From the NCBI GenBank assembly GCA_028293375.1, contig JAQGOY010000244.1, positions 3,927 through 67,926 of the forward strand: a stretch of 64,000 nucleotides of DNA. The letters are read 5' to 3'. Within the stretch, counting starts at the first letter, position 1. Each line of letters opens with the position of its first letter. The stretch is from Verrucomicrobiales bacterium (lineage in GTDB: Bacteria; Verrucomicrobiota; Verrucomicrobiia; Limisphaerales; JAQGOY01). Shown piece by piece: positions 1-64,000 of this stretch. A program made the translations under genes and the position numbers. Below the pieces are notes generated by a model. That model had not been told where the DNA came from. It saw nothing but the letters and a program-made list of their open reading frames with translations, and did no database searches.

Positions 1-659
1 ACCTTCCGCACATTCAACATCAGGATGCCAATGGTAAAAATAAGAAAGCCATTCACCGCCCCGACAGAATCAAGGAGCGCATGGTTGTGAAGCCATGGCT
101 CCATCTGATGCGCTGATAAAGCCAGCATGCCTTCCACCAGAAACACCGGGACCATGGTTAGAATCACTGGCCACCCGAAAAGAAAAACAAAACCGAGACA
201 GGCTAGGCCATCAATCACTCCTTTCACCACCAGAGGCTCATAATAATTGGTTAATCCAGACTGGATCGCCCCGGCCCATCCAAGGGGGTTCACACAAAAA
301 AGAGCTGTGCAAATATGAAAACCCCTTTTCCGCATCGAACTCTTGGGGTCCACTGCCAGAGCCTGCATGGCCTCGCGCGCCTCGGCTCCTATTTTTTTGC
401 CGGGGGCATGCAAACGCATCATCCTGCCGCAAAGGTTTCCCAGAGACATGGCAATTAGCAATATACTCAATTGCTTTGCAGTCTGCCAAAAAGAACCATT
501 GATGCTGACCCATACCAGTTTAAGTCCAAAATAAATGGTAAACAGCCCGATCAGGGCTTTTAGCCTGGTCTGCGCGGACATTGAGAATTGCCGGGGTCCA
601 ACAATGGCAAAAGCACTGCCAATGAAGATGCCTAAAGTGTTCAGGTAAACTCCCAACAT
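1..659 (-). CDS. DUF554-family integral membrane protein (3' end runs off the window; absent from the supplied ORF track)
   Basis: Hand translation of the minus strand from ATG (659-657) is stop-free down to position 1: MLGVYLNTLGIFIGSAFAIV...FCVNPLGWAGAIQSGLTNYYEPLVVKGVIDGLACLGFVFLFGWPVILTMVPVFLVEG...GFLIFTIGILMLNVRK. The multi-TM pattern and motifs are recalled from DUF554/YdfK-like proteins. Confidence 0.65.
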   Translation of the reverse strand, partial: MLGVYLNTLGIFIGSAFAIVGPRQFSMSAQTRLKALIGLFTIYFGLKLVWVSINGSFWQTAKQLSILLIAMSLGNLCGRMMRLHAPGKKIGAEAREAMQALAVDPKSSMRKRGFHICTALFCVNPLGWAGAIQSGLTNYYEPLVVKGVIDGLACLGFVFLFGWPVILTMVPVFLVEGMLALSAHQMEPWLHNHALLDSVGAVNGFLIFTIGILMLNVRK

Positions 660-708
660 CAGGCGATGTTAAGAGTTTCCCCTCTCTAACGCAACCGTCG
701 CCAACCAG

Positions 709-1494
709 TTATTCCGATCGCTCCTTTTCCAGTCCCCATCTTTTGCGAATCTTTAATTCCACCACTCCGAATACAAATTGGTCTAAAAGCAAACCAAACA
801 GGATCGTCACCACCATGATCGCAATCACTTGCGGCGAATCGTTCAGTTCCCTTCCCATATAGAGAAGATATCCCAATCCAACACTGGACTTGATTAATTC
901 CGCTGAAACCGCCCCATGCCATCCCAGCGTCCACCCGAGCTTCACCCCGGTTATAATCTGTGGTAACGCAGCTGGCAGTACGATTCGGTATGGCATTGCG
1001 TAGGCCGGCGTTCCCAATGTGCGCGCCGCTCGAATGTAAATTGGCGGAATTTGAAGAATCCCATCCGCTGTGGCAATAGCCACCGACGGCATCGCGCTCA
1101 TAATAATTACAAAATAAATCCCCTTGTCGCTAAGCCCAAAAATCAGGAGCGAAATGGGAACCCATGCCGCCGTCGGAAGCGTTTGCAGCCCCAGAAACAG
1201 TGACTTCGCGCATTTGTGCGCGATATGGCTGACCCCCATCAACAAGCCGATGGCAAGACCGATCGAAAGAGCAATGGAATATCCGGCGCCCATGCGGTAC
1301 AGAGTTGCTTTCAGGCTTGGCCAAAGCAGGCCCTCTCGCGCAATTTCATACAGCCTTACCGCCACCTGTGCAGGGGACGGAAAAATGTAATCGGGAATTT
1401 TACCGAAAGAGAAAAACAGTTGCCATCCTCCAATGAGGACCAGGTAAAACAGGGCCACATATAACTTATCCAGGATGGGCGCTTTCTGTTTCAT
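709..1494 (-). CDS. ABC transporter permease, NitT/TauT (sulfonate/nitrate/taurine) type
   Basis: 261-aa hydrophobic protein with the binding-protein-dependent permease signature region (AARTLGTPAYAMPYRIVLPAALP). Its ATG overlaps the stop of the upstream ATPase (ATGA). Confidence 0.85.
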   Translation of the reverse strand: MKQKAPILDKLYVALFYLVLIGGWQLFFSFGKIPDYIFPSPAQVAVRLYEIAREGLLWPSLKATLYRMGAGYSIALSIGLAIGLLMGVSHIAHKCAKSLFLGLQTLPTAAWVPISLLIFGLSDKGIYFVIIMSAMPSVAIATADGILQIPPIYIRAARTLGTPAYAMPYRIVLPAALPQIITGVKLGWTLGWHGAVSAELIKSSVGLGYLLYMGRELNDSPQVIAIMVVTILFGLLLDQFVFGVVELKIRKRWGLEKERSE

Positions 1495-2279
1495 TTTTCG
1501 TGTTGCAGTTCAGCCATAATCGATTCTGAAATGCGCCCCACTTCCGGGTCGTTAAAATCCCGGGGCCTCGGCAAATTTACCGCTATTTCCTTAATGATGC
1601 GTCCAGGACGCCCACTGAAAATGACCACCCGGTCCCCTAGACACGCCGCCTCCCGAGTATCGTGCGTCACTGAAACAATCGTTTTCCCTGTGCGAGTAAA
1701 AAGTTCCTGGAGATCCCCATACAACTTTTGCCGTGTCAAGGCATCCAGCGCGGGAAACGGCTCGTCCACCAGCAAAATTTTGGGGTCTGGGGCGAGGGCT
1801 CGCGCCAATGCAACACGTTGTTTCATCCCGCCTGACAATTGATGCACGGAGGCTTTTTCGAATTGTTCCAGATGCACCATCGACAGCAACTCACGCGCAC
1901 GCTGCTTCCGTTTTTTCCAGTTGAACCGAAACTTCCAGCGCAACCCATAGGAAATGTTATCGATCACGTTCATCCAGGGAAACAAGGCGTGTTCCTGGAA
2001 CATCATCAACCGGTCGTTGTGCGGTTTGGTGACTTGCTTGCCGTCCAACAGGATCGTCCCTTCGCTGGGGCGCTCAAATCCCGCTATCATGTTCAGCAAT
2101 GTCGATTTACCGCAACCCGACGGGCCGACAAAAATCACGAACTCACCTGGGTTAATGGTGAGATTTATTTTTGCCAGGGCGCTGACCTCCTGATCATCCG
2201 ATTCAAATTGTTTGGAAACATTTTGAATCGACAATGTTCCAGGTTTGGTAAATGTCGCCGTTGTTTCGATTTGGCTCAT
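1491..2279 (-). CDS. ABC transporter ATP-binding protein, NitT/TauT type
   Basis: Walker A GPSGCGKST, ABC signature LSGGMKQRVALARAL, Walker B LLVDEP, and the H-loop THD. Translationally coupled to both neighbours. Confidence 0.9.
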   Translation of the reverse strand: MSQIETTATFTKPGTLSIQNVSKQFESDDQEVSALAKINLTINPGEFVIFVGPSGCGKSTLLNMIAGFERPSEGTILLDGKQVTKPHNDRLMMFQEHALFPWMNVIDNISYGLRWKFRFNWKKRKQRARELLSMVHLEQFEKASVHQLSGGMKQRVALARALAPDPKILLVDEPFPALDALTRQKLYGDLQELFTRTGKTIVSVTHDTREAACLGDRVVIFSGRPGRIIKEIAVNLPRPRDFNDPEVGRISESIMAELQHEK

Positions 2280-3304
2280 TTTTTCTCCAGGGAAGGCAGG
2301 CTCATTTGCTGCAATACTTCGTTCAACGCTTCCAGGGCATAGATGCCGTCGATTTCTGGCTGCTTTCTAAGGAAACCGACTTTGTGCGCGGCCTCCGCGC
2401 TTTTCTTTAACGTCTCCGGGTAAGGATCCCATGTGAACTCCACTCTCGCCATCGACTTGGTGATAACCTCTTTTGAAAGCTCTTTGCCCGTCTCCTTTTT
2501 CAATTGATCATTCAAGACAATCGCCGCCGCAGGCTTGTCATCATTGATCTTACGCGTGATTTGCACATGCGTTCGCAGCAAATTCCGGATTAACTCCGGG
2601 TGATCGGCCAAAAAGGCCTTCCTAACCACCAGTTGTGTGGTGACATAATGTCCTTCAGGCCACAGGTCCTTTTCTTCCAAAAACACTCGAGCCCCCAATT
2701 GCACCTCCAGTCGCGAAACCCATGGCTCGATCGTCCATGCCCCATCGATTTGTTTTTTCTTCATGGTCGTCAACTGGTCGGCATTCGACAGCGCGATCAA
2801 ATTCAAATTCCCTCCTTTTTCCGTCAATTTATAATGGTGCTCGGAGAACCATTCCCTGGCGGCTATGTCCTGCGTATTTCCAAGTTGGGGCGTGGCTATC
2901 GTCATTCCTCCAAAGTCCTTTTCTGAATGGATGGCCGCATCACCCCGGATGACCAGTGCCGCTCCACCGCTCGCCGCGCCCGCAATAATCACAAACTTTT
3001 CTCCCCTCGACCGGACGTATCCATTAATCGTCGGACTTGGCCCTATGAAGGTGAGGTCGATGGCATCGGTGAACAATGCTTCCACCGCAGTGGGGCCTGC
3101 ATTGAAACTGGTCCACTTGATTTGCATTTTTGTGGCATTTTCAAAAGAGCGTTTGTTCTTGGCGTAAAGTGCCTGCGCATGGGTGATATTCGGAAAAAAT
3201 CCCATTCGAATTTCGGTAAATGGCGCTGCGCTCGATGCCGGGTTGATCCAGGCAAAAAGAATAATCATTAGCGCAACAATCCTAGTTTTAACTCGGCAAC
3301 CCAT
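2276..3304 (-). CDS. ABC transporter periplasmic substrate-binding protein (NMT1/SsuA/NrtA-like)
   Basis: Start moved to the ATG at 3304 (MGCRVKTRIVALMIILFAWINPASSAAP, a signal peptide). The track ORF extends to 3499 only by running antisense across the tRNA. First gene of the three-gene importer operon. Confidence 0.8.
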   Translation of the reverse strand: MGCRVKTRIVALMIILFAWINPASSAAPFTEIRMGFFPNITHAQALYAKNKRSFENATKMQIKWTSFNAGPTAVEALFTDAIDLTFIGPSPTINGYVRSRGEKFVIIAGAASGGAALVIRGDAAIHSEKDFGGMTIATPQLGNTQDIAAREWFSEHHYKLTEKGGNLNLIALSNADQLTTMKKKQIDGAWTIEPWVSRLEVQLGARVFLEEKDLWPEGHYVTTQLVVRKAFLADHPELIRNLLRTHVQITRKINDDKPAAAIVLNDQLKKETGKELSKEVITKSMARVEFTWDPYPETLKKSAEAAHKVGFLRKQPEIDGIYALEALNEVLQQMSLPSLEKK

Positions 3305-3456
3305 ACGACAACGAACCCTGCCTACAGAATATGTCCATATGGAACGGTGGGAATAGGGGCTTCGCCTAAAGAAGGAGGGGGAACCGTGAACCTTGGGGAC
3401 GAAATTCGCAAAGTCGTTGCCAAAACGAACAGAAACAGGCAAACCTATGGTTGGTT

Positions 3457-3533
3457 CGGGACGTAGCGTAGCCTGGTAGCGCGCGTGGTTCGGGTCCACG
3501 AGGTCGTGAGTTCAATTCTCACCGTCCCGACCA
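3457..3533 (+). tRNA. tRNA-Pro (anticodon CGG), CCA encoded
   Basis: Folded by hand into a 77-nt cloverleaf: acceptor CGGGACG/CGTCCCG, D stem GCGT/GCGC, anticodon stem CGTGG/CCACG with loop TTCGGGT, T arm GTGAG-TTCAATT-CTCAC, discriminator A, then CCA. Confidence 0.9.
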
Positions 3534-3536
3534 CTT
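3524..3536 (+). repeat. Left copy of a 13-bp direct repeat GTCCCGACCACTT (tRNA-Pro 3' end; att-like)
   Basis: Identical 13-mer recurs at 4409-4421. Confidence 0.7.
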
Positions 3537-3642
3537 TTTCTGATGCCTCAGATTCAGTTTTAAAATCGTAAAACGGAAACCGGTATTGGTGGAATGGCTT
3601 GCTCCATCCAAGAATGAGCTTAAGATGATCTAAAGTGGTGAT

Positions 3643-3807
3643 ATGACGACGATCAAACACGACAAATGCAAGAACATCAAACAAGAGGTTCAACAAATCC
3701 GTAAAGCCGCGCAAAAAGTTGCGGCTTCGAAGCAGTCGGCCCGTCGCTTTTTGATTTCTACAGGCGTTTACTCAGCATCTGGACAACTGAAGCCTGCCTT
3801 CCGCTAA
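3643..3807 (+). CDS. Small 54-aa protein, candidate antitoxin/partner of the downstream ORF (below the ORF-track length cut-off)
   Basis: Hand-translated: MTTIKHDKCKNIKQEVQQIRKAAQKVAASKQSARRFLISTGVYSASGQLKPAFR. An in-frame stop lies just upstream (3631-3633). Its TAA (3805-3807) overlaps the ATG (3807-3809) of the next ORF. Confidence 0.45.
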   Translation: MTTIKHDKCKNIKQEVQQIRKAAQKVAASKQSARRFLISTGVYSASGQLKPAFR

Positions 3808-4382
3808 TGGTTTCCCGCTCCCTTGTCTTGGGCTATCATGGCTGTGACGAATCTACAGCGTTTAAAGTTGTTAACGGACACGAAGATCTAATTCCAAGCA
3901 AAAATGAATATGACTGGCTGGGTAGCGGTTTGTATTTTTGGGAGGACAGCAGCTCCCGTGCGCTAAAATGGGCTCAAGACGAGTCCAGAAAGCCGAATGG
4001 AAAGCTTAAAACGCCTGCGGTGCTCGGGGCAATTATCGATTTAGGAAACTGCCTAAACCTGATCGATGCGGACCATTTGGACTTTGTAAAGGCTGCCCAC
4101 CAGGCATATTTGGATTTCTGTCGAATTTCGGAGCTCCAACCCGCCCAGAACAAAGGAAAGGATTTGCGGGCTCGTTTTCTAGATAAGGCGGTTTTCGAAA
4201 CGCTTCACAAATTGCGCCAAGACGAAGGAGAAACGGCTTTTGAAACTGTTCGTGCTTTTTTTGTTGAAGGAGAGCCTCTCTACGAAAAATCCGGGTTGCA
4301 TTCATTAGATCACGTTCAGATCTGCGTTCGCAATTCCAACAATATAGTTGGCTACTTTCTACCGCGCCTTAAAGTCGATTAA
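3807..4382 (+). CDS. DUF3990-like protein with an H-Y-E ADP-ribosyltransferase-like motif layout (function unknown; candidate toxin)
   Basis: 191-aa ORF. N-terminal LGYHGC (H11), then DWLGSGLYFWED (Y43), SRALKWAQ, and C-terminal HVQICVRNSNNIVGYF. This layout is recalled from the uncharacterised DUF3990 family. Located in the tRNA-adjacent islet. Confidence 0.55.
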   Translation: MVSRSLVLGYHGCDESTAFKVVNGHEDLIPSKNEYDWLGSGLYFWEDSSSRALKWAQDESRKPNGKLKTPAVLGAIIDLGNCLNLIDADHLDFVKAAHQAYLDFCRISELQPAQNKGKDLRARFLDKAVFETLHKLRQDEGETAFETVRAFFVEGEPLYEKSGLHSLDHVQICVRNSNNIVGYFLPRLKVD

Positions 4383-4408
4383 ACTTAGATAGCAGTTCAG
4401 GCGTCCCT

Positions 4409-4421
4409 GTCCCGACCACTT
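4409..4421 (+). repeat. Right copy of the 13-bp direct repeat GTCCCGACCACTT (att-like)
   Basis: Exact copy of tRNA-Pro positions 3524-3536. Lies in the 45-bp gap between convergent stop codons at 4382 and 4428. Confidence 0.7.
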
Positions 4422-4427
4422 CATTTC

Positions 4428-6689
4428 TCAATCGACGTTGATCGTGTTGTAGATTTCCTGACTAATATCGGTTTGGTCTGCTGCTTTCATTTGATATTTA
4501 ATCTTCATCTGCATCACCGGCTGCAACTTTTCCATCGTCAGGACCACCGTTTTGCCATCTTCCTTCAGCTGAACCGACTTGACTTCCAGTTTATCGGTCC
4601 CCTTTTTAGCCGGGTTCTCCACGGAATAATTGTCTGAACCGTAAGTGCTGGTCCAATGATAGTTCCATTGCTCTACCGCATAATTCCCCGCATCCTGCGC
4701 CTGCGTTTTATCCAGGGAATCGGAGAAAACGATTGTGATGGCATTGCCTTTCACGTGAAGTTCTATCGGCATATACGTCGGTTTACCTGTATAACGAACA
4801 CGTTGCAACGCGCCATCGCGCACCGCGCTGGTTTGCCAGCCTTTCATTCCGCAGACATATAGCTGCCCATCAGCCGAACTGAATCGGCCTCTCATCATGC
4901 CGCTGCCAAATTTTAACGGAAATTGGACAACCCCTCCCTGTGCCACCCCTCCTGCAATCTCAGGCATCACAGCGAACAACGTGCCTTTCCCATACGAAAG
5001 ATGAAGCATATGATTTTTCAATGGCCCCCATTTATTTCCAGTCACCCACACCTGGCTGCCACTCGAATTGTCCGCGTTCATCGGTATCCAGCAGAGGGGC
5101 GGGTCATAAGTAGTCGGTGTTTTTCTGATCAACGGATGCGAGAGGTTTGTCTGCCTGGGGTCGCCACCGTAGCCATAGAATCCGCCTTGTTTGATCCAAT
5201 TGATGCGGCAAGCTGGCGTCCAGTGGCCCTGATTATCTGCGGTTGTAATCTGATCTTCCGGCCCTATCCCCATTCCATTCGCCGCCCTCATGCCGGTCGC
5301 GAAAATATTCGCATATTTGCCGTCCGCAGAAACCTGCACAAGTGAACCATGATATGGCAGATCCGGGTCCACCATGTTCCCATCGGTCACGAAATAGAAA
5401 TTCGTTTTACTGTCGGTTTGTAAGTCAAAGGAATAAGCGTGGTAGGTGGGATACACATCCACGTGACTATTGAAGGATTCATAATAATCTGCTTCGCCGT
5501 CATTGTTTACATCAACCAATTTCGTGATTCGATCCTTTCCCAGCACGTAAATCTGGTCGTTGACAATTTTCAGCCCCAAAGTTTCGTAGAGTCCGGTGGC
5601 GAATCTTTTCCAGCTCAACATTCGTAGTGATCGGTCGATCCCGGAAACAACCCAGACTTCTCCGCTCATGGTTGATATCGCCGCACTCCCATCCTTAAAG
5701 AAATCCACCGCCGTCAGCCTCATCCACGAATCAAATGGATTGCTTTCAGGAATGGTCAAGGTATCGACCTGGAATGCCCCGGGCTCGGTCCCGAGTTTTC
5801 CGCGGGTGGAAACGGTAGTCCACCGGGCAGCCCCCCCCTTAGTCATTTCCAGTGGATCTTCAAAGCCCAACTCAGCTTCGGACGGTTTATCGCTTTCACC
5901 GATTGAAACTCGAAAGATACTTTCTTCGCTTTTTTCAAGATGAAGGATCACTTTGCCTTCCTGTTGAAGCAGTAGTCCCTGCCCTTTCTTGAATGCCACG
6001 TGCAACAGGTTAACTGCTCCCGCGTTATCTGTGACCCGTGCTGTGTTCCCAATCAAATCCACTTTCGCGCCGGAAATCAGATTGATATTGATCGGCTCAG
6101 AAATTCTAACCACATGAAAATCGCGAAAAAATGTCGAGTCAGGACTCATCGAAGCGGTTTCAACCACCCTGCTTTTCCCCACTCGCCACTGGATGGCCGT
6201 TCGCTCCTCGAAGCGGTACATTCCTTCGTAATGAAATGTCTCCGAGGTATTCGCATCAAACGGCTCGAAACTCGTCGAAGAAAAGGAACACCCGGCCTGA
6301 GGAGGTATAAGAAAGATTTTATTGGTACCAGCCCATGCAGGACCGCTTCCTTGTGGCGACTTCATGATGCTGGTGCTCGAAATATTAATAAAATTTCCTT
6401 TCCACGCTGCTCGATAAATCAAACGTTCGGTATCGAAACAAGCCCCACCGTTAGTTCCCAGCTTAACCGCCAATCCCTTAAGAACATAATTTGTATTAGG
6501 TCCCGATAGCGCTTTGTTCGACCTTCCAAGATTGACCGTAAAAAATTGAAACCCTCCGGATACCGGAGCCTGTCTGGTCTCCGATGCTCTAACTACAGCG
6601 TTGGTAACGCTTTGGCCCTGCGCAGCCCCCACCCCTGTCAAGAAAGCGAGGAAGGAAATCAGAAAGCGTCGAAAGAATAGGTCGGCCAT
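4428..6689 (-). CDS. Secreted beta-propeller protein, PVC-type 'membrane-bound dehydrogenase domain'-like
   Basis: 753 aa with signal peptide MADLFFRRFLISFLAFLTGVGAAQG. The central region (DVNNDGEADYYESF...ADNQGHWTPACRINWIKQGGFYGYG) resembles the propeller segment of the 1415-aa protein at 49950-54197. Confidence 0.7.
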   Translation of the reverse strand: MADLFFRRFLISFLAFLTGVGAAQGQSVTNAVVRASETRQAPVSGGFQFFTVNLGRSNKALSGPNTNYVLKGLAVKLGTNGGACFDTERLIYRAAWKGNFINISSTSIMKSPQGSGPAWAGTNKIFLIPPQAGCSFSSTSFEPFDANTSETFHYEGMYRFEERTAIQWRVGKSRVVETASMSPDSTFFRDFHVVRISEPININLISGAKVDLIGNTARVTDNAGAVNLLHVAFKKGQGLLLQQEGKVILHLEKSEESIFRVSIGESDKPSEAELGFEDPLEMTKGGAARWTTVSTRGKLGTEPGAFQVDTLTIPESNPFDSWMRLTAVDFFKDGSAAISTMSGEVWVVSGIDRSLRMLSWKRFATGLYETLGLKIVNDQIYVLGKDRITKLVDVNNDGEADYYESFNSHVDVYPTYHAYSFDLQTDSKTNFYFVTDGNMVDPDLPYHGSLVQVSADGKYANIFATGMRAANGMGIGPEDQITTADNQGHWTPACRINWIKQGGFYGYGGDPRQTNLSHPLIRKTPTTYDPPLCWIPMNADNSSGSQVWVTGNKWGPLKNHMLHLSYGKGTLFAVMPEIAGGVAQGGVVQFPLKFGSGMMRGRFSSADGQLYVCGMKGWQTSAVRDGALQRVRYTGKPTYMPIELHVKGNAITIVFSDSLDKTQAQDAGNYAVEQWNYHWTSTYGSDNYSVENPAKKGTDKLEVKSVQLKEDGKTVVLTMEKLQPVMQMKIKYQMKAADQTDISQEIYNTINVD

Positions 6690-6783
6690 AGATCAAGATA
6701 TGAGAATCGTGAAAACTCTGTCTTGAAAAGCCTCAAAAGCAAGCGAAAACCCCAGATGTAAACGTTTAAACCGGTCGCTTGGG

Positions 6784-7020
6784 TTACTCTTCCCCATCGT
6801 TCCCAATGGAGTCAGAGGGACAGCCTATCCTGTCCTCTTCGGCGGCTCGACACTCCTCTGAAGTTACTGGTTGTCGAAATACCGCCGTTTGACCCAGTTC
6901 CTCATCCCTTCGGAAAACATCAGGCGATGAAGTTCTGCACATATCGCAGTCGATACACGTCGAGTCTATGTAATATTTACCGGGGACATTTGATTTTAGT
7001 CTTAGATGGAGTTCTGCCAT
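6784..7020 (-). CDS. Small single-cluster [3Fe/4Fe-4S] ferredoxin
   Basis: Start set at the ATG at 7020 (MAELHLRLKSNVPGKYYIDSTCIDCDMCRTSSPDVF...CPSDSI). Carries the CxxCxxC...CP cluster motif. The track's longer N-terminus overlaps the divergent lysR start. Confidence 0.75.
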   Translation of the reverse strand: MAELHLRLKSNVPGKYYIDSTCIDCDMCRTSSPDVFRRDEELGQTAVFRQPVTSEECRAAEEDRIGCPSDSIGNDGEE

Positions 7021-7076
7021 GGCCCAAGAATAGATCGTTTTGTTCTTTGACCAAAATTCATTAGTTGCATACATTA

Positions 7077-8042
7077 ATGCATAAAATGCATCAGTATTTG
7101 AACACGTTGCCTTTCGATTTATACGAGCTGGCTCTTTTTCATCTGGTCGCAAAAAAGGGAAGTTTTACTCATGCCGCAACAGAAGCAGGTTTGACCCAGA
7201 GCGCGATCACCCGCCAAATCCAATCCATGGAGCAAAGCCTCGGGCTGCCTTTGTTTCAGAGAACCACCCGAAAGGTTAAGCTCACGCCAGCCGGAGAGTT
7301 TCTTTATCAAGACTCTGGAAGACTCATCGGCGATGTGGAACGAGTGTTGCGAAATCTCCGGGAAAATTTTGTAGATGCTCCCAAACAGATCAGGCTTGGG
7401 CTATCAAGAACGATTGGTCTTGCCTATCTGCCCGGCTTTCTTCATGCAAACCTGCGACGCTCCCCTGCCGTCACGGTTCAAGTTTCTTGTCAGGCGAGTC
7501 ACGAAATTCTATCTGGTTTGGAATCCGACGCCCTGGATATAGGCATTCTCAGCGCTTCTCATTCATTGCCAAAAACGTTGCGTGTCACTCACCAGTTCGA
7601 AGACGCTTTCACCCTGATTGCTTCCTCTATAAAGGCTGAAGAAGCTCTGGCCATAAAAAGTAAAGGTCAGCTTGTTCTCTGGCTGCGAAAACAAGAATGG
7701 CTCGCTCTTGATCCATCCACCGAAACCGGAGGCAGGTTGGTGACGTGGATGAAGAAAAAACAAATTCAAGTTTCGCCAATGATGGAACTGGATAATTACG
7801 ATTGGCTTATCAACCTCGTCTCCCTCGGCATGGGAATGAGTTTCGTCCCCATTCGCGCGCTGGCGCTTTATAATCAAAAAAAATCTATTCGCCGCATCCC
7901 TCTTCCCTTTCGCTTCAGCAGAGATTTGACAGTCGTGATGCGGAAAAATCGGAGCATGCCTGCTCATCTCAGCCATTTTGTTTCCAACATTCTGTTCAGG
8001 CCAAAAAAGATGCCTGCGAAGCAGGCTGCAAAACGTGGATAA
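7077..8042 (+). CDS. LysR-family transcriptional regulator
   Basis: N-terminal wHTH (LALFHLVAKKGSFTHAATEAGLTQSAITRQIQSMEQSLGLPLFQRTTRKVKLTPAG) plus a substrate-binding domain. The start is ambiguous (TTG 7065, ATG 7077 or ATG 7086). Divergent from the ferredoxin gene. Confidence 0.9.
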   Translation: MHKMHQYLNTLPFDLYELALFHLVAKKGSFTHAATEAGLTQSAITRQIQSMEQSLGLPLFQRTTRKVKLTPAGEFLYQDSGRLIGDVERVLRNLRENFVDAPKQIRLGLSRTIGLAYLPGFLHANLRRSPAVTVQVSCQASHEILSGLESDALDIGILSASHSLPKTLRVTHQFEDAFTLIASSIKAEEALAIKSKGQLVLWLRKQEWLALDPSTETGGRLVTWMKKKQIQVSPMMELDNYDWLINLVSLGMGMSFVPIRALALYNQKKSIRRIPLPFRFSRDLTVVMRKNRSMPAHLSHFVSNILFRPKKMPAKQAAKRG

Positions 8043-8083
8043 GTTCGGTCGCGGAGTGGAAAGCAGAAAAACTTCGGGCGTTT

Positions 8084-8494
8084 CTATTTCTTTTTTGAAG
8101 AACCAAAAAGCGAACCCAGGGCGGACTGCCCTTCCAACTGGCGCTGCTGCACTTTGAGCTGGCCCAGGATGGATTGCCACCCAATGAAAATTTTGTGCCA
8201 CTGATTCTCCACGCCACGCAAAGCTCCCTCGTTCATTTCACTCAAGTATCGAATTGAAGGGGCGCCAGAAATGAGGGCGACGACGTCTTCTTTAGTTGGG
8301 GAAGCACACTCGACCGAAGAGAGAATCAGCTCCAATTCCTGCACCAGCACACTCTTGATCTCAAGAAACTGGGTTTCATCTTCTCCTCCAAATTTTTTTC
8401 CGCGCGCGAGATTGACGAAGTAATTGAATTGTTTCCAACACTCCAGGTAATTTTCCAACTGCATGATGAGCTGATCCAGTTTCTTATTGCGCAT
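8084..8494 (-). CDS. Hypothetical coiled-coil-like protein, last gene of the REC-PATAN operon
   Basis: 136-aa ORF lying 17 nt downstream of the previous gene on the same strand. I recognise no family. Confidence 0.55.
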   Translation of the reverse strand: MRNKKLDQLIMQLENYLECWKQFNYFVNLARGKKFGGEDETQFLEIKSVLVQELELILSSVECASPTKEDVVALISGAPSIRYLSEMNEGALRGVENQWHKIFIGWQSILGQLKVQQRQLEGQSALGSLFGSSKKK

Positions 8495-8511
8495 AGAATT
8501 ACCCAGCCGTT

Positions 8512-8811
8512 TTATGTTCGTTTAATCGATAAAGGGGCAAGGAAAATAATTGCCCCACCCCGCAGTTCCCTGGCCGTGATCTTCAGGGATGCGTAGTTGA
8601 TCACCAGGTCGCTCAATGGCAAGCCCGCTTTTTGCCCTTCCTTGAAACTGGCCAAAACTGCAGCCGCAATATCTTCCACAAAGTTCCTGGGGAAAATTTG
8701 CGGAAGAGTCGAGGAAAGAATTCTTCCGGAGGCGTCCACGGTAAAAGACCCTGTAGGGAGGCGGGTTAGACCTTTTATATCCTGCCGACCAAATAGTTCT
8801 AAGAGGCCCAT
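8512..8811 (-). CDS. Small Roadblock/LC7-like protein (inferred)
   Basis: 99 aa. The pattern GSFTVDASGRILSSTLP...EDIAAAVLA...LSDLVINYASLKITARELRGGAIIFLA fits the alpha-beta-alpha Roadblock layout. The start overlaps the stop of the REC-PATAN gene. Confidence 0.5.
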   Translation of the reverse strand: MGLLELFGRQDIKGLTRLPTGSFTVDASGRILSSTLPQIFPRNFVEDIAAAVLASFKEGQKAGLPLSDLVINYASLKITARELRGGAIIFLAPLSIKRT

Positions 8812-9860
8812 TGTGTCCTGATCGCGTTTAACGTTTCATCGAGATGATCGGTGTTTACCGTTCGGCGAATTCCCACAGTAAGCAAACTTTCCTCCCTGAG
8901 CAGAATTCCCACGTTTCTTTGCACGCCAGTTCCTTTGATGCCAGTGAGATTTCCCGCCTGCATCTTTTCCCCGAGCTGCTTGAAACTCTTTGTTGTTTGC
9001 CTCGCCCAGGCCACAAGCGATTCCGCATTCTCAGCTCCCCATGTTTCTTCTTTTTTCTTCTCGTCGAAGGGAATTTCCATCAGGAATTCAACACCATCAA
9101 CCCGCGCCAGGGCTCCCAGCCGCGTGCTCGTTCCCCTTGCAACCGATTCCGACGAAGGACTGGATTGCATCTCATCCATCGCTTGTGCGGAGTCCAATAA
9201 TAAGCCCTGATAAGAATTATGGATCGTCCTGGGACGATCCGGTTCAGAAGGCAGAATTTCAAAATTCCCCGTTTTCCACGAACATATTTCCTTGAATGCC
9301 TCCTCGCCGTTCAAAGCTCCGCAAACCGCATCGACGAGTTCGCCGTTCAAAACCCAGATGCGCCCTTCCTTGTTGTTATTGAGGATTCGTAGAACTGATG
9401 AGCTTTGAGACAAACATTCCAGTTGGATAATGTCCACCAGGCTTTTGCTTTGCACTCCGCGAAACCCCTGCGCTGCCCCTCTACCCAGGAGCGATTCCAC
9501 GCATTCCTGAAACAACTTGATTTCAGCAGAATTTGTAGGCTTCTCCCAAAATAAATCCACCCCCATGGCATAAGCCCGGGAACGGTACTGCTCGTCCAGG
9601 ACCGAGGTCATGATCACAATGCGCAGATGGGGAAATTTCCTGCGGACAATCGAAAGTACCTGCAACCCGTCCATCTTCGGCATGTTCAGGTCTGAGATCA
9701 GCATCGTGAAAGGCTCCGATTCAAGAACGGCGATAGCCCTTGCTCCAGAACTTGCTGTTTGGATGTCAGGTTTGCTGGGAAGCTGTCTCAGGATGTCGCG
9801 GTACAGTTCGAGCAGGTCTTGCTCATCATCCAGTAGAAGTATTTTGTAGGCAGGCGACAT
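8799..9860 (-). CDS. Response regulator: receiver + PATAN (DUF4388) domain + Roadblock-like C-terminus
   Basis: REC motifs (ILLLDDEQ, MLISDLNMPKMDG, IVIMTS). The PATAN-like segment is LVDIIQLECLSQSSSVLRILNNNKEGRIWVLNGELVDAVCGALNGEEAFKEICSWKTGNFEI. Start set at the ATG at 9860. Confidence 0.8.
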   Translation of the reverse strand: MSPAYKILLLDDEQDLLELYRDILRQLPSKPDIQTASSGARAIAVLESEPFTMLISDLNMPKMDGLQVLSIVRRKFPHLRIVIMTSVLDEQYRSRAYAMGVDLFWEKPTNSAEIKLFQECVESLLGRGAAQGFRGVQSKSLVDIIQLECLSQSSSVLRILNNNKEGRIWVLNGELVDAVCGALNGEEAFKEICSWKTGNFEILPSEPDRPRTIHNSYQGLLLDSAQAMDEMQSSPSSESVARGTSTRLGALARVDGVEFLMEIPFDEKKKEETWGAENAESLVAWARQTTKSFKQLGEKMQAGNLTGIKGTGVQRNVGILLREESLLTVGIRRTVNTDHLDETLNAIRTQWAS

Positions 9861-9974
9861 CAACAATTCGATTAAACCCCATATTTCCCTATTTTGCACA
9901 TAGAAAAAATTGGCCCGGAAAATGATGTCGACTCTAATTTGAGAATTTGGCAGCGTTAATGGAAAGGTGCGATA

Positions 9975-11618
9975 ATGTTTGGTTCTTTAAAAAAATTATT
10001 TTCAAAGCCCGAGCCGGCGCCCGTGGAACCGAAGGTTCAACCTCCTGTTTCCGCTCCCGCGCCAATTGTGGCCAAACCGCCAGAGTCCAAACCTCCAACC
10101 CCTGCGGCATCTCCCACGCAAAAACAACAGGAAGGGGTGAGTCTTGCGTTTGAGGTGGTAAAAAGCCGTTTTTCTCCAAATTTATCGGGTTTGATTAAGA
10201 ATCCTCCCGGACAGCCGTTAGTCTTTCCTAAAGGACGGATCATCGCAGCTCTCTCTACAGGAATGGTCAAAGTCACCTTTGCGGAGATTAAACAAGCCAG
10301 TCCTCCAGGCACCTTTCTCGATACCACCGGGCACGATGCGGAAACCGTGGAGTTGCCACTCGCAGATGTGCTAAAGGCTCTTCCATCGGGGGCGTTGCCA
10401 CGCAGACAGGGACAATCTAGAGTAACCCCCTCAAGCGAAGTCGGCGATATTTTTGGCCCTAAAGGGGTTGCGCTGCATCAACCCGTTCCGGCAGCAGACC
10501 GGCCATGGCCGGAAAGGGAGACGAGCACTCCAGCCATAGACAAAACGGAACCGGCGCCACCCGTGCCTACGCCCCAGGCCACGCCCGTTCCTGAGCCGCC
10601 CAGACCAGCAATTTCACCAAAACCCCTTGCCCTTGACCTTCCTGCCGCTGGACTTCCAACCCCTCCTGTCGCCTCAAGCCGGCCTGAAGCAGCAGGACTC
10701 ACCACCAACCAGCAACCTGAAACAATTCCTTTTCAAGCTCCCAAACTGGATTCAAGGCCCACAATTTCGTTTGGTAACCTGCCAAAGATAGAACCCAAAC
10801 CGCAACCTCTCCCCATTCCAGTCCCGTTGCCAACTCAGCCATCATCAGGTTTCACACTGGATGTCCCGGTCGCCCAGGTCTTCGTGCTTTGGCCAGATGC
10901 CATTAAGGCAGAGTTAATAGCTCACTCCCCTTCAGCTTCTGTATCCCTTCCCATGGAAAAAGTGGAGCAGACCATGAAAACGGGAAAAGTAGTCTTTCCA
11001 TACCGCGAGGTAGTGGCCTGGTTGCGGCCTGCATTCACCTCCAGTCTTCCGGACTTCGCCGCCCAATCAGTCGAATTTCCATTGAGCGTGGTTGCCCCGA
11101 TGTTTCTGGCGAAAAATCGTCAACCCCGGCAACAGAAAAAAACTGAAATTGGCGAAAATATTCCCAATCTGTTCTCATCCGCCCCGGCTCCGCTACCGGT
11201 TTCCGCTCTCCCGGCAGAAACAACAGCTTCCCCTTCCGCTGTTCCTAAAAATTCGGCAAAAGCTGCCGAGGAGTGGGGCCCCCAGGAAGTGGTCCAGCAG
11301 AGCGTCATCCTGCCAGGGGTTGCCGGTGCCCTGGTTTGCAGCATCGACGGTTTGCCCGTCGCTTCCCAGCTTCCGCCCAGTGTGAAGAAAGAAATCGCCT
11401 CCGCGTTTCTTAGCCAAATGTTCATCCGGGCAGCGGAGTCAGCGCGTCACCTTCATGCGGGTGAGCTGGGCTTCCTGGTGCTCCACCTCGGCAACACTCC
11501 CTGGCTTATCCTGAAGACTCCCAATTCCTATTATGTGGCCATAGGTAAGCCCGGCGAAGACCTCCCTCTCCAACAACTTAAACAACTCGCAGCCCTTCTC
11601 TCCTCACAACCCAAATAG
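9975..11618 (+). CDS. Proline-rich scaffold protein with an internally duplicated module and a C-terminal Roadblock/LC7 (MglB-like) domain
   Basis: 547 aa with long P/A/T-rich linkers. The C-terminus (VILPGVAGALVCSIDGLPVASQLP...GFLVLHLGNTPWLILKTPNSYYVAIGKPGE) is Roadblock-like. Lies immediately upstream of mglA (2-nt gap). Confidence 0.75.
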   Translation: MFGSLKKLFSKPEPAPVEPKVQPPVSAPAPIVAKPPESKPPTPAASPTQKQQEGVSLAFEVVKSRFSPNLSGLIKNPPGQPLVFPKGRIIAALSTGMVKVTFAEIKQASPPGTFLDTTGHDAETVELPLADVLKALPSGALPRRQGQSRVTPSSEVGDIFGPKGVALHQPVPAADRPWPERETSTPAIDKTEPAPPVPTPQATPVPEPPRPAISPKPLALDLPAAGLPTPPVASSRPEAAGLTTNQQPETIPFQAPKLDSRPTISFGNLPKIEPKPQPLPIPVPLPTQPSSGFTLDVPVAQVFVLWPDAIKAELIAHSPSASVSLPMEKVEQTMKTGKVVFPYREVVAWLRPAFTSSLPDFAAQSVEFPLSVVAPMFLAKNRQPRQQKKTEIGENIPNLFSSAPAPLPVSALPAETTASPSAVPKNSAKAAEEWGPQEVVQQSVILPGVAGALVCSIDGLPVASQLPPSVKKEIASAFLSQMFIRAAESARHLHAGELGFLVLHLGNTPWLILKTPNSYYVAIGKPGEDLPLQQLKQLAALLSSQPK

Positions 11619-11620
11619 TT

Positions 11621-12232
11621 ATGGCCATCATCAACCAGGCAACCAAGGAACTACAGGTCAAGATTGTTTACTATGGCCCGGCAAAGTGCGGCAAGACAAC
11701 CAACCTCGAGCAGGTTCATGGAAATGTTCAAAACGTTAAGGAGAAGGGAAAGCTGGTTTCTCTGGCCACCAGTTCTGATCGCACCCTCTTCTTCGATTTC
11801 CTTCCCATTGAGGCCATGGCCATCAAAGGCTTCAAAACCAAGTTCCAGCTTTACACCGTCCCCGGCCAGGTGATTTACAACACCACCCGCCAACTGGTCC
11901 TCAGGGGAGTGGACGGGATCGTCTTCGTGGCCGATTCTCAATACGATAAAATGTCAGAAAACGTGGAAAGTTTCACCAACCTGGAAGAGAATCTTAAAAG
12001 CCAAAAACTGAACCTTTCGGATATTCCCTACGTTCTCCAGTATAACAAGCGCGACCTGCCCAATGCCGCCCCGGTGGATTACATGGAATATGTTTTGAAC
12101 AACCGCGAGTTGCAGGTCCCCTCCTTTGCGGCGTCCGCCTCCAAATGCGATGGTGTTTTTGAAACTTTGAACATGATCACCCGATTATTGCTCAATAAGT
12201 TCATTAACGAAGGCAGTCGCAAAACTCCCTGA
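11621..12232 (+). CDS. mglA: MglA-family Ras-like small GTPase
   Basis: P-loop YYGPAKCGKTT, RTLFFDFLP, the MglA-specific LYTVPGQVIY switch II (PGQ rather than DxxGQ), and NKRDL. Confidence 0.9.
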   Translation: MAIINQATKELQVKIVYYGPAKCGKTTNLEQVHGNVQNVKEKGKLVSLATSSDRTLFFDFLPIEAMAIKGFKTKFQLYTVPGQVIYNTTRQLVLRGVDGIVFVADSQYDKMSENVESFTNLEENLKSQKLNLSDIPYVLQYNKRDLPNAAPVDYMEYVLNNRELQVPSFAASASKCDGVFETLNMITRLLLNKFINEGSRKTP

Positions 12233-12237
12233 TTTTT

Positions 12238-12720
12238 ATGTTCAGCCTGCCTCAGTTATTCGGGGAGGACATCGAGGAATTCAACTCAGCGCTGGACCGC
12301 TTGCTCTCCCAAACCGATGCCCTGGCCGCGATGATTATCGATGTGGGAGGCTTTCTCATCACATGCCGCGGAGAGAACTCCGCTTTCGATGCGACGACTT
12401 TGGCAGCGCTTGCCGCCGCCAGCTTCTCGGCCACCCAGCAAATGGCGATCACGATCGGTGAATCCACCTTCAATTCCGTTTATCAACAGGGTGAAAAATT
12501 CAGTCTGCTGCTGCAGGATGTGAACGGGCAATGTCTCCTGGTGGTTATCTTTAAGGCGGACAACAGCGTCGGCGCACTCAAATACTGTTCGACAGACACC
12601 ATCGAAAGAACCAAATCCCAGCTTGGCCGAGCCCAGGAGCGCCACCCTTCACAGGGCCTCGATCTTTCCTCACTGAATCTCGCCGATCCTTCAGCTGTTT
12701 TTAAACGGAAACAGGAATAG
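12238..12720 (+). CDS. mglB: MglB-like Roadblock/LC7 GTPase-activating protein
   Basis: 160 aa (LDRLLSQTDALAAMIIDVGGFLITCRG...QCLLVVIFKADNSVGALKY). Lies 5 nt after mglA, the canonical mglA-mglB gene order. Confidence 0.8.
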   Translation: MFSLPQLFGEDIEEFNSALDRLLSQTDALAAMIIDVGGFLITCRGENSAFDATTLAALAAASFSATQQMAITIGESTFNSVYQQGEKFSLLLQDVNGQCLLVVIFKADNSVGALKYCSTDTIERTKSQLGRAQERHPSQGLDLSSLNLADPSAVFKRKQE

Positions 12721-12724
12721 TGCT

Positions 12725-13516
12725 TTACCGAATTTTGCCTGCGTAAACATTAAAGCACTGCCCCCGGGCAAAGCCGATCAGCGTTAAGCGGCTTTTGCGG
12801 GCCAACTCAACCGCAAGCGAAGTCGGCGCTGAAATGCCTGCGATCACTGGAATCCTTGCATTCAAAGCCTTTTGCACTATCTCAAAAGAAATTCTACCAC
12901 TCACCATTAAAATATTTCTTTGATTACTGCGCTTCTCCAGCAGGGCCCACCCTATGACCTTGTCCACAGCGTTGTGCCGTCCCACATCTTCACGCGCTAC
13001 TAAAAGCTTTCCTCCCATGCTGAACAGGGCAACCCCGTGCAAGCCGCCGGTAGCGGAAAAGACCTTCTGGGAATCGGACAATTGCTCCGCGAGATTTTGG
13101 ATTGTCTTCCTTTTCGGGATCGCGACAGTCCGAAACGGCGGGCAACGGCGCAATACCTCGTGAATACTTGCCTTTCCACACAGGCCGCAACTGGAATTAA
13201 TAACAAATCTTCTTGGGCTCTGCACCGGCGCCCGGGAGGTGCATGAAACCAGGAAAAAATCGATACTGTTCCCTTCCCGGTTCCGGGCATTTTCACGAAT
13301 ACCTAAGATCTGGCCAGACTCCGTAATCATCTTCTCAGAATAAAGGAACCCTGCCGCCAATTCCTCATCATGCCCTGGAGTCCTCATTGTCACTGCGACC
13401 GGAACCGAATCGACACGTATTTCCAAAGGTTCTTCAACCGCCAGCAAATCGGAGGCGCAAGATGAAATTAACCTTCCATTTACTCGCCGTATTTTAAACT
13501 GTCGCGCCCCTATCAC
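12725..13516 (-). CDS. fdhD: Formate dehydrogenase accessory sulfurtransferase FdhD
   Basis: FdhD motifs (TPGHDEELAAGF, SSCGLCGKASI, VGRHNAVDKVIG). Start set at the GTG at 13516, forming a GTGA overlap with the upstream stop. The track's longer N-terminus overlaps the upstream gene by about 100 nt. Confidence 0.85.
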   Translation of the reverse strand: MIGARQFKIRRVNGRLISSCASDLLAVEEPLEIRVDSVPVAVTMRTPGHDEELAAGFLYSEKMITESGQILGIRENARNREGNSIDFFLVSCTSRAPVQSPRRFVINSSCGLCGKASIHEVLRRCPPFRTVAIPKRKTIQNLAEQLSDSQKVFSATGGLHGVALFSMGGKLLVAREDVGRHNAVDKVIGWALLEKRSNQRNILMVSGRISFEIVQKALNARIPVIAGISAPTSLAVELARKSRLTLIGFARGQCFNVYAGKIR

Positions 13517-15762
13517 TTTATTTCTCGCTCCACCGTCACCAGGGCGTTGTAATCCGGCACTCCGCCGATCGCATCGACCTGTTTTCTGGGGATAATAACA
13601 TTGCCTTCCGGCCAATGAATCTGAAGATTCCCCGGCGCAATCTGCGAAACGAAAATCCGGCCGCTGAAACTGCCGATATCATTCCGCAACGTTGCTCTGT
13701 CCCCATCTGAAAAACCCAACCGGAGAGCGTCCATCTCGCTCATGAAAATTGCTTCACGTGAAGCCCCAGTCAATGGATCCTTATCCGCGAAAATCAAGGT
13801 ATTGAACTGTTTTCCCCGCCGGGTGCTCACCATGAAAACTTCTTCTTGATTCCTTGTTTTTGGATCATCCGAATACACAGCCCGTGCGCCCGGCGCCTCG
13901 ACGGTTTTGAAATGTGCTTTTCCATCCCTGGTCGGAAAAATGCGGTTCGCGCACAGATCCCTTCCGCCGTACTGGATGGCATCGCCTGTTTTTCTCAGAT
14001 GCTCAATCCCTGCATAGAATGGGACGATTCTGGCAATTTCCTTTCGCAACTCCCATCCATCTGAAACGTGGATTTGCTGTTTTCTTTCCGGCCAAACCGC
14101 ATCGGCAAACTGCTCCAGGATCCTCCATTCGGCGCGTGCTTCGCCCACTTCTCTCGGGATTTCCGGGCTAAAAATGATTCTCCGTTCCGTGGTTGTTTCT
14201 GTCCCTCCTTCATCCTGCTCGTATCGAGTCTTGGCAGGGAGGAGCAGAACTTTTCCTTTCGATGGAACAAGCATTTGGTCCGTTATCAGGATGTCTTGAT
14301 GAATCCGCAGAGGAATACGCTCCAAAGCTTTTCTCACCTGGTCCGGCTGTGGCAGAGTCCTCAGGAAATTGCCGCCCACGCAATACAAGAGATCCAATTT
14401 CCCCTCGCCCGCCGCATCGACCATTTCAACGGTGTTCAACCCCACCTTGTCCGGGACGCAAAATCCATACTCTTCCGAGAGCGTGGCTGCGCTTTCGGGG
14501 TGAATAGGTACCCCGCCGGGAAAAACAGAACAATTGGCGCCCATCTCCGCGCCACCCTGGACACTCGAATGCCCGCGAATAGGCATCAATCCGCACTTCT
14601 CCAGCCCCACGTACCCTCGGCTTAAGCCAAGATTTAAGATCATCGATACCGCATCGCCTCCATACGAATGCTGGGTGATTCCCATGCTCCAGACAAACAC
14701 CGCCCTCGGTGACTTTTGAATAAGCGCGCCAAATGCTTCAATGACTGATCTCGACACTCCAGCACCTTGTTCAATCGTCTCCCAGTCCAACTGCCTGCAT
14801 TTATCTTTTATCTTCTCAAATCCAACTGTGTATTGATCCACGAACTCATGATTAATACCATTATTTTCTATTAACCACTTTAATGCGCCGTAAAGAAAAG
14901 AGATATCGCCGCCCTGTGTGACAGGGAACCAGTAATCGGTTATTTTTGTTCCCAGCAAAGCGCTTTGCGCCGAGGAAGGAACCCAGTATTTTTCCATCCC
15001 CGGCTCCCGATACGGATTCACCATCGCCACTCGTGTCCCTAACTTTTTGGCTTCGTGGAGATACTTCGTCGCCACCGGTTGATCATTCGCCGGGTTGGAA
15101 CCGAAAAATACAATCAGATCCGTTCCAAACCAATCGCTATAGCTGCAGGTGCTGGCCGACACTCCAAGCGCGTGCTTCATTGCTCCCGTGGAAGGGGAAT
15201 GGCACAGTCTCGCCGCATTATCGATGTTGTTCGTTCCAAGAAACCGGGCCACCTTTTGGGCCATGTAATACACCTCGTTGGTAACCCCACGCGAAGTGAC
15301 GAAGAATGCCATTCGCTCAGGAGATATTTTTCGCACCTCCGGGCCAACCATGGAGAAAGCTTCCTCCCACGAAATACGGTGAAAACCCCTGTCGCCAGCA
15401 CTTCGAAGCATGGGATAACCCAGCCTGCCCATCTCCCTCAATTCCCGGTTCGATTTCCCTTCCAGCTTCTCCACCTCCATAAACACAGCCGGATCGAACG
15501 CTGGCATGGTGTTCAACCTCAGCAGGTTCAATCGCGTCATGCAAAGGTGAACCCCTTCAATGGTCCAGTCATGAAAACCTGCCACCCCAAGAGCGCACCC
15601 GTCACAAACTCCCTGGCTCAGGACCTTCCACCCATAACAGAGGTTGTCCCGATTCTCCCACGCCACTTTGATCATATCCCGAAAATGCCGGGGCTTGGTG
15701 TGGCTTAACCCGAAAGGGACTGCGTCCCTCCACGAGTTTTCATTTTTATCGGAGCAGTCCAT
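13513..15762 (-). CDS. FdhF/YdeP-family molybdopterin (bis-MGD) oxidoreductase
   Basis: 749 aa. The N-terminus (GLSHTKPRHFRDMIKVAWENRDN...QGVCDGCALG) and overall length are typical of the YdeP/Fdh-alpha-like family. Followed by fdhD. Confidence 0.85.
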   Translation of the reverse strand: MDCSDKNENSWRDAVPFGLSHTKPRHFRDMIKVAWENRDNLCYGWKVLSQGVCDGCALGVAGFHDWTIEGVHLCMTRLNLLRLNTMPAFDPAVFMEVEKLEGKSNRELREMGRLGYPMLRSAGDRGFHRISWEEAFSMVGPEVRKISPERMAFFVTSRGVTNEVYYMAQKVARFLGTNNIDNAARLCHSPSTGAMKHALGVSASTCSYSDWFGTDLIVFFGSNPANDQPVATKYLHEAKKLGTRVAMVNPYREPGMEKYWVPSSAQSALLGTKITDYWFPVTQGGDISFLYGALKWLIENNGINHEFVDQYTVGFEKIKDKCRQLDWETIEQGAGVSRSVIEAFGALIQKSPRAVFVWSMGITQHSYGGDAVSMILNLGLSRGYVGLEKCGLMPIRGHSSVQGGAEMGANCSVFPGGVPIHPESAATLSEEYGFCVPDKVGLNTVEMVDAAGEGKLDLLYCVGGNFLRTLPQPDQVRKALERIPLRIHQDILITDQMLVPSKGKVLLLPAKTRYEQDEGGTETTTERRIIFSPEIPREVGEARAEWRILEQFADAVWPERKQQIHVSDGWELRKEIARIVPFYAGIEHLRKTGDAIQYGGRDLCANRIFPTRDGKAHFKTVEAPGARAVYSDDPKTRNQEEVFMVSTRRGKQFNTLIFADKDPLTGASREAIFMSEMDALRLGFSDGDRATLRNDIGSFSGRIFVSQIAPGNLQIHWPEGNVIIPRKQVDAIGGVPDYNALVTVEREIK

Positions 15763-18035
15763 TATCGGCCAAGCACCACCTGGTAAGGCTCCACCGTGAT
15801 ATTGTTTAGTTTGGCGTCCACCTTGTCGTTGAGCGAAGTGGATTTCAAAGCGTCAACCCATTTGAACTGTTGAAAAAACATCGTCATCGGTTCCGGGCCG
15901 CCCAATTGAACCGACACTTTCTCAGGCTTGGAACTAAGGGAAACGATAACCAGGGTGGACTGCCCTTTGTAACTTCTCATCCCCGCGATCACGTTGGGAT
16001 TGCTGCTCACGATATTCCTCAGCTGGACATTTCCAAAAACCAATTCGGGATATTTTCTCCGCGCTTCAAACAGTAGTTTATAATACTTCCAGACTTCCGG
16101 GCCTTCGTCGGGCGATGGTTTGCCTTTCGTTTTGGGATCGCCTGCAAACACTTCCGGCACCCCAAAAAAGGAATGAACCGCTTCCAGCGCCAGGAACGGC
16201 CTGGTGTAACCGTTGAAATGATAAAACCATGAAGTGTCGTGGTTACGCGCAAAAAAGACCCGCTTTGTTCCCCTCGGCAGAAGGTCGCTCGTGTCCGATA
16301 GATACTCTTTGTAATGGCTCGCCGTTACGAGATTGCTCGACAGCTGTTCCAAAAAAACCTGCGGCCCCATGGTCATGTTGTCCTGCACCAGATCACACGA
16401 ACCATGGTAAAGCGGCCCGAAAACTTCGCTCAGCAGGACCGCGTTGCTATTGGATTCCCGCAGAGTAGCAATGATGTTTTTAAGCAAATCAGGCGCCGCC
16501 GACCCGGCCCGATAAGCAGGATAAGGTAATGTTGGATCCCAATTCGGGCCTTTGAAAGTGGCCGCGTCCACTCTGTAGCCATCTATCCCGTATTCCTTCA
16601 CATCATGTGTCACCAACTCGAACAAGTAGTTTTCGTAACCTCTATTGGCCCAGTCAGGAGTAATACTTTTCCACGTTGGATGCGTTACCAATTCCCCCTT
16701 TTCATCACGTATAAACATTCCCGGCCTATCCTGCGGAATCGTGGATTTCTCATCGAATCCGTGGATCACCATGTCAAACAGCACTTTCATTCCGAGTTCA
16801 TGAGCCTTGACAACCAGGCTTTTCAGTTCATTTGTTTTTCCTAAACGCGGATCCACGACCATGGGATCGATCGGCGAATACCCGCCTTTCCAGTGAGGCA
16901 TTAGATACAGGGTGTTGAATCCTATATCCTTGTAAAATGCCAACCTGGCTTCCAGCCCCTTGAAACCGTCGAGGTAGTATTGCGGCATTGCTTCCAGAAT
17001 AACTGCCTCTTTCACCCAGGCCGGTGAATTCGTTGCCACCGGCATTCTCTTCTCCACCATTTCGCGGTATGTCATCAGGCAATCGGATCCGTTAACTCCC
17101 ACATGAACGATATGGGTGTCGGAAAAAACTGTTTGGCCTGCCCGCAGCAAATAAAATCGATTGTCATGATTTCGCAGGGTCAGTTTGCCGGCTTTTACTT
17201 TTAACGACGACGCATAGTCGACCTCTCCACCCGTATCCATCCAGGTGCCCAGAGTCATGCCGCCCACATGGGTTGACACCATCATGATCCCAAAACCGGC
17301 TTCCGGGGCGTTCAGGAAGCTCACATCTCTTCCCTCCAAACTGGATACCGAACTGGGCGATGGAATGTAATTTCGAGAGTCAAAAGGTCCTGGAACCACC
17401 ACCTGGCATTGCTCCGGTGATCCCAATGAAACCTCAGGGAGAACAAAAGTGAACCCTTCGAAATGAGTACCCTGAGTGCCTTTGTCCTTCAGCAAAGTCA
17501 GCTCTGCGGACCTTTCAAGGCGAGGGCTGTCAGAAGCCACTTTGAATTGCACCGCAAAACGATAAATAGGTTCCGTCGCAATGCCACTTGGCTGTTTTTC
17601 GTATCCTTCAAAACTGAGACGAAGACGCGAACTCTTCCTGTCAGGTTCGAGCCCCACATCAGATCCCTTGAATTTCCAGGAATAGGTGTCCCAGGCGGAC
17701 TTGCCATCGATATTAAAGTCCACCGTGCGATAGGCGTTGGTAAATACGTTAATTGTATGAATTTCCAAGCCTTCCCACATCCCGGATGTTTGATCGAAAT
17801 AAAGGTGGAAAACGCTATTCCCGAACAATAATTTATTGCCAATTTGCCCGTACTGCAGGTCATAACTCAAGACCTTGAGGGGGGAAGCCGTTTGGCTGCG
17901 TGATTCGCTACTTTTTACCGCCGGTTGACCTTGTGCAGGTTCCAGCACGGCCACGCCCCAGATCAGGCCCAACACAATGAAAAACAAAAATGGAGCCTGC
18001 TTCAGCTTGAAACTCTTTAAATGTGTCTCTTTCAT
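15762..18035 (-). CDS. Secreted GH13 alpha-amylase-family glycoside hydrolase
   Basis: GH13 conserved regions: GFNTLYLMPHW, GIDGYRVDAA, LLSEVF and FARNHD. Start set at the ATG at 18035, giving signal peptide MKETHLKSFKLKQAPFLFFIVLGLIWGVAVLEPAQG. Confidence 0.85.
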   Translation of the reverse strand: MKETHLKSFKLKQAPFLFFIVLGLIWGVAVLEPAQGQPAVKSSESRSQTASPLKVLSYDLQYGQIGNKLLFGNSVFHLYFDQTSGMWEGLEIHTINVFTNAYRTVDFNIDGKSAWDTYSWKFKGSDVGLEPDRKSSRLRLSFEGYEKQPSGIATEPIYRFAVQFKVASDSPRLERSAELTLLKDKGTQGTHFEGFTFVLPEVSLGSPEQCQVVVPGPFDSRNYIPSPSSVSSLEGRDVSFLNAPEAGFGIMMVSTHVGGMTLGTWMDTGGEVDYASSLKVKAGKLTLRNHDNRFYLLRAGQTVFSDTHIVHVGVNGSDCLMTYREMVEKRMPVATNSPAWVKEAVILEAMPQYYLDGFKGLEARLAFYKDIGFNTLYLMPHWKGGYSPIDPMVVDPRLGKTNELKSLVVKAHELGMKVLFDMVIHGFDEKSTIPQDRPGMFIRDEKGELVTHPTWKSITPDWANRGYENYLFELVTHDVKEYGIDGYRVDAATFKGPNWDPTLPYPAYRAGSAAPDLLKNIIATLRESNSNAVLLSEVFGPLYHGSCDLVQDNMTMGPQVFLEQLSSNLVTASHYKEYLSDTSDLLPRGTKRVFFARNHDTSWFYHFNGYTRPFLALEAVHSFFGVPEVFAGDPKTKGKPSPDEGPEVWKYYKLLFEARRKYPELVFGNVQLRNIVSSNPNVIAGMRSYKGQSTLVIVSLSSKPEKVSVQLGGPEPMTMFFQQFKWVDALKSTSLNDKVDAKLNNITVEPYQVVLGR

Positions 18036-18153
18036 ATCTCTGGAATGGATTACTTCCTCTTTGACAGATGCTGCGGTGGTTGGCAAGGTTGACGGCTCGA
18101 TTTAGTGATTACTAAATTGGAAATTGGAAGTTGAGCGTTTCTTGAAATTATCT

Positions 18154-19425
18154 ATGGCAGAACTAGTTGGAAATCTTTTGGTGGCCCAGTCAGGTGGACC
18201 TACCTGCGCAATCAACGCCAGTATCGCTGGTGTGATTCAGGAAGCCGGTAAACACGAAATCATCCAGGAAATTTACGGGGGTTTGAACGGGATCCTTGGT
18301 ATTCTTAATGAGGAGCTTATCGATATTAACGACGAAATGGCCAAGACCATCGAAGGCCTCAAACATACCCCTGCTGCCGCCCTCGGGACTTGTCGTTACA
18401 AAATTGATTTTAAGAAAAAGCCTGAAAAAGCTGCCAAAGACATGGACCGGCTTTTTGAAATCTTCCAGGCCCACAACATTCGCTATTTTTTCTACGCCGG
18501 GGGTAACGATTCCCAGGACACCGCGCACAAAATCCACGAGGAATGTATAAAACGTAACTTTGAAGTGCGCGTCATCGGCGTTCCCAAAACCATTGATAAC
18601 GACCTTCCCCATACCGATCACTGCCCCGGTTATGGCTCTGTCATCAAGTATAACGCCGCTACTGTTATGGAAATCGCCACCGATGTGGGCTCCATGGCTA
18701 CCGACGACGGTTCATGCTGCATCATTGAAGTCATGGGACGTTCTGCCGGCTGGATTGCCGGGGGCGCTGCCCTCGCCAAGCGTCATCCCGATGATGCTCC
18801 GCATATCATTCTCCTTCCAGAAATCCCCTTCAACGAAGAAGGCTTTCTCGCCAAAGTCAAAGAAACCGTCGAGCGACTTAAATTCTGCATCGTTGTTGTC
18901 GGCGAAGGACTTAAGAAACCGGACGGCTCGGAATATAGCGCCGACAGTTCCAGGCTCGACTCTTTTGGCCATCCCGTGCTTAGTGGCGCTGCAGATCGCC
19001 TGGCCGAATTAGTCCAGGGCAAATTAAACACCAAGACCCGCACCGTAAAATTGGGATATGCACAGCGTTGCGCTGGCCATTATGCCAGCGCTACCGATAT
19101 TGCTGAAGCGGTCGCATGCGGCGAAGCGGCGGTCCGCGCTGCCATTAATGGCTCCAGCGGTTTCATGGTCAAAATAGTACGGACATCCTCTCATCCCTAC
19201 CGGTGGACCACTGGCATCCATGACCTTAAGGAAATTGCCAACGTGGAAAACTTTATTCCCCGCGATTGGATTACTCCGGACGGATTCATGGTGACCGAAA
19301 AGTTTATCGAATACGCTCGTCCCTTAATTGAAGGTGAAGTCGTGGTGCCCACCGAAGGCGGACTTCCCAAATACGCCGTTCTTAAAAAGCAACGCCTGGA
19401 TAAATTTCTGCCTCCCCGGGCATAA
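18154..19425 (+). CDS. pfp: 6-phosphofructokinase, predicted PPi-dependent (diphosphate--fructose-6-phosphate 1-phosphotransferase)
   Basis: PFK motifs: SGGPTCAINA, GGNDS (Asp at the position that is Gly in ATP-PFK GGDGS), PKTIDNDL (Lys in place of Gly) and VMGRSAGW. Start set at the ATG at 18154. Confidence 0.8.
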   Translation: MAELVGNLLVAQSGGPTCAINASIAGVIQEAGKHEIIQEIYGGLNGILGILNEELIDINDEMAKTIEGLKHTPAAALGTCRYKIDFKKKPEKAAKDMDRLFEIFQAHNIRYFFYAGGNDSQDTAHKIHEECIKRNFEVRVIGVPKTIDNDLPHTDHCPGYGSVIKYNAATVMEIATDVGSMATDDGSCCIIEVMGRSAGWIAGGAALAKRHPDDAPHIILLPEIPFNEEGFLAKVKETVERLKFCIVVVGEGLKKPDGSEYSADSSRLDSFGHPVLSGAADRLAELVQGKLNTKTRTVKLGYAQRCAGHYASATDIAEAVACGEAAVRAAINGSSGFMVKIVRTSSHPYRWTTGIHDLKEIANVENFIPRDWITPDGFMVTEKFIEYARPLIEGEVVVPTEGGLPKYAVLKKQRLDKFLPPRA

Positions 19426-19446
19426 ATTTCGACAACAATGTAAAAA

Positions 19447-19480
19447 GGCCCTGCCCACCCTGGCAGGGCCTTTTCTTTTC
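19447..19480 (+). terminator. Rho-independent terminator after pfp
   Basis: GGCCCTGCC-caccct-GGCAGGGCC followed by TTTTCTTTT. Confidence 0.75.
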
Positions 19481-19560
19481 CACCGGCTAAAATTCAGCAG
19501 GCAGCTTCGTTCTTTAATAATATCGGGAATCCAATAGGATGCCCTTGCACCAATTCCCTT

Positions 19561-20265
19561 ATGAAACGACCACTGCTCCACAGGTCTGCCATTTATTTCA
19601 ACTGCCTGCTCCTTTTCCTGGGATTCGCACTGACGACTGGGCTGGCCTCAGCCGCAGCCACCAACGTTTTTGAAAAGGACATAGTGGCTTTTGAAAACCA
19701 GGACCGAACAAACCCACCACCCCGTGGAACAATTCTGTTCGTCGGGGATTCGCAATTCACCCGCTGGAAAACGATTCATGAAGATTTGGCTGGTTACAAC
19801 TTGATCAATCGCGGATTTGGCGGTTCTCGAATGTCGGATTTGATTTTGTATACACAAAGGATCGTCACTCCTTACCACCCTCGACTCATCATCGTCAACG
19901 AGGGCGGGAATGATATCCACGAAGGACAAACGCCCGAAACCCTCTTGAATAATATGAAAACTTTCGTAGCCCAGGTGAGGGAAGAACTACCAGGCGTTCC
20001 CATTGCCTTCACCGGACTGGCCCCAAGCCCCGCCCGCATTTCCGAATCGGACGTCCGAAAACGATTCAACGAATTGCTCAAGAATTATGTCTCCTCAGAA
20101 AAAAATATTTTGTATATCGATCTTTTTGACAGCTACCTCGGCCTGGATGGAAAGCCGCGCGAGGAACTGTTTGTTGCAGATAAACTTCACCACAGCGCCG
20201 AAGGCTACAAAGTACGCGTAAAGGTCATGCGCCCCATTCTAGGAAAGCCTGACCGGACCGACTAA
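19561..20265 (+). CDS. Secreted SGNH/GDSL-family hydrolase
   Basis: Signal peptide followed by blocks I-V: FVGDSQ, NRGFGGSR, NEGGND and DKLHHSAEGY. Confidence 0.8.
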   Translation: MKRPLLHRSAIYFNCLLLFLGFALTTGLASAAATNVFEKDIVAFENQDRTNPPPRGTILFVGDSQFTRWKTIHEDLAGYNLINRGFGGSRMSDLILYTQRIVTPYHPRLIIVNEGGNDIHEGQTPETLLNNMKTFVAQVREELPGVPIAFTGLAPSPARISESDVRKRFNELLKNYVSSEKNILYIDLFDSYLGLDGKPREELFVADKLHHSAEGYKVRVKVMRPILGKPDRTD

Positions 20266-20723
20266 CGTCCCGTCGATTTCGTAATTTCAGGGACTGGAGC
20301 CCCAGGGTCATCGTTTTGGGTGGAGTTGCTCCCCGTGATGCCGACTTATCTCCCTCTAAATAAGTTTCCACCACGCGCCCGTTTTCCGTTCGCAGGTCCA
20401 TTTAGCCGTATGGACAACCCCTCGTGCCTTGATATATTTACCGATCGGTAGAAAAGCGCACGTTCACCAGATTGCCGGTGCTTGTCACCGATCATGTCGC
20501 AATCCATCAATGAATCGAGTAATCCGAACCTCCCTGACAAGGGATTTTCCTCAACTCAACAAATATTTCGAAAGAAATTCTGAAAGAATCGATTCACTCG
20601 TTACGTATATATAATAGAGATGATATTAATCGCGGATAACAACCATCACATACCCGGGAATTCCAAACAGGAGATAAGTCTCTTTAGGAGAGTCGCTCGT
20701 TTTTCCAGAGATAAGCAGCCCCT

Positions 20724-23384
20724 ATGCAAACGTTGAGAACGTTATTCGTCGAAGATAGACTGGAAGACGTAGAGCTAATTCGCATTATCGTGGCCTGCGA
20801 AGGGATTGAACTTCTTTCGACCGTGGTCATGGACATTTCTGACTTCGAGGCGCAACTTCAGAACGAGTGGGATATCATCCTTTGCGATTTCACTCTCGTT
20901 GGCTCCAATGCATTCGACTATCTGAAAATGGCTCGCTCCAAAGCCATCGATATCCCATTCGTGGTCATTTCAGGAAGCATCGGTGAGGAATTAGCGGTCG
21001 AATGCATCAAAGCGGGCGCAACCGACTGTATCCTCAAACATAATCTGAAAAGACTGGTCCAGGTCATCCGAAGGGCGATCGAACAGCAGCACGCCATCAG
21101 GGAGAGAAAAGCAGTAGAGCAAAAACTGAAAGAAGCCGAGACCCGATTTTCCAGGGCATTTCTTTTAAGCCCCGTGGCAACCTCCATATCCCTGCTAACC
21201 GAAGGCACCTTTTTAGACGTAAACGAAGCATGGCTCGTCATGTTTGGTTACACGCGGGAAGAGGTCATAGGAAAGAAAAGCACCGATCTCGGCATTTGGG
21301 CTGATCCCACACAACGTCTCAGGGTGGTCAAAGACCTGTTTAAATTCGGCAAGATCAAAGACGTGGAAGGCCGCTTCCGACACAAGGATGGCGGCTTCGG
21401 CGTGGGCTTATGTTCTGCAGAGACGATGGAGCTGGGAGGTCAGGCGTGTGCCATTTCGCTTTTTCATGACATCACCGAGCGCAAGGCAAGGGAAGACGCT
21501 TTAAAATTGAGCGAGTCCAGGTTTCGGCAGGCGTTTAAGCACGCCGCCGCCGGCATCGCTCTCACTAATCTTGATGGGTCGTTTATTTCTATTAATTCCA
21601 CTTATTGCAAAATACTTGGATACACCGAAGAGGAGATTCTCGATCCCTCATTCAGGCCCAGAACGCACCCCGCCGACATTGAGCCCCAGCGCATGCTCAT
21701 GGAGGATCTGCTTCACCACTCGCATCGCGGTTTCGTCATCGAGAAAAGGTATTACAATAAAACGGGCGAAATCGTCTGGGTAAGGAACAGTGTCTCGCTG
21801 AACGTCGGAGAAAACGGGGAACCACTGCACATCATTCGCCTGCTGGAAGACATCACCGAACGAAAAAGGGGAGAACAAACCATTCGGGAACAAGCCGCGC
21901 TGCTCGATAAGACCCAGGACGCAATCCTTGTCACCCAGCTGGATCACCGCTTGTATTTCGTGAACAAAGGGGCCGAGCGTCTGTATGGGTGGGATAAATC
22001 GGAAATGCTCGGAAAAAAACTTTCCGGGCTCGTTTTCAAAGATCCAAAGGTCTATGAGGAGGCTCTGGCTATTACAAAAAAACAGGGCGAATGGATTGGA
22101 ACTCTGGACCAGGTTAATCGAAGTGGAAAAGAGATATCGGTCGAAAGCAGGTGGACGCTCGTGCGCGATGAATCGGGTCAACCCGCTTCCATCCTTTCCA
22201 TCAACACCGATGTCACCGAAAAGAAGCGGGTCGAGGCACAGTATTTCAGGGCGCAACGCCTCGAAAGCCTTGGAACTTTGGCAAGCGGTATCGCTCACGA
22301 TCTCAATAATGTCCTCTCGCCTATTCTTATGTCCATCGGTTTGCTAAAGGAGGATGCGGCATATGCAACTAACTTGCGGATATTGGAAACCATTGAGTTG
22401 AGCGCGCTTCGAGGCGCCGACATGGTCAAGCAGGTTTTGTCTTTCGCAAGGGGTGTGGAAGGAAAACGTCTTTTGATAGAACCGGGTGACCTCATCAGGG
22501 ACGTATTACGCATCTTGCGCGACACCTTTCCAAAAAGCATCGCTCTGAGAACCAAAATATCGGGTCGCGCCTGGAGTTGCCGCGGAGATACCACCCAACT
22601 GCATCAGGTGTTGTTGAATTTATGCGTGAATGCGCGCGATGCCATGCCTGGAGGTGGAACCCTCACTATGTCCGCTGAAAACCTGACCATTGACGATCAA
22701 TATGCCTCCATACCCTCCCACGCCAAACCGGGAAATTATCTGTTGTTAACCGTTTCAGATACCGGGGTGGGTATTCCACCTGCCCTGAAAGAGCGCATCT
22801 TTGAACCTTTTTTCACCACCAAAGAACAAGGAAAAGGGACCGGCCTCGGGTTGGCAACCGTACAGACCATTGTCATGAGTCATGGAGGTTTTGTAACCGT
22901 TTATAGCGAACCGGGTCAGGGAACTGTTTTTCGGATTCACCTGCCTGCTCAATCCAATCCAGGTAGCGATACGAAACAGAATTTGGAAGCCGAATTTTTC
23001 CGGGGCGCTGGTGAAACTATTCTGGTGGTCGATGACGAAGCCTCGATTTTGAATATCACCCAACGAACCCTCGAGGCATTCGGCTATCAGGTCCTGGTCG
23101 CAAATGATGGAACAGAAGCTTTGGCTATCTTTGCCGAGCAGGGAAATAAAATCGCGGTGGTCTTGACCGACATGATGATGCCTTTTCTGGATGGGCCGTC
23201 CACTATCCAGATCCTCAGAAAGATGAAGCCCAAACTCAATATTATTGCCACCAGCGGCTTGAGCCAGCAGTTCAATTTTGGTCAGGAAACCGAAGAAGGA
23301 GTGACACGGTTCCTTTCAAAACCGTATACCTCTCAAATCCTCCTCAAAACCCTTCACGAGATTTTGCACCCGTCCCCCACCTAA
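20724..23384 (+). CDS. Hybrid sensor histidine kinase (REC - 3x PAS - HisKA - HATPase_c - REC)
   Basis: N-terminal receiver ([15 protein letters not shown]), PAS repeats ending in ...DITERK, H-box IAHDLNN, N box [12 protein letters not shown] boxes DTGVGI and GTGLGL, and a C-terminal receiver ([14 protein letters not shown]). Confidence 0.9.
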
Positions 23385-23480
23385 GCCAGATCCATCTTTA
23401 GGCACCCAAACCAATTCACTTTTTTCTTGGCAGCGCTCGGGACGCGGGTATTAATCCTATAATACCAAACCCTACTGCCT

Positions 23481-26144
23481 ATGAGAAAAAGCCTTAGAAA
23501 CCACTTCGTTTTCCCGAAAAGATTGGTGCGCCGTCTGATCTGCGTTTCTTTTTCCCTTGCTGCTTTGGGGTCCGCCAGAGCTTTGGAATCCACAAACACT
23601 TCCAGCGAACCGCCTCTGCCCCTTGGCGTGGGCGAGAACAACACCATCTCTATTCCCAAATCGGCCATGGGTAAGGAATATTTGTTATCCGGCTCCGTCA
23701 TCCCGCAGGTGCAGGCGGCCACCAGCACCGGCCTGGCTGGAAAGATCGTGCGATTTGAACTCTATCATGACGGGGTCGATCTCTATGAATCAAGCGTGGG
23801 AGCCGTCGTTACCCAGGATCTACCTTCAAGAAGACTGCTCACCACCTTTCCAATCGTTTCCCAAAGCGGCGACAAAGTAGTCATCGATTTTAACAAAGGA
23901 ATGAACCGCGTTTTTACGGAATCGTGGATTGGTGGCGGTCCTTTCAACGCAGCCAACCTGTCGCGCACCCTTGAACTGCCACAAAGCCGGGTATTCGAAG
24001 TCAAAACTGATGGCGACCAATTGATCATTCGCCAGAACGCGAGCGTCCGCGATCGGCAATTGGACCAGAATCGCGAAGAACGCTACGAAATTCGTTATTT
24101 CCTGACCCCCTATCGGAAACTGGATGGCGGGGGCAAAGAACAAAAAGGGTCCGAACTTCGTTACGCGCGGTTCTTTGAAACCGGAGGCTTGTTGGAAACG
24201 ACCACCGGACGCGTTATCACCAAGATGTCCAGGTTCAGCCTCAAAGACCCCATTACTTTTTATTATAGCGCAAACACCCCAAAGGAGTATGTCCAGGCGG
24301 TGAAGGACGGAATTCTCTATTGGAATCGTTGCTTCGGCAAAGATCTCATCAAAGCTGAAAAAGGTCCGGATGGCGTGACCGCCCCTGATGCCGGGCACAA
24401 CCTCGTTCAGTGGGTTCCCTGGGATAGCGCCGGCTCTGCCTACGCTGATCTTCTCATTGATCCTCGCACCGGCGCCGCTCAGCGCGGCCAGGCCTACATG
24501 ACCAGCGTCTTTGGAATTGGTGGTAAAAGCCGCGCCCGCGGCTTGCTTCGCCAGATGCGGATGATCGCAGAAGCCAAAGACGAAAAAGCTGACGGTACTG
24601 CCGGCAATGTTGTCGCGCAGATGTTTCCTTCCTCTTCCCTTTGCCAGAATGACGCGCAGGCTTTTGCCGCCCAGATGGCCAACGGGCTGGAAACCCTGCT
24701 TTCCGATGAGAACGCACAGGATGCGGCTGTTTTGCGAGCATCCCAGGATTATGTAAGGCAAGTTGTGGCTCACGAAGTCGGGCACGTCCTTGGATTGAGG
24801 CATAATTTCGCCGGAAGCCTCGCCGCCAACGTCACTCACAAGGAAATGGACGACTGGTTCCGCGCATACCTCGCCAAAGATGAAGCCACCCTGGGCGCTG
24901 ACAAAATTCCCACCTCTTCAGTGATGGAATACACCGTGCTTAAAGCTTCTGTTTTTGTCGGATATAAAATCCGCACCACCAAGGAGCCCCTGCCCCACGA
25001 TAAAGCTGCCATCCAATGGGGCTACTTCGATGGCACTGAACCGCACGATAAAAAAATGTTGTTCGGTACTGACCAGGACGTGGCGAAATATGGCGATCTT
25101 CAGCGATTTGATTTTGGGTCTGAGCCTGTCGTTAGCGCCTATGCGGACCTGGCGGATGAAATCAAAAATTTGCCCAGCAGCATTATCGAGACTTACATCC
25201 AGGCGAAAGCTCCCCGTGACCCTCGAGACAAAAAGCCATTGGAAGAAGTCAGCTTGAATGTGACTCCGTACGCTAACACTCTAGCCAGCCATTATGGTCA
25301 AATGTTGAGTTGGTACAAGGCTTCAACCCGTTCGCTAAAAATCGAGAACGACTTCGAATTTGTGGGCGAACTTAACCATCGTGAAATCGTCAAAGCCCAT
25401 TGGAAAAGCCTGAACGATCAATTGGAAAAAATCGGCGGAGTGGATCGCGCCGCTTTCGCTTTCATGCCAGTGGATTTAAAATTGGAGCTGAAGGGCGAAC
25501 CGAAGGATGTAAATGCCGCAGAAAAAATTGACCCGCGCAAATTGAGCGAACGACTTGCCAAATTGCTGGATTCTCCTGCCTACAAATCTTTCGTCGGCCT
25601 GGACGACAAAACCAACAGTTTCACCAAGGCGGAAAAGGACATCATTATCGCCCAGGGGAAAAAGTTCTTTGAAGAATTTGAAAAGGAATCCCTGAAAAAG
25701 ACCTGCCAGGCATTGGAAAAAGCAGGACGCGACCTTGGGTCCGAGGCGAATGAAGCAGTCGGCGATGAAGATGCCACGGCTAAATTGGAAAGACGAATTA
25801 TTGATTTGGCCAAACTGGTAATCATGACCAAAGACGAAGGCAAACATCACAAAGGTAAAGTCGACAAGGGCCTCGTTGAAGTCGTCGATTACAAATATGA
25901 TCAGGAGACGAGATTGAGCGCGGCACGATGTTTAGCCGATGGCATAGGCAGTTTCAAAGGCTGGTCAGTTGATGCCAAAGGCGACCTGAACAAGCAGCTG
26001 AAAGATGAAGTGGAGTCGGCGCTGAACATCCAAAACTTCAAGGATTTTCAGGAAGGCAGCCTATCCCGCACCTTGCGCGAATGGTACCTTAACCAGCAGG
26101 CCATTTTGGCTCTGCTGCCTCCCAAAAAACCTGGAGCCAAGTAA
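23481..26144 (+). CDS. Secreted zinc-dependent metalloprotease (HExxHxxGxxH zincin)
   Basis: 887 aa with a signal peptide and the catalytic motif VAHEVGHVLGLRHNF. Confidence 0.8.
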   Translation: MRKSLRNHFVFPKRLVRRLICVSFSLAALGSARALESTNTSSEPPLPLGVGENNTISIPKSAMGKEYLLSGSVIPQVQAATSTGLAGKIVRFELYHDGVDLYESSVGAVVTQDLPSRRLLTTFPIVSQSGDKVVIDFNKGMNRVFTESWIGGGPFNAANLSRTLELPQSRVFEVKTDGDQLIIRQNASVRDRQLDQNREERYEIRYFLTPYRKLDGGGKEQKGSELRYARFFETGGLLETTTGRVITKMSRFSLKDPITFYYSANTPKEYVQAVKDGILYWNRCFGKDLIKAEKGPDGVTAPDAGHNLVQWVPWDSAGSAYADLLIDPRTGAAQRGQAYMTSVFGIGGKSRARGLLRQMRMIAEAKDEKADGTAGNVVAQMFPSSSLCQNDAQAFAAQMANGLETLLSDENAQDAAVLRASQDYVRQVVAHEVGHVLGLRHNFAGSLAANVTHKEMDDWFRAYLAKDEATLGADKIPTSSVMEYTVLKASVFVGYKIRTTKEPLPHDKAAIQWGYFDGTEPHDKKMLFGTDQDVAKYGDLQRFDFGSEPVVSAYADLADEIKNLPSSIIETYIQAKAPRDPRDKKPLEEVSLNVTPYANTLASHYGQMLSWYKASTRSLKIENDFEFVGELNHREIVKAHWKSLNDQLEKIGGVDRAAFAFMPVDLKLELKGEPKDVNAAEKIDPRKLSERLAKLLDSPAYKSFVGLDDKTNSFTKAEKDIIIAQGKKFFEEFEKESLKKTCQALEKAGRDLGSEANEAVGDEDATAKLERRIIDLAKLVIMTKDEGKHHKGKVDKGLVEVVDYKYDQETRLSAARCLADGIGSFKGWSVDAKGDLNKQLKDEVESALNIQNFKDFQEGSLSRTLREWYLNQQAILALLPPKKPGAK

Positions 26145-26150
26145 ATATTC

Positions 26151-27608
26151 TCAGGCAATAACAGGATCAATCGCTTTCCCGGCTATCCCGGTAAGGCGAA
26201 TATCCAGACCCTGGAACTTAATGGATAGGCGGGTATGCTCTACGCCAAGAAGTTTCAGCATGGTGGCGTGCAAATCATGAACATCCACCACGTTCTCCAC
26301 CGCTGAATAACCAAGTTCGTCCGTCGCTCCAAACACGGTTCCACCCTTCACGCCGCCTCCCGCCAGCCAAACACTGAAACCGGCATTATGATGATCGCGT
26401 CCATCTCCCCCCTGGCTCATGGGAGTGCGCCCAAACTCTCCTGCCCAGACGATGAGTGTGTCATCCAGCATGCCCCGCTGTTTCAAGTCCGTAATCAGCG
26501 CCATGCATGCACGATCCACCTCCGCCGCTTTTAGTGCGATTCCGTCTTTCACCCCGCCATGATGATCCCAATCCTTATGATACAATTGAATGAACCGCAC
26601 GCCACGCTCCGCTAGTCTGCGGGCCAGGAGGCAATTGGACGCAAAAGACCCATCACCCGGCTGGCAACCGTAAAGATCCAATGTTTTTTGTGATTCCTTT
26701 TTGGTTTCCATCAACTCTGGCACACTGGCCTGCATCTTAAATGCCATCTCATATTGGGCAATCCGTGTAGCGATTTCGGGATCGTCCGCCACCGCATCGT
26801 ATCGGGTATTGATCTTGTTCACGGCGTCAATCACATCGCGTTGCTGGCTTCGGGTGACTCCTGGGGGATTGCCAAGGTACAAGACAGGGTCGCCCTTGCC
26901 CCGCAAGTGAACGCCCTGAAAGCGGCTGGGGAGCAGGCCCGCAGCCCATTGGCGAGCCGCAATCGGTTGATTCTGTCCACCCTTGCCAAGGGAAGTGAGG
27001 ACCACGAAACCTGGCAGATCCTCCGCCTCGCAGCCGAGACCGTAAACTGCCCATGAACCCATGCTGGGCCTGCCTGCAATCTGGGAACCGGTGTTCATGA
27101 ACATATGAGCCGGATCATGGTTGATCGCTTCCGTGGTCATCGAACGAATGAGACAGATGTCGTCCATCACCGAGCCAATTTGCGGAAAGAGCTCACAGAT
27201 TTCCGCCTGGCTTTTGCCGAACTTCTTAAATTTATGCTGAGGTCCAAAACAGAGAAGCTTGGCCCCCTGCAATTGCGCGATCTGTTTTCCTGCCGTGAAG
27301 GACTCGGGCATCGGTTGCCCATGCATTGCGGCCAGCTTGGGTTTGTAATCAAATGTCTCCAGATGCGAAGGTCCTCCTGCCATCGTCAACCAGATCACCC
27401 GTTTTGCCTTGATGGGAAAATGAGGAGGATGAACTACTCCGGGCCACTTGTCGTTCGCTGCCCGGGGCGCCGCGGCGACTGCATTTGAAAGAAGACTCGG
27501 CCCAAGCAGGGACGCCAGGGCAATTTTACCGACGCCATGAGCAGCCCGACCCAAAAAAACTCTTCGACTGGTTTTCTCGTCCGCAAAATAGATATGTGGA
27601 GAACTCAT
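26151..27608 (-). CDS. DUF1501-domain protein (sulfatase-fold, Tat signal)
   Basis: Twin-arginine leader TSRRVFLGRAA. Characteristic motifs include HDPAHMFMNTG, DHHGG and GRDHH. Paired with the upstream DUF1549/DUF1553 gene. Confidence 0.9.
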   Translation of the reverse strand: MSSPHIYFADEKTSRRVFLGRAAHGVGKIALASLLGPSLLSNAVAAAPRAANDKWPGVVHPPHFPIKAKRVIWLTMAGGPSHLETFDYKPKLAAMHGQPMPESFTAGKQIAQLQGAKLLCFGPQHKFKKFGKSQAEICELFPQIGSVMDDICLIRSMTTEAINHDPAHMFMNTGSQIAGRPSMGSWAVYGLGCEAEDLPGFVVLTSLGKGGQNQPIAARQWAAGLLPSRFQGVHLRGKGDPVLYLGNPPGVTRSQQRDVIDAVNKINTRYDAVADDPEIATRIAQYEMAFKMQASVPELMETKKESQKTLDLYGCQPGDGSFASNCLLARRLAERGVRFIQLYHKDWDHHGGVKDGIALKAAEVDRACMALITDLKQRGMLDDTLIVWAGEFGRTPMSQGGDGRDHHNAGFSVWLAGGGVKGGTVFGATDELGYSAVENVVDVHDLHATMLKLLGVEHTRLSIKFQGLDIRLTGIAGKAIDPVIA

Positions 27609-27628
27609 AATTCAAATATCAACCGCTA

Positions 27629-30600
27629 TCAATTTCGCGTTACCGTTTCGTGAAGGTTTAGAATCACGCGGCAGACACTCGTCCATGCCGCCAGTTCAAC
27701 AGGATCAATTCCATCCGGGTTCGGGGCCAGACCAACGTGTATGACCAATTTAGCCGCTTCTGGATCGCTGTAATATTCGGCTAGCTGACGGCCCACCAGA
27801 TCACGGCTTATCTTTATTTCGTCGGTTCTTGGAAGGCGTCCAAGTGCCTGTTTCCACGCCCAATTGATCCGTGTACTCATCTCTTTGCCCCCGAACTGGA
27901 TGACCCGAGCGGCCAGCGCCCTGGAGGCTTCCACGTAGCTTGGATCGTTCAGCAAAGCGAGCGCTTGTTGTGGGATATTTGATCGATTTCTTTCAGCAAC
28001 GCATTCCTCCCTGGTCGGTGCATCAAACGCGACCATGCTCGGATGCAGGTAGGATCGCTGCCACCAGGTATAAATTCCACGTCGATACTGGTCGTCGCCC
28101 GTACTTTTTTCCCAGGTCCTGACAGGAAAGTTCAGGTTTTCCCAGTACCCATCCGGTTGGTAAGGCTTGACGCTGGGGCCTCCTATTTTCTCGACCAGCA
28201 ACCCGGAAATCGCCAGGGCATTGTCGCGCACCAGTTCGGCCTCCAACCGCCACCTGCCCTGCGCCGAGAACTCCCGGTTTTGAGGATCCACCGCCAACGC
28301 TTTTCCCGACATGACTGAGCTCTGTCGATAGGTCCTGCTGGTGACCAGAAGCTTGACCATATGTTTTAAATCCCATTCGCTCTCCATGAACTCACAGGAG
28401 AGCCAATCGAGAAGAGCCTGGTTCTTTGGCGATTCTCCCTGCGCGCCAAAATCATCCAGCGACTTGGCCAACCCTGCTCCGAAAAACTCTTTCCAAAGTC
28501 GGTTCATCGTCACCCGAGCAGTCAGTGGATTTTCTTTGGCAATCAACCAATCCGCTAGGTCGAGCCGCGTGAGTTGCGGTTTTTCATACTTTTGCCACGA
28601 GGCCTTAAGGTAACCGGGAAATGCCGGCTTCACTTTTTCGCCAGTCTCCACCAGGAAATTCCCACGGGGAAGAATTCGAACAGTCCTTGGATTGGGCTCG
28701 GAAACCGAGACAAGACAACGCGGCACGGTCGCTTCAAAATCAGTTTTCGATTTTTTGGCTCCTGCGATTTCCTGCCGCAGGCTCATCAGTTCCGTCGCCT
28801 GCTTTTTGTATTCATCCCAAAGTTTATCCTTCTGCGCCTGGTTCCGCTTCTCAGGCGCCAGGGCTGCAATATCGGCGATTTCTTTAGTTGGTGAAACCGG
28901 GATTTTATTGGTCAAAGCCTCGGGATTCGACGTTGCACCCAGCCGAAAGTGCCCAAGGGTGTGGCTGCCGTGTCCATGGTTTTGCACCAATTCTATCTTT
29001 AACGTGTCACCCGTTTTGAACTCCAGTGGAGTTTCAATTTCCAATTGAAGCTGCTGCCTCCGCGCCACTTCCGGCAGGATCGCCCAGCCTGTCGAATCTT
29101 CCCTGGCATTTGCATCCAGCACAGAGGCTGCGCTCCACAATTTATAAGGATTGCTTTCTGCGGCGACTGATTGTTCGAAGCTCGCGCGAGCAGAATGAAA
29201 ACTCACGGGTTCCGTGGTTCCATCCCCATGCTGCACGACCGCACGAATCCGAGTTAAAACAAAGTTTCCGTTGTTGGCCCGACCCGGCCCCTTGGCCGGC
29301 AAAGAGTCGTCCGGCAATGCTTCGATCCGCAACCCTCTCACCACTCCAGAAAGGTTTGTCAGGGTGATCGCGTAGGTGTCTTTTTCAGGCTTCTTCTTTC
29401 CAGATGCAAGAATGGATTGATCGGATTTAATGTCCAGTTTGACCCCTTCAGCAGATTCCGCGCTAGAAGGCGTTAAGGCAGCCCAAAGTCGATCTCTTTC
29501 AACTGCGGAAGTTTGTTCCCGCTCCCAGGTGGCAAAGGAGTCCTTTAATTCTGGATGTGGCCCGTTGTATTGCGCTTCGAGGCCCGTCAGTTTCGATTCC
29601 CATTTTACCAACTCATCCGCCTGCGCCTGGTCCTTCGGAACGAACATCCCGGGTTCGCGCGCTCCAATAATCGGCTCCTTGATGTCAGCAAAAAATGCGC
29701 CCATGGAATAGAAATCATGGGAAGTGATCGGATCAAATTTGTGGTCGTGACACTGGGCGCAACCAATCGTCTGACCCAGCCAGACTGCGCCAATGGCTCG
29801 CACCCGGTCAGTCAACATCCGGGCCTCGTAATCCTTTGCCTGCGCGCCCCCTTCTTCGGTCGAAAGAAGCAATCGGTTAAAGGCAGAGGCCACTTTTTGA
29901 TCCAGGGTCGAATTTGGCAGAAGATCACCAGCCAGTTGTTCACGAGTGAAAACATCAAACGGTTTGTTTTCATTAAAGGATCGGATCACATAATCGCGGT
30001 AAGGCCAAATGTTCCGACCCGTGTCGGAGTGATATCCGATGGTATCGGCAAATCGAACCACATCCAACCACGCGATGGCGCGTCTCTCACCGTAATGGGG
30101 CGAGGCCAACAGCTTTTCAATCAACTCGGGGTACGCGTTTAATGACTTGTTCTGAACAAAACCATCCACCTCTTCCGGTTTGGGCGGCACACCAATTAGA
30201 TCAAGATACAATCTGCGAACAAGCGTCCTGCGATCCGCTTCGGCCGCGGGCACAAGCCCTATCGATTTCAATCTTTGCTGCACCAAATAGTCGATTGGAT
30301 TTGATTTCGCGGGAATAGCCGGACGCACAGGGAGTTGGTAAGCCCAGTGACCTTCGTAGGTTGACCCTTCCGCAATCCATCGTTTCAAAAGCTCTTTCTG
30401 TGCAGGACTCAATTTTTTATTCGAGTCGGGAGGAGGCATCAGTTCCTCCGGATCCGCAGAAAAAATACGACGCACGACTTCGCTTTTGTCAGGCTTCCCC
30501 GGAACGAAAGCTTCCTTTTTCAGCGCCTCTTCGCGCACATCCAGACGCATCTTGGCTTTGCGATGACTCGCATCAGGACCATGGCAGTAAAAACAATTGT

Positions 30601-30730
30601 CAGAAAGAATTTGCCTGACGTCACGGTTATAACTGATGGATGGCTTTGCCGCAGCTCCGAGGACGGAACAAAATGAGATATTCAGCAAAACACTCAATAA
30701 GCAAAGACGTAATACAAGTGGGACAGGCAT
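27629..30730 (-). CDS. PSCyt (CxxCH) + DUF1549 + DUF1553 domain protein
   Basis: 1033 aa with a signal peptide and the N-terminal heme motif CFYCHG. DUF1549-like (VRRLYLDLIGVPP) and DUF1553-like C-terminal regions. This is the canonical PVC pairing with DUF1501. Confidence 0.9.
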   Translation of the reverse strand: MPVPLVLRLCLLSVLLNISFCSVLGAAAKPSISYNRDVRQILSDNCFYCHGPDASHRKAKMRLDVREEALKKEAFVPGKPDKSEVVRRIFSADPEELMPPPDSNKKLSPAQKELLKRWIAEGSTYEGHWAYQLPVRPAIPAKSNPIDYLVQQRLKSIGLVPAAEADRRTLVRRLYLDLIGVPPKPEEVDGFVQNKSLNAYPELIEKLLASPHYGERRAIAWLDVVRFADTIGYHSDTGRNIWPYRDYVIRSFNENKPFDVFTREQLAGDLLPNSTLDQKVASAFNRLLLSTEEGGAQAKDYEARMLTDRVRAIGAVWLGQTIGCAQCHDHKFDPITSHDFYSMGAFFADIKEPIIGAREPGMFVPKDQAQADELVKWESKLTGLEAQYNGPHPELKDSFATWEREQTSAVERDRLWAALTPSSAESAEGVKLDIKSDQSILASGKKKPEKDTYAITLTNLSGVVRGLRIEALPDDSLPAKGPGRANNGNFVLTRIRAVVQHGDGTTEPVSFHSARASFEQSVAAESNPYKLWSAASVLDANAREDSTGWAILPEVARRQQLQLEIETPLEFKTGDTLKIELVQNHGHGSHTLGHFRLGATSNPEALTNKIPVSPTKEIADIAALAPEKRNQAQKDKLWDEYKKQATELMSLRQEIAGAKKSKTDFEATVPRCLVSVSEPNPRTVRILPRGNFLVETGEKVKPAFPGYLKASWQKYEKPQLTRLDLADWLIAKENPLTARVTMNRLWKEFFGAGLAKSLDDFGAQGESPKNQALLDWLSCEFMESEWDLKHMVKLLVTSRTYRQSSVMSGKALAVDPQNREFSAQGRWRLEAELVRDNALAISGLLVEKIGGPSVKPYQPDGYWENLNFPVRTWEKSTGDDQYRRGIYTWWQRSYLHPSMVAFDAPTREECVAERNRSNIPQQALALLNDPSYVEASRALAARVIQFGGKEMSTRINWAWKQALGRLPRTDEIKISRDLVGRQLAEYYSDPEAAKLVIHVGLAPNPDGIDPVELAAWTSVCRVILNLHETVTRN

Positions 30731-30850
30731 ATGGGCTCAGGTAACTACAATGGTCTAAAGTATCATCCCGTCAAAGTGCAATAGACATTTTGATGGAATC
30801 GTGACGAACCTTATTCAGAGAACCTTGCTGAACTTCTTCAAATACTCCTT

Positions 30851-31546
30851 TTACAATTTCTCGTTTGCCCGCAATTGCAGTAAAGCCGCCAGCGCAGCCG
30901 CGCTCTCAGCTTCTTTTTTGCTTTTGCCCTGCCCCGATGCAAGCAGTTTGCCTTCATGACTAACCGAGCACTCGAAGACCCGATCATGATCCGGCCCGGA
31001 AAAGGATTCCATCCGGTATTCCGGCGCAATATGAGAATTGCTTTGAAGATATTCCTGCAGTTCCCCCTTGGGATTTGTCTGCGAAGGAAGAACGTTAAAA
31101 CCGTCCAGAGTTTTTTCGAAGGATTCCACCACAAACTTTTGTGCCGCAACAAAACCCGAGTCTAAATAAACCGCTCCGATAATCGCTTCAAACGCATCCG
31201 CCAGGGCAGACGCTTTATCTCTGCCGCCACAGCTTTCTTCGGCCTTACTCAAAATAAGAAACTGGCCCAGCTGAAGATCTTTCCCGAGTCCCGAAAGTGA
31301 TTTTTTATTAGCGAGTTGGGCGCGGGCTTTGGTCATCAATCCCTCGCCGCTCTCTGGAAATCGTGCGAAAAGCTCCGCCGCAAGCACCGCCCCCAGAATC
31401 GCGTCCCCCAGGTATTCCAACCGCTGGTTGTCATCGCTTTCTTTGCCCGGTTCGTGCGCCAGAGAAGAATGAGTCAGCGCCAACACCAGCAACGCAGGCT
31501 GCTTGAAGTGGTAATTTAGTTTTTCTTCAAGATCGGAAAGCTCCAC
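30851..31546 (-). CDS. rnc: Ribonuclease III
   Basis: RNase III signature NQRLEYLGDAILG plus a C-terminal dsRBD (GPDHDRVFECSV...GQGKSKKEAESAAA). GTG start. Confidence 0.9.
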   Translation of the reverse strand: MELSDLEEKLNYHFKQPALLVLALTHSSLAHEPGKESDDNQRLEYLGDAILGAVLAAELFARFPESGEGLMTKARAQLANKKSLSGLGKDLQLGQFLILSKAEESCGGRDKASALADAFEAIIGAVYLDSGFVAAQKFVVESFEKTLDGFNVLPSQTNPKGELQEYLQSNSHIAPEYRMESFSGPDHDRVFECSVSHEGKLLASGQGKSKKEAESAAALAALLQLRANEKL

Positions 31547-31557
31547 AATACATCACG

Positions 31558-32247
31558 TTAAACAGGGTTCGGCTCCAAAACATGTTCTGTCTCGCCGGGA
31601 GCTTCGATTTCTCCCGCCTCCACTCGAGCCTCCGTTGCCTCGCATCCACATTCTGAAATCAGGGGAAAAGCCTCGGAGGATTCCCCTTCAGTGACGATCG
31701 GTTCCTGATAATTGGAAGCCGCAGGAATCTCTGGTTGAGGTATTCCATTCTCCAGCAGATCGGCAACATCCGTCTGAACCTGTTCCAATTGATCCAACTG
31801 CAAGTCCGGATCCGTGATGGTGAAGAAATCCCCCGACTTGGGATGTTCGTAAATAAAGATGCGCCTTCCATCCCGCTTTAATTGCTCCTTCACCTTGAGG
31901 ATGCGCTTGCGTTCCAGCATCACCGCCAGGATATAGCACGTTGCGCTGTAACGGGGATCGTTCACTTCCATCAGCTTGCGCAATAGCGTTTCGGCAGATT
32001 CTTTTTGGATGGCCTCGGGTGGCGGCGGCGGGGCTATTTCATAGACGCTGTGCCAGTAGGAAATAAATCCTTTTTCGTGCCCGGATTCGTTTTTGTATTT
32101 GCTGTCCCAGCAGGTCGGGCAAATATCCATTCGACGAAGTCCTGCGCGCTCATCCAACAACAAAGTGTGAAAAGTCTCCTTGTCGGAAAAATGTTTCTCA
32201 CAGGACTGACAGGCGTGGGCTCGGGATTGAATGTTCCAATCGTTCAT
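31558..32247 (-). CDS. Hypothetical zinc-ribbon protein upstream of rnc
   Basis: Start set at the ATG at 32247 (MNDWNIQSRAHACQSCEKHF...CPTCW). CxxC...CxxC pair and an acidic C-terminus. Lies 11 nt from rnc. Confidence 0.55.
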   Translation of the reverse strand: MNDWNIQSRAHACQSCEKHFSDKETFHTLLLDERAGLRRMDICPTCWDSKYKNESGHEKGFISYWHSVYEIAPPPPPEAIQKESAETLLRKLMEVNDPRYSATCYILAVMLERKRILKVKEQLKRDGRRIFIYEHPKSGDFFTITDPDLQLDQLEQVQTDVADLLENGIPQPEIPAASNYQEPIVTEGESSEAFPLISECGCEATEARVEAGEIEAPGETEHVLEPNPV

Positions 32248-32402
32248 GAATGCTATTCTAAAACATGCCTGAGGCATCGAGGGACATCAATCCCATTTGA
32301 TCAAATTGATCTGCAAAAATTGAATTCCCGAAACACCCTTCAGGGAGAATCGGTGCTCGGGAGCTTGAAGATTGGAAAGAAACAGACTATGACTGGCAAA
32401 TC

Positions 32403-33620
32403 ATGAGTAATGACTGGAGCCCTCGCTTAATGAATATCGTAAAAAATGCAGTTCTGATCGGGATGGCGCTTGCCTCCACCAGCCTGTTCGCCGCCGACGC
32501 GTTGCCCAGGATCAAAATGAAGCCCATTTACCCGAACATCAAGTTCGTGCGGCCCCTTTGGTTTTGTGAGGCTAACGACGGTTCAGGCCGATTTTTTTAC
32601 ATCGAACAGGACGGACAGGTTTTTATATTACCCAGGGACAAGGCCAGTTCGGAACGCAAATTGTTCCTGGACTTGTCGGACAGAAAACCCCATCGCGAAA
32701 ATGAGGAGGGTTTGCTGGGGTTTGCCCTCCATCCCGACTTCAAAACCAACGGCAAATTCTACGTCTATTACAGCGCCTTCGATCCGCGTCGAACAGTGAT
32801 CAGCGAGTTTCAAGTCTCCAAACAGGATCCTGACAAGGCAGACCCTGCCACCGAGCGGGTGGTCTTGACCGTGGCGCAGCCTTACGGCAATCACAAGGGC
32901 GGCACTATTATTTTTGGTCCTGATAAATATCTTTACTGTGGCTACGGAGATGGCGGAGCCGGAAATGATCCTCATGGCAACGGCCAGAAAATGAGCATTC
33001 TTTTGGCGAAGGTGATTCGCATCGACGTGAACTCCAAGGATCCAGGCCTCGAATATTCGATTCCAAAAGACAACCCCTTTGTCGGCAAAGAAAACGCACG
33101 GGGAGAAATTTGGGCTCTGGGTGTTCGAAATCCATGGAGAATGAGTTTCGATACCAAAACCGGACTCCTTTACGCCGGCGAGGTGGGTCAGGATTTGTGG
33201 GAGGAAGTGGACATCATCGAAAAGGGCGGCAACTACGGCTGGAATATTCGTGAAGCATTTCATCCCTTTCAGAATCATACTTCCAGCGCAAAGTTTGTGG
33301 AGCCCCTCATTGAATATCCTCACAAAGAACAACAATCCACCAACCACCTGCCCGGTTTAAGCATCACCGGTGGCTACGTCTATCACGGCAAGAAAGTTCC
33401 TGCTCTCGAGGGCGTTTATCTTTATGCCGACTGGGCTACTGGCAATTTGTTCGGTCTTCGTTACGAAAACAACAAAGTGACGACGGATGGCGTTTTGGAA
33501 CTCGGACCCAAAATCCCAAACCCAGTCCGGAATATTGCCGCTTTTGGCCAGGACAATGCCGGTGAAGTTTATGTATTGGCATTTGACGGGCACATCTACG
33601 AACTGGCGGAGGACAAATAA
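32403..33620 (+). CDS. PQQ-dependent sugar (glucose/sorbosone) dehydrogenase-like beta-propeller
   Basis: Signal peptide, then EGLLGFALHPDF, HKGGTIIFGPDKYLY, GVRNPWRMSFD and GGNYGWN. Confidence 0.8.
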   Translation: MSNDWSPRLMNIVKNAVLIGMALASTSLFAADALPRIKMKPIYPNIKFVRPLWFCEANDGSGRFFYIEQDGQVFILPRDKASSERKLFLDLSDRKPHRENEEGLLGFALHPDFKTNGKFYVYYSAFDPRRTVISEFQVSKQDPDKADPATERVVLTVAQPYGNHKGGTIIFGPDKYLYCGYGDGGAGNDPHGNGQKMSILLAKVIRIDVNSKDPGLEYSIPKDNPFVGKENARGEIWALGVRNPWRMSFDTKTGLLYAGEVGQDLWEEVDIIEKGGNYGWNIREAFHPFQNHTSSAKFVEPLIEYPHKEQQSTNHLPGLSITGGYVYHGKKVPALEGVYLYADWATGNLFGLRYENNKVTTDGVLELGPKIPNPVRNIAAFGQDNAGEVYVLAFDGHIYELAEDK

Positions 33621-33625
33621 CCATT

Positions 33626-34600
33626 GTGTCTGACCATGCCTCTCGAACCGAAACGTTCCAAATCGAACGCTCGCTGCCTGATGGAAGGCTGGATAATTTC
33701 TTAAAAGATCGTTATCCCGCCGTCACTCGGGGTACGATTCAGCGTCTGATTGAGGAAGGCCACATCACCATCAACGAAAAGATGGTGAAGCAGAACCACA
33801 AACCAAAGGCTGGAGATACGGTCAGCGTTTACTGGCCGGAACCAAAGCCAGCCGAGGCAAAACCCGAGGCTATCGCCCTCGATGTGCTATTTGAGGACAG
33901 CGACATTATCGTCCTCAACAAACCTGCCGGCCTCGTGGTGCATCCCGCAGCAGGACACGAAGATCACACCCTGGTTAACGCTCTACTGCACCATTGTAAG
34001 GGTCAATTAAGTGGAATCGGCGGCGTGGCGCGGCCGGGCATTGTTCATCGTCTCGACAAGGACACCAGCGGTTGCATCATTGCCGCCAAAACCGACCAGG
34101 CCCATCAAGGACTCGCAAGTCAATTTGCGGAAAGAGAACTCTCCAAAATCTACCTGGCCTTGCTCATCGGCGTCATGACAGAACCCAAGGGCGTTATTCG
34201 CGCTTCCATTACGAGGCATCCCACCCACCGTAAACAAATGACTGTGCAAAATTCCGGGCGGGAGGCGCACACCAGCTTTGTAGTCCTGGAGAGGATGACC
34301 ACCGTCACCCTGGTGGAAGCCACTCTCCACACTGGCAGGACACATCAAATTCGCGTCCACTTTAAACACGTCGGTTATCCGCTCGCTGGGGATATCGTCT
34401 ACGGATCGAAACCAAATATCCGATTGCAGGAACAGACCGGTATTGTCATACCGCGACAAATGCTCCACGCAAAAACTCTGGAAATAACTCACCCGCTCAC
34501 CGGCAGGAAAATGAAATTCGAAGCCCCTCTGCCTCAGGATTTTGAGGATATCTTAACCAGCTTTCGCAAGTGGAAAGGCAAAACTGGACTGAAGAAGTGA
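33626..34600 (+). CDS. rluD: RluA-family 23S rRNA pseudouridine synthase (RluD-like), S4 domain + catalytic domain
   Basis: N-terminal S4-like domain and catalytic motif HRLDKDTSG, plus THQIRVH. GTG start. Confidence 0.85.
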   Translation: MSDHASRTETFQIERSLPDGRLDNFLKDRYPAVTRGTIQRLIEEGHITINEKMVKQNHKPKAGDTVSVYWPEPKPAEAKPEAIALDVLFEDSDIIVLNKPAGLVVHPAAGHEDHTLVNALLHHCKGQLSGIGGVARPGIVHRLDKDTSGCIIAAKTDQAHQGLASQFAERELSKIYLALLIGVMTEPKGVIRASITRHPTHRKQMTVQNSGREAHTSFVVLERMTTVTLVEATLHTGRTHQIRVHFKHVGYPLAGDIVYGSKPNIRLQEQTGIVIPRQMLHAKTLEITHPLTGRKMKFEAPLPQDFEDILTSFRKWKGKTGLKK

Positions 34601-35094
34601 CCGCAGTCGAATTAATTGTTTTCACTTTGTGCATCCTTCTGATGCTGGCCCTTTCTTTTTGCGCATTGATCCCATCAATTCCTGCAATTCCCATTGTAAC
34701 CGCAATTCCCTTCCTCCATCGCTTGATCTTCAAAAGCCATGGAGCTCCCGGATGGATCCTTGCCTTGATTGGAGTTTTTTGCGCAGTCGCTCTTCTCCTC
34801 GATACCCTCGCGGGTTCGTACGGGGCAAAAAAAATGGGGGCAGGAAAACTGGGAATCATTGGAGCCATTGTTGGTGGCATCGCTGGTTTATTTTTCGGGC
34901 TGCCTGGAATCATCGCCGGACCTTTTGTCGGCGCGTTGTTGTTTGAAATGTTGGGCGGTCGGAAAATGAAGGAATCAGCAAAAGCAGGCTTGGGAGCCAC
35001 TCTTGGGATTTTTGCCGGGGCTCTTGGAAAATTCGCCATCAGCCTCTTAATCACGATTCTGTTTTGTGTCGGTGTTTTAAAAAACAGTTTTTAG
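34597..35094 (+). CDS. DUF456-family membrane protein
   Basis: Four hydrophobic segments plus a GxxxG-rich region (GAKKMGAGKLGIIGAIVGGIAGLFFGLPGIIAGPFVGALLFE). Start set at the GTG at 34597, giving a GTGA overlap with the rluD stop. Confidence 0.6.
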   Translation: MTAVELIVFTLCILLMLALSFCALIPSIPAIPIVTAIPFLHRLIFKSHGAPGWILALIGVFCAVALLLDTLAGSYGAKKMGAGKLGIIGAIVGGIAGLFFGLPGIIAGPFVGALLFEMLGGRKMKESAKAGLGATLGIFAGALGKFAISLLITILFCVGVLKNSF

Positions 35095-35160
35095 GGAAAC
35101 CCTCCGCCGTGTGGGCTTTAATGATTGTATTCGATCAAACAAAGCTGCTAGGAATGAATC

Positions 35161-36084
35161 ATGTCACCCCTCCAATCGAGAAGGAATTTCCTCCTCTCCA
35201 GCGCACTGGCCACCACCGCAGTTGCCTTCGGTTCCATGGTTGAGTCTCAGGCTATGGAGAAATTGGCAAGAAAGGGCGAACCGCGTCTTTTCCTCAGTCT
35301 CGCCGCCTACTCCTTTCGGGATTATTTCAAGGACTCCACCAGCAAGCCCAATCCCGCCATTCCCGAAAGCAAAAAAATTGATTTATTTGATTTCATTGAT
35401 TATTGCGGAGCCAATGGATGCATCGGCGCTGAGCTCACCAGCTATTATTTTCCAAAGGAAATCAGCAACGACTTCCTCTTGAAACTTCGAAGGCACGCCT
35501 TTTTGCGCGGAGTGCCCATTAGCGGCAGCGCCGTGGGCAACACCTTCACACTCCCAAAGGGTGAAAAACGAGACAAGGAGATCCAGCACGTGAAAGACTG
35601 GGTGGATCGTTGCGCCCTCCTCGGCACTTCGCACATCCGCGTTTTTGCTGGCAGCTTGCAGCCTGGCATGGACGAGGAGGCGGCAAGAAAATTAGCCATC
35701 GAAGCCCTGGAGGAGTGTTGCGACTACGCCGGGAAACATGGGATATTTCTCGGGCTTGAAAACCACGGCGGAATTGTCGCCGAGCCTGACCAGGTCCTCG
35801 AAATTATTCGCGCCGTCCAAAGTAAATGGATCGGAATCAATCTCGATTCAGGGAATTTCCATACCGATCCTTATGGCGACTTTGAAAAGTGCGCTCCTTA
35901 TGCCGTCAACGTCCAGATCAAAGAGGAAATAACGGTGAAACCTAGCAAAACTCCAGAGAAGGCCGACTTGGTCCGGGTGCTGGACATCCTCAGAAAAACC
36001 AATTATCAGGGTTTTGTCGCACTCGAATACGAATCTAAAGAAGACCCCTGGACTGCGGTCCCCCGCCTGCTAAAACAACTCTAG
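35161..36084 (+). CDS. Sugar phosphate isomerase/epimerase (xylose-isomerase-like TIM barrel) with Tat signal
   Basis: Twin-arginine leader SRRNFLLSSALATTAVAFG. TIM-barrel motifs HIRVFAG, LGLENHGG and FVALEYE. Confidence 0.8.
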   Translation: MSPLQSRRNFLLSSALATTAVAFGSMVESQAMEKLARKGEPRLFLSLAAYSFRDYFKDSTSKPNPAIPESKKIDLFDFIDYCGANGCIGAELTSYYFPKEISNDFLLKLRRHAFLRGVPISGSAVGNTFTLPKGEKRDKEIQHVKDWVDRCALLGTSHIRVFAGSLQPGMDEEAARKLAIEALEECCDYAGKHGIFLGLENHGGIVAEPDQVLEIIRAVQSKWIGINLDSGNFHTDPYGDFEKCAPYAVNVQIKEEITVKPSKTPEKADLVRVLDILRKTNYQGFVALEYESKEDPWTAVPRLLKQL

Positions 36085-36085
36085 C

Positions 36086-37939
36086 CTAAGTCAGTTCCGT
36101 TGCTGCCGCCCATTTGGAAAAATAGGTGCTCTGGTTCTGGGTCAATTCCGCCCACGTGCCCTGTTCCACCATTTCACCAGACTTCAGCACAAGTATCGTA
36201 TCCGCATCCCGAACTGTCGAAAGGCGATGCGCAATAATCAGCACGGTAAGAGATCCGTGCAGTTTTTGCAGCGCGCTTTGGATCAATTTTTCGTTTTCGA
36301 TATCCAGGGAACTCGTTGCTTCGTCCAGCAATAGAAACGTCGGTTTCCTCACCAAAGCACGCGCTAGGGTCAATCGTTGTCTTTCCCCGCCAGACAATCT
36401 TATACCCCTTTCTCCGACAATGGTGTCCAACCCGCTTGGAAGGGCATTGACCATTTCGAAGGCAGCAGAATTCCGTAATGCCTCCCACATCTGCTCCTCC
36501 GTCACAGCATCGCCGCTCCACGACAGGTTCGCACGGATAGTATCGTGGAAAAGAAATGGATCCTGGGAGACATACGCTACCGATTGCCGCCATTGCTGCA
36601 GGCGCTCCCCTTTTAGGCTTTGGCCATTGACTTTTACAAGTCCCTCCCCTGGCGTCAAAAGTCCGAGAAGCAAATCCGCGAGCGTGCTTTTACCGCTGCC
36701 TGATGGGCCGCAAAGCGCCACGGTTTTTCCCGGCCGAATCTCGAAGGAGACCTCTCGAATTACTTTTTGTCCCTCATTGGAATATTGAAAGGAAACGCGA
36801 TCAACCTGGATTGGTTCCCGGAGTTCCAAACGCCCAACTGGCAATGAGCTTTTGATTAATGGCTCTTCCGCACCTGCAAATTCCGCCGTCAATGACTCAA
36901 CATTGGCGAAAGACGGCAACATTTGTGAGATACGGTGATATGAACTCTGGAGATTGGAAATCCGCGGCAGCAATCTGGTAAAAATAAACAGAAAAAGCAG
37001 GAGCTCCGCAGTGCTCAAATGGGAATAACTAATGGATGCGAAAAGAAAAAAGCAAAGGCAGAGGACGGCCCCCGCTTCATAAACAGCCCGCGAAAAACCA
37101 AAGATTCGGCCTATTTTTACCGACTGTTCCGAAATAGCCTCAATCACCCCCTTGAAATGTAGAAAATGGCTCTCCTCGCGCCCATGGCTGCGAGCTAGTT
37201 TCAAACTTTGCAGATGCTCCGAAATTGCCGACTGCATTTCGCCGCGTTTACCCTGCGCCGCGAACCCCAGCGCATGACTTTTCCGTGTCAGCGGACGAAT
37301 TACCAGAAGCAGGAGTCCTCCTGCTCCAAGCGCAATTGCTGTCAGCTTGGGCGAAAGTGCAAAAGTAATGGCTATTTGGATCATCACCACCAGCCCAGAC
37401 CCCATAAGAACAGTCAATTGTTGAGCGCCCACTCCGATCCGCTGGATTTCATCCGTCAAGGCCTGGGTAACCGCTGCCCCGCGCTGTCGGCTGAAGAAAA
37501 GCCAGTTGGATCGAAGAACCGCCCCGTAAAGTCGTTCCCGAAGGAAAACAATGTAGCCATTCTCCACCCGCAGATTTCCCGATTCCAGAATTTGCCGGAG
37601 GATGATCTGGCCAATCATTACCCCTGCAAAGAGCATTAGAACAGTGCCAAGTCTTGGTTGCAAATGAAGCAGGGCAAAGCCCTCTGTGACTGCGCGGGAT
37701 ATTTTAGAATCTCCATTCTGCCCAGCAATGCCAAGCAAATGGAGCATTGGAAGAAGAATAAGAATCCCGGTTCCTTCCAATAACGCTGTAACAACAAACA
37801 GTAGAATCAGGATTGGGACACGATGGCTCGCAAATCCAAAAAAGGACCTGATTAGTCTCAGGATTAGTTGTCCCGGCCTAAAAACTTCCACCTGCGTTAA
37901 TTCAGCATCTGTTTCAGCCATTCCTATCGTCCCTATCAT
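36086..37939 (-). CDS. ABC exporter, fused permease/ATPase (MsbA-like)
   Basis: Six-TM N-terminal half, then Walker A GPSGSGKST, signature LSGGERQRLTLARAL and Walker B LLLDEATSSLD. Confidence 0.85.
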   Translation of the reverse strand: MIGTIGMAETDAELTQVEVFRPGQLILRLIRSFFGFASHRVPILILLFVVTALLEGTGILILLPMLHLLGIAGQNGDSKISRAVTEGFALLHLQPRLGTVLMLFAGVMIGQIILRQILESGNLRVENGYIVFLRERLYGAVLRSNWLFFSRQRGAAVTQALTDEIQRIGVGAQQLTVLMGSGLVVMIQIAITFALSPKLTAIALGAGGLLLLVIRPLTRKSHALGFAAQGKRGEMQSAISEHLQSLKLARSHGREESHFLHFKGVIEAISEQSVKIGRIFGFSRAVYEAGAVLCLCFFLFASISYSHLSTAELLLFLFIFTRLLPRISNLQSSYHRISQMLPSFANVESLTAEFAGAEEPLIKSSLPVGRLELREPIQVDRVSFQYSNEGQKVIREVSFEIRPGKTVALCGPSGSGKSTLADLLLGLLTPGEGLVKVNGQSLKGERLQQWRQSVAYVSQDPFLFHDTIRANLSWSGDAVTEEQMWEALRNSAAFEMVNALPSGLDTIVGERGIRLSGGERQRLTLARALVRKPTFLLLDEATSSLDIENEKLIQSALQKLHGSLTVLIIAHRLSTVRDADTILVLKSGEMVEQGTWAELTQNQSTYFSKWAAATELT

Positions 37940-38098
37940 GGAGAGCTAACAATATTGTTCGAGGATAAAAATAAGGACGGCATCTTCTTGATACAATGAA
38001 TAATACGCGGAGCTAGCTTTCTCAAATCAATCCATTCCCAGACCCCGGCTTCGAAAATAGTTTGTAAGATTTCACCAGTTAGCGGCATTTACCTATGA

Positions 38099-39307
38099 AT
38101 GCAGGACATGGATGACAATCAACTGTTGCGCGAGTATAAAGCCAACAACTCCGAAGAGGCTTTTGCCACCCTTGTGGCGCGCCACGTCAATAAAGTCTAT
38201 TCCGCAGCCTTGCGGCATACCGGCAATTCGCACCAGGCTGAGGAAATCACACAATCGGTCTTCATCACTCTGGCCAGACAATCAGGCCAGTTATCCAAGG
38301 CCGTCATCCTGGAAGGTTGGTTGTATCAAACGGCGCGATTGACTGCTCTAACCCGCATCCGCGGAGAAATTCGTCGCGCCAAACGAGAACAGGAGGCCCA
38401 TATGCAAGCCATCGTCAATGAGAATGAATCCGAAGTATGGAAAGAAATCCAGCCCATGCTTGACTCCGCCATAGCGGAGTTAAACGAGGCCGACCGTCAC
38501 GCGGTAGTCTTGCGATTTTTTTATGAAAAGAACATGAAGGAAGTCGGACTCGCCCTGGGCAGCACGGAAGGCGCCGCCACCGTTCGTTTACATCGCGCGT
38601 TGGACAAAATGCGCACTTTCTTCATCAAACATGGTGTAAGTTCCTCCACCGCCATCATCGCCGCAGCAATTTCCGCAAACTCAGTCCAGGCGGCGCCTGC
38701 CCAACTCGCAAAGGCAATCACTGGCGTGGCGATGATAAAAGGCGCAGCTACTGGCGGAGTGACCCTGACTGTTCTGAAAAGCGGCGCTTTGAAAACCATG
38801 ACGGGATTAAAATTGACGACCCTGGCCTTGATCCTCGCCAATGTCTTTACGTCACAGAAAATAGTCGCGACACATTTCAATTTTGCCGGAAAAGCTGATG
38901 CCTGGACTACTCAGTCCAACGCCGCCCTGATTTGGCTCGTGCTAGGTTGTGGGTTTCCCATTTTTTTTGTTGTCATCGGTCATCTCGCCCGCTATCTGAC
39001 CAAAAATAGTAACGCACTGAATCTACCCCATCGGGAATATTGGCTGGCGCCGGAACAAGTCGGTGAAACTTCCGAATATTTTTATCGTCATTTTCACAAG
39101 CTGGCCTTCATGGGTGCACTATTTATGCTTAGCCAAATGTTAATACAGATTGACGCAAACCACCAAAATCCTCCTCATCTCTCTGCTTCGCTGATTTTGG
39201 TATCGGGCGGTTGTTATATCGCGGCCGTGGTCGTTTGGATGGCACGGATGTTTTGGCGCTTCCACCGAATCCCAGCATCTTCCGCTTCCGCCCCGGGCGT
39301 TCATTGA
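38099..39307 (+). CDS. ECF sigma-70 factor fused to a C-terminal multi-pass membrane domain
   Basis: Sigma region 2 (FATLVARHVNKVYSAALRHTGNSHQAEEITQSVF) and region 4 (ADRHAVVLRFFYEKNMKEVGLALGSTEGAATVRLHRALDKMR) fall in the first ~185 aa. An Ala-rich TM follows, then about 4 more TM segments (LIWLVLGCGFPIFFVVIG...). Confidence 0.8.
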   Translation: MQDMDDNQLLREYKANNSEEAFATLVARHVNKVYSAALRHTGNSHQAEEITQSVFITLARQSGQLSKAVILEGWLYQTARLTALTRIRGEIRRAKREQEAHMQAIVNENESEVWKEIQPMLDSAIAELNEADRHAVVLRFFYEKNMKEVGLALGSTEGAATVRLHRALDKMRTFFIKHGVSSSTAIIAAAISANSVQAAPAQLAKAITGVAMIKGAATGGVTLTVLKSGALKTMTGLKLTTLALILANVFTSQKIVATHFNFAGKADAWTTQSNAALIWLVLGCGFPIFFVVIGHLARYLTKNSNALNLPHREYWLAPEQVGETSEYFYRHFHKLAFMGALFMLSQMLIQIDANHQNPPHLSASLILVSGGCYIAAVVVWMARMFWRFHRIPASSASAPGVH

Positions 39308-39466
39308 AAAATTAGGCACGTCCGGAATGGGAAGCAGGGGTCCATCCAGAGGCAGCCCCCGGTTTCGTTAGGCCCCGCCATTTACCGTTCTTCCGCTGCG
39401 GGGATACGAGGTGGCCCGTCTATTGCCTGTTTGCAAAAATAGCTCGAAACGGTATCCTTCGCATTC

Positions 39467-40705
39467 ATGAATGCGACTTCATCCCCATTAAGCCTGCCAA
39501 ATACAGGGCATTCACTTTCTCCAGTCACTCCCAACACGTCCTCGCGACTTCCACGCCCCGTTTGGATTGCAGTCCTTGCCCTGGCCTGTCTGCCCATTGG
39601 TCTGCTTTGGGATATTTCTCATCACTCGAGCATCGGACGCGATACGTTTTGGACGCCTGCCCATATCATCATCCAACTGGGTGGTATCATTCCGGCCCTG
39701 ATGTTCGGGTTAATCGCTTTAAAGACCACTTTTCGCGGCTCTGCAGATGAACGCGAAGGATCCATCTCCATTCTCTCAGCCCGGGCTCCTCTCGGCGCCT
39801 GGGTGACCATTTGGGGTGCGTTCGCCATGGTCACTTCCGCTCCCTTCGACGATTGGTGGCACAACACCTACGGCCTCGACGTCAAAATAATCAGTCCCCC
39901 TCACTCCATTTTAGGCGTTGGAATGTTTTTCGTGGGACTGGGGGTTTTGCTTTTTGTCTTTTCCGCTCAAAATCGGGCCACCGTCCTCAGCGAGAAACAA
40001 CTCGGTTTTCTCTGCGCCCTCGCCGTGGGAGTGATGGTCACGATGATTGCGGATTTCACCACCGAATTTACCTGGCCCAACGCACAGCATGGCAGCCGGT
40101 TCTATTACGTCATGTGCACTGCCTTCCCCCTGCTTCTCGTCATGGCTGCCAGAGCCGCAAAAGTCAAATGGGCTGCCACTATCGCTGCCGGGACTTACAT
40201 GCTCATTTTCATTTTCATGATCATCGCATTGCCTCTTTTTCCCGCTCAACCCAAGCTCGCTCCCATCTACAATCCCATCACTCACATGGTCCCTCCAGCC
40301 TTCCCCATGTTATTGATTCTTCCTGCACTGGGGCTCGATATTTTAGTTGCTCGATTTTCCAAAGCAACCTCCGTTAAACCCGGATCAACAGTCACTGCGA
40401 AAACTCCCTGGTGGAGCGACTGGCTTCTCGCCATGGCTGTCGGGGTTGCCTACCTTGCAATTGTTGTTGTTGTGCAATGGCCATTCTCCGGCTTCCTTCT
40501 GAGCGATCACGCCGATAATTTCTTTTTCGCCCGTAGCGGGCACTGGCCCTATTTTTCGAACCGGGGAGAGTGGTTCAATACCTTTTGGACAAGCGGCATC
40601 GAGCCCCTCACTGCCGCCTCCCTGGTCCTTGCTTTTCTTCGAGCCTTCATTTCCGCCCGCCTCGGCTTGGGGCTCGGTAATTATCTTCACAAATTGAAGC
40701 GATGA
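39467..40705 (+). CDS. Polytopic (~10 TM) membrane protein with conserved His/Asp/Trp motifs, unknown family
   Basis: 412 aa with motifs LWDISHHSSIGRDTFWTPAHI, APFDDWWHNTYGLD and PPHSILG. Its stop overlaps the next ATG (ATGA at 40702-40705). Confidence 0.7.
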   Translation: MNATSSPLSLPNTGHSLSPVTPNTSSRLPRPVWIAVLALACLPIGLLWDISHHSSIGRDTFWTPAHIIIQLGGIIPALMFGLIALKTTFRGSADEREGSISILSARAPLGAWVTIWGAFAMVTSAPFDDWWHNTYGLDVKIISPPHSILGVGMFFVGLGVLLFVFSAQNRATVLSEKQLGFLCALAVGVMVTMIADFTTEFTWPNAQHGSRFYYVMCTAFPLLLVMAARAAKVKWAATIAAGTYMLIFIFMIIALPLFPAQPKLAPIYNPITHMVPPAFPMLLILPALGLDILVARFSKATSVKPGSTVTAKTPWWSDWLLAMAVGVAYLAIVVVVQWPFSGFLLSDHADNFFFARSGHWPYFSNRGEWFNTFWTSGIEPLTAASLVLAFLRAFISARLGLGLGNYLHKLKR

Positions 40706-42282
40706 GCCGAATTCTTTCCGTATTTCTCGTCGCCATCCTTTGTTTGTGGACCTCCACCTCCGAGGCCCACGTCGGGAGCCCGAATGTCATCCTCGAAGGC
40801 AAAGCAGGCAACTACCCTGTGCGCATTGTTATTCGACCACCTGACGTGATCCCTGGTGTCGCTGAAATAACCATCAAAGTCGAGTCCGGCAACCCCAGCA
40901 AAGTCACCGTTCGTCCTGTTTTTTCAGATATCGGCAAAAAAGGATCTCCAGCTCCAGATGAGGCAAAACGCATCCACGACCAACCTCCACAATTTAATGC
41001 CGGGCTGTGGTTCATGAAAATGGGCACTTATAGTGTCGATGTGGAAGTGGAGGGAGATCGCGGTCATGGAAGTCTTTCTGTCCCGGTTAACGCCTCCGCC
41101 ACCAACACCCGGCCCATGACCAAACCCTACGCAGCTGTCCTCATCGCCCTCGGGTTGTTTCTCTTTTTTGGCGCTCTCGCCATTATTCGTTCTGCCTGGG
41201 GCCAAAGCCTCGTGCCTCCGGGCGCCGCGCCCACATTGCGCGATCGTCGGCGTGGGCTGATCGCAGTGAGCGTCGGAACATTGTTCCTCTCCGCATCCCT
41301 CTTCGGCGGGAAATATTGGTGGAACCTGGACGAAATGGATTACAAAAATAATCGTCTTTATAAACAAGTGCCGGTCGCCGCAACCATTCAGTCCTCACTC
41401 GATCAGCTTTTATTGGAAATTCACATTGATGCCAAAGGCAACCGCACCCGATGGGCACCGCTTATTCCAGACCATGGGAAGCTTATGCACCTGTTCCTGG
41501 TTCGAAAAGGTGCCCCTAATATTTTCGCTCATCTTCATCCAGCAGCCAAAAAAGACAATTTCTTCAGCGTCCCCTTGCCGCCGCTGATGGAAGGCGTCTA
41601 CGATTTTTTTGGCGATATCACCCACGAAAATGGCTTTGCTGAAACTCTGACCGGCAGCGTCGAAATTCCCGCTCCCCCAGCGCGAATCACCCGCCTTTAT
41701 ACCATCGATGAGAGCGATCCCAATTGTTCGCCCATTTGGTATGAGCAGAAAAACATGAATGGCCTGGTTCCCCCGGATCCGGATGACAGCACTACCAGTT
41801 CGTTCAGCTTCGATTCTGCCGGATCAAGCGCACAAGTAGGTCGCTACCTCAAGATTGTCTGGCTGAACCCAGGTAATTATAAAAAAGACGAGCAAGTCAC
41901 CCTGAAATTCCAAATGCAGGACAAAAATAATAAACCTGTGGAACTCCAGAACTACATGGGCATGGAAGGTCACGCTATTTTCCGGAAACTTGAAAACGAT
42001 GTCTTCGCGCATGTTCACCCCTTGGGGACGTTTTCCATGGCCTCCCAACAACTTTTCACCCAAAAGGAAAAAGTCATCTCCAGCAAAGAGTCGCCTGCCA
42101 CAAACCCGTCAAACTCCTTTAACAACTCGAACGATATGGATGATCACGTGAAGAGCGATGGCTTTTCCGAGGTTTCGTTTCCCTATGCATTTCCCAGGGC
42201 GGGCCGTTATCAATTTTGGGTGCAAATGAAAACTTCCGGCCGAATCTATACAGGAACCTTCCATACCGAAATTCAGCCTTAG
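40702..42282 (+). CDS. Exported, membrane-anchored protein: YcnI/DUF1775-like N-terminal domain (inferred) + 2 TM + two HxHP modules
   Basis: Signal peptide ...WTSTSEA followed by HVGSPNV. TM helices AAVLIALGLFLFFGALAIIRSAW and LIAVSVGTLFLSASLF. Duplicated motifs IFAHLHP and VFAHVHP. Confidence 0.65.
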   Translation: MSRILSVFLVAILCLWTSTSEAHVGSPNVILEGKAGNYPVRIVIRPPDVIPGVAEITIKVESGNPSKVTVRPVFSDIGKKGSPAPDEAKRIHDQPPQFNAGLWFMKMGTYSVDVEVEGDRGHGSLSVPVNASATNTRPMTKPYAAVLIALGLFLFFGALAIIRSAWGQSLVPPGAAPTLRDRRRGLIAVSVGTLFLSASLFGGKYWWNLDEMDYKNNRLYKQVPVAATIQSSLDQLLLEIHIDAKGNRTRWAPLIPDHGKLMHLFLVRKGAPNIFAHLHPAAKKDNFFSVPLPPLMEGVYDFFGDITHENGFAETLTGSVEIPAPPARITRLYTIDESDPNCSPIWYEQKNMNGLVPPDPDDSTTSSFSFDSAGSSAQVGRYLKIVWLNPGNYKKDEQVTLKFQMQDKNNKPVELQNYMGMEGHAIFRKLENDVFAHVHPLGTFSMASQQLFTQKEKVISSKESPATNPSNSFNNSNDMDDHVKSDGFSEVSFPYAFPRAGRYQFWVQMKTSGRIYTGTFHTEIQP

Positions 42283-42337
42283 CTCTATACCCGAATTTTC
42301 CCGGATGCAGTCCAATAGCTCCACGGAAAAAGGGATT

Positions 42338-42802
42338 ATGGAAAAAAATTATAACGTCACACGGGAACAGTTGGTGGATCTGCTAAACGAAGATTTGTCT
42401 CGCGAATACCAGGCTGTCATTGCCTACACGGTCTACAGCCAGATCATCAAGGGCGCTGCCTACACAGACATCGCGCGTGAACTACAAAAACACGCCGGCG
42501 AAGAACTGGAGCACGCCATCAAAATCGCCAAACAGATCGATTATCTTGGAGGAACGCCCACCACTGTGCCAAAGGAAGTAAAGCTTTCCGAAAAACCGGA
42601 AGAGCTTCTCCGGTTCGATTTGGAAAACGAGCGAGAGACCATTGCCAATTACCGCCTCCGCATCCGTCAGGCCGAAGCGATGGGTGAATTTGCCTTAAGC
42701 GAAGCCCTCCGGGATATTATTGTCCAGGAACAGGAACACCTCACCGACCTCGCCGATGCTTTGGGAATAGATGTGCCCCTCCCCAAAAAACTGGAAAAAT
42801 AG
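42338..42802 (+). CDS. Ferritin-like (bacterioferritin/Dps-like) di-iron protein
   Basis: LNEDLSREYQAVIAYTVY...HAGEELEHAIKIAKQIDYLGGTP...ENERETIANY...QEQEHLTDL gives a four-helix ExxH pattern. Start set at the ATG at 42338 (alternative ATG at 42305). Confidence 0.75.
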   Translation: MEKNYNVTREQLVDLLNEDLSREYQAVIAYTVYSQIIKGAAYTDIARELQKHAGEELEHAIKIAKQIDYLGGTPTTVPKEVKLSEKPEELLRFDLENERETIANYRLRIRQAEAMGEFALSEALRDIIVQEQEHLTDLADALGIDVPLPKKLEK

Positions 42803-42828
42803 TTCCATCCACACATTTGAAAACAAGG

Positions 42829-42858
42829 AATGCGGACCCCAAAGGTTCCGCATTTTTT
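42829..42858 (+). terminator. Rho-independent terminator closing the 38.1-42.8 kb gene run
   Basis: AATGCGGA-ccccaaaggt-TCCGCATT followed by TTTT. Confidence 0.7.
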
Positions 42859-42902
42859 ATGCAACCTTGTTCTTTTTCCGGTTTTAATTAGGGTAGATTT
42901 TG

Positions 42903-43505
42903 ATGTCCGATTCGCATGATCACGATGCCGAACTCATGTTGCGCGTACGCGATGGGGACATCCTTGCCTTTGAGGAGCTGGTTGAAAAATACAAACAGCT
43001 CGTCATCCATGTGGCCTACCGCTCTTTAAAAGACCAGGCAGAAGCAGAGGATTTGGCTCAAACTGTTTTTGTTCAGGTATTTAAATCCGCCTCCCGTTAC
43101 GAACCCACCGCCAAATTCTCCACCTGGTTGTTTACCATCTGCCGAAACCTTTGCCTTAACGAGATCCGCCGCAGGTCCAGGCATCCCGCAGAGTCCTTGG
43201 ATGAACCGGTCCAATATTCCGAAGATTCCGCCCCCCGCCAATATGAGGACCTTAAGGTTCCAGGTGCTTCGGATCTCCTGCTGCGGGAAGAACTGGAACA
43301 AAAAATCGACGAAGCGATCAACGATTTACCGGAAAACCAGCGAACTGCTCTAATGCTCTGCAAACAGGAAGAGGCCTCCTACGAGGACATATCTGCTATT
43401 CTTGGCTGCAGTCTGTCCGCCACTAAGTCCTTGATACACAGGGCTCGGGAGACGTTGAAAATGAAACTAAAACCCTATCTAAAATCAGGCGTATGGCAGC
43501 AATAA
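42903..43505 (+). CDS. ECF (RpoE-like) sigma-70 factor
   Basis: Region 2 (AFEELVEKYKQLVIHVAYRSLKDQAEAEDLAQTVFVQVF) and region 4 (LPENQRTALMLCKQEEASYEDISAILGCSLSATKSLIHRARETLK). Confidence 0.9.
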   Translation: MSDSHDHDAELMLRVRDGDILAFEELVEKYKQLVIHVAYRSLKDQAEAEDLAQTVFVQVFKSASRYEPTAKFSTWLFTICRNLCLNEIRRRSRHPAESLDEPVQYSEDSAPRQYEDLKVPGASDLLLREELEQKIDEAINDLPENQRTALMLCKQEEASYEDISAILGCSLSATKSLIHRARETLKMKLKPYLKSGVWQQ

Positions 43506-43583
43506 TCTCCTTTGTAACAGTCTGGAGGCGAACCGGGCCTCGAAACTTTTATCGCGCTGAAGAGTTTACCTATTAGAAGACGT

Positions 43584-44084
43584 ATGGCAGACAAAAATTA
43601 CCAGGAACTAAAGGAACAAAGCTGGATCCGGGAATTGACATCCACGGAAAAGGCCGAGTTGCAGTCCTTTCTTTCGGAACATCCTGAACTCCAGTCCGAA
43701 TGGGAGGGTGACGTTTGTTTAACCGAGCTGTTGGAACACGAGTCATTAGTCGTTCCCTCTTCTAACTTTACTTCCCTCGTTATGAAGGAAGTCCTGCGCC
43801 TGGAAAAAGCAAGAAACAGAAGACCCCAATCGCTCTGGACTCATTTTATCACTGGCCGTTGGATTCCGCGCGTTTCTCTTGCCGCCGTGGCGGCGCTCGT
43901 CCTCTTCTTAAGCGTTCATCAATACCAGCAAAATGCCCGGGCTGAAATGGCCTTGAGCGTGGATCGGATGATGAAAGTAGTTACAGTTCCACAAATGGAA
44001 TGGTTGCAGGATTTCGAGGCCATCAATTGTCTCCAGGTCCCCCCTCCTTCCACCGATGACGGCTTAATGCAGGCTTTGGAATGA
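43584..44084 (+). CDS. Putative single-pass anti-sigma factor
   Basis: 166 aa directly after the ECF sigma gene, with one TM (VSLAAVAALVLFLSV). Its stop overlaps the next start. Assigned by position and architecture only. Confidence 0.55.
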   Translation: MADKNYQELKEQSWIRELTSTEKAELQSFLSEHPELQSEWEGDVCLTELLEHESLVVPSSNFTSLVMKEVLRLEKARNRRPQSLWTHFITGRWIPRVSLAAVAALVLFLSVHQYQQNARAEMALSVDRMMKVVTVPQMEWLQDFEAINCLQVPPPSTDDGLMQALE

Positions 44085-45061
44085 AATTTCGCCCTCCAAG
44101 TTATGTCGGTGCTTTCGTAGCCCTCGTCGCGGCAAGTCTTGGAATTTCAATATTTCCTGATCTGCATGGCGCTTCTACTCCAAAAGTAAAAGAGGCCATT
44201 CCATCTGGGGAATCTCCATCCCCCAGCTCAGAAAAAAAACCGCCCACCGAGCAGTTTCGCAGGCTGCTTAAAATGAGTCCTTCCCAAAGACAGTCAGAGC
44301 TCGCCTCCAAGGATCAGGAAAAGCGCGATTACATCCTTTCCAAATTAAAAGAATACGAAAGCCTGCCTGAAAACGAACGTGAAGTTCGCCTTAAACAATT
44401 GGAATTGCGCTGGTATCTCTTGCCTCTGCTCAAGATGGCCCCTTCAAACCGCGTCGAACGCCTCAGCGCCATCCCGCCCGAAAGCCAAAAACTCCTCGCG
44501 GATCGCCTTATCCAATGGGATTTGTTGCCCCCTGTCCTGCAGAAGGAATTTCTGGAACACGAAGGTACCGTTGCCTATTTCATTCGTCTGGAAGCCAAAA
44601 CTCCCGAAGAACAATCCGAAGTCTGGCAAAGTGTCCCTGTCGATAAACGCGCGCCACTCGAGAAGGCTTTGTCAGAATGGCACACCCTGCCCGAAGAGCG
44701 GCGCCAGGGCATGTATTCCCGCGTTCATCAGTTTTTCGAACTCAACGATCGTGAAAAAGAACGCACCCTCGCCACCCTGCCAGGTGCCGATCGACAGGAC
44801 ATGGACAAAGCCCTTGCCAACTTTCAAAAATTGCCCGTCGAAAAAAGGGTGGCCGCTATTGAGTCTTTTCAAAAACTAAGTCAATTGAGCCCGGAAGCAC
44901 GCGCCCAGTTTCTCAAGAATGCCGAACATTGGGCGGGTATGTCTCCTGAAGATAGGCAGATGTGGCGCGATCTTGTCTCCAAGGTCCCTGCCATGCCACC
45001 TTTGCCTCCCGGCTTTCAGATTATGCCACCCGTTCCCGGCGGCCTGGCTGCTCAAAAATAA
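44081..45061 (+). CDS. Periplasmic repeat protein (DUF3106-like) of the ECF sigma operon
   Basis: Signal peptide, then repeated helical motifs of the type LPENEREVRLKQLELRW / LPEERRQGMYSRVHQFF / LSPEARAQFLKNAEHWAGMSPEDRQMWR. Confidence 0.5.
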   Translation: MKFRPPSYVGAFVALVAASLGISIFPDLHGASTPKVKEAIPSGESPSPSSEKKPPTEQFRRLLKMSPSQRQSELASKDQEKRDYILSKLKEYESLPENEREVRLKQLELRWYLLPLLKMAPSNRVERLSAIPPESQKLLADRLIQWDLLPPVLQKEFLEHEGTVAYFIRLEAKTPEEQSEVWQSVPVDKRAPLEKALSEWHTLPEERRQGMYSRVHQFFELNDREKERTLATLPGADRQDMDKALANFQKLPVEKRVAAIESFQKLSQLSPEARAQFLKNAEHWAGMSPEDRQMWRDLVSKVPAMPPLPPGFQIMPPVPGGLAAQK

Positions 45062-45115
45062 AATCTGCTCTTCGCGGATTGTGATTTTTCATCACGCTGG
45101 CTACTCTCCAAACCG

Positions 45116-46027
45116 ATGCGCGTTCTAATCATTGGTTGTGGCTACGTCGGCTTTCCCCTCGGAGTTCAATTGCGAAAAGATGGCCATGAAGTCTTCGGTC
45201 TGAAACGCACCGCCGAAGGCACCGAGACCTGGCTGGCTCAAGGCATCGAGCCCCTCATTGCAGATATCACTAATCCCGAGACTCTCGCTTCCCTGCCCAC
45301 TAATTTTGATTGGGTTGTGCATGCCGTCTCTTCTTCCAAAGGCGGAATCGAAACCTACAAAAGCGTTTATCTCGATGGCACCCGAAATGTGGTGGAATGG
45401 CTAAAAGGAAGCGGACTCAAAAAATTCGTCTATACCAGCAGTACCAGCGTTTATGGACAAACCGATGGGTCCCTGGTCAAGGAGAACAGCCCCACCGAAC
45501 CTGCCACCGAAACCAGCCAGACACTGGTGGCCACTGAACAACTGCTCCTGAAAGCTCACCAGGAGTTCAAGTTTCCCGCGCTAATCCTCAGGGTCGCCGG
45601 GATTTACGGGCCGGACAGGGGACATCTCTTTCACCAATACCTGAAAAACGAAGCCCGCATGCATGGAAAGGGTGATCGCATCATCAACATGATTTATCTG
45701 GATGATCTGGTCGGAGCGATCATCTCTGCTTTGAAAGGTGGCAGAGCCGGCGAAATCTACAATGTCGTGGACGATGAACCGGTCACCCAGTTGCATTTCT
45801 TCCGCTGGCTTTCCGAATCAGTCGGTAAATACATGCCTCCCGCCGCAAGTGAAGAGGAAATCGCTGGGAGAAAACGCGGATTAACCAATAAAAAAGTCTC
45901 CAACCGCCGATTGAAAATGGAGCTCGGCTACACTTTTAAATTCCCCACCTTCCGACAGGGTTACACCACAGAAATGATCCGCCTGGAACGTGCCGGTAAA
46001 TTAAATATCACTCACGACCCCCGCTAA
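45116..46027 (+). CDS. NAD(P)-binding SDR-family epimerase/dehydratase-like oxidoreductase
   Basis: Rossmann N-terminus VLIIGCGYVGFPLG, an extended-SDR layout, and YGPDRG. Confidence 0.8.
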   Translation: MRVLIIGCGYVGFPLGVQLRKDGHEVFGLKRTAEGTETWLAQGIEPLIADITNPETLASLPTNFDWVVHAVSSSKGGIETYKSVYLDGTRNVVEWLKGSGLKKFVYTSSTSVYGQTDGSLVKENSPTEPATETSQTLVATEQLLLKAHQEFKFPALILRVAGIYGPDRGHLFHQYLKNEARMHGKGDRIINMIYLDDLVGAIISALKGGRAGEIYNVVDDEPVTQLHFFRWLSESVGKYMPPAASEEEIAGRKRGLTNKKVSNRRLKMELGYTFKFPTFRQGYTTEMIRLERAGKLNITHDPR

Positions 46028-46222
46028 AGGGGGGAAGCGTGATGGCATTTAAACAATACGTAAAGTCAGTTGAACGGTCGTCGAAGTGACGGGTCTAATG
46101 AATTCGTGGAATGTTTTTTAACGGTAGGTAGATTAGTTCATCTTTTTTCATTTTGGATATTGCCAAATATTTCTAATGCACTAGCTTTTGTTTAGAGCAT
46201 CATAGTTGCTCGTTTTTCGATC

Positions 46223-46255
46223 AAAGACCCTTCCTCAAGAAGGGTCTTTTTCTTT
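46223..46255 (+). terminator. Strong rho-independent terminator in an otherwise gene-free 340-bp spacer
   Basis: AAAGACCCTTC-ctcaa-GAAGGGTCTTT followed by TTCTTT. Lies 196 nt after the SDR stop codon. Confidence 0.65.
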
Positions 46256-46369
46256 GGATCCTACGCAAGACTCTCCGCTGGCAAAAAATGAAATCGCCTT
46301 ACCACTCCACTTCCACCCTTCCATGCAACGCTGGACAGGTCTTGCGACTCTGCCTATTGTGCGCCTGAG

Positions 46370-47158
46370 ATGTCAGAAGCACCGAAATCTTTAATCATCG
46401 CGGGTCGAACTTTTAAGTCGCGCCTGTTCCTGGGAACTGGGAAATTCTCTTCCCCCGAGGCCATGCGCGACGCCTTGGAAGCCAGCGGCGCAGAAATCGT
46501 CACCGTTGCACTTCGCCGCGCCGATCTCAGCGGAAAGAAGGATCCCTTCGCCAACATTTTGGAATTCATTGATTCCAAAAAGTATTTACTGCTCCCCAAC
46601 ACCAGCGGAGCCATGAACGCTGAGGAAGCTGTAAGGCTCTCCAGGCTGGCAGTTGCCGCCGGTCTGCCTAAATGGGTGAAGCTCGAAATCCACCCGGATC
46701 CTCGCTACTTGCTTCCAGATCCTATCGAAACCTTAAAAGCCGCAGAAATCCTGGTGAATGAAGGTTTCGTCGTTCTTCCTTACATCAATGCCGATCCGGT
46801 TCTCGCAAAACGATTGCAGGAAGTCGGAACTGCGACCGTCATGCCCCTCGGCTCCCCCATCGGATCCAATCGCGGCATTGAAACACGCAGCCAGATACGA
46901 ATCATTATTGACCAGGCCACCGTCCCGGTCGTGGTTGATGCAGGAATCGGCGCACCCAGCCACGCCTCAGAGGCCATGGAAATGGGCGCCGACGCCGTAT
47001 TGGTGAACACCGCCATCGCCGTCGCTGGAAATCCAAACAAAATGGCCCGTGCCTTTGCCATGGCTGTCGAGGCAGGACGTCTCGCTTTTGAAAATGGCAT
47101 GGCCAGCCAAAGTCATTACGCCAATCCCACCAGCCCTTTGACCGGATTCCTGGATTAA
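46370..47158 (+). CDS. thiG: Thiazole synthase
   Basis: [19 protein letters not shown]..., [21 protein letters not shown] and VVVDAGIG are typical ThiG blocks. Confidence 0.9.
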
Positions 47159-47161
47159 GCA

Positions 47162-48172
47162 ATGAAATCGAAATATTTACCAGCCCCCGAAGTCGAGAAA
47201 CTCCTCAAAAAGGCTGCCACCACTCGCGTCCTGGTTGTCGGCGATGTCATGCTCGATCAATTCATCTGGGGCCATGTCAGTCGAATCTCCCCCGAAGCTC
47301 CTGTCCCCGTGGTTGATTTTGAGCGCGAAAATTACATGCCCGGCGGCGCCGCCAATGTGGCTCGAAACCTGGCGGATCTCGGCGTCTCTTCTGATCTCTT
47401 CGCGGTCATTGGCAACGACGATGCAGGCGAGAAACTAAAATCCCTGTTGAAGCAGCAACAAATCGGTTGCAGTGGCTTGATCGGATCGGGCCAAAGGGCA
47501 ACCAGCATTAAAACCCGCATCGTTGCTCATCAACAGCAGGTTGTGCGACTGGATCGGGAAACCAAGAAGGAATTGGACCAGAATTTAAGCAATCGCCTCC
47601 TTGCCGTTATCCGAAAGCAACTCTCACAGGCGGACGCCGTGATTGTGGGAGACTATGGAAAAGGTATTGTCACCCAATACTTGCTCGATGAACTCAAAAC
47701 TTCCTGCAGTCAAAAAGGAATTTGGTTAAGTCTCGATCCCAAGCCAGTTCACAAGCTCGACCTTCGTGGACTGTCGCTCATGACTCCGAACCGCAAGGAA
47801 GCTTTTGAACTCGCGCAAATGGAAGATCACATCCGCGATGCCAATCCTCTCAAGGATAAACAATTAACGGCGGTGGCGGACAAGTTATTGAATGAACTTC
47901 AACCGGCTCTGCTGCTCATCACTCTGGGAGACCAGGGAATGCTGCTTTGTCAGCGCAACGAAAAGCCTTTTCACATCCCCACCGTCGCTCAGGAGGTATT
48001 TGATGTCTCGGGAGCCGGCGACACCGTTATTGCCACCTTTACGTTTGCCGTCGCTGCCGGCGCTTCTCCCCTTGAAGCAGCCGTCTTTTCCAATCACGCA
48101 GCCGGCGTGGTCGTAGGCAAGGTGGGAACTGCCACCGTCCACCCAACCGAACTTTTGAAAAGCTTCGAATGA
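47162..48172 (+). CDS. hldA: D-glycero-beta-D-manno-heptose-7-phosphate kinase (RfaE domain I / HldA-like PfkB kinase)
   Basis: VLVVGDVMLDQFIWGHVSRISPEAPVPVV at the N-terminus and DVSGAGDTV near the C-terminus. Confidence 0.8.
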   Translation: MKSKYLPAPEVEKLLKKAATTRVLVVGDVMLDQFIWGHVSRISPEAPVPVVDFERENYMPGGAANVARNLADLGVSSDLFAVIGNDDAGEKLKSLLKQQQIGCSGLIGSGQRATSIKTRIVAHQQQVVRLDRETKKELDQNLSNRLLAVIRKQLSQADAVIVGDYGKGIVTQYLLDELKTSCSQKGIWLSLDPKPVHKLDLRGLSLMTPNRKEAFELAQMEDHIRDANPLKDKQLTAVADKLLNELQPALLLITLGDQGMLLCQRNEKPFHIPTVAQEVFDVSGAGDTVIATFTFAVAAGASPLEAAVFSNHAAGVVVGKVGTATVHPTELLKSFE

Positions 48173-48948
48173 GCGCCGGAGAAAAAGAAACCATTGCCTC
48201 CATCCAGGCTCGCAAAAATCGGGGTGAAAAGATCCCTTGCCTGACTGCCTACGATTATCCCACCGCAAAACTTTTTGATGAAGCGGGTGTCCCTTTGCTG
48301 CTCGTCGGAGATTCTCTCGGTATGGTCGTCCTCGGCTATCCGGATACGGTCGATGTTTCGATGGAGGACATCCTCCACCATCTTCGCGCTGCTGCCCGCG
48401 CAAAACCTTGCGCCTTGCTCGGCGCAGATCTCCCCTCCGGAAGTTACGCCACGCCTCAACTCGCAGTAGCCAATGCCCAAAAATTGAAGGATCAAGGCGC
48501 AGAATTCGTCAAAGCCGAAGGCGGCCTGGAAATCCTGGAATGCGTCAAAGCAATTACTGGGGCTGGAATTCCTTTCATGGGTCATTTGGGAATGTTGCCC
48601 CAACACATTCGCGAAGAGGGCCGCTATCGAATCAAAGGCAAAGTCGATGACGAAAAATTGCGCCTGATCGATGACGCCAAAGCACTGGAACAGGCTGGCG
48701 CATTCTCCATCGTCCTCGAGTTGGTCACCCCGCCTGTAGCCGAGGAAATAAGCCGTCTCATTCAAATCCCCACCATCGGCATCGGCTCCGGTCTGGACTG
48801 CGATGGCCAGATCCTGGTCTATCCCGACCTGGTTGGCTTGTTCCCATGGTTCACTCCCAAATTCGTCAAACCTCGCCTCGCCGCAGGAAACTTGATGCAG
48901 GATGCCGTTCGCGCATGGATGAAGGACGTCGCTTCTACTAATAATTAG
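48169..48948 (+). CDS. panB: 3-methyl-2-oxobutanoate hydroxymethyltransferase
   Basis: LTAYDYPTAKLFDEAGVPLLLVGDSLGMVVLGY, VKAEGG, MGHLGMLPQ and TIGIGSG. Confidence 0.9.
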   Translation: MSAGEKETIASIQARKNRGEKIPCLTAYDYPTAKLFDEAGVPLLLVGDSLGMVVLGYPDTVDVSMEDILHHLRAAARAKPCALLGADLPSGSYATPQLAVANAQKLKDQGAEFVKAEGGLEILECVKAITGAGIPFMGHLGMLPQHIREEGRYRIKGKVDDEKLRLIDDAKALEQAGAFSIVLELVTPPVAEEISRLIQIPTIGIGSGLDCDGQILVYPDLVGLFPWFTPKFVKPRLAAGNLMQDAVRAWMKDVASTNN

Positions 48949-48957
48949 GAATCCCCA

Positions 48958-49455
48958 ATGGATCGATTAACCAAAACATCACCCCCGAAAACAGTAAAAC
49001 CAAAACTGACCCACCTGGATGCCAGAGGCGAAGCCAGCATGGTGGATGTCAGTCATAAACCAGCCATGGATCGGGTTGCCGTCGCTGAGGGTGCCATCTA
49101 TCTCCAGGCCGCCACTCTTAAGTTAATTTCTGCCAATAAAATCGCCAAAGGAAACGTCCTGGCCACCGCCAGACTCGCCGGCATCATGGCCGCCAAAAAA
49201 ACCGGGGATCTCATTCCCCTTTGTCACCCATTGCCCATCACCCATTGTGAAGTGCTATTTGAAATCCCATCGCAAAATGATCGCATCGTCATTCGGGCTT
49301 CCTCCCGCATCATAGCCCCCACCGGCGTGGAAATGGAAGCGCTCACCGCTGTCAGCGTCGCAGCCCTGACGATTTACGACATGTGCAAGGCCGTCGACAA
49401 GCAAATGAAAATCAGCGACATCCGGCTTGTTTCGAAAACTAAAAAAGAAGTTTAA
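48958..49455 (+). CDS. moaC: Cyclic pyranopterin monophosphate synthase accessory protein MoaC
   Basis: LTHLDARGEASMVDVSHKP, IPLCHPLP and GVEMEALTAVSVAALTIYDMCKA. Confidence 0.9.
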   Translation: MDRLTKTSPPKTVKPKLTHLDARGEASMVDVSHKPAMDRVAVAEGAIYLQAATLKLISANKIAKGNVLATARLAGIMAAKKTGDLIPLCHPLPITHCEVLFEIPSQNDRIVIRASSRIIAPTGVEMEALTAVSVAALTIYDMCKAVDKQMKISDIRLVSKTKKEV

Positions 49456-49456
49456 T

Positions 49457-49939
49457 ATGGCAATACAAACAGGAGTTATCACCATTTCTGACCGCGCCTC
49501 CAAAGGATTGTACGATGACCTCGGCGGCCCCGCTCTCAAGGAAGCCGCCACCGGTTATGGCTGGTCCGTCATCGCTGAGAAGCTCGTACCTGACGAAAAA
49601 TCCGAAATTCAGCGTGGAATCCAGGAACTGATCAACAAAGGATGCGCCCTCATTTTAACCACCGGCGGCACCGGCGTGGCTCTTCGCGACGTCACCCCTG
49701 AGGCCGTTCGCGAAATCGCCGTTCGCGAGTTGCCAGGTTTCGGTGAAATCATGCGAATCGAATCCATGAAAATAACCAAAAACGCCATTCTCTCACGCAA
49801 CCTCGCCGCCGTGGTCCAGCGCAGCCTGGTCATTTGTCTTCCGGGCAAACCCAGTGGCGCCGTGGAATGTTTGAGTTTTGTTGTCGGCGCCATTCCCCAC
49901 TGCGTCGAAGTGCTCAGTGAGGTTCCCACCAGCTGTTAG
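49457..49939 (+). CDS. mog: Molybdopterin adenylyltransferase (MogA/MoaB family)
   Basis: Start set at the ATG at 49457 (MAIQTGVITISDRASKGLYDDLGG...LILTTGGTGVALRDVTPEA), 1 nt after the moaC stop. Confidence 0.85.
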   Translation: MAIQTGVITISDRASKGLYDDLGGPALKEAATGYGWSVIAEKLVPDEKSEIQRGIQELINKGCALILTTGGTGVALRDVTPEAVREIAVRELPGFGEIMRIESMKITKNAILSRNLAAVVQRSLVICLPGKPSGAVECLSFVVGAIPHCVEVLSEVPTSC

Positions 49940-49949
49940 TAATAATTCT

Positions 49950-52900
49950 CTATTTAAGCGTATTCAGGTAGGCGAACAAATCCGAGACATCACGTTCCGG
50001 AAGCGAATCAATCAGGCCTTCCGGCATGAGGCTCGTTTTGGTGTAATCTGCACGGATGATTTTATCCTGCGCTATCCGCTGGTCAGCGCGGTTCGGCTGT
50101 CTCAACACCACCGCATCTTTGTCCTGCGAAACAAGAAACCCATCCAGCACGTCTCCTTCTCTTGTCTCAATTCGAAAGGTGCGGTAACCCGCTTCCATGG
50201 CCGCATTGGGGGTAATGATCGCGCGCAATAATGCTTCGAGTCCCATCGCCCCTGCTCCATTCAGCACCGGGCCAATCTGCGCTCCCACCCCGCCCACGCT
50301 GTGACAAATCATGCAGGTGGTGGTAAAGAGAGCCTTCCCTCGCCCACTCTCGCCGGGTTTCGATGCCAGCGCTCTAGCTCGCGCGAATTTCTCCTCTTGG
50401 ACCGATGCTTCCTTCGTCGTAAGCAGCAGCGGCGAATCGTCTGTCTTCACAATTTTTGCCGATCCATGAAGTTTTTCCCAACTGGAACCCGTATAAAAAT
50501 TCTGCAGGTTTGCAGGTTTTGCCTCTCCCTCGAAAGTTCGATCAAACCAGGTCCGGATTTCGTCCGGGGTTCTTTCACGATTCCACACACGGAATTCAGC
50601 GAAGTCTCCTTCTGTCCCTTTGTTCGGGGCCGTCCAGCCGATCTTCAAATGTTCAAACTTGTTCAACACTGCAATGCGGCTTTCTGAATCGAGTTCTCCG
50701 TTGATGTAGATTTTCAGTTTTCCCTGGTCATTTCTGCTTACCGCCAAATGGGTCCACAGTTCAGGGTTCATTTTCTTTTTCGCCACCACCACATCATTCA
50801 TTCCGGCCACCCAAACTCGAAAGGTGGACCCATAGAAATTCATATCTACCGAATTTGGGGCTCCCAATATTCCATCGTTATTGTCGATACCCGGGCTCAG
50901 TTTAATCCAGGTTTCCACCGTAAAAGTCGGCGCCAGCGAAATGTCGCTGTCCACCCAGGCGTCGTCCTTTCCGTCAAGGTGAAGCACAGGTTTGAACAGC
51001 GCAGACATCTGCTCAACAAGGGCCAGAGCCTCCGCGTTCCCCGGCAAAACAGCCAGCAGGCGCTGCATCGAATTGCGATCAAGATCTCCTTTCACAAAAT
51101 TTCCTGATTTTACCGCACTCACCAATTGCGTCGCCCCGGCTTTGCTGCTCAGGATTCCAGACATCGCTGTACGGCGTTGCGAGGCATTCAGGCTGTTCCA
51201 CGATTGGATAAGTAGCGCCGACGCTTGCTCATTCTTTGCTGCGGCAAGTGCGTTCACCGCTTCCGATCGCAAACGCGCATCCTGGCCCGCTTTCAGGTAC
51301 TGGCCTAAAACATCCGCGTGACTCGTCCCCATTTCTCCCAATGCCCGAATCTCCTCCACTTGTTGCTCAACGGGCGAGGATCCTGCGCGCAACGAATTCA
51401 GCAAATCATCTTCGAATTGGGTCAACTTGAACGCTGAAACAATTTTAAGCGCCATTGGCTTTTGGTTGCTCCCCCATAAACGACGTGCTGCCTCCGTGAA
51501 TGATCCCTCCCACGCTGTTGGACTAAACCGACTCTTCACCTTCAGAATATTCTCCACCACCACCCCTGCGTTTTGTTTGTCCTGCAGTAGGTTTTCCACC
51601 GCCATCTTCACATTCTGTTCAAGGGGTGAACCAAGCAGTCTTAAAAGTTCTTCCGCATTTGGGACTCTGGATAGTGATGGCAGGAGTTCCGCGACCTGTA
51701 ATGCCGATTCTTTGCTTTCCAGGGCCAGCGCCGCCACCATTCTATTTTCCACAGGGACCAGTTTGCCCTCAGGCGAGTTCAGGAATGTCGAGGTTTGAAC
51801 AGGGTGTTGCTCCAGGAATAATCGCACCAGGTAGCGTTCAAATTCTCGTTCGTAGGCCAATCCCACTTTAATAGGCTTCCCGCTCTGAGTGGACTTTCCC
51901 ATCGGCCCATCCAGTGCAGGCTGGGCGTATTGGACCGCCAGCGCCACCGCGCTCGGATCACTCTCCATCCATCCACCAAGTGTGCGAATGATCTCAGACC
52001 GAACTTGCGGATCCGGGTCACCAAATAAAGGACCGAACGCTTTCACGGCCGCGGGGACATTCACTTTCGCTTCTGAAAATGCGCGAACCGCTTCCCGCCG
52101 AATGTGCCGGTCCGGGTCGTTCAGCATCGCCGTGAGCAGCGGCTGATCCACTGCGTGCAGACCTTCCAATGCCCAAAGGGCAGGAATTCTCTGTGATGAT
52201 ACAGCTTTCCCATCCTGCACTATCGCTTTCAATTGCGGCGCCAGTTGGCTTCGTTTGGTATCCGTGATGGTTTGCCACGCCAGGTGGCTCTGGGCAATGG
52301 AATCGTGCCCGAGTTTTCTAATGAGCGCGGAATCGGACAGTGCCGTGAAGTCTGGCACTTCAAACCGCTTTTGCGATTGATGAAACACCCGCCAGATTCG
52401 ACCGCTTTTTTTGTCGCGGTCCGGATGATTGCGAGGAACTTCGTTGTGGGAAATTATTTTGTTATACCAGTCCACAATGTAAAGACAACCGTCCGGTCCA
52501 AAATGAACGGAAACCGGTCGGAACATTTCGTCGCTCGAATTAATGAAGTCTGGAAGCTTATGCAAACGGGATCGCGGTCCTTCCCGGATCAACTCAATCG
52601 CCTGGATTTTTCGCGTGATCGGATTGGCGATATAAAAGACATCGGCGTAAGGCACGGGCCACGCATTTTGGGGATCCGACAATGCCAAACCGCTCAATCC
52701 AGTGCCTCCCATTTGGAAATCTGGCGCCGTCCCGGGAAATTCCGGCGCGTAGCTTTTAAATTGCGCGTCAGAGCAGCCCGGATAGTTGGCGTACGCATGA
52801 AACGGCATCATCGGATACCCATAATCATTGGCTTCCTGGATGAACGACTCCCCTTCCCGGGTCAAAACCAATCCCCAAATATTACAAGGACCCTGCGAGG

Positions 52901-54197
52901 TGATGTCGAAGTCGGAACCATCCGCTCGAAAACGCGCCATCCGCGTCTGATCGAATTTTTGCTCAACCCCCTTACTCGTGCGAATCTTGCCATAATTAAA
53001 TGCTCCTTGAGCCATCCACAGCCAGTTGCCAGGGCCTCGCGTAAATTGATGCGGAAAAAGATGCGAGTCCTGCACTCCAAATCCGGTCAAAATGTCCTCT
53101 GCCTTGTCCGCCTTGCCATCCCCGTTGGTGTCGGAAAGAAATTCGATTTTTGGTCCATGCTGCACATAGACGCCATTTTGATACGGCAACATTCCCAGTG
53201 GAATTGCCAGTCCTTCCGCAAACACTCTCGGTGCCGAAGGTTTCTTTTGAAACGGCTGATCCCAAACCACGATTTTATCGCGCGCCCGACTCGCATACAG
53301 CGCCTTGGCTACCTCCGGACTTTCATTCGCATCCACTGGATATTCCAGCGCCGTCATACTCCACATCCGCCCTTTTTGGTCCCAGTCCACCGTCACGAAT
53401 TTTCCTATTCCTTCAGATTCGCTGGCCACCAACTCCATTTCAAAACCCGGCGGCAATGTGAACGTTTTCAGTGCCTGCTCGGGCGTTAATGGCCCAGACG
53501 AAACCGGCTTTATTTCTGCCGCTCCCTTAAAACGCGGCACCACGGGAAGTTCTTCAATCGTGATTTCCTTGACCTGTGCCACCGTCTTTCCGCCCGCATG
53601 GACTTGAATTCCCAATTTTCCGAAATCGGGAATGGATGCGTCCTGTTCCACATAATCCGTTCCCTGCACCCCATTAATCCACGTCGTGATCCGTGGACCC
53701 TCGGCCCGAATCACGTACTCATTCCAATCGTTTCGCTTCAGCACCGGTCCTATCGCTCCCATGTCCGATGGCGACAACACTTTGTTCCGACGCGACTCGT
53801 CATAAATGGCTCCCCACCAATCCGGATCTCCGTAATCGCACTGGTACCCGGACATCTCTGAAGAATTCTTCACCCGCTGGCTGCGCATTTGAAAGCCGCT
53901 ATTGATGAATCCTTCTTTTCCCGTGAGACGAATTTTCATTCGCACCACAAAATTCGTAAAATCATGCGTGGTCGCAAGAAACTCATTTTGGGTCACCATC
54001 GTTTCATAAGAACCGCCGGTAAGCGCTCCATCCTGGACCTTCCACAGCGAGGCATTCCCTTCCCACCCATTCAGTGTGGCACCATCAAAAAGCGGCCGCG
54101 TGGGATACACCGGTGTCGGAGGAGGAGCCGCCGAAATGCTCATCACCGAGCAGGAGAACATCAACACGAACGCTTTAGAAAATCGGCTCATAAACAA
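49950..54197 (-). CDS. Giant secreted multidomain protein: DUF1080 + dehydrogenase-like propeller + HEAT repeats + LamG + C-terminal cytochrome c
   Basis: 1415 aa with a signal peptide. DUF1080 (LFDGATLNGWEG...WKVQDGALTG...GIQVHAGG), propeller (DTNGDGKADKAEDI...), HEAT-like (DPDRHIRREAVRA, DPDPQVRSEIIRTLG), LamG (FTVETWIKL...LKIYINGEL) and heme motif CMICHSVGG. Confidence 0.85.
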   Translation of the reverse strand: MFMSRFSKAFVLMFSCSVMSISAAPPPTPVYPTRPLFDGATLNGWEGNASLWKVQDGALTGGSYETMVTQNEFLATTHDFTNFVVRMKIRLTGKEGFINSGFQMRSQRVKNSSEMSGYQCDYGDPDWWGAIYDESRRNKVLSPSDMGAIGPVLKRNDWNEYVIRAEGPRITTWINGVQGTDYVEQDASIPDFGKLGIQVHAGGKTVAQVKEITIEELPVVPRFKGAAEIKPVSSGPLTPEQALKTFTLPPGFEMELVASESEGIGKFVTVDWDQKGRMWSMTALEYPVDANESPEVAKALYASRARDKIVVWDQPFQKKPSAPRVFAEGLAIPLGMLPYQNGVYVQHGPKIEFLSDTNGDGKADKAEDILTGFGVQDSHLFPHQFTRGPGNWLWMAQGAFNYGKIRTSKGVEQKFDQTRMARFRADGSDFDITSQGPCNIWGLVLTREGESFIQEANDYGYPMMPFHAYANYPGCSDAQFKSYAPEFPGTAPDFQMGGTGLSGLALSDPQNAWPVPYADVFYIANPITRKIQAIELIREGPRSRLHKLPDFINSSDEMFRPVSVHFGPDGCLYIVDWYNKIISHNEVPRNHPDRDKKSGRIWRVFHQSQKRFEVPDFTALSDSALIRKLGHDSIAQSHLAWQTITDTKRSQLAPQLKAIVQDGKAVSSQRIPALWALEGLHAVDQPLLTAMLNDPDRHIRREAVRAFSEAKVNVPAAVKAFGPLFGDPDPQVRSEIIRTLGGWMESDPSAVALAVQYAQPALDGPMGKSTQSGKPIKVGLAYEREFERYLVRLFLEQHPVQTSTFLNSPEGKLVPVENRMVAALALESKESALQVAELLPSLSRVPNAEELLRLLGSPLEQNVKMAVENLLQDKQNAGVVVENILKVKSRFSPTAWEGSFTEAARRLWGSNQKPMALKIVSAFKLTQFEDDLLNSLRAGSSPVEQQVEEIRALGEMGTSHADVLGQYLKAGQDARLRSEAVNALAAAKNEQASALLIQSWNSLNASQRRTAMSGILSSKAGATQLVSAVKSGNFVKGDLDRNSMQRLLAVLPGNAEALALVEQMSALFKPVLHLDGKDDAWVDSDISLAPTFTVETWIKLSPGIDNNDGILGAPNSVDMNFYGSTFRVWVAGMNDVVVAKKKMNPELWTHLAVSRNDQGKLKIYINGELDSESRIAVLNKFEHLKIGWTAPNKGTEGDFAEFRVWNRERTPDEIRTWFDRTFEGEAKPANLQNFYTGSSWEKLHGSAKIVKTDDSPLLLTTKEASVQEEKFARARALASKPGESGRGKALFTTTCMICHSVGGVGAQIGPVLNGAGAMGLEALLRAIITPNAAMEAGYRTFRIETREGDVLDGFLVSQDKDAVVLRQPNRADQRIAQDKIIRADYTKTSLMPEGLIDSLPERDVSDLFAYLNTLK

Positions 54198-54438
54198 AAA
54201 ATAACCGCAGGGTGTAAAAAGATGATGGCAAAGGGAATCAAACGCTTCAACCCTGCAAACAAACCCTCCAAAAACAAACCTCGCGAACAGTAGATCCCAA
54301 ATCTAGATCAAAAAAATGAATGAAAACCACGCGGCCGAGGCGCAACGAAGGAGCATGGCCACCGGCCCTGTGAGGATTCGTAATTGACGGCTTAATCCGG
54401 CCCTCTCCCTTCGTTCAAATTTCCATCTTCCCCTCCCA

Positions 54439-54545
54439 AAACCTTGCAAGTTTGAATGAAGGACGAGGCTTTGCGGAGTCGGCTATACCCTCACGGGTCT
54501 GCCGACGAACGCGAAACGAAGTCCTTCGTCAAAATCGCAAGGTTT
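54439..54545 (-). other. Long imperfect hairpin just downstream of the efflux operon (possible terminator/structured element)
   Basis: Outer arms AAACCTTGC (54439-54447) / GCAAGGTTT (54537-54545). Inner arms TTTGAATGAAGGAC / GTCCTTCGTCAAAA. On the minus strand the stem is followed by TTTT. Confidence 0.4.
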
Positions 54546-54550
54546 CTCTC

Positions 54551-55762
54551 TCATTCATTTTTTACGTGTAAGGGAGTGACTCTTTGGGCGTCATGTACCC
54601 TATCCCCCGGATACACAATCAACTGATCCCCAGGCTTAACTCCTTCCAAAATTTCCGTTTCATTCCCGGAACTATGTCCCGTCTTTAGTTTTTGCAAATG
54701 CGCGCGGCCATCTGTCACCGTGTAAGCCGCCCACTGATCACCCATTCGAAACAATGTGCCTGATGGCACTTTGATGGCGTTTGACGATTCCCACGCAATG
54801 ATATGCGCTTCCACCCGAAAGGCATCTCCCAGTCCTGGTCGCTCGGATGCGGGCGTAACAATATCCGCCACTACGTTCACACGTTGTTCCTCCACGCCCA
54901 GCGCTGAAACCTTGGTAAACGCCGCAGGTTCAATAAGTCGAACCTTCGCCTTCAGCGGAGCTTCTCCTCCCCATTGTTCCAACTCCACCAGCGTTCCCAC
55001 CGCGATGGTGGCTGCATCACGCGACAACGTCTCAATGACCACTTCCAACTCCTTGGGATCTCCAATCTCCACCAGTGGCGTGCCCACCGATACCACACGT
55101 GAACTTTCCTCAAATACACGAAGCAGCCGACCCGACGCGGGCGCTTTCACTTCCACCGGCTTTTCAGTCGGCGTGGTTGAACGTCCTGAAAAATCGACCA
55201 ACTCCGCTTCCGCCGTTCGCAGCGCGCTTTCTGCCGCCGACAATTCCTTGGCCGCCGATGTTTCCCGAAACTGCGAGTTTTCCAGTTCCTGCGCAGAAAT
55301 CGTTTTGTCTTTCGCCAGCTGTTCGTTTCGAACCAGATCCCGCTTCGCAAACTCATGGGCTGCCTTGGACCTTTCCAGGTTGGCGCTCGCTGTATCCCGG
55401 CGTGTTTCAGCCAGGGTCCGTGTGCGAAAATCCAGCAGCATCGGCGGCGCAGGGTCAATCACCGCAATCACAGTTTCACCCGCCTTCACCTCAGCGCCCG
55501 TTTTGAAAGGTATGCGACGCAATTGCCCAGTGATCGGCGATGAAACTATAAATCGCTGGCGAATTCGCGTCTTACCTTCCTCGTTGATTGTGCTTCGCAA
55601 CTGCCCCTGCATTGCCGGAACCGTTTCTATCGGCGCCGCTTTTGGCCATAACCCTGCCACAATCAACAGCAAGAGGAGGAGCAGCCCTAGCCATGGCAGC
55701 CATTTTTTGCGCGGGGCTTTTTTGCGTGTCGAGACTGCATTGGGTTTGGTTGGAGTTTCCAT
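54551..55762 (-). CDS. Efflux periplasmic adaptor (HlyD/MacA-like membrane fusion protein)
   Basis: N-terminal TM, a coiled-coil hairpin region (ANLERSKAAHEFAKRDL...AESALRTAEAEL) and beta-barrel domains. Adjacent to MacB-type genes. Confidence 0.85.
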   Translation of the reverse strand: METPTKPNAVSTRKKAPRKKWLPWLGLLLLLLLIVAGLWPKAAPIETVPAMQGQLRSTINEEGKTRIRQRFIVSSPITGQLRRIPFKTGAEVKAGETVIAVIDPAPPMLLDFRTRTLAETRRDTASANLERSKAAHEFAKRDLVRNEQLAKDKTISAQELENSQFRETSAAKELSAAESALRTAEAELVDFSGRSTTPTEKPVEVKAPASGRLLRVFEESSRVVSVGTPLVEIGDPKELEVVIETLSRDAATIAVGTLVELEQWGGEAPLKAKVRLIEPAAFTKVSALGVEEQRVNVVADIVTPASERPGLGDAFRVEAHIIAWESSNAIKVPSGTLFRMGDQWAAYTVTDGRAHLQKLKTGHSSGNETEILEGVKPGDQLIVYPGDRVHDAQRVTPLHVKNE

Positions 55763-55766
55763 GTTT

Positions 55767-58139
55767 TTATTCTGGCGCTTTCAGCGCGCTGACCAGGTCT
55801 ATATTTTTGAGACTGCGCAATACATTCGCCGCCGAAAGGACGGAGGCGATCGTCACCGTCAACGTCGCGATGGCGTAATTCGATGAGGTCAATACCAGCG
55901 GCAGCCGCACCGTTTCCGTATTCACCATTTTTATAATGGCCGTGGCAAATCCGGTCCCCATCAAAAGGCCCAGGGGAAGTGCCATTCCCGCCAAAATCAC
56001 CAACTCGGTGACCAGCACCGCTCCCACTTCTCTTTGTGAAAATCCAACAACTCTTAAAGTGGCCAGTTCCCTCGATCGTTCGGCCAGCGAAATGCGCGCA
56101 TTATTGTAGACCACGCCAAACGCCACAATGCTGGCAAAGATCATGTAAATGCTTTGCAACAGGTTGATGCTCGCCGCAGTTGTTTTCCGAAAGTTGTCTC
56201 GCAACGTCTCCTTGATCGCCACCCAACTGATCGTCGGTATATCTTTCAACGCCCGTAAAAATTGCGATCGATGCGCCGTGTCGATGGTGAAGCTGGCGCC
56301 GTTGATGATATCGCCTTCCTCCAGAAACCGATTCAACCCCTGCATGTCCATGTAAGCTCCAATTCCAGCCAGGTCCTCCGCCAGCGCGATCAACCGCACC
56401 GTCCGCGTCATTCGTTTTCCCTGCAGCACTTCCACAATCACCTCGTCGCCCACTTTGGCTCCCAGGATTTCCGCAAGTTTATCCGATACCACCAACCCTT
56501 CCGGCGGCAGCACAATCTCGTGCAACGATCCATCCACTACCCGTGTGTGAATGCGGTTTCGGGGAAGTCCACGAATGCCCAGTTGTCGGCTTCGGTTGCC
56601 GAATCGGATTCGCACCGCTGCCGTGCGAAAGGGTTCCACCTGTACCACCCCGGGAAGGTGTTTCAGGTTGTCATGCACTTTGATGCTCGCCGGCTCCATC
56701 ATTCCGACCGTCATGTCATCGCGGTTCACAATATCCCACTGCACCCCAAGGATCTGTTTCACACTGTCCCGAAAGGTGCTCGGAATAATCAGGATGGCCG
56801 TTGCCAGCGCCAGCCCAGCCACAGTGAATACCGCCTGCATTGGCCTTCGTTCCAGGTTCCGCACCGCTATCCGAAAGGAATGGGAAAATAAATGAGCTAT
56901 TCCTGAGCGCTCGATCAATGCCGGTTTGTAATTCGCTGGCGGCTCAGGCCGCATCGCTTCCGCAGGTGGCAAGGCCGCCGCTCGGCGCACCGAACTAAAC
57001 ACCCCGATCATTGCCGCTCCCGTGCTTACCAGCAGCGCCCACAATAACGCCGACTTATCAAATCGGAAATGAAGCTCCGGGAATCGAAAAAACATCTCGT
57101 ACATCCTCACCAGTCGATTTCCCAGAAGTGCGCCCCCAACTGTTCCCACACTCACTCCCGCTATCACCATCGCAAAGGCAAATTTCAAAAAATGAAGGAC
57201 TATCTCGCGGTTACTGAAACCAAACGCTTTTAAAATGGCGATCTGTTCCCGTTGCAACGTCAATAGGCGGGAAAGCACCGCGTTGGTCATGAAGGCCGCC
57301 ACGCTCAAAAAAACCAGCGGAAATCCGATCGAAAGGGTTTGAAGCACCCGAATTTCATCGGATACACGAATGTGCGATGGATGATCGCCCCGCCCAAACG
57401 CTCCCAGTCCTCCATATTGTTGCAGTACCTGATCAATCTCGCTAATCACCGCTTTCTCTTTGCCCTCTGGTGCCAGCATCGCCGTCAGGTAGTTGAAGCC
57501 TCCATAAAGATCAAATGCCTTTGCCACCTCCTCGTACGGCATCCAGAATATCCCATAACTTTTGTTATCAGGCAGCGCCGCTCCAGGTCGGGATTCGAAA
57601 ATATATTCAGGCGATAAAACTATTCCCGCGATATTGAAGCTCTGTCGCCGCCCGTTGAGCAGCATAGCCAGGGAATCTCCCGGCCGCAGGCTGTTCGCTT
57701 TGGCAAACGCTTCCCCCACTAAAACTTCTCCGCGACTGCCCTGTTCCAGCCAACGGCCCTCCCGCAGAAAAAGTCGATTCAGCTCCTGCTCTCCCCGGTC
57801 GGGTAGCGATAGCACCATTCCGCTCGCCGGCTCATCGAGTCCCGGCATATCCAGCGTGACCTGTACTTTGATCGATGTTTGGACACCCGCAATTCCAGGG
57901 ATCTTCGCCACCCGTTCTCGGACATCATTCGGTGCTCGCTTCAGGTGCGCAAAAATGTGTGCGAATCGATTCTCCTGGTAATATTCAGCCCGCGTTCTTT
58001 CCAGCGAAAAGATCAGGCTGCGTGACATCGTGAGCATCGCCAGTCCGCACGCCATCACCAGCGAAACGGCGATTGCCTGGCCCTTCATGCGGCTCAGGTC
58101 CCGGACCACTTTACGATCAAGGTAAGAGAGCATCACCAC
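55767..58139 (-). CDS. FtsX-family ABC transporter permease, duplicated (MacB-like) architecture
   Basis: 790 aa made of two units, each TM + large periplasmic domain + FtsX 3-TM bundle ([22 protein letters not shown]). Confidence 0.85.
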
Positions 58140-58882
58140 TTTAAGCTGCTTGCCGGGGCACGGTGATCATTCTTCTCGATGCTTTGCACCCGCCCATCCG
58201 AAAAACGAATCACCCGGTCGGCCATGTCTGCCATTGTGGCGTTGTGCGTGATGATCACACTCAATGTTCCCATCTCTCTGTTCACCTTCTCCAGCGCTTC
58301 CAGCACCACGATACCCGTGCGCAGATCCAGCGCCCCCGTTGGTTCATCGCAAAGCAAAACCTTGGGCCGCTTGGCGATGGCCCGCGCGATCGCCACCCGT
58401 TGCTGTTCCCCGCCAGAAAGTTGTGCCGGAAAATGATCCAGCCTCGCTCCCAGGTTCACCATTTCCAGTGCCTCCACCGGATTCATCGGGTCATCCGCGA
58501 TTTCCGTGATCAGCGCCACATTCTCTCGCGCCGTCAGGCTTGGGATGAGGTTATAAAATTGAAAAATGAACCCGACCGCCTCGCGCCGATAACGTGTCAG
58601 TGCGGCTTCGGTAGCGCTGGTCAAGTCCATGTCCCTGTACTGCAATTCCCCGCTGGTCGGCCAATCAAGTCCTCCAAGCTGATTCAACAAAGTGGTTTTG
58701 CCGCTTCCCGAAGGACCGAGCAAAACGATCAGTTCACCCTGGAATAAATCTAAATCCACACCATCCAGCGCACGCACCACTGTGTCCCCAACCCCATAAA
58801 GTTTAGTGAGCGCGCGCACATGGAAAATGCGTTCGCCCTGGCGAGCCGACTCTTCTATTGGCGATGATGAAGTTAAAGTCAT
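58133..58882 (-). CDS. ABC transporter ATP-binding protein (MacB/LolD-like)
   Basis: Walker [10 protein letters not shown], signature [15 protein letters not shown] and Walker [12 protein letters not shown]. Start set at the ATG at 58882. Confidence 0.9.
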
Positions 58883-59060
58883 GAACAAGCAGAAAAACAA
58901 ACCGTGAGACCAACGAATTCATCCGAGAATTCGTAACCCATTAACTAAAGCAAATATCCAAACGAGGCAAACATCATCCAAAGCCAGGCGCAAAACGCTC
59001 TCAAGTTTACCCCGTGTAAAAAGCCGCCCCTCACCTGTCGGTGTCTCTCGAGTTTTCCCA

Positions 59061-59097
59061 CTCTGTGAACTCCCTTTCCTCCCTGTAAAAATTCCCC
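59061..59097 (+). repeat. Copy 1 of a perfect 37-bp direct repeat CTCTGTGAACTCCCTTTCCTCCCTGTAAAAATTCCCC
   Basis: Identical 37-mer recurs at 59409-59445. Flanking bases differ on both sides. Confidence 0.95.
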
Positions 59098-59259
59098 ATC
59101 TTTCTGAAAAAAAGCACAACTGAAAAAGGATTATGCAGACGAAGAACGAGGCCTATCAACCAAAACGAAAAAAATGTTTATTTTCCGAACACTGACATCC
59201 AGCGATTGAGACAACCTTCGATATAAAATAAAATCTCTAGCTTCGGATGATGGCGAGGC

Positions 59260-59305
59260 TTCGGGACTGGCGGGTATGGCATGCCGCCCTCCCGCCAGTT
59301 CCGAA
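59260..59305. other. 15-bp-stem hairpin between the 37-bp repeats
   Basis: TTCGGGACTGGCGGG-(16 nt loop containing GGCATGCC)-CCCGCCAGTTCCGAA, with one G:T position. Flanking sequence extends the pairing imperfectly (about 59241-59325). Confidence 0.7.
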
Positions 59306-59408
59306 ACGAAGCCAGCGCCGAAGATCGAGATTTTGAGCACACACCGCGAATGAAACGCCGAGGGTTGCAATCCCAAGAAACTTACGAATGATCTCACCCC
59401 CTTCCCCC

Positions 59409-59445
59409 CTCTGTGAACTCCCTTTCCTCCCTGTAAAAATTCCCC
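59409..59445 (+). repeat. Copy 2 of the perfect 37-bp direct repeat
   Basis: Identical to 59061-59097. Begins 348 bp downstream of copy 1 and lies 19 nt from the stop of the hydroxylase gene. Confidence 0.95.
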
Positions 59446-59463
59446 GTTCCTTCTCTCTTCCAC

Positions 59464-60264
59464 TCACTGCAAAGGCGTTTTAAGCAGTCCAGAAACTGTC
59501 TGATTCTTCTCCTCGCCCAACTCCCGCAACCCCAACTCTATTTCGTGTTGATCTTCTCGGTAGTTCCGGGTCCGAAAAACCCGATCCCAGACCGACAGCA
59601 GCGAAGAATAATTAGAATCTGTTTCCGACCTCACCCGCGAATGATGCACCCGATGAATATCCGGCGTCACAATCAGCACAGCCAGGAATTTGTCCAACGC
59701 ACCCAACGAAATATTCGAGTGATGAAACTGCACCACGCAGAATAGCAACGTCTCATAGAGCAGAATGGCGTTGAACTTTGGTCCCAGCAGAAAAATCAAA
59801 CCAACCCTCAACACCGCCGCCATTGCAATTTCCCCAAAATGAAACCGGAAAGCGGATGTTGCATCCATCTCCCGATCCGAATGATGGGTCCGATGAAACC
59901 GCCAAAGAAACCGAGACCAATGATTCGCCCAATGCCATCCATAAAGCACAAGATCGAAAATCACGATGGTTAAAATCGCCTGGGCCACGGAAGAGAGATG
60001 AATCCATTGAAACAAACCCAATTCGTGAGACTGCGCAAATCCCACCACTTTCTGAGAAACGAGAGCCAATGAAAATCCAACCAGCATTGAATTAATCAAA
60101 CCCAAAGAAAGATTCCGCAAAGCATGACGAACGCGAAAGCGGGCCGAAGGAAAATGATGGAAAAAGGGCCGCGCCGTCTCCCACGAAATCAAGACAGCCA
60201 AAACCAAAATAGAAGCGAACTCTTTCAATACAAAGATCGTAGCACCGTTCCAATCGAATCCCAA
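59464..60264 (-). CDS. Fatty acid hydroxylase / sterol desaturase family membrane protein
   Basis: Three His boxes (HWANHW, FHRTHHSD, HRVHHS) in a 4-TM protein. The 5' end is uncertain: the track start is TTG at 60264 and overlaps the dispersed repeat at 60256-60302. Confidence 0.8.
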   Translation of the reverse strand: MGFDWNGATIFVLKEFASILVLAVLISWETARPFFHHFPSARFRVRHALRNLSLGLINSMLVGFSLALVSQKVVGFAQSHELGLFQWIHLSSVAQAILTIVIFDLVLYGWHWANHWSRFLWRFHRTHHSDREMDATSAFRFHFGEIAMAAVLRVGLIFLLGPKFNAILLYETLLFCVVQFHHSNISLGALDKFLAVLIVTPDIHRVHHSRVRSETDSNYSSLLSVWDRVFRTRNYREDQHEIELGLRELGEEKNQTVSGLLKTPLQ

Positions 60265-60302
60265 CGGGATTCAAAACCCAAAGCCCAGCGATTGACGCGA
60301 AG
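60256..60302 (+). repeat. Copy 1 of a 47-bp dispersed repeat with an AATCCCAACGGGATT hairpin
   Basis: 43/47 identical to 63193-63239. Followed by two further hairpins: ATCCCgaaGGGAT (60316-60328) and CCCATGGT...ACCATGGG (60339-60370). Confidence 0.85.
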
Positions 60303-60370
60303 ATACCGCCCCCTTATCCCGAAGGGATCAGCAACCAGCCCATGGTTGGCGCGAAGCTGCCTACCATGGG

Positions 60371-60541
60371 TTAACCATCCAGCGCGACGCGCTCTCGACG
60401 ACGATTCTGCAGAATCGTCGCAATCTCGGTGTCAGGTGCCCACTCAAAATGTAATACCATTTCCACCGCGTCGAAAAACGCGGGCGGAAATCCATCTGCA
60501 CTCTGCCAGTTTTCAATCTTACCCGACAAAGCCTGGGACAT
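60371..60541 (-). CDS. Possible 56-aa protein of unknown function
   Basis: Internal ATG of track ORF 60371..60694 (MSQALSGKIENWQSADGFPPAFFDAVEMVLHFEWAPDTEIATILQNRRRERVALDG). AT-rich region upstream and a hairpin directly after the stop. No family recognised. Confidence 0.3.
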   Translation of the reverse strand: MSQALSGKIENWQSADGFPPAFFDAVEMVLHFEWAPDTEIATILQNRRRERVALDG

Positions 60542-60796
60542 CCTTTTTATTACTATTAAACGCAATAAAATTCCTATTATTTTAAAATGCAAGGACGCTG
60601 AGCTCCATCCGGGAAAGGAAAATGCGCTCGCAGTTAATCCTCTAACTACTTGGCTCACACAATTCGGCCACCAATCCAAGCGTAAGAGTTTCACCCATTG
60701 CGGAAATGAAAAGGGCTCTTATCTTTAACTTTCATGCCGACGAGCAGTTGCTTTTGGCATGTTCGTTTCCATTCAACATTCAAAGGAGATATCAAT

Positions 60797-61396
60797 ATGA
60801 AACATACTGTAGATGATGACACCGCCGCCACAGCCACCGCAAATCGACCAAAGACCGGTTCTTCGCCTCGTTCTGGACCAAGTGAGGCGGAAACAAAAGA
60901 GATGCAGAAAAAGGTGGAAGCTGCAGGCACTCCCGGTCCCGAACACAAGGCTCTCGATGTTCTGGTGGGGGATTGGAAAGCGGAAGTCAAATGCTGGATG
61001 GAGCCCGACGGGCCTCCCCATGTAAGTCAGGGCACTTCCAAGGCAAGTTGGATTCTCAACGGCCGTTTCCTGGAGGAAGAATTTCGTGGAGAAATGATGG
61101 GCAAACCTTTCACCGGCCGCACACTCATGGGTTATGACAACATCAAACACACCTTCAACAGTGTCTGGATCAGTGACATGCAGACTTCCATGTTTATAAG
61201 CCAGGGCAAAGGGGAGAACGGCAATAAAACAATCACTTTGGAAGGCAAGGCGGATTGCGCCGCTTCCGGCCAGAAAGACATGCCCATGAAAACTACGCTA
61301 CGGCTGGTCAGCCCCGATAAACATATTTTTGAAATGTACAACGGGGCCAAAGGGGAGAATACAAAGACCATGGAAATCACTTACACTCGCAAGTGA
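60797..61396 (+). CDS. DUF1579-domain protein
   Basis: Start at the ATG at 60797, preceded by AAAGGAG. GPEHKALDVLVGDWKAEVKCW...LNGRFLEEEFRGEMMGKPFTGRTLMGYDN...WISDMQT matches my recollection of DUF1579. Confidence 0.75.
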   Translation: MKHTVDDDTAATATANRPKTGSSPRSGPSEAETKEMQKKVEAAGTPGPEHKALDVLVGDWKAEVKCWMEPDGPPHVSQGTSKASWILNGRFLEEEFRGEMMGKPFTGRTLMGYDNIKHTFNSVWISDMQTSMFISQGKGENGNKTITLEGKADCAASGQKDMPMKTTLRLVSPDKHIFEMYNGAKGENTKTMEITYTRK

Positions 61397-61412
61397 TCAG
61401 GCTAAAATCATT

Positions 61413-61447
61413 GAATGCACAGCGATCTTGATGACCGCTGTGCATTC
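61413..61447 (+). terminator. 12-bp perfect-stem hairpin after the DUF1579 gene
   Basis: GAATGCACAGCG-atcttgatgac-CGCTGTGCATTC, 17 nt after the stop codon. The T-tract is weak. Confidence 0.6.
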
Positions 61448-61599
61448 CTTGCGTTGAAAAGGAGCTCGTGCGGATGAAGGTTCGTTTATCGTCCCGGGTC
61501 ATTTGTAATGGGCTGGGAAGGGTCGATCCTTAGGTTACGGATTGTTAAGTCACAATGGTTCTAACTTTGGCTATCTTCAAACAACTGAAGACGATGCCC

Positions 61600-61980
61600 T
61601 CGTTCCCAAATGAAGTCGTTTGATGGAAAAAGCGGTCCCTCTGTTCCAGGGACTCCCGTGAATCTGAATGCCGTTGGCAACAGACGACTGAAAATTTCAT
61701 CCCCTCCCTGGAAAATACTTCGGCTGTTTTGGCGGCGTCACCCATACCTGTGTCATCGATAATTTGCGCGCCGCAGTCAGCCGGGCCGATTGGTTTGAAC
61801 TGAACTCAACCCCAAGGTCAGTTCCTTCGCCGAGATCACGGGACTGTCATTCTGCCCACGAAGCCCGCCATTCCCACGCACAAGGGCAAGCTACAATCGG
61901 GGAATAGATACGCGCAAAACAATGCGCTTAAAGGCAGGTCTGCCCAGAGTGTTGCCGAACAAAATCGATTTCTCCAGTAG
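61600..61980 (+). pseudogene. IS21-family transposase (IstA) internal fragment, frameshifted and truncated at both ends
   Basis: Three reading frames give consecutive IstA-like pieces: QQTTENFIPSLEN / YFGGVTHTCVIDNLRAAVSRADWFELN / DHGTVILPTKPAIPTHKGKLQSGNRYAQNNALKGRSAQSVAEQNRFLQ*. They are interrupted by stops. No N-terminal HTH, no istB and no inverted repeats were seen. Confidence 0.6.
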
Positions 61981-62099
61981 CAGGCGAGTTTAAGACTTAC
62001 CTTCTTCAGGTGGTGGGCCGGACGGTTGGCTGGAAAAGATCGACCATGTAAACCCCACCCAGTTTTACCAGGAGGTAATTACCGCCACATTTTTGCGAT

Positions 62100-62564
62100 T
62101 TACTCATCAAGTCCTTCGCCATAGCTAAACCGTCGGCATACAACTATCAGGTCACCCGGATCGATTTTAACTTTTAAAAATTGCTCCCATTCAGCATTTT
62201 TGGAAGTTAAAGGGTGAAGTATTGATTGTAATATGCATTCTTTCTTAATAACCCTGATTCTTAGTCCATCTCCAGATCCACCCACAATATTCAATACTGT
62301 CCTAAGAGTGCAGTTGGTTGAGATTGAAATCTCACTTTTCCCTTCCAGCCCAGCGTCAAAGTTACAGACCTTTCTAGTACTCCTATCTTTTACTGACTGA
62401 ACTGAACAGAAAAGTGCTCTTAGATCGCGTTTCGGTTCGAATATCCATTGCCCGGTCGTAATCGCCGATTGTCCCCAATGAACTTCGTTCGTTTCCGACA
62501 ACTGGCCAAAACCTCTGCACGTAAATACCACAACCGTAGCAACCATTAGTAGGTGAGTTTTCAT
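62100..62564 (-). CDS. Hypothetical secreted protein (orphan, AT-rich)
   Basis: 154-aa ORF with signal-like N-terminus MKTHLLMVATVVVFTCRGFG. No family recognised. Confidence 0.5.
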   Translation of the reverse strand: MKTHLLMVATVVVFTCRGFGQLSETNEVHWGQSAITTGQWIFEPKRDLRALFCSVQSVKDRSTRKVCNFDAGLEGKSEISISTNCTLRTVLNIVGGSGDGLRIRVIKKECILQSILHPLTSKNAEWEQFLKVKIDPGDLIVVCRRFSYGEGLDE

Positions 62565-62704
62565 AATTCTTTAATAAATTTAGTCAATGGCCTGGAAAGC
62601 TACGAGTATCATCAGTTAAAGGTTTTCGGTTAAATTTTGCTCGGATCCAATTTAAATTTGTTTTCACGGATAGGGTCTCACCCACTCGCATAACAGTTAG
62701 AATA

Positions 62705-62956
62705 TTAGTCAAATGATTCTGGCTTATACAGTGATGGTAAATTATTATTCTGTTTCCAAAAGATGATCAACCGGCTGCAGGCAGGACATTTATACATATC
62801 ATCGTTTTCAAGGCGGATTACATCAAAAACGTTTTCGAGCACGCTTTGCTCATGCAGAGAGTCCATGGTCTCAGATGAAATTATTTTAAACTCATCGGGG
62901 GACGGATGGATGATTAAGTTTATAATATGCCCACATTTACAAGCAATTTTTGCCAT
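62705..62956 (-). CDS. Hypothetical small zinc-ribbon protein (orphan, AT-rich)
   Basis: 83 aa with CKCGH near the N-terminus and CPAC near the C-terminus. Confidence 0.5.
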   Translation of the reverse strand: MAKIACKCGHIINLIIHPSPDEFKIISSETMDSLHEQSVLENVFDVIRLENDDMYKCPACSRLIIFWKQNNNLPSLYKPESFD

Positions 62957-63192
62957 ATGACTCTCATTTTTGAATAATTATAACGTTGCGAATTCTATCT
63001 GCCTCGTTATTCTGGGCAATCTTGATTATGGTATCGGATACTTCCTCTCAAGTCTTAGCTTGACCCTATGTGTCGGACCACGGAACCCGGTTTTTAGCTC
63101 GCTTTCACCCCCCCCAATGACAGCGTCACCGAAAAGTTGCAACTCCCACACTTCAAAAATCCCCCCATGAACCCACGCGGAGCACTAAACTG

Positions 63193-63239
63193 GAATCCCA
63201 ACGGGATTCAAGGCCCAAAGCCAAGCGGTTGACGCGAAG
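63193..63239 (+). repeat. Copy 2 of the 47-bp dispersed repeat
   Basis: GAATCCCAACGGGATTCAAGGCCCAAAGCCAAGCGGTTGACGCGAAG, 43/47 identical to 60256-60302 and in the same orientation. Confidence 0.85.
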
Positions 63240-63303
63240 CAGTCTAATTTCGAGCTGACCGCATATCCCAATCTCCTTGACACGCGTCCTAATGGGTGAC
63301 CCC

Positions 63304-63834
63304 TTAGATAGATGCTTCAATTCCAAGCGCCGTAAAAACATGATTCACCAATTTATCGTTAATATTTGCAATGGCCTCATTGACTATTATATCTGAAGGC
63401 TTATCAAACGAACTCGGCCCCCAAATGTTTACGTCGGACGAACCAGATCCGTAGCTAGGGCTAAAAAGCTTGATTAAATTCCCCTCAGTATCAGCCAGCC
63501 TCCACCAGTAATCTCGATTGCTAAAAAACGAACCAATCCGATATGTCGCAATTTTTTGAACGTCAATACCCGATTTCCACCCAACCGCCCGCCGAGACTT
63601 TTCTGGCGAATCAGAGATAGTAATCTCGAGCGTGATATCCTCCTTATTCTTCGGCACCAACTCCAAAGACACGAAATAAACGACCCGTCTCGTCTGGAGG
63701 TAATCATCACAGATGTAGTTAGTTCCTCGGGGTCTATTTGGCGTTTCCCTTAGATCGACTGGTTTCAAAAAGGGAAAGTTTCCAGCCCAGTTTGCCTTAA
63801 TCTGGTTCACGAGAATTCTTTGAATGGGTAACAT
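63304..63834 (-). CDS. Hypothetical protein (orphan), tightly coupled to the upstream partial gene
   Basis: 176-aa ORF. Its ATG at 63834 lies 3 nt after the stop (63838-63840) of the preceding minus-strand ORF. Confidence 0.55.
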   Translation of the reverse strand: MLPIQRILVNQIKANWAGNFPFLKPVDLRETPNRPRGTNYICDDYLQTRRVVYFVSLELVPKNKEDITLEITISDSPEKSRRAVGWKSGIDVQKIATYRIGSFFSNRDYWWRLADTEGNLIKLFSPSYGSGSSDVNIWGPSSFDKPSDIIVNEAIANINDKLVNHVFTALGIEASI

Positions 63835-63837
63835 TGG

Positions 63838-64000
63838 TCAAAGCAGGTTCGATAAATATTCGTATAAGCCTTGCACACCATAAACAAAATTAATTTTGGT
63901 AACAGCGCCCCCTCCCTCAGCCAACGCTTTCTCGACTTTATTAACGTTCTCTGGATTTATTAAGCTCCAAACCATTACCTGTGTACTGTTGTTTGCGGCG
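63838..64000 (-). CDS. 3' end of an unknown protein gene (start outside the window; not in the ORF track)
   Basis: The minus strand is stop-free from 64000 to the TGA at 63840-63838: ...AANNSTQVMVWSLINPENVNKVEKALAEGGGAVTKINFVYGVQGLYEYLSNLL*. Confidence 0.4.
   Translation of the reverse strand, partial: AANNSTQVMVWSLINPENVNKVEKALAEGGGAVTKINFVYGVQGLYEYLSNLL

What the first reader, a model, noticed from the sequence alone, without database searches (positions are those of the whole stretch)
3524..4421. 13-bp duplication of the tRNA-Pro 3' end brackets an ~0.9-kb integrase-less islet
The 13-mer GTCCCGACCACTT covers the last 7 nt of the acceptor stem/discriminator, the CCA and 3 further nt, at 3524-3536. 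It recurs exactly at 4409-4421, in the 45-bp gap between convergent stop codons (4382 and 4428). Direct repeats of a tRNA 3' end are the classical attL/attR scar of site-specific integration. A specific 13-mer is expected once per 4^13 (about 6.7e7) positions. A chance recurrence within 1 kb of the tRNA is therefore about 1e-5. The bracketed 872 bp holds only a two-gene cassette and no integrase. It is therefore either a decayed island or cargo mobilised in trans.
Basis: partly seen in the sequence, partly recalled or inferred. Interest (0 to 1): 0.65.

Follow-up and report, generated by a model that had tools for sequence, protein, structure and literature searches.

The report
Mobile toxin cassette at tRNA-Pro end
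A 0.9-kb two-gene toxin–antitoxin-like cassette sits just after a proline tRNA gene between two copies of the tRNA's last 13 bases; a 98–99% identical sister strain lacks it, so it is a real insertion/deletion polymorphism with no recombinase gene of its own.

Summary
GTCCCGACCACTT occurs only at 3524-3536 (3' end of tRNA-Pro(CGG), 3457-3533) and 4409-4421. It brackets a 54-aa ORF and a 191-aa ORF and no recombinase.

A sister MAG contig (L168, flanks 97.7-99% identical) has the same tRNA-Pro 18 nt from the convergent gene's stop codon. It holds one copy of the repeat and no cassette.

The 191-aa protein is a CmdT-like, diphtheria-toxin-type ADP-ribosyltransferase. It is paired with a small upstream partner wherever the upstream DNA is present, in unrelated neighbourhoods, on plasmids and on viral contigs.

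Across the family, 8 of 68 assessable cassette copies are flanked by direct duplications of the neighbouring gene's end, against 0 of 746 control windows. One is a tRNA-Val with an exact 12-nt repeat. Others are 55-118-nt duplications, several of protein-gene 3' ends, whose copies differ mostly at synonymous sites.

I conclude that this is a discrete, non-autonomous mobile cassette inserted with target duplication. It resembles CIMEs and the "insertion with long target duplication" described for restriction-modification systems. The catalyst is unresolved: a trans-acting integrase or host recombination. The junction is not perfectly clean. I rate it a new variant of a known kind, of moderate interest.

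The parts
3457..3533 (+). tRNA-Pro(CGG) gene with encoded CCA. It is the integration target and remains intact.
   Evidence: ARAGORN. Rfam RF00005, 62.8 bits. It is 100% identical in the empty-site strain L168.
3524..3536 (+). Left copy of the direct repeat (attL-like core). It covers 6 nt of the acceptor stem, the discriminator, CCA and 3 trailer nt.
   Evidence: The first 12 nt occur once in the empty site.
3537..3642 (+). Left inner non-coding arm of the islet. The last ~50 nt are conserved among cassette copies and include a promoter-like TTGCTC (3599-3604), a 16-nt spacer, TAAGAT (3621-3626), and a GGTGAT ribosome-binding site.
   Evidence: In the alignment of five cassette loci, homology starts about 50-60 nt before the ATG. 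The generic sigma-70 scan found no site at its thresholds, so the promoter is inferred.
3643..3807 (+). 54-aa ORF, the putative antitoxin or partner protein.
   Evidence: A homologous ORF immediately precedes the toxin homologue in 78 of 86 related loci and on plasmids. In 5 of the other 8 loci the contig ends before that position; in L121, L131 and L164 none was detected although upstream DNA is present. It has no Pfam, NCBIfam or PADLOC family. Its stop overlaps the next start by 1 nt.
3807..4382 (+). [quoted passage not shown]
   Evidence: PADLOC PD-T4-9_A, E=5.9e-9. AF2 model with pLDDT 79. Foldseek top hits are the exotoxin A catalytic domain (prob 1.00) and PARP1/15 ART domains. A profile hits exotoxin A over residues 7-74. 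H11 is nearly invariant; Y43, E154 and Q171 are invariant. Against L086 there are 93 synonymous and 38 non-synonymous differences.
4383..4408 (+). Short 3' tail of the islet. The first ~15 nt are still alignable with the closest cassette, L086.
4409..4421 (+). Right copy of the direct repeat (attR-like). It is an orphan copy of the tRNA 3' end, 6 nt from the stop codon of the convergent gene.
   Evidence: It is absent from the empty-site strain, which has only the tRNA copy.
4428..6689 (-). Convergent DUF6797/glucose-sorbosone-dehydrogenase-like gene. It is the right flank of the target site and not part of the islet.
   Evidence: Pfam. 99% identical protein (P0121) in the empty-site strain.

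Best explanation
Positions 3537-4421 are a discrete, non-autonomous mobile cassette of about 0.9 kb: promoter, small partner gene and a CmdT-like ADP-ribosyltransferase toxin. It is inserted immediately 3' of tRNA-Pro(CGG), and the insertion duplicated the tRNA's 3' end.

Shown:
- It is a presence/absence polymorphism between two strains that are 98-99% identical in the flanks.
- The repeat marks both boundaries.
- The tRNA stays intact.
- The cassette encodes no recombinase.
- The same cassette family is repeatedly bracketed by duplications of whatever gene end it sits next to.

Inferred mechanism: the cassette travels with a short copy of its previous target next to it (here a tRNA-Pro 3'-end-like GTCCCGACCACTT plus a TTTC trailer), probably as a circle or tandem intermediate made by recombination between its flanking repeats. 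It enters a new genome by recombination between that carried copy and the homologous chromosomal sequence, which regenerates a direct repeat. The enzymes act in trans. I favour host recombination, either short-homology or homology-facilitated, as proposed for 'insertion with long target duplication' of restriction-modification systems. A trans-acting tRNA-Pro-specific tyrosine integrase remains possible for this particular copy.

Once inserted, the pair probably persists as an addiction or abortive-infection module. By analogy with CmdT, the toxin would ADP-ribosylate RNA and the small protein would neutralise it.
For: Empty site. L168 (GCA_028293475.1) has the tRNA-Pro 18 nt from the convergent gene's stop, one copy of GTCCCGACCACT and no cassette. 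The flanks match at 1238/1251 and 1513/1548 positions with no other indel. The toxin's 90% cluster has a single member, so no copy at 90% identity or more is recorded from any other assembly, the sister MAG included.

Recurrence in relatives.
- L142 carries the cassette after tRNA-Val(TAC), with an exact 12-nt repeat of the tRNA 3' end starting 12 nt after the toxin stop. No shuffle in 2000 reached its score.
- The closest cassette (L086, 84% aa identity) sits 72 nt after a tRNA-Pro(GGG).

Family-wide enrichment. Flanking direct repeats of at least 30 bits occur in 8 of 68 cassette loci and in 0 of 746 background pseudo-windows.

Nature of the repeats. They are the 3' ends of neighbouring genes: gcvP in L155 and L153, ahcY in L130, a solute-binding protein in L137. 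The orphan copies keep frame and stop codon. They differ from the functional copy by 29 synonymous and 14 non-synonymous changes. That gives P=0.0016 against a decaying-duplicate expectation and 9e-8 against neutrality. The two copies therefore look like orthologous gene ends from different genomes.

Discrete unit. Homology between cassettes starts about 50 nt before the partner gene's ATG and ends at the toxin stop. The inner arms are 72-123 nt and 4-34 nt in the six tightest repeat-flanked copies.

No recombinase. The islet holds only the two ORFs. The Pfam-annotated neighbourhoods of L080-L085 show no integrase. No XerD- or Hin-like ORF was found in the 64 kb (heuristic).

Mobility. Homologues lie on 70 plasmids and 87 IMG/VR contigs; in the two plasmid records inspected a small ORF sits directly upstream. 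The islet's GC is 46.1% against 50-51% in the flanks.

Toxin identity.

Precedent: RM systems inserted with long, variable target duplications and no mobility genes, often at gene 3' ends (PMC2853133).
Against: - The repeat here is only 12-13 nt (about 18-20 nt with a gap). That is short for RecA-dependent recombination and typical of an integrase core at the extreme 3' end of a tRNA.
- The junction is not clean under any simple model. The attR trailer (TCATTTC) differs from the empty-site trailer (CCCTTTTCCACTATTT) by an 8-9-nt indel, and attL lacks CCC.
- Polarity is not established, because no syntenic outgroup exists. The empty allele could be an excision or deletion product.
- No circular or attP junction was found (viral contigs only).
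- About 85% of family copies show no flanking repeat.
- L086 has no significant repeat.
- Some long repeats first counted (L084, probably L080 and L082) are multi-copy REP-like elements, not target duplications.
- Toxin-antitoxin function is inferred from homology and gene organisation only.
Confidence: 0.6

Rival explanations
1. CIME-type remnant. A larger integrase-encoding island or prophage integrated site-specifically into the 3' end of tRNA-Pro(CGG), then decayed until only attL, attR and the addictive two-gene module remained. Alternatively, the cassette with its att sites is moved by a related element's tyrosine integrase acting in trans.
For: - The repeat covers exactly the extreme 3' end of a tRNA including CCA, which is the classical integrase target.
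- A second family member shows the same geometry at tRNA-Val.
- The closest relative lies at another tRNA-Pro gene.
- tRNA-Pro(CGG) is a documented integrase target (phage 16-3; cited in PMC2853133).
- The CIME concept is established (PMC5704250).
- Distant homologues ride on (pro)viral contigs and plasmids.
Against: - No integrase, integrase fragment or other island debris is present in this or in the other repeat-flanked copies, and the unit boundaries are tight and recurrent.
- The targets are diverse and include protein-coding gene ends with 55-118-nt duplications. That would need many different parent islands, all decayed to the same minimal unit.
- The junction is not the clean product of a conservative crossover.
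- No recombinase was detected in the 64 kb (heuristic).
Confidence: 0.3
2. One-sided homologous import (homology-facilitated illegitimate recombination). A linear donor fragment carrying tRNA-Pro, the cassette and a tRNA-end copy recombined homologously within the identical tRNA gene. It was joined on the right by a 4-nt microhomology (CACT) to the recipient's trailer. The 'repeat' was therefore imported ready-made rather than created at this site.
For: The empty site reads CCACT-CCC-TTTTC-CACT-ATTTTCAATCG. The occupied allele can be read as an 875-bp insert (3542-4416) between TTTTC and the second CACT, with the insert ending in GTCCCGAC. The left trailer TTTCTG is shared with L086's tRNA-Pro trailer and not with the empty site. 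That suggests it arrived with the cassette.
Against: This model still needs three small indels to fit the observed attR. It does not explain how the first tRNA-end duplication arose. It is a variant of the favoured explanation rather than an independent one.
Confidence: 0.08
3. Chance repeat next to an ordinary, vertically inherited two-gene operon.
For: 13-nt direct repeats within 1.5 kb occur four times in this window, and 1.2% of arbitrary segments have an equally good flanking repeat.
Against: - The repeat coincides with both ends of an indel polymorphism between sister strains.
- P is about 4.5e-4 for a 13-mer of the tRNA 3' part recurring within 1 kb.
- There is an independent replicate at tRNA-Val.
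- Flanking repeats are enriched across the family, 8/68 against 0/746.
Confidence: 0.02

Closest known systems
Insertion with long target duplication of restriction-modification gene complexes (Nobusato et al. 2000; Furuta, Abe & Kobayashi 2010, PMC2853133)
   Same: In both cases a small addiction-type gene unit with no mobility gene is inserted with a direct duplication of the target. The length and sequence of the duplication vary from site to site, and it often overlaps the 3' end of a neighbouring gene. An empty site with a single target copy exists in a related genome. Flanking repeats are significantly more frequent than for average genes.
   Different: The cargo here is a toxin-antitoxin-like ART pair, not an RM system. 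The duplication at this site is only 12-13 nt (about 18-20 with a gap), below the authors' 30-bp criterion; relatives have 55-118 nt. The repeat copies in relatives differ mainly at synonymous sites, which suggests that one copy came from another genome. I did not see that feature reported for the RM cases in the parts of the paper I read.
[quoted passage not shown]
   Same: Both are bounded by direct repeats that include the 3' end of the target gene, carry no integrase and are non-autonomous.
   Different: No parent ICE or IME with the same att site is known, no decay debris is present, and there is no accretion with another element. Members of the same cassette family sit at many unrelated targets.
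tRNA-targeted integrative elements with tyrosine integrases (for example rhizobiophage 16-3 at tRNA-Pro(CGG), or P4-like islands)
   Same: The target is the 3' end of a tRNA gene, which is preserved, and a direct repeat of the tRNA 3' end lies at the far end of the insert.
   Different: There is no integrase. The insert is about 0.9 kb rather than 10-100 kb. The identity block is 13 nt rather than the usual block running from the anticodon loop or T-loop to the 3' end. The junction is not clean.
CmdTAC (PD-T4-9) toxin-antitoxin-chaperone phage-defence system (PMC11618068, PMC9519451)
   Same: The 191-aa protein matches the PD-T4-9_A profile (E=5.9e-9). It has a predicted exotoxin-A-like ART fold with the H-Y-[E/D/Q] residues; Y43 corresponds to the catalytic Y41 of CmdT.
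   Different: The module has two genes with the small partner upstream, not the toxin-antitoxin-chaperone order. There is no SecB-like chaperone. The match covers only the N-terminal ~58 residues. The partner protein matches no known antitoxin family.
Phage 21 / e14 integration into icd (own knowledge, not checked here)
   Same: The element supplies an alternative, synonymously diverged 3' end of the target protein gene, which leaves a duplicated gene end.
   Different: Those elements encode their own integrase and are tens of kb long.

Membership tests
tRNA-targeted integrative element (integrase-mediated genomic island) | Insert lies at the 3' end of an intact tRNA gene | tested here: met
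   tRNA-Pro(CGG) is at 3457-3533 and the insert starts at 3537.
tRNA-targeted integrative element (integrase-mediated genomic island) | Direct repeat of the tRNA 3' end at the distal boundary | tested here: met
   13-nt exact repeat at 3524-3536 and 4409-4421.
tRNA-targeted integrative element (integrase-mediated genomic island) | Empty site with a single att copy in a related genome | tested here: met
   L168, flanks 97.7-99% identical, one copy of GTCCCGACCACT. Small junction irregularities remain.
tRNA-targeted integrative element (integrase-mediated genomic island) | Tyrosine or serine integrase gene inside the element next to an att site | tested here: not met
   Only two ORFs lie between the repeats and neither is a recombinase. 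No XerD- or Hin-like ORF was found in the 64 kb (heuristic).
CIME (cis-mobilizable element) | attL and attR retained, integration and transfer genes lost | tested here: met
   Repeat at both boundaries and no mobility gene.
CIME (cis-mobilizable element) | Derived from, or mobilised by, an ICE or IME with the same att specificity | tested here: inconclusive
   No such element appears in the neighbourhoods of relatives. The attP-junction search in viral contigs was negative. The rest of the genome is not available.
Insertion with long target duplication (RM-type, Furuta 2010) | Inserted unit contains only the addiction-type genes and no mobility gene, and is shorter than 20 kb | tested here: met
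   0.9 kb with two genes.
Insertion with long target duplication (RM-type, Furuta 2010) | Target duplication longer than 30 bp | tested here: not met
   12-13 nt exact here, about 18-20 nt with a gap. The criterion is met in relatives L118, L157, L094, L137, L155 and L130, with 55-118 nt.
Insertion with long target duplication (RM-type, Furuta 2010) | Repeated sequence occurs once at the empty locus of a related genome | tested here: met
Type II toxin-antitoxin module | Two small co-directional, overlapping genes, one of which encodes a toxin-type enzyme | tested here: met
   1-nt overlap. The pairing is seen in 78 of 86 loci; in 5 of the other 8 the contig ends before that position. ART fold.
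Type II toxin-antitoxin module | Toxin is growth-inhibitory and is neutralised by the partner protein | not testable with these tools
   Needs expression experiments.
CmdTAC (PD-T4-9) | CmdT-type ART toxin with the H-Y-[E/D/Q] triad | tested here: met
   PADLOC E=5.9e-9 over residues 4-61. Foldseek hit to exotoxin A, prob 1.00. H11 is nearly invariant; Y43, E154 and Q171 are invariant.
CmdTAC (PD-T4-9) | CmdA antitoxin plus SecB-like chaperone CmdC encoded downstream of the toxin | tested here: not met
   No gene lies downstream before the convergent DUF6797 gene, and the partner is upstream and matches no PADLOC model.
IS element / MITE / transposon | Terminal inverted repeats and a fixed-length short target-site duplication | tested here: not met
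   No terminal inverted repeats at the islet ends. Repeat length varies from 12 to 118 nt among family members.

The most novel reading that the evidence does not exclude
The CmdT-like ART toxin and its small partner form a minimal selfish mobile element of about 0.8-0.9 kb with no recombinase. On this reading it spreads among Verrucomicrobiota and related phyla by carrying a short copy of the 3' end of a conserved host gene picked up from its previous host (a tRNA, gcvP, ahcY and others). It uses host recombination to re-insert at the orthologous site of a new genome, creating a target duplication. This would be a toxin-antitoxin counterpart of the virus-like life cycle proposed, but never demonstrated, for restriction-modification systems. 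It would also offer one mechanism for the long-noted but unexplained scattering of TA loci across chromosomes.
Probability: 0.35. Interest if true: 0.72.

Novelty: new variant of a known kind. Interest (0 to 1): 0.55.

Why it matters
Toxin-antitoxin and defence cassettes are scattered through bacterial chromosomes, but how a bare two-gene unit moves is rarely documented.

This locus provides an occupied/empty allele pair in near-identical strains. The cassette family shows a statistically strong association with duplications of neighbouring gene ends, and those duplications carry the signature of orthologous, cross-genome origin. That makes the 'insertion with target duplication' idea testable for TA modules. 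The proposed steps are excision circles, dependence on RecA or an integrase, and a carried target copy.

The work also assigns a probable function, a CmdT-like RNA ADP-ribosyltransferase with a new small partner, to a large family: 867 hits in the capped word-indexed search, plus plasmid and viral relatives. No Pfam or NCBIfam model matches the family at present.

Tried and rejected
- Empty-site search by exact pattern in metagenome contigs found nothing. The empty site was later found through the flanking protein.
- The genome-contig scan with the flanking 753-aa protein found relatives at 52% identity or less. The eight examined, seven of them among the best-matching loci, had no tRNA, so there is no synteny.
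- The outgroups P0122 and P0134 are not syntenic, so the indel could not be polarised.
- The 28-nt extension of the repeat was down-weighted, because its AGTTCA part also aligns with the cassette tail of L086.
- The degenerate tRNA-end repeat I saw by eye in L086 is not significant: 646 of 2000 shuffles reach its score.
- The long repeat in L084 is a REP-like palindromic element, not a target duplication, and those in L080 and L082 probably are too. L118 is uncertain because its repeat is non-coding.
- The attP-junction search in viral contigs was negative.
- The generic promoter scan found no sigma-70 site in the islet.
- Rfam found nothing but the tRNA.
- Pfam and NCBIfam found nothing for either protein.
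- The afdb50 fold library was unavailable.
This is weak negative evidence.
- An integron cassette was considered and set aside without a dedicated test: the variable flanking direct repeats of neighbouring gene ends are not what attC sites would give.
- An IS or MITE was rejected: there are no terminal inverted repeats, and the repeats are variable and long.
Full report
**1. The observation**

The window holds a single tRNA gene, tRNA-Pro(CGG), at 3457-3533 on the + strand with the CCA encoded. GTCCCGACCACTT occurs exactly at 3524-3536 and 4409-4421. It occurs nowhere else on either strand, even with two mismatches allowed. The first copy covers six nt of the acceptor stem, the discriminator, CCA and three trailer nt. 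The second copy lies in the 45-nt gap between the stop of a 191-aa ORF (4382) and the stop of a convergent 753-aa gene (4428).

An ungapped extension reaches 28 nt at 79% identity. Part of it also aligns with the cassette tail of the closest relative, so I do not rely on it. With a 2-nt gap the repeat extends 3' to about 18-20 nt.

- With about 28 candidate 13-mers, the probability of a recurrence within 1 kb is about 4.5e-4.
- The window contains four direct repeats of 13 nt or more within 1.5 kb, against 1.5 expected.
- An equally good flanking repeat is found around 1.2% of arbitrary 740-nt segments of related DNA.

The repeat alone is therefore suggestive, not conclusive.

**2. What lies between the repeats**

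The ORFs at 3643-3807 (54 aa) and 3807-4382 (191 aa) overlap by one base. Neither matches Pfam or NCBIfam.

The 191-aa protein has the following properties.
- It belongs to a large, well-conserved family. The capped search found 867 homologues, and the 120 listed are 62-84% identical.
- It matches the PADLOC model PD-T4-9_A at E=5.9e-9. PD-T4-9 is the system later named CmdTAC. [quoted passage not shown]
- An AlphaFold model (pLDDT 79) finds the exotoxin A catalytic domain (Foldseek probability 1.00) and PARP ART domains as its best structural matches.
- A sequence profile weakly hits the same exotoxin A region.
- H11 is nearly invariant, and Y43, E154 and Q171 are invariant, in an alignment of 29 homologues.

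A homologous small ORF precedes the toxin homologue in 78 of 86 related loci. In five of the other eight, the contig ends before that position. The same arrangement is found on plasmids.

Comparison with the closest relative gives 93 synonymous and 38 non-synonymous differences in the toxin gene, so the gene is under purifying selection. I read the pair as a toxin-antitoxin-like or abortive-infection module. This is an inference from homology and gene organisation.

**3. The decisive comparison**

The flanking 753-aa protein has a 99% identical partial homologue (P0121) in a second Verrucomicrobiales MAG. Its 2.8-kb contig (L168, GCA_028293475.1) carries the same gene, the same tRNA-Pro(CGG) and the same NMT1-type transporter gene, but only 283 nt between the two protein genes.

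Aligned to the window, the left flank matches at 1238/1251 positions and the right flank at 1513/1548. There is no indel other than the islet. The tRNA is identical. GTCCCGACCACT occurs once, and the stop codon of the convergent gene follows 18 nt after CCA.

The toxin's 90%-identity cluster has a single member, so the protein collection records no copy at 90% identity or more from any other assembly, the sister MAG included. The islet is therefore a presence/absence polymorphism of about 875-885 bp whose ends coincide with the repeat.

**4. Junction detail**

The three junctions read as follows.
- Empty site: CACC-GTCCCGACCACT-CCC-TTTTC-CACT-ATTT-TCAATCG.
- Window attL: CACC-GTCCCGACCACT-T-TTTC-TGATGCC.
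- Window attR: CCCT-GTCCCGACCACT-TCA-TTTC-TCAATCG.

A clean conservative crossover inside the core would give attR the empty-site trailer. Instead, 8-9 nt differ.

There is an alternative reading. An 875-bp insert could lie between TTTTC and the second CACT of the empty site, with the insert ending in GTCCCGAC. That would mean a homologous anchor in the tRNA plus a 4-nt microhomology joint.

Both readings need two or three small extra changes. The strains differ by 1-2% and the intergenic DNA is the most divergent part, so I cannot decide between them. I also cannot polarise insertion against excision, because the more distant relatives are not syntenic.

**5. The family pattern**

The cassette sits in unrelated neighbourhoods in every locus examined. 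Homology among copies begins about 50 nt before the partner gene's ATG and ends at the toxin stop.

Two relatives are next to tRNA genes.
- L086, the closest (84% aa identity), lies 72 nt after a tRNA-Pro(GGG). It has no significant repeat.
- L142 lies after a tRNA-Val(TAC). It has an exact 12-nt repeat of the tRNA 3' end (GTAGTGCCCACC) starting 12 nt after the toxin stop. No shuffle in 2000 reaches its alignment score.

In a systematic scan, 8 of 68 assessable cassette loci have a flanking direct repeat of at least 30 bits within 600 nt upstream and 300 nt downstream. None of 746 pseudo-windows in related DNA does.

Many of these repeats are the ends of neighbouring genes.
- The 3' end of gcvP in L155 and L153 (109 and 75 nt).
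- The 3' end of ahcY in L130 (89 nt).
- The 3' end of a solute-binding-protein gene in L137 (55 nt).
- An internal fragment of a xylose-isomerase-like gene in L094 (105 nt).

The orphan copies keep reading frame and stop codon. They differ from the gene-attached copy by 29 synonymous and 14 non-synonymous substitutions. That is far from the expectation for a duplicate decaying in place (P=0.0016) or for neutral change (P=9e-8). The two copies therefore look like orthologous gene ends from different genomes, one of which arrived with the cassette.

The inner arms are short and similar in the six tightest copies: 72-123 nt on the left and 4-34 nt on the right. Four other copies are looser. No recombinase, or recognisable fragment of one, appears in the Pfam-annotated neighbourhoods.

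Some long repeats that I first counted are multi-copy REP-like elements and were discarded.

**6. Mobility context**

Homologues at about 44% identity lie on 70 plasmids, and in the two records inspected a small ORF sits directly upstream. Examples are conjugative Pseudomonas syringae plasmids, where the pair lies about 1.3 kb from a parA gene, and an 8.5-kb Acinetobacter plasmid. Another 87 lie on IMG/VR contigs. The islet's GC content is 46.1%, against 50-51% in the flanks.

**7. Mechanism**

Shown: this is a discrete recombinase-less cassette, inserted at the 3' end of a tRNA with duplication of that end, and polymorphic between sister strains.

Inferred: the cassette carries a copy of its previous target and recombines with the homologous site of a new genome. 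The flanking repeats in turn allow excision or amplification.

This matches 'insertion with long target duplication', described for restriction-modification systems. Those inserts have no mobility genes, variable duplication lengths, frequent overlap with gene 3' ends and empty sites in related genomes, and a virus-like life cycle has been hypothesised for them (PMC2853133).

The alternative is a CIME: att sites retained and integrase lost, moved by an integrase in trans (PMC5704250). For this copy the short core at the very 3' end of a tRNA favours an integrase. The family-wide diversity of targets, the tight unit boundaries and the unclean junction favour host recombination. I put about 0.6 on the discrete-cassette, target-copy model, with host recombination preferred. 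I put 0.3 on the integrase/CIME model.

**8. Novelty**

Each ingredient is known: tRNA-end repeats, integrase-less att-flanked elements, target duplication around addiction modules, and CmdT-type ART toxins. Three things appear to be new.
- A two-gene CmdT-like module with an upstream small partner and no chaperone.
- Its repeated association with duplicated gene ends.
- The synonymous-difference signature of those duplicates.

A literature search for toxin-antitoxin cassettes with target duplications returned nothing that looked directly equivalent among the listed titles and abstracts. I classify the finding as a new variant of a known kind, with moderate interest.

Noticed in passing
window 59061-59097 and 59409-59445: An exact 37-nt direct repeat (CTCTGTGAACTCCCTTTCCTCCCTGTAAAAATTCCCC) brackets 311 nt of apparently non-coding DNA. 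It is the longest short-range direct repeat in the window and could mark another small insertion or a repeated element.
   Followed up: partly
L084 5190-5328 and 6850-6987 (possibly also L080 and L082): A palindrome-rich REP-like repeat (…ATGGAGTGCGGCGACATGTCGCCGCTTT…GCGGACATGTCCGCGCACTCCAAA…) occurs on both sides of the cassette in L084. L080 and L082 also carry 79- and 88-nt flanking repeats that I did not read and may be of the same kind. Such elements mimic target duplications and had to be excluded.
   Followed up: partly
L168 (reverse complement), trailer between tRNA-Pro and the convergent stop codon: The empty site contains an internal tandem-like duplication, CACT-CCC-TTTTC / CACT-A-TTTTC. 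Its two halves resemble the attL and attR trailers of the occupied allele. It could be an excision footprint.
   Followed up: partly
L155 and L153: Two genomes share gcvP (93.6% nt identity) and the cassette after it (84.5%). The sequence after the right-hand repeat is unrelated, and L153 carries about 890 extra nt between the toxin and the repeat. The region downstream of gcvP may be a hotspot.
   Followed up: partly
window 3807-4382 and relatives: The 191-aa ART family, and the small partner ORF found next to it in the related loci examined, have no Pfam or NCBIfam model. They are annotated 'hypothetical protein' in the two RefSeq plasmid records inspected. The capped search nevertheless found 867 homologues, 70 plasmid records and 87 IMG/VR contigs.
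   Followed up: yes
window 2276-3499 (- strand): The mechanical ORF for the NMT1-type solute-binding protein runs from a GTG start across the tRNA-Pro gene. The real start must lie downstream: NMT1_2 homology begins at residue 91, and a signal-peptide-like MGCRVKTRIVALMIILFAW begins near residue 66.
   Followed up: no
L082 (913-1535 and 6847-7478): In this locus the cassette lies among other toxin-antitoxin pairs (Fic with a MazE-like gene, and PIN with a small upstream gene). This suggests a local accumulation of addiction modules.
   Followed up: no
window 236/1096 and 56164/56680: Two further exact 13-nt direct repeats lie within 1.5 kb of each other. They are probably chance, since about 1.5 are expected, and they were used only to calibrate the statistics.
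   Followed up: no

Follow-up and report, generated by a model that had tools for sequence, protein, structure and literature searches.

What is the functional unit within a run of four same-strand genes in a Verrucomicrobiales bacterium, and what might that unit do? The run lies within the window, i.e., the whole stretch of DNA that was analysed, which is 64,000 nucleotides in length. An initial annotation had described the run as an ECF-sigma-led envelope metal-handling system, for Fe or Cu, that included a ferritin-like protein. As parts, the genes, overlap, gaps, histidine motifs and terminator are all found where that annotation had placed them, as seen with ORF, domain, topology and folding analyses. 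These are as follows:

38099..39307, + strand: ECF-type sigma gene with a C-terminal membrane-region fusion (402 aa); a neighbour, outside of the conserved module
39467..40705, + strand: gene 1 of the conserved pair, encoding a 412-aa, 10-TM inner-membrane protein of an unannotated family
40702..42282, + strand: gene 2 of the conserved pair (526 aa)
42338..42802, + strand: ferritin-like gene (bacterioferritin/Dps-like, cytoplasmic di-iron); a neighbour, outside of the conserved module
42829..42858, + strand: intrinsic-terminator-like hairpin plus U-run, which ends the same-strand run in this genome

The 412-aa and 526-aa genes overlap in the window by 4 nt (ATGA), with gaps of 159 nt separating the sigma gene from the 412-aa gene and 55 nt separating the 526-aa gene from the ferritin-like gene. 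The ferritin-like ORF, ending at 42802, has alternative starts at 42305 and 42338, the latter giving a 154-aa protein and agreeing with the NCBI gene call in a same-species MAG. The hairpin and U-run of 42829-42858 (-18.1 kcal/mol, z = -3.3, 0/200 shuffles equally stable) constitute the first terminator-like element in the run. Within the 159-nt spacer a terminator-like hairpin was looked for and none was found, and RNA structure there is not unusually stable (z = +1.3). As a terminator is absent until 42829, co-transcription of the sigma gene, pair and ferritin-like gene is possible in this one organism. Such co-transcription, if occurring, is a local arrangement rather than a conserved system.

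The outer two genes are individually recognizable. The 402-aa protein possesses Sigma70_r2 and r4 domains, with a DUF1648 match that is sub-threshold (Pfam/NCBIfam), and its C-terminal region contains at least three hydrophobic helices. The ferritin-like protein matches PF00210 Ferritin (3e-24), has 2qqy as its best match in the PDB (9e-19; bacterioferritins are also among the best), and displays E..ExxH..E..ExxH, i.e., the four-helix di-iron pattern that places it within the ferritin-like superfamily. A membrane-tethered ECF sigma might drive a four-gene envelope system, ferritin included, for the sensing, uptake or detoxification of Fe or Cu. The common strand, the spacing (159, -4 and 55 nt) and the first terminator-like hairpin following the ferritin gene are consistent with that possibility, as too is an 11-mer, CCCCGGYTTCG, of which the 64 kb contain just two copies, one ahead of the sigma gene and the other ahead of the 412-aa gene, a pattern chosen post hoc. 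The two copies differ, however, in their spacing to plausible -10 elements. In the 159-nt spacer and ahead of the sigma gene, where a shared ECF-type promoter was sought, all that was found is this 11-mer along with a weak 24-nt block, inconsistently spaced.

Comparison among genomes also argues against the four-gene system. Homologues of the 412-aa protein were considered at 80 GTDB loci, representing 80 genomes and at least six phyla, with flanks of +/-8 kb. A 526-aa homologue directly follows in 78/80 of these. At one of the other loci (L004) a 2-kb insertion separates the two genes, and at the other (L079) a contig end after gene 1 cuts off gene 2. The pair is adjacent as well in 4/4 further metagenomic contigs, carrying relatives of 58-64% identity and neither a sigma nor a ferritin-like gene. 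Across the 80 loci, by contrast, a ferritin-like ORF within 8 kb yields 0 matches, even at E<=1 with filters off; an ECF sigma is present in only 5-6 of the 80; and an adjacent co-directional sigma gene is seen in none of the 80 loci or the 4 contigs. The window's full layout recurs only in the same-species MAG. The neighbourhood conservation that the initial annotation had anticipated for the sigma and ferritin-like genes with the pair is absent from these loci and contigs; by the annotation's own refuting condition the four genes are not a conserved system, and a sigma-led, four-gene system appears very improbable. The ECF sigma and ferritin-like genes instead are neighbours particular to this organism. 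Only the middle two genes co-occur across bacteria; the real functional unit is not the run of four but the module that these two form (39467-42282).

This module is found in Verrucomicrobiota, Acidobacteriota, Gemmatimonadota, Binatia, Methylomirabilota and Rhodothermia, with paralogous pairs in some genomes (loci L002 and L042). The 4-nt overlap is present in 3/4 of relatives inspected, plus the window. The 412-aa family itself is large, consisting of 2,102 clusters at 50% identity (E<=1e-3), with at least 563 matches among species-representative genomes. The pair has no conserved third neighbour, any one neighbour being common to at most 13/80 loci upon all-versus-all clustering, and a Pfam census of nearest neighbours reveals no theme. 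Nor is there a conserved reductase, alcohol dehydrogenase or other pathway gene near the pair, i.e., no pointer to a substrate, and its vicinity shows no enrichment of copper-homeostasis genes (CopA, CueO, CusF, regulators).

What, then, is the 412-aa protein? Ten TM helices are predicted, consisting of nine Kyte-Doolittle segments along with an AF2 helix at 109-135, with both N- and C-termini cytoplasmic by the positive-inside rule (AF2 model: pLDDT 83, pTM 0.86). The motifs WDISHH, PAHI, FDDWWH and PPHS are all at the periplasmic ends of TM1-4, and the protein's conserved polar residues are all on the periplasmic side. There is no Pfam or NCBIfam match, even with the cutoff relaxed to E<=10 and each domain searched separately, and no match to the PDB using either the single sequence or a profile HMM. 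Foldseek comparison of the model with the PDB, as had been proposed along with profile comparison, turned up nothing below E 0.3, and the top 50 contain no pMMO chain; matches to TRP channels and respiratory complexes (E>0.3) were discarded as noise. Profile-profile comparison with hhalign instead points to PmoC/AmoC:

39587..39970, + strand: predicted PmoC/AmoC-homologous core, residues 41-168 (TM1-TM4), from hhalign and HMM ranking
39611..39664, + strand: candidate CuC-equivalent site, D49-x3-H53-x12-H66 (DISHHSSIGRDTFWTPAH), from alignment to PmoC
39848..39904, + strand: candidate CuD-equivalent site, D128-x3-H132-x13-H146 (DDWWHNTYGLDVKIISPPH), from alignment to PmoC

The 412-aa family, as compared with 30 PF04896 proteins, gives an hhalign probability of 81% (E 1.2e-5, 115 columns), rising to 83% (E 9e-6) with a diversified family profile; when a lone PmoC verified from the PDB is the target, it is 52.8%. 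Controls that were reversed or shuffled score 0.1-1.6%, apart from one block shuffle, which retained one loop and reached 24.8%. An unfiltered HMM built solely from those 30 PmoC/AmoC proteins ranks 412-family ORFs as the top 65 of 4,695 ORFs (E 3.5e-4 to 0.06 in that database), and a single-sequence phmmer search using PmoC returns the family as 49 of its top 50 (best E 2.3e-5). The homologous span covers about 110-115 residues, of which 26% are identical. With standard filters PF04896 (AmoC) fails to match the 412-aa protein at E<=10. Judged from sequence, TM1-4 are homologous to the PmoC/AmoC core, with the likeness to PF04896 being one of superfamily rather than of family membership. The C-terminal six helices were considered also as a fused PmoA, a candidate that was rejected as they show no similarity to PmoA.

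The alignment takes in the metal sites. D49/H53/H66 are in register with PmoC D127/H131/H144 (7ev9_C numbering), the Asp/His/His of CuC, while D128/H132/H146 are in register with N198/H202/H216, the Asn/His/His of CuD. At the latter position the first ligand is Asp128 versus the Asn of PmoC, with spacing and both histidines matching. All six of these residues are invariant among 126/126 family members, and D129, W130 and W131 are conserved to the same extent. Around the CuC-equivalent site, R58-D59-T60 and T63-P64 are a second shell in common with PmoC; more generally, the motifs R-D-T, T-P-x-H and [ND]-[ED]-W-x-H are common to both families. The cytoplasmic loop between the two site motifs aligns as well. 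Each PmoC site consists of two His plus Asp or Asn, with the CuC loop conserved and the CuD loop variable (PMC13058606), and this same pattern is present in the 412-aa family. In pMMO the active site is PmoC's CuC/CuD pocket, and CuB employs an N-terminal His (PMC11725843).

From a different perspective, however, this likeness might represent an ancient or convergent helical-hairpin metal module that has been put to some other use, i.e., as a Zn, Fe or Ni site, a sensor or a structural element, and one involving neither copper nor oxygen chemistry. The homology after all is short, of low identity and below 90% in probability; one loop gives much of the score, as the block shuffle retaining that loop indicates; and Foldseek supplies no structural match. 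The variable site of PmoC, furthermore, binds Zn in crystals. Nevertheless, the match involves two distinct motifs, each spaced as in PmoC (x3/x12 for one, x3/x13 for the other), whose order along the helices is also that of PmoC; the loop between them aligns too, and the PmoC-only HMM places nothing other than 412-family ORFs among its top 65. The partner protein, in addition, has a predicted mature N-terminal His, which is a hallmark of copper sites. Such a module of other use seems improbable, though less so than the sigma-led system.

That partner, the 526-aa protein, consists of a signal peptide, a periplasmic beta-sandwich 1, a TM hairpin and then periplasmic beta-sandwiches 2 and 3:

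40702..40770, + strand: signal peptide (residues 1-22, ...SEA) plus the His23 codon, giving a predicted mature N-terminal His
41131..41310, + strand: TM hairpin made of residues 144-162 and 185-203, its cytoplasmic loop rich in Lys/Arg, from hydropathy and charge counts
41488..41541, + strand: three-His module of beta-sandwich 2, H263 ... H277-L-H279-P280, from translation and conservation
41971..42021, + strand: three-His module of beta-sandwich 3, H424 ... H437-V-H439-P440, from translation and conservation

The signal peptide is of Sec type, ending SEA|H, and the AxA|H pattern predicts cleavage which would expose His23. H23 is conserved in 85/85 homologues, with position -1 Ala in 76/85 and Gly in 9/85, and a histidine, His33, is also the first residue of mature PmoB chains in the PDB. 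AF2 helices 141-167 and 179-218 correspond to the TM hairpin (model pLDDT 76.5). Also conserved 85/85 are D257, H258, H263, H277, H279 and P280 of beta-sandwich 2 and M421, H424, H437, H439 and P440 of beta-sandwich 3, the latter domain being a repeat of the former (hhalign probability 94%, E 1.2e-7). No Pfam or NCBIfam match is seen (E<=10, domain by domain), nor any PDB match by single sequence or profile. Foldseek returns generic Ig/FN3 matches plus CrdA alone, a copper protein that one of the domains resembles (9ll2_A, TM 0.66), with no PmoB chain among the top 50. That the 526-aa protein is a diverged PmoB was considered and rejected, there being no sequence signal (hhalign probability 0.07%, no phmmer enrichment).

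Of the envelope metal-handling system originally proposed, what survives is that the middle pair is metal-related, with copper likeliest, as the PmoC/AmoC copper sites are shared and as the partner possesses an invariant N-terminal His and two three-His modules. The sigma-led unit with ferritin does not survive. Copper, though, may be trafficked rather than employed catalytically. The pair, that is, could be a device for copper uptake, delivery or sequestration resembling CopC-CopD or YcnI-YcnJ, with the His1 beta-sandwich capturing Cu and handing it to the His/Asp sites of the membrane protein, from there to be imported or supplied to cuproenzymes. The logic would be the same, i.e., a His1 beta-sandwich in combination with a His-rich multi-TM partner, and the conserved ligands all face the periplasm. 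The module stands alone among variable housekeeping neighbours, as is expected of a homeostasis function, it is paralogous in some genomes, and the protein that one 526-aa domain resembles, CrdA, is a copper-resistance protein. Models for CopC, CopD and YcnI/DUF1775 go unmatched, however, and there is no nearby enrichment of copper-homeostasis genes. PmoC is the sole detectable homology, with its equivalent sites catalytic (PMC11725843), and at the CuC site conservation extends from the ligands to the second shell. Trafficking without catalysis is on balance unlikely, if still to be taken seriously.

Catalysis is the reading that we favour tentatively, giving it somewhat under an even chance: the pair, as judged by sequence comparison, may be a copper-binding membrane complex performing an O2-dependent oxidation, possibly as an oxidase or oxygenase. 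TM1-4 of gene 1 are a diverged PmoC/AmoC core with two predicted, adjacent 2-His-plus-carboxylate sites at periplasmic helix ends, the two ligand triads corresponding position for position to CuC and CuD of the pMMO/AMO pocket. Gene 2, which usually is translationally coupled to gene 1 through the 4-nt overlap, encodes a partner that, held by its TM hairpin, puts three beta-sandwich domains into the periplasm. The pair's conservation, the core's homology to PmoC, the invariant ligand positions and the topology are what the analysis shows, and copper as the metal, assembly of a complex and catalysis are inferred. The two proteins would assemble into a copper-loaded membrane complex, with the partner's periplasmic His sites binding copper and passing copper or electrons to the intramembrane site, and with that site oxidising a probably hydrophobic substrate using O2. 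TM5-10 of gene 1 may stand in structurally for PmoA. Counting against this reading, PmoA or PmoB homologues were not found within 8 kb at the 80 loci, with best E of 0.12 and 1.9, respectively, these queries having been single PDB-verified sequences; six pmoC-bearing contigs gave only pmoC of orphan or phage context. The missing Pfam AmoC, PDB and Foldseek matches of the 412-aa protein, the partner's want of sequence similarity to PmoB, the lack of conserved pathway genes nearby and the Asp at the CuD-like site weigh on the same side.

It is the copper membrane monooxygenases (CuMMOs), i.e., pMMO, AMO and the hydrocarbon monooxygenases, that control the oxidation of methane and ammonia, and only recently has their active site been placed in the CuC/CuD pocket of subunit C. 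The evidence points to the 412-aa family as unstudied, widespread, likely copper membrane proteins. A large unannotated family that keeps CuC/CuD-equivalent sites in another subunit context would offer an independent natural experiment for telling which features of the site are indispensable, and also could serve as an evolutionary outgroup or precursor for CuMMOs. Abundant soil bacteria might thereby prove to have a copper enzyme activity that is new. If instead the pair were a copper-trafficking device, then the PmoC core would have derived from, or been recruited to, metal handling. A bolder possibility, one which we view as doubtful, is that the pair is a two-subunit copper membrane oxygenase, an unrecognised sister lineage of CuMMOs that is widespread among soil and freshwater phyla which are neither methanotrophic nor nitrifying (Verrucomicrobiota, Acidobacteriota, Gemmatimonadota and others), one that retains the ancestral CuC/CuD core which gave rise to pMMO and AMO.

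No described system matches the pair, consistent with the initial annotation's not having recognised the combination, and a search of open-access papers and bioRxiv found no paper on a distant PmoC-like family outside of the CuMMOs. The closest comparison is with PmoC/AmoC (PF04896). There the four-helix core aligns, both metal sites are in register (D-x3-H-x12-H for CuC and [DN]-x3-H-x13-H for CuD), and the sites, as in the 412-aa protein, lie where consecutive TM helices reach the periplasm. PmoC, however, has about 125 extra N-terminal residues, whereas the 412-aa core is N-terminal and followed by six extra TM helices. The 412-aa family in addition never adjoins xmoA or xmoB, falls below Pfam detection for PF04896 and, unlike PmoC/AmoC, resides in non-methanotroph, non-nitrifier phyla.

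With PmoB/AmoB the 526-aa protein has a common layout, i.e., a cleaved signal peptide exposing a His, a beta-sandwich, two TM helices and a beta-sandwich, and both possess HxH motifs and are encoded beside a C-like subunit. The motifs are found, though, in the two duplicated domains following the TM hairpin rather than in the N-terminal domain as in PmoB, the domains are three versus two, and the PmoB/AmoB family PF04744 has no Pfam match to the 526-aa protein. CopC-CopD and YcnI-YcnJ likewise place an N-terminal-His periplasmic beta-sandwich beside a polytopic membrane protein with periplasm-facing His. The PF04234 (CopC), PF05425 (CopD) and PF07987 (DUF1775/YcnI) models, however, do not match the pair at E<=10, the homologue of its membrane partner is PmoC rather than CopD, and the 526-aa protein adds a TM hairpin and two three-His domains to what CopC/YcnI have.

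PmoC-type genes located away from xmoA and xmoB exist also, lastly, as orphan and phage-encoded pmoC/amoC copies (PMC7674155). Those copies truly belong to PF04896, with 42-89% identity to the PmoC of M. capsulatus, and are found in methanotrophs, nitrifiers or their phages, where presumably they join an existing pMMO or AMO. The 412-aa family is far more distant, and it has its own dedicated partner.

The four same-strand ORFs of the initial annotation, their spacing and the terminator which closes them are exactly as that annotation gave them. The coordinates are:

38099-39307, + strand: ECF-type sigma ORF, 402 aa (ORF call)
39467-40705, + strand: ORF of the 412-aa protein (ORF call)
40702-42282, + strand: ORF of the 526-aa protein (ORF call)
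42338-42802, + strand: ferritin-like ORF, 154 aa (ORF call)
42829-42858, + strand: terminator, a hairpin then a U-run (folding versus shuffles)

The 402-aa protein carries sigma-70 regions 2 and 4, with its C-terminal half being hydrophobic. Its gene is separated from the 412-aa gene by 159 nt, a spacer in which no terminator-like structure was found. The 412-aa and 526-aa genes overlap via ATGA, and 55 nt then precede the ferritin-like gene, whose product belongs among the ferritin-like di-iron proteins (PF00210 at 3e-24; in PDB ranking 2qqy is first, with bacterioferritins next). The terminal hairpin and U-run have a stability z of -3.3, with 0 of 200 shuffles as stable. Two contigs of Verrucomicrobiales MAG GCA_028293475.1 are, in essence, identical to the window and show the same layout.

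Surrounding this run are housekeeping and PVC-typical genes. A compact operon (42900-45061, + strand) starts directly past the terminator. Its genes encode another ECF sigma (201 aa), an anti-sigma factor with a single TM (166 aa) and a DUF3106 protein (326 aa), so that two ECF sigma genes bracket the block. At 26151-30730 (- strand) a PSCyt1/PSCyt2/PSD1 protein adjoins a DUF1501 protein, a pairing typical of Planctomycetes and Verrucomicrobia and, as such, consistent with the window's taxonomic assignment. G+C falls to 0.43 over 62001-64000, being elsewhere about 0.50-0.54.

Neither middle protein is covered by a curated model. No Pfam or NCBIfam match was found for either, at thresholds as loose as E<=10 and with the domains searched one by one, nor any match among PDB sequences by single-sequence or profile search, and their database relatives are all labelled hypothetical proteins. 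The 412-aa family nevertheless is large, i.e., 2,102 clusters at 50% identity (E<=1e-3), with 329 at E<=1e-30, and at least 563 loci encode a relative when one genome per species is scanned. The best 80 of these loci, each taken with flanks of up to 8 kb, span Verrucomicrobiota, Acidobacteriota (classes Thermoanaerobaculia, Vicinamibacteria and Blastocatellia), Gemmatimonadota, Binatia, Methylomirabilota and Rhodothermia.

In 78 of those 80 loci the 412-aa homologue is directly followed by one of the 526-aa protein. At one locus, L004, the pair is separated by a 2-kb insertion, and at another, L079, the contig stops after the first gene. No other neighbour is retained. A ferritin-like ORF is found in 0 of 80 loci, even when filters are turned off and E<=1 is allowed; an ECF sigma is present in only 5-6 of the 80 and is both adjacent and co-directional in none. 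When flanking ORFs are clustered all-versus-all, any further family reaches at most 13 of the 80 loci, and a Pfam census of nearest neighbours (68 upstream, 66 downstream) found no common theme, the commonest being ABC_tran (3/68 upstream) and M28 peptidase (7/66 downstream). Four extra relatives on long contigs, with 58-64% identity, have unrelated flanking genes (ApbE/FMN_bind, ankyrin repeats, MIOX, PQQ propeller, PS decarboxylase, Fe-SOD), with the 4-nt overlap retained in three of them. The conserved unit is therefore a two-gene module, 412-aa plus 526-aa. The initial annotation had proposed an ECF-sigma-led, four-gene metal-handling system, and had itself named failure of the middle genes to co-locate with ferritin-like or sigma genes elsewhere as counting against this; as such co-location indeed fails, the four-gene system is not supported.

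Some individual loci may be described in passing. Within the L004 insertion (L004:1285-3073, MAG contig CAZNOE010000514.1) lie HEC-01A (AAA_21 ATPase, E 5e-135) and HEC-01B (DUF4276, E 4e-71), a candidate defence pair. Loci L002 and L042, from the same Verrucomicrobiia MAG (DATEKZ01), are two paralogous gene pairs, which match the window protein at 66% and 42% identity. At L085:1-2243, which is 3-5 kb upstream of that locus's pair, is found an MbnP plus CCP_MauG protein, resembling the copper-related MbnPH pair, along with a DHOR protein. This is a single occurrence and may be coincidental.

In the source organism itself one or both flanking genes may still share a transcript with the pair. 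Only two copies of the 11-mer CCCCGGYTTCG exist in the 64-kb window, at 38043-38053 (+), 56 nt upstream of the sigma start, and at 39357-39367 (+), 110 nt ahead of the start of the 412-aa gene. This pattern was picked post hoc, with both upstream regions already seen, its spacing to possible downstream -10 elements is unequal between copies, and the flanks align weakly. It is at most a weak lead to a shared regulatory site.

The 412-aa protein is confidently modelled by AlphaFold2 (48-sequence alignment, pLDDT 83, pTM 0.86), and model, hydropathy and the positive-inside rule together give 10 TM helices with both termini cytoplasmic. The four motifs to which the initial annotation drew attention lie at the periplasmic ends of TM1-4. 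These have the spacing D49-x3-H53-x12-H66 and D128-x3-H132-x13-H146, which is that of the two copper sites of PmoC. These six residues, and D129, W130 and W131 too, are unchanged in all 126 of the family members compared.

Comparison of profiles points in this same direction. Against Methylococcus capsulatus PmoC (100% identical to PDB chain 7ev9_C), the 412-family profile yields an hhalign probability of 52.8% (E 1.4e-4), in a register placing D49/H53/H66 on D127/H131/H144 and D128/H132/H146 on N198/H202/H216. Across 30 aligned genuine PF04896 proteins (PmoC/AmoC) none of these six ligand positions varies, and no histidine is invariant apart from H131, H144, H202 and H216. Profile versus profile, the probability is 81% (E 1.2e-5, 115 columns), or 83% (E 9e-6) with a 126-sequence, multi-phylum 412-family profile. 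Reversed, column-shuffled and block-shuffled PmoC profiles give 0.1-1.6%, except for one block-shuffled control at 24.8%, in which the RDTxFTP loop happened to stay intact. As an independent control, an unfiltered HMM of the 30 PmoC/AmoC proteins alone was run against 4,695 six-frame ORFs from the 80 loci, with the top 65 matches all being 412-family ORFs (best E 3.5e-4); phmmer with the single PmoC sequence places such ORFs in 49 of the top 50 (best E 2.3e-5). The likeness, moreover, exceeds the ligands, with H-x-[ST]-I-x-R-D-T-x-[FW]-T-P-[SA]-H-I common to both families at the first site and [ND]-[ED]-W-x-H at the second. Within copper membrane monooxygenases (CuMMOs), each site is reported in a recent review to consist of two His plus Asp or Asn, with the CuC loop conserved and the CuD loop variable (PMC13058606), and the 412-family shows that same pattern. 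These sequence comparisons lead us to regard TM1-4 as homologous to the PmoC/AmoC core, at the level of superfamily rather than family.

The 526-aa partner begins with a signal peptide ending A-x-A, followed by a His which is invariant in 85 of 85 homologues and which, as judged from sequence, would be the mature N-terminus. A first beta-sandwich (residues 29-131; D86, W103 and M105 invariant) is followed by a TM hairpin with a Lys/Arg-rich cytoplasmic loop, and then by two more periplasmic beta-sandwiches. The latter (residues 222-325 and 376-526) are homologous repeats (hhalign 94%, E 1.2e-7), each with an invariant His-x13/12-His-x-His-Pro, i.e., H263/H277/H279 and H424/H437/H439, lying in [GM]-H ... 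F-A-H-x-H-P, and with an invariant Met or Asp close by. These repeated HxHP domains matched no known family, and the sole metal-related structural match to the model is the copper-resistance protein CrdA (9ll2_A, TM 0.66, 106 columns).

The best-supported reading of the module is that of a copper-binding membrane complex, with both copper and complex formation being what we infer. The suggestion of metal handling finds partial support, and this only for the middle two genes, whose likeliest metal is copper; the four-gene system is not supported. The membrane subunit would bind one Cu ion or two, close to the periplasmic leaflet, at sites equivalent to CuC/CuD, and the partner, anchored beside it by the TM hairpin, would deliver copper, electrons or both by way of up to three His sites in the periplasm. 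In pMMO and AMO it is in the equivalent pocket that substrate is oxidised with O2 (PMC11725843, PMC13058606), and second-shell residues of the PmoC pocket are conserved as well in the 412-family. For those reasons we favour an oxidase- or oxygenase-type function, in which case the module would be catalytic. The chief alternative, that the pair may traffic copper as CopCD or YcnIJ do, fits its stand-alone, housekeeping-like genomic context.

Several features are unlike PmoC. The 412-aa protein lacks roughly 125 N-terminal residues of bacterial PmoC and possesses six extra C-terminal TM helices, in which no resemblance to PmoA was detected, and with PDB-verified PmoA and PmoB queries no homologue of either was found within 8 kb at any locus. 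When the whole model was compared with the PDB by Foldseek, no match was better than E 0.3; TM1-4 may still share the PmoC fold. Six genuine PmoC/AmoC proteins that were looked up (among L086-L097) are all orphans, i.e., 6/6 without adjacent amoA/amoB or pmoA/pmoB. One of the six, P0261, has a phage-like context (with genes for PhoH, PDDEXK and Metallophos), in keeping with the phage-borne pmoC already published. The 526-aa protein shares with PmoB/AmoB its layout of cleaved signal peptide, N-terminal His, sandwich, two TM helices and sandwich. PmoB binds CuB by N-terminal His33 plus an HxH motif (PMC11725843), and mature PmoB chains in the PDB begin at residue 33. The PmoB HxH, however, sits in a different domain than those of the 526-aa protein, sequence similarity between the two is not detectable, and no PmoB chain is among the top Foldseek matches. 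The likeness is thus best described as architectural analogy, with homology possible but unproven. The full-text literature searched (open-access papers and bioRxiv) does not describe a distant PmoC-like family outside of CuMMOs. In effect, the copper core of CuMMO subunit C is retained here within another, two-gene setting, one which is widespread in soil and freshwater phyla.
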